From the NCBI GenBank assembly GCA_965644315.1, contig CBFFRQ010000128.1:1-15787 (forward strand): 15,787 nucleotides of DNA, read 5' to 3'. Each line of letters begins with the position of its first letter. Position 1 is the stretch's first letter. The notes beneath the pieces were generated by a model. The model searched no databases, had not been told where the DNA came from, and worked only from the letters and a program-made list of their open reading frames with translations. Made by a program: the position numbers and the translations under genes. The stretch is from Caecitellus pseudoparvulus (Eukaryota > Protista > Bigyra: Bicosoecida). Shown piece by piece: positions 1 to 15,787 of this stretch.

Positions 1-1522
1 TAACCCTAACCCTAACCCTAACCCTAACCCTAACCCTAACCCTAACCCTAACCCTAACCCTAACCCTAACCCTAACCCTAACCCTAACCCTAACCCTAAC
101 CCTAACCCTAACCCTAACCCTAACCCTAACCCTAACCCTAACCCTAACCCTAACCCTAACCCTAACCCTAACCCTAACCCTAACCCTAACCCTAACCCTA
201 ACCCTAACCCTAACCCTAACCCTAACCCTAACCCTAACCCTAACCCTAACCCTAACCCTAACCCTAACCCTAACCCTAACCCTAACCCTAACCCTAACCC
301 TAACCCTAACCCTAACCCTAACCCTAACCCTAACCCTAACCCTAACCCTAACCCTAACCCTAACCCTAACCCTAACCCTAACCCTAACCCTAACCCTAAC
401 CCTAACCCTAACCCTAACCCTAACCCTAACCCTAACCCTAACCCTAACCCTAACCCTAACCCTAACCCTAACCCTAACCCTAACCCTAACCCTAACCCTA
501 ACCCTAACCCTAACCCTAACCCTAACCCTAACCCTAACCCTAACCCTAACCCTAACCCTAACCCTAACCCTAACCCTAACCCTAACCCTAACCCTAACCC
601 TAACCCTAACCCTAACCCTAACCCTAACCCTAACCCTAACCCTAACCCTAACCCTAACCCTAACCCTAACCCTAACCCTAACCCTAACCCTAACCCTAAC
701 CCTAACCCTAACCCTAACCCTAACCCTAACCCTAACCCTAACCCTAACCCTAACCCTAACCCTAACCCTAACCCTAACCCTAACCCTAACCCTAACCCTA
801 ACCCTAACCCTAACCCTAACCCTAACCCTAACCCTAACCCTAACCCTAACCCTAACCCTAACCCTAACCCTAACCCTAACCCTAACCCTAACCCTAACCC
901 TAACCCTAACCCTAACCCTAACCCTAACCCTAACCCTAACCCTAACCCTAACCCTAACCCTAACCCTAACCCTAACCCTAACCCTAACCCTAACCCTAAC
1001 CCTAACCCTAACCCTAACCCTAACCCTAACCCTAACCCTAACCCTAACCCTAACCCTAACCCTAACCCTAACCCTAACCCTAACCCTAACCCTAACCCTA
1101 ACCCTAACCCTAACCCTAACCCTAACCCTAACCCTAACCCTAACCCTAACCCTAACCCTAACCCTAACCCTAACCCTAACCCTAACCCTAACCCTAACCC
1201 TAACCCTAACCCTAACCCTAACCCTAACCCTAACCCTAACCCTAACCCTAACCCTAACCCTAACCCTAACCCTAACCCTAACCCTAACCCTAACCCTAAC
1301 CCTAACCCTAACCCTAACCCTAACCCTAACCCTAACCCTAACCCTAACCCTAACCCTAACCCTAACCCTAACCCTAACCCTAACCCTAACCCTAACCCTA
1401 ACCCTAACCCTAACCCTAACCCTAACCCTAACCCTAACCCTAACCCTAACCCTAACCCTAACCCTAACCCTAACCCTAACCCTAACCCTAACCCTAACCC
1501 TAACCCTAACCCTAACCCTAAC
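1..1522 (+). repeat. Terminal telomeric repeat tract (CCCTAA)n, C-rich strand, ~253 units; left chromosome end
   Basis: Uninterrupted CCCTAA hexamers from base 1 to ...CCCTAAC at 1522; C-rich strand at the 5' end is the expected polarity of a left telomere. Confidence 0.99.
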
Positions 1523-4444
1523 TTTCCAAATGTCAAGCTAATCACAAGTTGTGAAGTGCTAACATTGCCTAATCCAGGCGCTCGTGCACCCAAGTGTGGT
1601 GTTGCACAGTGCTTGCTGGTTGGGTGGTGCGCACCGGGGCGGGGTAGTGCGAATTCCGCACACCATCGCACCGTGGCTCCCAGTTTGCGCCCTCGGTCGG
1701 GGCATGCACCTGGGATCGACATCAAAAGCATCATTGACAAGCATCATGAACGCCCAAGTGGATCAAGTCCTGGGGGTCCTCTTCGTGGAGGGGTGCCTGA
1801 AGCGCAAGCAAGTGCTCGGCCCCAGAACAGGTGTCTTCACTGACATGCCACGTCGGGGTGCCGCACGCACCTTCGAGCTTGGAGGACCCCTGCCCAAGAC
1901 TGATCATGATAGTTCATCTTCGGCACGGGACATGTGGCTCGAGGTCTATGGGGAAGCCGCCGAACGGCTGATCCCAGGGCTGAGTGCGGAATTCGGCAAC
2001 GCCAATGCGGCCCTGCGCCAGGGACCCACCGGATCGCCAACCATCCTCGTCACGCTCGGAAGTGAGGGTGATTCACCAACAGTGGCACGTCAACTTCGCA
2101 TTCTTGCTGCTCAAGAGGACGACTTCGCCATTCGAGTCGGCCAAGGTGGGTTCGTCGCCGTGGCCTACACCAACACCAAGCAGTTCGCATCGGCGAAGGC
2201 GAAAGTGAAGGTGAAGGCCCACCCCACCGCCATCCAAGTGGCCCACCAAGTGACCAAGGAAGCAACCGAAATCGCCTGCCAGTCAGGTGATGTTGCCAAG
2301 GTCATGTGCCTCGTTAGGTCCCACTTCGACCATGGCCCCGTGCCAGCCCAAGCCGTCCGTCCCAGTGTCAGACAATCCGTCCCCTCCGAGGGTGATGCAC
2401 CTGTCGACACCAAGACACCATCGACCTGGACTGACACTCAGCTCGACAAGGCACCGAAGAAGAAGAAGACCCGTCGAGGCAAGCGAGGAAAGGGCAAGTC
2501 AGCCGGACGATCCCTCACCTTCGAGGACGTCTTCATCAAGAACGTCCGGCCACCTGCACCTCGACCAACCTCACCACCTGCCACCCAAGGCTCACCCAAA
2601 GATACCGTCACCACCCCTGTGGTGCATGCCATGTTGCCTTCATCAAGGGTGCAGCGGGGCGTCGACCGCAAGTGGCCGTCCCCCACCCCGTCGGGCGAGG
2701 CAAGCCCCGAGGTGCACCGGTATCGGCCGTCTGCAGCAGCAGCATGGGAGGTGATCACAAGGGTGGTGCCTCTTCATGACAGTGTGCGGACACCCGAGCA
2801 CCTGGCCGAGTACCCCATCAAGCCTGGCCCTCTGGCCGACCTGCTGTCATCGACCCACGTGTACTCTAACGTGGGGGGCGGGCCTGTGTCCAGGCCTGTC
2901 TCGAGACGGCAGCAGGGGAGAGGGTCTTCGAGGCTGGGGACCTCCTCCTACTCCAGCATGCAGCCACCATCAACGCTGCCCAGCTTGCCTTCAAGCACAT
3001 GGTCAGGCAGCTGGAGGGGGTGGTCAGTGACTCGTCCAGCTCGGACATCATGGACGTCGGCCAGAAGCCACCCTCCCCCTTCCGCTCAGACGGGCAACGG
3101 GTGGCCGTCTTCCGCAACATGCTGCACCAGCACTCGCCGGATGACACCTTCCTGGCCCCAGGTACACCACCAGTCCTGCTTCCCGGCCTGCACCTGCTCA
3201 TCGACCGCATCAACCAAGGGTACCGTGCCCCAGCCGGGCATGATGACCTTGGCCAGGCCGGCGTCGACCCCAGCCAGGTTGATGAAGAGGGTGACCAAGA
3301 GGGGCACCTCGACGGAGTGCTGTATGCCTTCGCACTTCGAGAGGTGTGGACCGACAACACGGCCCATCTGCAGCTCATCCTCGTCGACCATGATCGAGGC
3401 AAGCTGGTGCTGTGGAACCCCGACATCCCTGACCTCCATGACGAGCTGCCCCTGCACAAGTGCATGACCCGGCTGGCAGCCGAAGGCATCAACGTCTTGT
3501 ACCGGATCTGGACCACACCCGAGGCGGGCAGTCCAGCACCCTTCCGGGACAGGCTTCGAGGGGCACTCCAGTCTCTCCGAGATGACTTCCCCCCCCTGCC
3601 TCACAAGGCCACCGACGGCACCGTGCACCCCCAGACCCTCATCGCTGGCAAGGGCACAAGGGTGGCCATGCCTCATGGGCGGATGACCCGACAGCAGGCC
3701 GCCACCCTGGAGGCTGAGGTCAAGGACCCCCTCAAGCGGCTGGTGCCTGAAGACGGCGAGGGTCGCCTGCCCAAGGTCAAGGATGTGCCCCACATCTCGA
3801 TCGGGCAGATGGGTGGACGCCTGATGTAAGTCACCTGTGGGGGCATACTCCCTGTGCCACACATGACTGAAGCTTTGTGTCGCGACCGACGCACATAGCT
3901 GACATCGGACATTGGAAAGTCCAACCCAACCTCACCATCACCAACCCAACATCGATACCAACACATCAGGACTCGGCTCAGTGGAAGGGGAAGGCACTTG
4001 CAGCAAGATCTGTGAGGCCGCCCCCAAACCTGAGCCGAAGGGACAGCCGGGCTGGGTCGTGTGCTTGCATCTCAGCAACACCCAGTCCGTGTCGAGTCCA
4101 TATCCTCCAGCCCACACCGCCACCCAAGCCAAGCAAGTCGGGTCTCCACCCCTGGACATCGGACCGAGACGGACGAGACTGGACTGGACGGACAAGACAA
4201 GAGTGGACCGAGACCTGGACCTACACCTCAAGACCATCCCACCGGGGCGGGCGCTGAAGCGCCAAGACAGACGGCGACTTATACAACGGACACGAGTCTG
4301 TGCTAGTCGCAAAGCCGTGCAAGCGGTGCCGTCGTGGTGTCTGTGTCACTGCATTCTGTTGTGGCGCAGGTGGCACCACATGTCCAAGCCCAAGCTGTAC
4401 CATGATGTAGCCTGCATGGAGGCAATCTGCAATGCATTGAGTAG
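1523..4444 (+). mobile_element. Telomere-embedded 2922-bp element, distal copy (unclassified)
   Basis: Begins TTTCCAAATG and ends GCATTGAGTAG; flanked by CTAAC at 1518-1522 and 4445-4449; repeated at offset 2927/2928 with identical ORF translations. Confidence 0.9.
1746..3829 (+). pseudogene. Frameshifted copy of the element ORF (G6 instead of G7); may be a sequencing error
   Basis: G-run 2873-2878 has 6 G versus 7 G at 5800-5806 in copy 2, splitting the ORF into 1584..3467 and 2999..3829. Confidence 0.7.
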
Positions 4445-4449
4445 CTAAC

Positions 4450-7372
4450 TTTCCAAATGTCAAGCTAATCACAAGTTGTGAAGTGCTAACATTGCCTAAT
4501 CCAGGCGCTCGTGCACCCAAGTGTGGTGTTGCACAGTGCTTGCTGGTTGGGTGGTGCGCACCGGGGCGGGGTAGTGCGAATTCCGCACACCATCGCACCG
4601 TGGCTCCCAGTTTGCGCCCTCGGTCGGGGCATGCACCTGGGATCGACATCAAAAGCATCATTGACAAGCATCATGAACGCCCAAGTGGATCAAGTCCTGG
4701 GGGTCCTCTTCGTGGAGGGGTGCCTGAAGCGCAAGCAAGTGCTCGGCCCCAGAACAGGTGTCTTCACTGACATGCCACGTCGGGGTGCCGCACGCACCTT
4801 CGAGCTTGGAGGACCCCTGCCCAAGACTGATCATGATAGTTCATCTTCGGCACGGGACATGTGGCTCGAGGTCTATGGGGAAGCCGCCGAACGGCTGATC
4901 CCAGGGCTGAGTGCGGAATTCGGCAACGCCAATGCGGCCCTGCGCCAGGGACCCACCGGATCGCCAACCATCCTCGTCACGCTCGGAAGTGAGGGTGATT
5001 CACCAACAGTGGCACGTCAACTTCGCATTCTTGCTGCTCAAGAGGACGACTTCGCCATTCGAGTCGGCCAAGGTGGGTTCGTCGCCGTGGCCTACACCAA
5101 CACCAAGCAGTTCGCATCGGCGAAGGCGAAAGTGAAGGTGAAGGCCCACCCCACCGCCATCCAAGTGGCCCACCAAGTGACCAAGGAAGCAACCGAAATC
5201 GCCTGCCAGTCAGGTGATGTTGCCAAGGTCATGTGCCTCGTTAGGTCCCACTTCGACCATGGCCCCGTGCCAGCCCAAGCCGTCCGTCCCAGTGTCAGAC
5301 AATCCGTCCCCTCCGAGGGTGATGCACCTGTCGACACCAAGACACCATCGACCTGGACTGACACTCAGCTCGACAAGGCACCGAAGAAGAAGAAGACCCG
5401 TCGAGGCAAGCGAGGAAAGGGCAAGTCAGCCGGACGATCCCTCACCTTCGAGGACGTCTTCATCAAGAACGTCCGGCCACCTGCACCTCGACCAACCTCA
5501 CCACCTGCCACCCAAGGCTCACCCAAAGATACCGTCACCACCCCTGTGGTGCATGCCATGTTGCCTTCATCAAGGGTGCAGCGGGGCGTCGACCGCAAGT
5601 GGCCGTCCCCCACCCCGTCGGGCGAGGCAAGCCCCGAGGTGCACCGGTATCGGCCGTCTGCAGCAGCAGCATGGGAGGTGATCACAAGGGTGGTGCCTCT
5701 TCATGACAGTGTGCGGACACCCGAGCACCTGGCCGAGTACCCCATCAAGCCTGGCCCTCTGGCCGACCTGCTGTCATCGACCCACGTGTACTCTAACGTG
5801 GGGGGGCGGGCCTGTGTCCAGGCCTGTCTCGAGACGGCAGCAGGGGAGAGGGTCTTCGAGGCTGGGGACCTCCTCCTACTCCAGCATGCAGCCACCATCA
5901 ACGCTGCCCAGCTTGCCTTCAAGCACATGGTCAGGCAGCTGGAGGGGGTGGTCAGTGACTCGTCCAGCTCGGACATCATGGACGTCGGCCAGAAGCCACC
6001 CTCCCCCTTCCGCTCAGACGGGCAACGGGTGGCCGTCTTCCGCAACATGCTGCACCAGCACTCGCCGGATGACACCTTCCTGGCCCCAGGTACACCACCA
6101 GTCCTGCTTCCCGGCCTGCACCTGCTCATCGACCGCATCAACCAAGGGTACCGTGCCCCAGCCGGGCATGATGACCTTGGCCAGGCCGGCGTCGACCCCA
6201 GCCAGGTTGATGAAGAGGGTGACCAAGAGGGGCACCTCGACGGAGTGCTGTATGCCTTCGCACTTCGAGAGGTGTGGACCGACAACACGGCCCATCTGCA
6301 GCTCATCCTCGTCGACCATGATCGAGGCAAGCTGGTGCTGTGGAACCCCGACATCCCTGACCTCCATGACGAGCTGCCCCTGCACAAGTGCATGACCCGG
6401 CTGGCAGCCGAAGGCATCAACGTCTTGTACCGGATCTGGACCACACCCGAGGCGGGCAGTCCAGCACCCTTCCGGGACAGGCTTCGAGGGGCACTCCAGT
6501 CTCTCCGAGATGACTTCCCCCCCCTGCCTCACAAGGCCACCGACGGCACCGTGCACCCCCAGACCCTCATCGCTGGCAAGGGCACAAGGGTGGCCATGCC
6601 TCATGGGCGGATGACCCGACAGCAGGCCGCCACCCTGGAGGCTGAGGTCAAGGACCCCCTCAAGCGGCTGGTGCCTGAAGACGGCGAGGGTCGCCTGCCC
6701 AAGGTCAAGGATGTGCCCCACATCTCGATCGGGCAGATGGGTGGACGCCTGATGTAAGTCACCTGTGGGGGCATACTCCCTGTGCCACACATGACTGAAG
6801 CTTTGTGTCGCGACCGACGCACATAGCTGACATCGGACATTGGAAAGTCCAACCCAACCTCACCATCACCAACCCAACATCGATACCAACACATCAGGAC
6901 TCGGCTCAGTGGAAGGGGAAGGCACTTGCAGCAAGATCTGTGAGGCCGCCCCCAAACCTGAGCCGAAGGGACAGCCGGGCTGGGTCGTGTGCTTGCATCT
7001 CAGCAACACCCAGTCCGTGTCGAGTCCATATCCTCCAGCCCACACCGCCACCCAAGCCAAGCAAGTCGGGTCTCCACCCCTGGACATCGGACCGAGACGG
7101 ACGAGACTGGACTGGACGGACAAGACAAGAGTGGACCGAGACCTGGACCTACACCTCAAGACCATCCCACCGGGGCGGGCGCTGAAGCGCCAAGACAGAC
7201 GGCGACTTATACAACGGACACGAGTCTGTGCTAGTCGCAAAGCCGTGCAAGCGGTGCCGTCGTGGTGTCTGTGTCACTGCATTCTGTTGTGGCGCAGGTG
7301 GCACCACATGTCCAAGCCCAAGCTGTACCATGATGTAGCCTGCATGGAGGCAATCTGCAATGCATTGAGTAG
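4450..7372 (+). mobile_element. Telomere-embedded 2923-bp element, proximal copy (intact ORF)
   Basis: Same termini as copy 1; flanked by CTAAC at 4445-4449 and 7373-7377, the latter continuing as telomeric repeats. Confidence 0.9.
4673..6757 (+). CDS. Element-encoded ~694-aa protein: basic NLS-like patch, Pro-rich linker, candidate papain-fold cysteine protease domain
   Basis: Long ORF with G/C-ending codon bias; ATG 4673 has A at -3 (alternative ATG 4631; the track's 4511 start is GTG). Motifs KKKKTRRGKRGKGK, SNVGGRACVQACL and HLQLILVDHDRGKLVLWNP. Function inferred only. Confidence 0.8.
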   Translation: MNAQVDQVLGVLFVEGCLKRKQVLGPRTGVFTDMPRRGAARTFELGGPLPKTDHDSSSSARDMWLEVYGEAAERLIPGLSAEFGNANAALRQGPTGSPTILVTLGSEGDSPTVARQLRILAAQEDDFAIRVGQGGFVAVAYTNTKQFASAKAKVKVKAHPTAIQVAHQVTKEATEIACQSGDVAKVMCLVRSHFDHGPVPAQAVRPSVRQSVPSEGDAPVDTKTPSTWTDTQLDKAPKKKKTRRGKRGKGKSAGRSLTFEDVFIKNVRPPAPRPTSPPATQGSPKDTVTTPVVHAMLPSSRVQRGVDRKWPSPTPSGEASPEVHRYRPSAAAAWEVITRVVPLHDSVRTPEHLAEYPIKPGPLADLLSSTHVYSNVGGRACVQACLETAAGERVFEAGDLLLLQHAATINAAQLAFKHMVRQLEGVVSDSSSSDIMDVGQKPPSPFRSDGQRVAVFRNMLHQHSPDDTFLAPGTPPVLLPGLHLLIDRINQGYRAPAGHDDLGQAGVDPSQVDEEGDQEGHLDGVLYAFALREVWTDNTAHLQLILVDHDRGKLVLWNPDIPDLHDELPLHKCMTRLAAEGINVLYRIWTTPEAGSPAPFRDRLRGALQSLRDDFPPLPHKATDGTVHPQTLIAGKGTRVAMPHGRMTRQQAATLEAEVKDPLKRLVPEDGEGRLPKVKDVPHISIGQMGGRLM

Positions 7373-7376
7373 CTAA
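6848..7376 (+). CDS. Possible second exon of the element gene (after putative intron 6754-6847); stop codon lies in the junction CTAAC
   Basis: GTAAGT at 6754, CTGAC at 6827-6831 and first downstream AG at 6846-6847 join ORF1 in frame to the 6840..7376 ORF, which has no ATG of its own near its start. Same in copy 1 (intron 3826-3919, exon 3920-4448). Confidence 0.4.
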
Positions 7377-7722
7377 CCCTAACCCTAACCCTAACCCTAA
7401 CCCTAACCCTAACCCTAACCCTAACCCTAACCCTAACCCTAACCCTAACCCTAACCCTAACCCTAACCCTAACCCTAACCCTAACCCTAACCCTAACCCT
7501 AACCCTAACCCTAACCCTAACCCTAACCCTAACCCTAACCCTAACCCTAACCCTAACCCTAACCCCTAACCCTAACCCTAACCCTAACCCTAACCTACCC
7601 CTAACCCTAACCCTAACCCTAACCCTAACCCTAACCCTAACCCTAACCCTAACCCTAACCCTAACCCTAACCCTAACCCTAACCCTAACCCTAACCCTAA
7701 CCCTAACCCTAACCCTAACCCT
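7373..7722 (+). repeat. Inner telomeric tract (CCCTAA)n, ~58 units, with a few variant units
   Basis: CCCTAA repeats, with CCCCTAA near 7563-7569 and CCTACCCCTAA near 7594-7604; ends CCCT|CGCAGG. Confidence 0.98.
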
Positions 7723-9302
7723 CGCAGGCCTTGCAGAGACAAGTCTCCAAAGGGAACCTTTGTCAGGCCTGTCTCGTCGTGCCCAACGCAAAACGGCTGG
7801 CCTTCCCAGATAGGCAACCGCAGCACCATAGCCTCCAAAATGCCGTCCACGAAGATGGGAGAGCACCCTGGCGTCCACTCGATGCCCTTTTCGCCTTTCT
7901 CGGCATTCGGAAGGCACTTTTCCTCGGCGAGCCCTGTCATCAGCGCTTCGAAAACGTCCCACACCGTCGCCTTTTGTCGTCGAAAGGCATCTCCTGCGTC
8001 AATCATCCAGCCGAAGTTGTCGGTCAAGGCCTCCAAAGTTGCTTCGTCTGTGTTGAGGAGTCTCTGGATGAACTGCTCATCCACAACACCTGCATCTTGC
8101 AGCTGCTTCTTGGCCGCACCTTCGCCTCGCTTCTTCAACAGCAGCATTGCACGGAGTGGCACGGCCAAGTTCACAACTCCCAGCGCACGAGCTTGGCTGT
8201 TGAACCACACAGTGCGAGCAGCCAGTCCAAGCGCTGCCTTGAAGTCGGAAACCATGCTTGCGGAGACATGCTCCCGCAACTCCTCTTTGCAAAATGCGTC
8301 CACGTCACACTTGGCCAGCGAGTCCACAGAGTGCGAGCAGAGCCTCTTCAGAACCTTGACTCTGTCTTCAGCTTTGGCAGCGCCCTGCATCAACTTCAGG
8401 GCGGTCTTCACAACCCCACACCGCTTGAGGGATTCCCACAGCTCGTCGCCAGCAGCTTCCTGAAGAATCAAAAGCGACGAGGCACTATGGTACAAGGCTC
8501 CAGTGAGTGGGTTGAACACAACGTGGAGAGGCCTCAACTCACCTTGCAAACCTGCACTTCTCTGTCCGTGGCTTCCTGTGCTTCAACCTTGCCCTGCTTC
8601 GATTCAATCTCCAGCAGCTTGGCCTGTACCTGACTCAGGTACGTCGGCAAATTCTTCTTCGCCCACACTTGAGTAACGCGACTGAAAAGGCCCATCCCGA
8701 TTGAACTGATCAGTTTACCTTCGTGAGCCAGTTTCAAGCTGACGTCGATTGGCATGTCAAGAAGAGAAGCAAGGACTTTGATTTGTTTTTCGGTACTTTC
8801 ATTCTCGAATCGAATCCCAAAATCAACTTGAGCTACGAAGCCGCTTGAGACGAGGGCTTGAAGCAGGTTCACGTCTGGAGCTGTCTGTGAACAAGGTCAG
8901 TCAAAGTGCAGGGAACAGCGCTTCATTCAAGCGTGGAACATGCACGCAGCAACGAACCTCTAGCTTCTCGACGGCAGCAAGGGCCAACTTTGCAACCCGT
9001 CCTTGTGGATACAGACCACCAAATGTCGTCAGCAGCTTCTCTTGCTGGCTCTCCTCCAGCTCAGTCCACCATGCCGTGCTCGGAAGCACTTCGCTGGCCT
9101 TCCGAGGTCCCTCTGTCAGAGAACCAGCCACAGATGAAGCATGGCGTGACAAACTGGGTGCCTGGTGCGGCTTCGGCACACATAGTGGCCGCCAGTGCAC
9201 AGCGGCAGCAGCCAATTCCGCCCCAACACTGCGCAACGCCAACAGAGACCGCACTGACGCTCCCACAGCACGTGACAGAGTCAGTGCAGCTTTCAAGTTC
9301 AT
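7723..9302 (-). pseudogene. Spliced gene truncated at its 3' end by the telomere tract; exons ~9302-8958, 8884-8543, 8459-7723; possible P-element-like transposase N-terminal half
   Basis: Introns 8957-8885 (GTTCGT..CTGAC..CACAG, 73 nt) and 8542-8460 (GTGAGT..TTTTGATTCTTCAG, 83 nt) are both phase 0 and join three ORFs in frame; the frame runs into GGGTTA repeats without its own stop. 5' end uncertain. Confidence 0.75.
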
Positions 9303-9795
9303 TGCGTCCCAGAAATGCTTGCGAGCGCGGCAGGTGCTGCGAGTGTACGCCCACTTTCAAGGCTGCGCTGGTGCGGAAGTGTGGCCGAAGGTTTGAAGCG
9401 CAGAGCTGCACGTTGAGCGGAGGTGAGGCAAGTCTGGGCACGATGTGCCAGATGTGCATCATATGTGGTATGCTGCAGGAGATGCCTGGGATCCAGTTTT
9501 TGTCTGGTTGGGCGAATCTGATTCTGGCACTTCCCAAGTCAAATTCCGCACCCCTCAGTGACTCACGCGGTCCACGAATGATGCTAAATAGAGTCAGCAC
9601 AAGCGGAAGCGACCAACATCACCCTCAAACTGAGAGGAAACCCTTGCAGTGCCAGCAATCGCAGATGGGCCAAGTATCGGCAACCATGAGCCCACACAAC
9701 CTCAGCAGCATGGTGCTGTACTCGCGGCGCACCAGCACAGCCACGCCCACACTCAGGCAGCCATGGAGCGCACCAAGTGCACGCTTGATGACAGG

Positions 9796-10552
9796 CTAGC
9801 CCAACGAGCGGTGTGCTATCGTCTGAAGTCCGTGCTTACCAAGGCCAAGGGTTCTACATGTCTGGTCGAGCACCCTTGGCTGCGTGCCCTGGTATCACTT
9901 GCCCCACAGCCTGTGCCATGCGACAGTTGTATCTTTCAACTTGCTTGTATAAAACTGCAGCTTGAAGAGCAGGTGCTGCTGCTGCCCCGTCAGACAACCG
10001 AGCAGCGCCTCCATGCCCAGCAGCTCTGTGCAGACGGCTTGCACTGCAGCCTCACGCTCCGGCAGCTGTGCTGCGTGCAAGAGGCGTGACAACACCGCTG
10101 TTGCTTTGGAGGTGGATGATCAAATGGCCGCGCACGCATCTGTGAGCCGTGCGACCTTCACCTGTGCCTCATGCCGCTCTTGCATCCAGCCCTGGAGCCA
10201 GGCAGCTTGTGTATGGTGGCTTTGCGAGCTGGTTGTGAACACCTGCACCACACGTTCGGCCTCATGTGTTTCTTGGGTATCTCTTTCTGAAGCTTGCAGC
10301 TCCGCTGCCACGAACTCACACTCCTGTCGTGTCTCGGCAACCACTTCTTCCAGTGCGGCAAGTTTGGCGCCTGCTGCGGCGAGGAGATGGTCGTGTTGCA
10401 GGGCACCTTCCAATCACTTGACGCGTCGGTGTCCGGCAAGGTGCACACCTTCGGATTCCACATGTGCCGTCAGCTCAGCTGGTGCTGCATCTGATTCGCG
10501 TTCGCTTGGAAGGCCAGGCAAGGCTCCTGGCGGGGGCACGTTGCTCGTCTCA
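9796..10552 (-). pseudogene. Decayed reading frame with coiled-coil-like segment, abutting the transposon left end
   Basis: ORFs 10414..10617, 10120..10413 and 9895..10095 share one frame, separated only by single stops (TGA 10414, TGA 10120, TGA 9895, TAG 9796); A/E/Q/L-rich translation. Confidence 0.4.
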
Positions 10553-10577
10553 TGTGTAGTGAAACGGCTTGCGATGG
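10553..10577 (+). repeat. Left terminal inverted repeat TGTGTAGTGAAACGGCTTGCGATGG
   Basis: 23/25 match to the reverse complement of 15141-15165; outer 16 bp perfect. Confidence 0.92.
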
Positions 10578-10962
10578 GGTTCCTCATCGCAAGCCGAAAT
10601 CTCATCGCAAAACACAATGTTGGGCTAGGAGAGCTGGCCTTTTTGGAACTCTTGAAATTGTACTTGTAAAGATCAATTCATTCAGGTTTATTTCCTGGGA
10701 CCCGATATTTGCGGACGTATGCTTATCAAGCACTTTGGACAGCGGAAATTGGGCACGGTTTTGCGATGAGGTTCTCAGAGATGTCGCACATACAAAAACA
10801 TCTCCACCAACATAACACGCAACGCAGGTTAGGAAGATTCATCTGTCTTGTACCATCTCTTGCATGTCCAAGCTCTCTTCTTTGCTCACAGCCCACATTA
10901 GATCTTATCAAATTCCGCAATCCCGATTCTCTGCGATGGCTTCGCTAGGCTCGCAGAGAGCC

Positions 10963-12346
10963 ATGAACGAGTACACAAAGCTTGGCATTGAGTCCTCAAG
11001 TACCACATCATCAAGCCAGTTGGAGATGACCATCCTTTTTGAGGTGTGTACTGCGCCACGTGTGTTGTGCTTCTGCGCAGGCGCGTGCCATTTTCCGCTC
11101 ACATATTGTGCAGTTCGCGAACGACTGGATGGTCAGTCATCTATCATCGGGCAAGTTTTGCCTTCCTTCGTTTCCCAGTTCTGTATCTGGTGCGGCCCCT
11201 ATGCTGAAGCTGCTGCAGAACAGCTGTGACGAGTCGTCCCCGGAGTTGGTCGTGATGGGGCCACTGTCCAACCCTATCGGCCTGTTACAGAAGCGCGGGC
11301 AGCCTGTGTCGGAGCTGGAAGAGGCTGGCACCATGCCAGCTCGAGTGGTGACGCGCTGCGCAGCTTCGCTTGTGTCAAAGTTTCCTCCATTATCTTTAGT
11401 ACGTAGGCTCCAAGGTCACAGGTCAGCCAAGCGGATGTCACAGAGCTTGAAGCAAAGCATTGAGCAGGTCCACCAGGCCAGAACCAGCTTCTTTGAGTCC
11501 CTGACAGATGGAAGTAGCATTGCTTGGATTGGCCCTGATGCCGCTGCACCATTCGTCCCTTTTGCAGCTCTCCAGCGGAGCCCCCATGCGGTGGATTGCT
11601 CCGGTAAGACACTCCCTCTGAAGATGATGGCTGCAGCAGTCCACACATACTTCGCGTTGGAGAGTATTGGCAGAATGGGGTCCCCTGCTGTAGAGATCGA
11701 GCGCTTACGGGCGGGTGCACGAGACGTCGAGCTGTCAACTCCCCTCAGCGAGCCCTGGCAACCGCAGCCTCGCTTCGGCAGCCCTCATCCTCACGTGCCC
11801 TGCACACCAAGCCTAGAAACACCCGAAGGTGGAGCTGTAGGGGCAGCTACGGGGCAGGGCGGATCTTCTGGTGCTCCGCCAGCTGCGTCATCGCCCATAC
11901 CACAGCCGCAGTTTCCGGAGTCAACTGAGGCAAGCCGCCAAGCTGAGGCTGAGTCTCGGGCGCACATTGCAGTTGATACTGCAAGGAGTGCCACCAAAAC
12001 TCCAGGGCGCACGGAGAATGCGCAAGCTCTTTTGGCAGTAATGAGGACCATGCGCGAAGTCACACAGACCCTGACTGTACAGGGTGAAGACCTCGCGGAG
12101 GTCAAGGACTTGCGCAGGTTGGCCGCTCGAGGCGAAGCGGCGGTTCTCATGTCTCACATGGAAACCGCCGCGAGGGTGGACTGGATAGTGGCTGTGTTGG
12201 GGACACTTTATCCATCAGTTGAACAGCCACCTCCTCGATCCATTGACGTGCATGACCCGAACGTGCGGAGCAGCCTGACTTCAGAGTTTGATGCGATGGC
12301 ATCCAGGGCGGAGCAGCACCAGGCCCAAGACATCCTAGATGCGTAA
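10963..12346 (+). CDS. Transposon accessory protein of unknown function, ~437 aa; exons 10963-11043 and 11114-12346
   Basis: Phase-0 intron 11044-11113 (GAG|GTGTGT..CTCAC..TGCAG, 70 nt) joins ORF 10864..11229 to ORF 11039..12346 in frame. In-frame ATGs at 10864 and 10936 are alternative starts. Confidence 0.75.
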
Positions 12347-12440
12347 GGGCTGTACTAGCATTGCACTCTGTCGATGTATTGTATTCACGACAACCAGAGG
12401 GTGCTCAAGTGAACGTACCATTATCGTGGGGACCCTGGAA

Positions 12441-14705
12441 TCACTGTTTGAGCAAGCCACGAACTCGATCCCAATGTTGTCTCAGTGGTGAAACCATGAG
12501 AGCTAATGGCTCGATTGGAAATTGCGACAGCAAAGTACACTCTCCTGCAAGCCGTCTGTAGCCCTCGGTTGCCTCAATATCTTCAAACAAGTGTGCTTGC
12601 TTGCCGTCCGCGGTTGTGACCTGCTCCTCTGCTCCATTTTCATGAAAGCTCCACAATCGCACCATTGTTGCACCGTGCAGAGTTTCACTATCGACAAGCC
12701 AGTAGCCCCACTCGTCGCAATCTCCCCCTGAGTACCGTATGGGGTCGATTACTTGCCAGAGTTGTCCATGAACAAGGGCGTGCTCCACTCTCCGATCGGG
12801 ATCCTGCCTCGCTTGCTTGGCCCTCCCTTCTGCTTCCGATTCCAGTGTTGGCTGATGAACAGTACCATCGTAGTCCAAGTTGGGGGCACGAGCCCGTTTT
12901 CTTCGCCTTCTCCTGTGAGCCATGCCATCTCGTTTGGGGCAAGCATCTGCGTGCGCCTCCTTGTCTACTGCATCCTCACTGAGAGCCATGGGGCCACCCC
13001 CAGGACTGGAAGGAACCCCAGCTCCCTCCGTCTCTATTCGCCGTAGTTGTGCACGAAGCCAACTCATACCCTGACCGACCGACTCAAGCATCATTGCATG
13101 GTCCGGGTCAATGCAATTTAAAATTGAGTTTGCGAGCTGGAGCCAGTATAACGTGCTTCCCTGCTTCGCCAGCCGACGTCCACACCGGCGCTTGGCAAGT
13201 TCATGCCACTGCTTGTGAAGTAGAGACCGATTTCTTCTTGCGACGTATCTGGGATGTGCTGTGTGGTATGTCCTGGGTCTTTGCGGCTCGTACGTGCTGG
13301 AATGAGTCAAGACACTGCGAACTTGTGCTGCAAACTGGTGCATGCCCGCCCTTGCGATTCGACCATCTACCCATTCTGCGGATCGAGCACGCTTATTCTC
13401 CCACATGGCCCGGAAGTTTGCCGCAGCAACGACTGTCTCCACGAGGTCGACTACATGGCTCTCCCTGCCAACGGTGAACCTCATTGTTCCGAACCGCGTG
13501 CTGAATCGGGGGTTGAAGCACTTGACATGGTGTATAGCGTTCTCGACCACTATCCTGAGCTGTGTGATCATCCTACTTCGCATCTCGCGAACAAATGTAA
13601 TGCCAACAGCCGCGTCAAGAAGTTCCTCTGAAAGGGGGTGACTACTGGTCCCGCAGCTCCGCAGAGATTCAATGGACTCCCCCCAAGCTTTCTGAGATGT
13701 GGCAGATACAGGGACAAGCATGTCAGCGCGAGCTGCGTATCCCCCATCGACAATAGCTTTGTCTCCATCTTGTAGCACCCCGAGCGACTTCAGCTTGCAG
13801 TGAAGCTTCATCGCGGCTGGTCCCTCTGCAGAGCTACCCCTGCCAGTCTCTTGTACTCCAACTATGGTACCGTCCAGAAGGACGGCCAATATGAAATCAT
13901 GACCCCGTCCCCCCTCGAGGTGGTGCATGTTTGCCCTACTTGGATCATCTGCGGAATCCTGGGTCAAAGGAACCGTGAACCCATCGTATGCGACGACCAC
14001 ATTTCCCAAAATTCCCCCATACATGCTGTGCATACGCTTTCGTTGCAGCTCTGTTGGTGGTCGCCACAGAAATCGGGTAAGAACCTCCTTCACAATTGGT
14101 AGCAGCCGTCGAGAGAAGTTCTGAACGCTTCTGGCGCTGCACCCAAGCGCGTCTTCAATGTCTGACGCAGTCCGGCCACGAACCAGCGCGAGGACTGAGA
14201 AGCAAGCGACGCTGGTGTGGTACCCCTGCCCGTGCAGGCCACCTTGCCTTCCCAGTACTTCCCGTTCCACTCTTGACACCAGAGCAGACGCTGCATCTGG
14301 GGTGAATCCAGTCCAACGTCTGCACGAACGCTCGCTCCTCAGCAGGCGTGACACGGCCGCCATAGCCGCCTCGTTGTTCATGCGCTGATAGCGCCGAGGG
14401 GCACCTTGACTGGTTCCCAACCTTGCACCAGTGAGTCCACGAAGAGCGTCAGCAAGCCTGCAGGCACTTACCACCCTATCTACCAATTCCATGAGCAAAT
14501 CGGCCGAGCTGGACAGGCTACTGTGCACAGCTGTCAAGAACATGGCCTCTCTCACTCCAAACAAAGGTTTCTCCACCAAGAACAGCGCACTTTGTGTTTG
14601 GCGTGGTGGTTGTGGCCACACTGCCAATTGACGATCAATGCTCATCACCGGTAGCGGCCGAAGTGGTCCAAGGTGAGACCTGAAGGTAGAAAGCAAGGGA
14701 ATCAT
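12441..14705 (-). CDS. DDE transposase of the IS5-related PIF/Harbinger/ISL2EU (DDE_Tnp_4-like) type with long C-terminal extension
   Basis: Ordered motifs RRWTGFT, HTH-like SDIEDALGCSARSVQNFSRR, GNVVVAYDGFTVPL (D1), DGTIV...GSSAE, GDKAIVDGGY (D2), RIVVENAIHHVK (E). 5' end may be spliced (acceptor-like CCTTCAG near 14680, GTAAGT near 14471). Confidence 0.85.
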   Translation of the reverse strand: MIPLLSTFRSHLGPLRPLPVMSIDRQLAVWPQPPRQTQSALFLVEKPLFGVREAMFLTAVHSSLSSSADLLMELVDRVVSACRLADALRGLTGARLGTSQGAPRRYQRMNNEAAMAAVSRLLRSERSCRRWTGFTPDAASALVSRVEREVLGRQGGLHGQGYHTSVACFSVLALVRGRTASDIEDALGCSARSVQNFSRRLLPIVKEVLTRFLWRPPTELQRKRMHSMYGGILGNVVVAYDGFTVPLTQDSADDPSRANMHHLEGGRGHDFILAVLLDGTIVGVQETGRGSSAEGPAAMKLHCKLKSLGVLQDGDKAIVDGGYAARADMLVPVSATSQKAWGESIESLRSCGTSSHPLSEELLDAAVGITFVREMRSRMITQLRIVVENAIHHVKCFNPRFSTRFGTMRFTVGRESHVVDLVETVVAAANFRAMWENKRARSAEWVDGRIARAGMHQFAAQVRSVLTHSSTYEPQRPRTYHTAHPRYVARRNRSLLHKQWHELAKRRCGRRLAKQGSTLYWLQLANSILNCIDPDHAMMLESVGQGMSWLRAQLRRIETEGAGVPSSPGGGPMALSEDAVDKEAHADACPKRDGMAHRRRRRKRARAPNLDYDGTVHQPTLESEAEGRAKQARQDPDRRVEHALVHGQLWQVIDPIRYSGGDCDEWGYWLVDSETLHGATMVRLWSFHENGAEEQVTTADGKQAHLFEDIEATEGYRRLAGECTLLSQFPIEPLALMVSPLRQHWDRVRGLLKQ

Positions 14706-15140
14706 GCATCAGTTGGCGGGGGTTCATACGCAGGTACATCACTTGATTCCCGCCATCCAAGGGTATGAAACTGAGCGCAAAAAGCGGAATTTCCTCACCA
14801 TGGAGTCTGCATTGCAACACAAGCACGAGTGATAGAGAACTATAAAGAAGCATTTCACGTTTACTTAGCCGTGAGAAGCGCCCCGCTTGAGTTTGGAATG
14901 TCAAATTTGCGGTTTAGCTTGATATCTTGGCATCCCAATGATATCAGGTCCATCGCAAACGTTAGAATGCAAATTGAACTCTACGTTGTGCATGTAGAGC
15001 AATATGACTACAAAAACTTGTTCAAGCAATTACCACAAACAGGATACATTTATATTCAAAAGATCAGCGCTGGAGATCTTCTACTCGTGTCTATCGCAAA
15101 AGCCATCGCAGAGCCATCGCAGAGGCAGTTTTGCGATGGG

Positions 15141-15165
15141 CCATAGCAGGCCGTTTCACTACACA
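15141..15165 (-). repeat. Right terminal inverted repeat
   Basis: CCATAGCAGGCCGTTTCACTACACA, inverse of 10553-10577, followed by TCTCA. Confidence 0.92.
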
Positions 15166-15787
15166 TCTCAGCAAGACACTCTCTCCCCGCATTGGCACAA
15201 CTCAAACCGCGCGTTCCCAACGGCGACGAAAATCCCGTCAGGAAACCGCCATCCACTAAAGTTCTTCAACCCATGATCAGTGTGTGCCTGTATACCCCTG
15301 CGCTGTGTCAGGAAGTGGTGCGTGCGCGCAGGCGTGTCGCGAGTAGTTGCGATAAACAAGCAAGTACTTCTCACACAATCTGTGCATAAGCGCTGACACA
15401 GCGGCATCATCTGCATGATCACAGACTTGGCATCATCAAGATTTCAAAACTTCCCCTGCCGCAAACCTGTTGCTCTTCTGCGAGCCATCACGGAGCTTCA
15501 CTCGCACAAGCTTGCCGCAACCTGTACCACCAACTTCAGCGTCGGCCACTGGCGTCACTCACCATGGCAACTTATGATGATCCGGAAAATCTCGCAGACC
15601 GGTGGAAAGCCACCTGTGAAGAGGAGAATGCAGATCGGCTGTGGCACATCTTGCTACAAGCCAGCGTTCGGACTGCCACTTTGGCCGAGGCACTGACCAG
15701 CTCAGACATAACAGCTGGGTTTCAGGTTGCATGTGGAAAGGGTCACTTGGAGTTGATGTGTGGGTTACTGGCCCTGACTGGGGCGCG

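Follow-up and report, generated by a model that had tools for sequence, protein, structure and literature searches.

Element A of Caecitellus pseudoparvulus, a probable ORF1-only, telomere-specific derivative of chromosome-end LINEs

Results

Two tandem copies of element A lie between telomere tracts

The window, by which we mean the whole analyzed stretch of 15,787 nucleotides (contig CBFFRQ010000128.1 of the Caecitellus pseudoparvulus assembly GCA_965644315.1), opens with telomere repeats and contains two copies of a protein-coding unit that we call element A. Its features are as follows.

1-1522, no strand assigned: terminal telomere tract of about 1.5 kb, (TAACCC) x 253.7; the C-rich strand reads inward from the chromosome end
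1520-4449, plus strand: element A copy 1 (distal), full length, ORF frameshifted
2873-2878, plus strand: G6 homopolymer in copy 1, the sole difference from copy 2
4447-4449, plus strand: AAC overlap of the copies, the 3' end of copy 1 (...GAGTAGCTAAC) being the 5' start of copy 2 (AACTTTCC...)
4447-7377, plus strand: element A copy 2 (proximal), full length, ORF intact
4447-4672, plus strand: 5' leader of copy 2, upstream of the ORF
4673-6757, plus strand: A ORF of copy 2 (the 7-G copy), 694 aa plus stop, from a conserved ATG
5384-5425, plus strand: basic patch KKKKTRRGKRGKGK in the A ORF
5744-6595, plus strand: predicted papain-like cysteine-peptidase-fold domain, A residues ~358-641 of 694
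6758-7377, plus strand: 3' UTR of copy 2, including a 19-nt tandem repeat
7182-7376, plus strand: structured 3' module common to the autonomous families; the copy 1 equivalent is 4254-4448
7373-7722, no strand assigned: internal (proximal) telomere tract of about 350 nt with a few variant repeats

A repeat search of the window showed the array at 1-1522 to be perfect. The two A copies stand head-to-tail with a start-to-start spacing of 2927/2928 nt, and only one G distinguishes them, the run of six in copy 1 being a run of seven (G7, 5800-5806) in copy 2. The frame that begins at the ATG at 1746 of copy 1 is broken at the G6 run, and what follows the break runs to the TAA at 3827-3829. Across the assembly, ~23 of the ~52 full-length A copies carry the G6 frameshift, which may be genuine or may be a homopolymer error of long-read sequencing; if it is real, many A copies are non-coding. 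The joint at 4447-4449 is a microhomology joint with zero telomere repeat between the copies, and we read the tract at 7373-7722 as the former chromosome end that received the elements.

This layout bears out the original prediction of a tandem 2.9-kb unit between two telomere tracts, with its ORF on the C-rich strand and the 3' end of that ORF facing the centromere. The accompanying claim that TIRs, LTRs and poly(A) are missing also held, in that a search of the A unit in the window found no inverted repeats, LTR or poly(A). Unit A is without a mobility enzyme of its own. A 19-nt tandem repeat (2.2 copies) occupies 7096-7136 within the A 3' UTR.

The A protein has a predicted papain-like domain

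The A ORF had no Pfam matches at E<=0.1, and a comparison of its protein with 1.84 billion cluster representatives detected no relatives by sequence. A motif scan found the CCHC motif to be absent from the proteins of both A and B, the latter being a longer relative described below. The basic patch KKKKTRRGKRGKGK could act in nuclear localisation or in the binding of nucleic acid.

The C-terminal domain of the A protein is predicted to adopt a papain-like fold, and this assignment comes through the predicted fold only, as no sequence-level match to such a domain was found. The domain model has a pLDDT of 71.6 and a pTM of 0.71, and the best 27 rows of its structure comparison (VIA) are all papain-like peptidases. 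Nearest to it are Josephin-type deubiquitinases (DUBs), with Z scores of 8.2, 7.6 and 7.2; the Foldseek (E>=0.025) and atlas (TM 0.33-0.59) matches are weak. An invariant CVQAC lies at a helix N-terminus, with N or D at -6 from the Cys in every family row, and AHLxLI, with its H at a strand start, and WNPD are kept in the family rows that reach that region. Alignment and model together thus point to conservation of the Cys/His (+Asn/Asp) residues and of the putative oxyanion residue at -6 in the predicted domain. One may speculate that such a domain processes a polyprotein or removes ubiquitin-like modifiers.

Longer relatives share both ends of A and encode APE and RT

The original prediction called for a search for longer relatives that share both ends of the unit and encode an RT, and such relatives are present in the same genome. 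These elements, B, D and others, measure 7.6-7.8 kb, and in B and D a homologue of the A protein is followed directly by an APE endonuclease and then by an RT with YADD. The A ORF matches the first ~800 aa of the polyprotein of B with 42% identity over ~780 aa (E 9e-170), and the A protein is 37-42% identical to its counterparts in other families. In the alignment, the end of the A ORF coincides exactly with the start of the APE in B. A search of the assembly found no autonomous element with an A-type ORF1.

The copy of B on contig C30 contains a 1327-codon frame, which holds the N-terminal region and a full-length APE match (PF03372), and a 1041-codon frame with RVT_1 (PF00078, E 9e-31); unbroken frames of 2200-2386 codons are present elsewhere. 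Among three B copies compared, the differences are almost all of homopolymer length, one substitution apart. YADD is intact, as are the APE motifs SWNV, LTE, GDLN, LDH and SDH, and every autonomous family retains an apparently intact APE. The endonuclease is an N-terminal APE; a Pfam search of the RT frame detected nothing besides the RT, and no restriction-like endonuclease downstream of it. The RT is LINE-like, its nearest solved structures being the R2 and L1 RTs; its best public matches are 25-33% identical and of mixed architecture, and it has no close affinity to a named clade. In all, the genome holds at least eight diverged LINE families that are apparently confined to chromosome ends and form a clade in which a single ORF encodes the N-terminal ~800-aa region, APE and RT. 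Wherever the distance could be measured, copies of this clade lie close to a contig end.

At the 5' end, the first ~100 nt of A are 92-93% identical to the 5' ends of B and D, and the leader is presumed to serve as an internal promoter and/or a 5' RNA signal. At the 3' end, the shared module of ~190 nt has 38 base pairs, 10 of them with compensatory change, and 96% of cells are paired; none of 500 shuffles was as good, and slid controls were 27-56% paired. A covariance model of this module gave 46 matches, which lie at element 3' ends only and all on the sense strand. The module terminates ATGCATTGAGTAGCTAA(C), continuing into the telomere repeat, and the A 3' end itself (...GAGTAGCTAAC) merges into the repeat with no A-run. 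Element A keeps the leader, N-terminal protein and 3' module of these LINEs and lacks their APE and RT.

The A ORF and leader are conserved in an environmental relative

A relative of A that is 97% identical was found in an independent sample, on a metagenome contig assembled from short reads, where the layout is likewise telomere-A-telomere-B. Comparison of the two ORFs gave 40 synonymous and 20 non-synonymous differences, and the resulting dN/dS of 0.165 indicates that the A ORF is under purifying selection. The leader is conserved much more strongly than synonymous sites, with 1 of 226 nt differing as against a dS of 0.079.

Copies of A with a measurable position lie near contig ends

The 3'-terminal 24-mer of A has 71 exact occurrences on 48 contigs of the 30.6-Mb assembly, although many of these contigs are small and may represent the same chromosome ends redundantly. 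Occurrence by chance does not account for this number, given that the reversed control gave none. All 71 3' ends have the same polarity, the 5' end of the element facing the terminus. On the plus strand, copies are at most 29.4 kb from left contig ends, all but one within 15 kb, and minus-strand copies with a measurable distance lie 0.1-11.5 kb from right contig ends. The predicted telomere specificity is borne out by these positions: every copy whose distance can be measured is near a contig end, and a search of the assembly showed none in the interior of large contigs. The telomere-element-telomere layout recurs at the ends of contigs of 0.24-1.35 Mb.

Genome-wide, A copies are ~100% identical, and the near-identity of the 71 copies suggests that the element is active or was so recently. 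Incomplete copies lack their 5' part, with starts at 245, 1027, 1184, 2425, 2720, 2758 and 2825 and intact 3' ends, and 3' fragments of about 10-27 nt lie amid telomere repeats. The elements are stacked in arrays, and at many ends A occupies the outermost position. We distinguished 36 different 3' junctions, which also differ in their neighbours. At 34 of them, the telomere-like sequence after the conserved GAGTAG measures only 4-72 nt, the element's own CTAA counted. Proximal tracts are mostly 0-70 nt, and most terminal tracts measure 0.9-5.3 kb. Several joints lack a full telomere repeat and run straight onto 5'-truncated elements or unique DNA, and the register at the junction varies (CTAACCC, CTAACCT, CTAACCCC). 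Some junctions recur on different contigs: an identical A-A junction is seen 13 times, and the A-B junction is identical on contigs C18 and C30. The host has kilobase-scale TTAGGG tracts and a telomerase, detected as a Telomerase_RBD match of 79 bits in a 1389-codon frame. The subtelomeric DNA that flanks the arrays is itself a multi-copy family.

Discussion

A probable telomere-specific LINE derivative mobilised in trans

Our findings make it likely that A is a non-autonomous, telomere-specific LINE derivative that retains only ORF1, is mobilised in trans and is probably primed by the chromosome 3' end. Mobilisation in trans is what we infer from the anatomy of the element. The original prediction of a non-autonomous, telomere-specific element is supported by RT-encoding relatives that share both ends and by the predicted polarity of all 71 copies, whereas its proposal of amplification through a circle gained no specific support and is not required. 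The A protein is probably Gag/ORF1p-like, with roles in RNP formation and in nuclear or telomere targeting.

Under this reading, A RNA would be transcribed from an internal promoter in the conserved leader, and the RT/APE protein of an autonomous relative (B, D or another family) would recognise the common 3' structure. The RNA terminus ...CUAAC could then pair with the 3' end of the G-strand (...GTTAG or ...GTT), which would prime reverse transcription, and the resulting cDNA would lengthen the chromosome. A complete copy would leave a ...GTT-3' end that telomerase or the next element RNA could use, and such a reusable end would explain AAC-overlap tandems like the one in the window. Additions seem to have occurred mostly on very short or eroded ends, and the junctions suggest addition onto nearly bare ends. 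Later shrinkage or breakage could also be a source of short interstitial tracts, and the near-100% identity of the copies and the sharing of junctions between contigs fit chromosome-end recombination as well. The apparently intact APE in all autonomous families argues for a possible nicking step rather than pure end priming.

Such a step is the core of a TRAS/SART-type process, in which the APE of the partner nicks the G-strand within duplex telomere repeats and the element is inserted internally by target priming. Beyond the intact APE catalytic motifs, the telomere repeats on both sides of the elements in the window favour this process, and a terminal CTAAC would pair equally well with a nicked G-strand. 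We nevertheless consider it rather unlikely, as random nicking should give a broad spread of tract lengths, whereas proximal tracts are short at 34 of 36 junctions and terminal ones reach kilobases. The joints that lack a full repeat and sit on truncated elements or unique DNA, and the differing repeat register, also speak against it. It is improbable that A, as a subtelomeric repeat, now spreads in the manner of yeast Y', mainly at the DNA level by break-induced replication, unequal exchange or rolling-circle replication from excised circles, with its LINE ancestry being historical only. The genome-wide identity of A, the A-A and A-B junctions repeated on different contigs, tandem dimers with exact ends and the multi-copy subtelomeric flank would all fit such spread, but 36 different 3' junctions with differing neighbours, and graded 5' truncations down to tiny fragments with the 3' end always intact, would not. 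Purifying selection on the ORF, a leader far more conserved than synonymous sites and a covarying 3' RNA structure common to RT-encoding elements likewise count against it, and none of the junction types is specific to circles.

Even less probable is a domesticated host gene family, that is, a LINE-derived protein kept at chromosome ends for capping or telomere-length control. The low dN/dS, the distal position of A at many ends and its coexistence with telomerase are compatible with domestication, yet a mobile element that needs its own protein for transposition should show purifying selection just as much; copy number, truncations and element-like termini are properties of transposable elements, and the A protein is without a known function. 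It is extremely improbable that the telomere-element-telomere layout is an assembly artefact, produced by chimerism or faulty polishing of long-read contigs. The small size of many carrier contigs and the homopolymer-length differences between B copies, typical of long-read error, lend this some colour, but the layout is found on 48 contigs, among them the ends of large ones, and again on the independent metagenome contig.

Beyond the likely reading of A as a trans-mobilised LINE derivative, we tentatively propose, as an idea that may well prove wrong, that this APE-type LINE clade, with A as its most successful member, constitutes a second end-extension system beside telomerase. RNA ends in CUAAC, which resembles a telomerase template, would let bare 3' ends, above all critically short or broken ones, prime without a nick, finished copies would regenerate ends for telomerase and the next element, and the Josephin-like peptidase domain would represent a new kind of LINE 'Gag'. 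If this is true, a unicellular eukaryote still harbours a system intermediate between retrotransposition of the ordinary LINE kind and end synthesis of the telomerase kind.

Comparison with known telomeric elements

Telomere-dedicated retrotransposons have been described in few lineages, namely Drosophila, Bombyx and other insects, Magnaporthe, Fusarium, Giardia, Chlorella, rotifers and an anole, and they bear on the relation between retrotransposons and telomerase and on the transition from selfish to useful. The present genome combines TTAGGG telomeres, at least eight end-confined LINE families, an ORF1-only partner and non-poly(A) ends. If the organism can be cultured, end-primed reverse transcription, trans-mobilisation through a 3' structure and competition or cooperation with telomerase would be directly testable.

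HeT-A, together with TART and TAHRE, belongs to the telomeric LINEs of Drosophila in the Jockey clade. All three, like A, stand head-to-tail in arrays at chromosome ends, the 3' end of each element pointing to the centromere, and HeT-A is likewise an abundant Gag/ORF1-only element that relies on RT-encoding relatives. Variable 5' truncation and stacking on eroded earlier elements are common to HeT-A/TART and the A family. In contrast to HeT-A/TART, however, A resides in a host with TTAGGG telomeres and a TERT gene, ends in the telomere-like CTAAC rather than oligo(A), lacks CCHC knuckles, has a predicted papain-like domain and has single-ORF partners.

TRAS1 and SART1 are R1-clade, telomeric-repeat-specific LINEs of Bombyx and other insects, and they resemble the A family in that they are APE-type LINEs found only in telomeric repeats and their hosts have telomerase. 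In SART1, template recognition depends strongly on the structure of the 3' UTR (cited in PMC10088271). TRAS/SART elements have two ORFs, a Gag with zinc knuckles and poly(A) tails, and the sequence specificity of their APE fixes the insertion site, whereas the elements here have a single ORF, lack poly(A), join the repeat in varying register and mostly have proximal tracts of nearly zero length.

MoTeR and FoTeR are CRE/SLACS-type LINEs, whose endonuclease is restriction-like, and the MoTeR2 protein is not known to be related to that of MoTeR1; here, by contrast, the endonuclease is an APE and the A protein is truly homologous to the N-terminal region of the autonomous elements. MoTeR1/MoTeR2 of Magnaporthe and FoTeR of Fusarium inhabit TTAGGG telomeres of telomerase-positive microbes, and MoTeR1, which encodes an RT, has a shorter companion without one, MoTeR2, with the same ends; short interstitial telomere tracts occur in the arrays (PMC7367193, PMC12857005).

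Athena and Coprina share with A a uniform polarity and the proposed priming by pairing of an RNA 3' end with the complementary G-strand overhang, but they encode endonuclease-less Penelope-like RTs, whereas the clade described here encodes a LINE-type RT and an APE. GilM/GilT and Zepp are polyadenylated, and we know of no ORF1-only partner described for them or for Tx1-1_ACar. Set beside A by description, these are LINEs of non-insect eukaryotes that have accumulated within telomere repeats or beside them, some in tandem arrays. They represent further telomere-associated LINEs, of Giardia, Chlorella and Anolis, respectively (PMC10088271). The Y' element also forms tandem end copies of uniform orientation with short telomere tracts between them, but it encodes a helicase, spreads by recombination and has no LINE relatives or 5'-truncation series.

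Outside telomeres, HAL1 ('half-L1') is like A a non-autonomous family of its own that encodes the first protein only, but it is polyadenylated and dispersed through the genome, whereas A is strictly telomeric. RLE-type LINEs with a Ulp1 (C48) domain offer a precedent for a cysteine peptidase upstream of the RT in a polyprotein; their domain is detectable by sequence, whereas that of A is seen by predicted fold only and in an APE-type element. The A protein may add a new domain type to LINE biology.

Element A in the window

The assembly that we searched comprises 30.6 Mb in 215 contigs, and the window is all of one of them, C128 (15,787 nt). Its first feature is a perfect C-rich telomere array, which identifies the start of the window as a left chromosome end and is followed by two copies of a 2.93-kb unit, here called A, and a second telomere tract.

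1-1522, perfect (TAACCC) array of 253.7 repeats
1520-4449, plus strand, element A copy 1, 2.93-kb unit, head-to-tail with copy 2
4447-7377, plus strand, element A copy 2, 2.93-kb unit, head-to-tail with copy 1
7373-7722, internal telomere tract of 350 nt with a few variant repeats, followed by subtelomeric DNA

The original prediction, made from the sequence alone, of two tandem copies between telomere tracts (1-1522 and 7373-7722) was therefore borne out. Both copies start with AACTTTCC and finish with GAGTAGCTAAC, and they have AAC (4447-4449) in common at their joint. Their ends are as exact as had been claimed, and their claimed identity holds except for one G in a G-run, which has six G at 2873-2878 in copy 1 versus seven at 5800-5806 in copy 2. 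The seven-G unit contains a single open frame of 694 aa on the plus strand (ATG at 4673, stop at 6755-6757), whereas the frame of the six-G unit is broken. As anticipated, the ORF (4673-6757) lies on the C-rich strand with its 3' end toward the centromere, and A contains no inverted repeat, LTR or poly(A). The A protein had no Pfam match at E ≤ 0.1. Given this structure, these ends, the absent repeats and the Pfam result, the earlier description was right in every checkable point. Each A 3' UTR also carries a 19-nt tandem repeat (4168-4208 and 7096-7136; 2.2 copies, 81% match).

Genomic distribution of A

We catalogued A copies from search tables, about 50 fetched loci and the lengths of 11 contigs. 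A DNA search of the assembly detected at least 47 full-length copies with ~100% identity. Redundancy among small contigs and recombination between chromosome ends may have raised the copy counts, since many of the contigs carrying A are small ones that may stand for the same chromosome end more than once. The 5'-truncated copies begin at unit positions 245, 1027, 1184, 2425, 2720, 2758 and 2825, and every one of them reaches the exact 3' end. Sought exhaustively as a pattern, the final 24 non-telomeric bases of A have 71 exact matches on 48 contigs, while the reversed control had none in the assembly. On the plus strand there are 59 matches, none farther than 29.4 kb from the left contig end and 58 no farther than 15.1 kb. 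The other 12 are on the minus strand, and those on contigs of known length (measured for C12, C13, C34, C42, C111, C114, C145 and C194; C129, C137 and C151 were left out) come 0.1-11.5 kb before the right end. Large contigs with A copies solely at their ends include C13 (0.98 Mb), C18 (1.35 Mb), C30 (0.68 Mb), C42 (0.73 Mb), C43 (0.77 Mb) and C34 (0.24 Mb), and the 5' end faces the terminus in 71 of 71 copies. This end location and uniform polarity exclude a mainly non-telomeric distribution for this assembly, and at that level the proposed telomere specificity of A stands.

Autonomous relatives of A

Longer elements that share both ends with A and encode a reverse transcriptase (RT), a possibility raised by the original prediction, do exist, as elements B and D. 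Element B, 7.75 kb long and sometimes in tandem, lies 2-4 telomere repeats past an A copy on C18, C30 and C135. Element D is located as follows.

C5:260-7895, element D, 7.6 kb

The first ORF of B aligns with the A protein over ~780 residues at 42% identity (E 9e-170), and downstream of it B encodes an Exo_endo_phos (APE) domain and then an RVT_1 reverse transcriptase. The end of the A protein, ...HISIGQMGGRLM, aligns exactly where B runs into its first APE motif, ...VGKSSSIPVSLVSWNV. This boundary indicates that A consists of a LINE 5' leader, N-terminal protein and 3' UTR from which APE and RT have been removed. The DNA search found no autonomous element with an A-type ORF1 in the assembly, which argues that A is an independent lineage and not a recent deletion product.

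Three B copies (L037 on C18, L039 on C135 and L040 on C30) differ almost solely in homopolymer length, plus one substitution. The variable sites are C or G homopolymers of 5-7 nt, each shifting the reading frame, which suggests long-read errors that are systematic in the assembly and calls for caution on broken ORFs elsewhere in the genome. Because the B copies vary in this way, the split of the A copies at the G-run (about 29 intact, about 23 frameshifted across the assembly) may likewise be homopolymer error. In the C30 and C135 copies of B, a frame of 1327 codons covers the N-terminal region together with a full-length APE match, and the RT occupies a separate frame of 1041 codons; copies elsewhere in the genome are open over 2200-2386 codons in a single frame. 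These unbroken frames show the autonomous elements to be single-ORF LINEs, in which an N-terminal region of ~800 aa, APE and RT form one ORF. The motifs SWNV, LTE, GDLN, LDH and SDH of the APE and YADD of the RT are intact.

A search of the assembly with the B RT core yielded ~100 matches in at least eight identity classes (100, 84, 74, 70, 61-63, 56, 45 and 33-36%). Practically all lie at low plus-strand coordinates or on the minus strand near known right ends, and we saw no clear case of an interior LINE of this clade among them, aside from places whose end distance was not checked (C79:358-359 kb, C147:54 kb, C164:49 kb, C206:11 kb, C23:10 kb and C201:2.8 kb). The nearest solved structures to the RT are the R2 and L1 reverse transcriptases, and public matches that bear on placing the clade are weak and of mixed architecture. 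The match at C147:54437-55549 (minus strand), 36% identical to the B RT, lies inside a 3394-codon open frame and is a distinct, unusually long LINE-like ORF.

Shared ends of A and its relatives

Although their proteins share only ~40% identity, A matches B and D at 92-93% identity over its first ~100 nt. The last ~190 nt can be aligned across A, B, D and two further families, E and F; all five have the blocks ATACAACGG, GCCGCTGTGGCG, CAAGCTGTA and AATGCATTG in common and finish with CTAA(C). From this alignment, RNAalifold predicted a branched fold comprising 38 pairs, of which 10 have compensatory changes, with 96.2% of the alignment cells paired. None of 500 shuffles matched the observed covariation or pairing, and sliding the 3' partners by 1-3 columns lowered pairing to 27-56%. 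Run over 182 kb of fetched loci, a covariance model of this 3' module matched 46 places, every one an element 3' end on the sense strand of the element. Neither the window's 8 kb of subtelomeric DNA nor a control locus had a match, and the model recovered no families beyond those previously recognized here. Stringent LINE RTs, such as those of R2, SART1 and UnaL2, select their template via a 3' handle of this kind. The shared 3' structure is the anatomical basis for putative trans-mobilization of A. One further 3' end, 'G' (L019:4782-5041), keeps CAATGCATTGAAC...CTAA but contains an A9 run internally and diverges upstream; undetected by the covariance model at E ≤ 0.01, it may belong to a more distant family.

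Junctions and a proposed mode of integration

Across the fetched loci, 36 distinct sequences follow the A 3' end. In 34 of them the telomere-like tract past the conserved GAGTAG extends just 4-72 nt, including the element's own CTAA (median about 16 nt), and in the other two, one of which is the window, it is ~346 nt. Terminal telomere tracts are mostly 0.9-5.3 kb. Several 3' joints lack any complete telomere repeat, A adjoining a 5'-truncated LINE of another family (L036, L011 and L018), a 5'-truncated A (L019) or unique DNA (L030 and L023). Thirteen A-A joints have the same AAC overlap as the window; others contain 6, 12, 56 or ~347 nt of repeats or extra A's (CCCAAAAACTTT), and this variety points to independent events. 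Fragments of about 10-27 nt from the A 3' end occur between telomere repeats (L008/L013, L025, L027 and L034), and the 5' ends of full-length copies are exact, with 1-3 extra A's now and then.

We lean toward a model in which reverse transcription of A is primed from the chromosome end. The 3' end of the G-strand would pair over 3-5 nt with the terminal CUAAC of the RNA and prime cDNA synthesis, appending the element to the chromosome end. Abortive synthesis would leave 5' truncations and very short fragments, while a finished cDNA would terminate in ...GGAAAGTT-3'; telomerase could extend this end, which would produce CCCT|AACTTTCC joints, or the AAC of the next RNA could anneal to it and yield direct tandems. 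Priming of A insertion by an internal APE nick within the telomere appears unlikely. Random nicking in a telomere of 1-2 kb should spread the proximal tract lengths broadly, and the observed tracts are not so distributed, which favors addition onto very short or eroded ends. Such tracts would also be compatible with a nick at the telomere base, or with interstitial tracts that shrank later. That the APE is intact speaks in earnest for a nicking step of some kind. Amplification of A through a circle, as the original prediction had suggested, found no backing in any circle-specific junction or feature.

A Telomerase_RBD match of 79 bits lies in a 1389-codon open frame at C77:25738-26142 (minus strand). 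This frame is likely the TERT gene, apparently intronless over the stretch, and a telomerase gene fits the kilobase-long pure repeat tracts. The BiP/HSP70 protein of this genome has 83-84% identity to those of Cafeteria and Bicosoecida sp. ms1 and 90% to environmental proteins, which hints weakly at a heterotrophic stramenopile host; Halocafeteria differs in its 7-mer telomere repeat, 38.8-Mb genome and 46.8% GC and is ruled out.

The A protein

Pfam, word-indexed and profile searches found no sequence relatives of the A protein beyond two: a 97%-identical protein on a 3.1-kb contig of ENA metagenome ERZ1643211 (word-indexed search) and a 48-aa fragment, the only match in a profile search of 1.84 billion representatives. 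The metagenome contig (k127_4434497, locus L053) contains, in order, telomere repeats, the A relative (A'), two repeats and a B-like 5' end that begins with AACTTTCCAA, which B of the present genome lacks. This layout indicates that a close relative with the same system was present in that sample, and, as a short-read assembly of another sample, the locus is independent support for the telomere-A-telomere-B arrangement. The ORFs of A and A' have 40 synonymous and 20 non-synonymous differences (dS 0.079, dN 0.013, dN/dS 0.165) and their 226-nt leaders have one difference, a pattern that shows constraint on the protein and still stronger constraint on the leader.

An AF2 model of the whole A protein was poor (pLDDT 44); the C-terminal domain alone (window 5744-6595) reached pLDDT 71.6 and pTM 0.71. 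In an exhaustive structural comparison of the domain model, the top 27 rows were all papain-like cysteine peptidases, led by Josephin-type deubiquitinases (Z 8.2 with rmsd 4.1 over 159 aligned residues, Z 7.6 and Z 7.2). Foldseek agreed weakly (Josephin, E 0.025), an atlas shape search returned Peptidase_C70, C39 and C2 at TM 0.33-0.59, and language-model look-alikes were C58 and C39 at 0.87. Across the family alignment, CVQAC is invariant and opens the predicted helix, with N/D six residues upstream; AHLxLI stands at a strand start, and WNPD is also present. These motifs follow the oxyanion/Cys/His/Asn layout usual in papain-like enzymes. Together, these predictions give moderate support to a papain-like fold for the C-terminal domain. 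The A protein contains no CCHC knuckles, and its linker has a basic patch, KKKKTRRGKRGKGK. The atlas search gave no usable match for the N-terminal half (aa 1-~370). To the eye, GGFVAVAY resembles an RRM-like motif.

Comparison with known systems

We compared the A/B system with lists of telomere-associated retrotransposons (PMC10088271, PMC12857005). Its closest functional analogue is HeT-A with TART/TAHRE; among telomerase-positive hosts, the closest analogues are TRAS/SART, MoTeR1/MoTeR2 and FoTeR, and for the priming idea, endonuclease-less Penelope-like elements. N-terminal cysteine-protease domains in LINE polyproteins have precedent in NeSL and Utopia (PMC4640811). The A/B system has neither oligo(A) or poly(A) nor a zinc-knuckle Gag, its endonuclease is an APE and not an RLE, its RT is LINE-type and not PLE-type, and host telomerase is present. 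Each known system thus has one or more defining features that A/B fails, and we therefore class A/B with the telomere-specialized non-LTR retrotransposons that have a non-autonomous partner, outside every named family. A literature search returned no description of A/B-type elements, and prior publication is possible.

Subtelomeric DNA of the window

The DNA immediately internal to the second telomere tract (7730-10550) is a member of a subtelomeric repeat family: at least 10 other contigs (among them C176, C87, C107, C163 and C193) carry stretches with 74-91% identity to it, located 12-30 kb from their ends. The ORFs at 7590-8549 (minus strand) and 7731-8633 (plus strand) had no Pfam match. 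A 754-aa ORF at 12441-14705 (minus strand) may be a Harbinger/PIF-like transposase remnant, with a sub-threshold match to DDE_Tnp_4 (E 0.019, 15 bits versus a cut-off of 24.8). The last ~600 nt (15170-15787) are part of a dispersed repeat, of which there are more than 25 copies (68-97% identity), some of them interior to large contigs (e.g., C17:204 kb and C149:92 kb).
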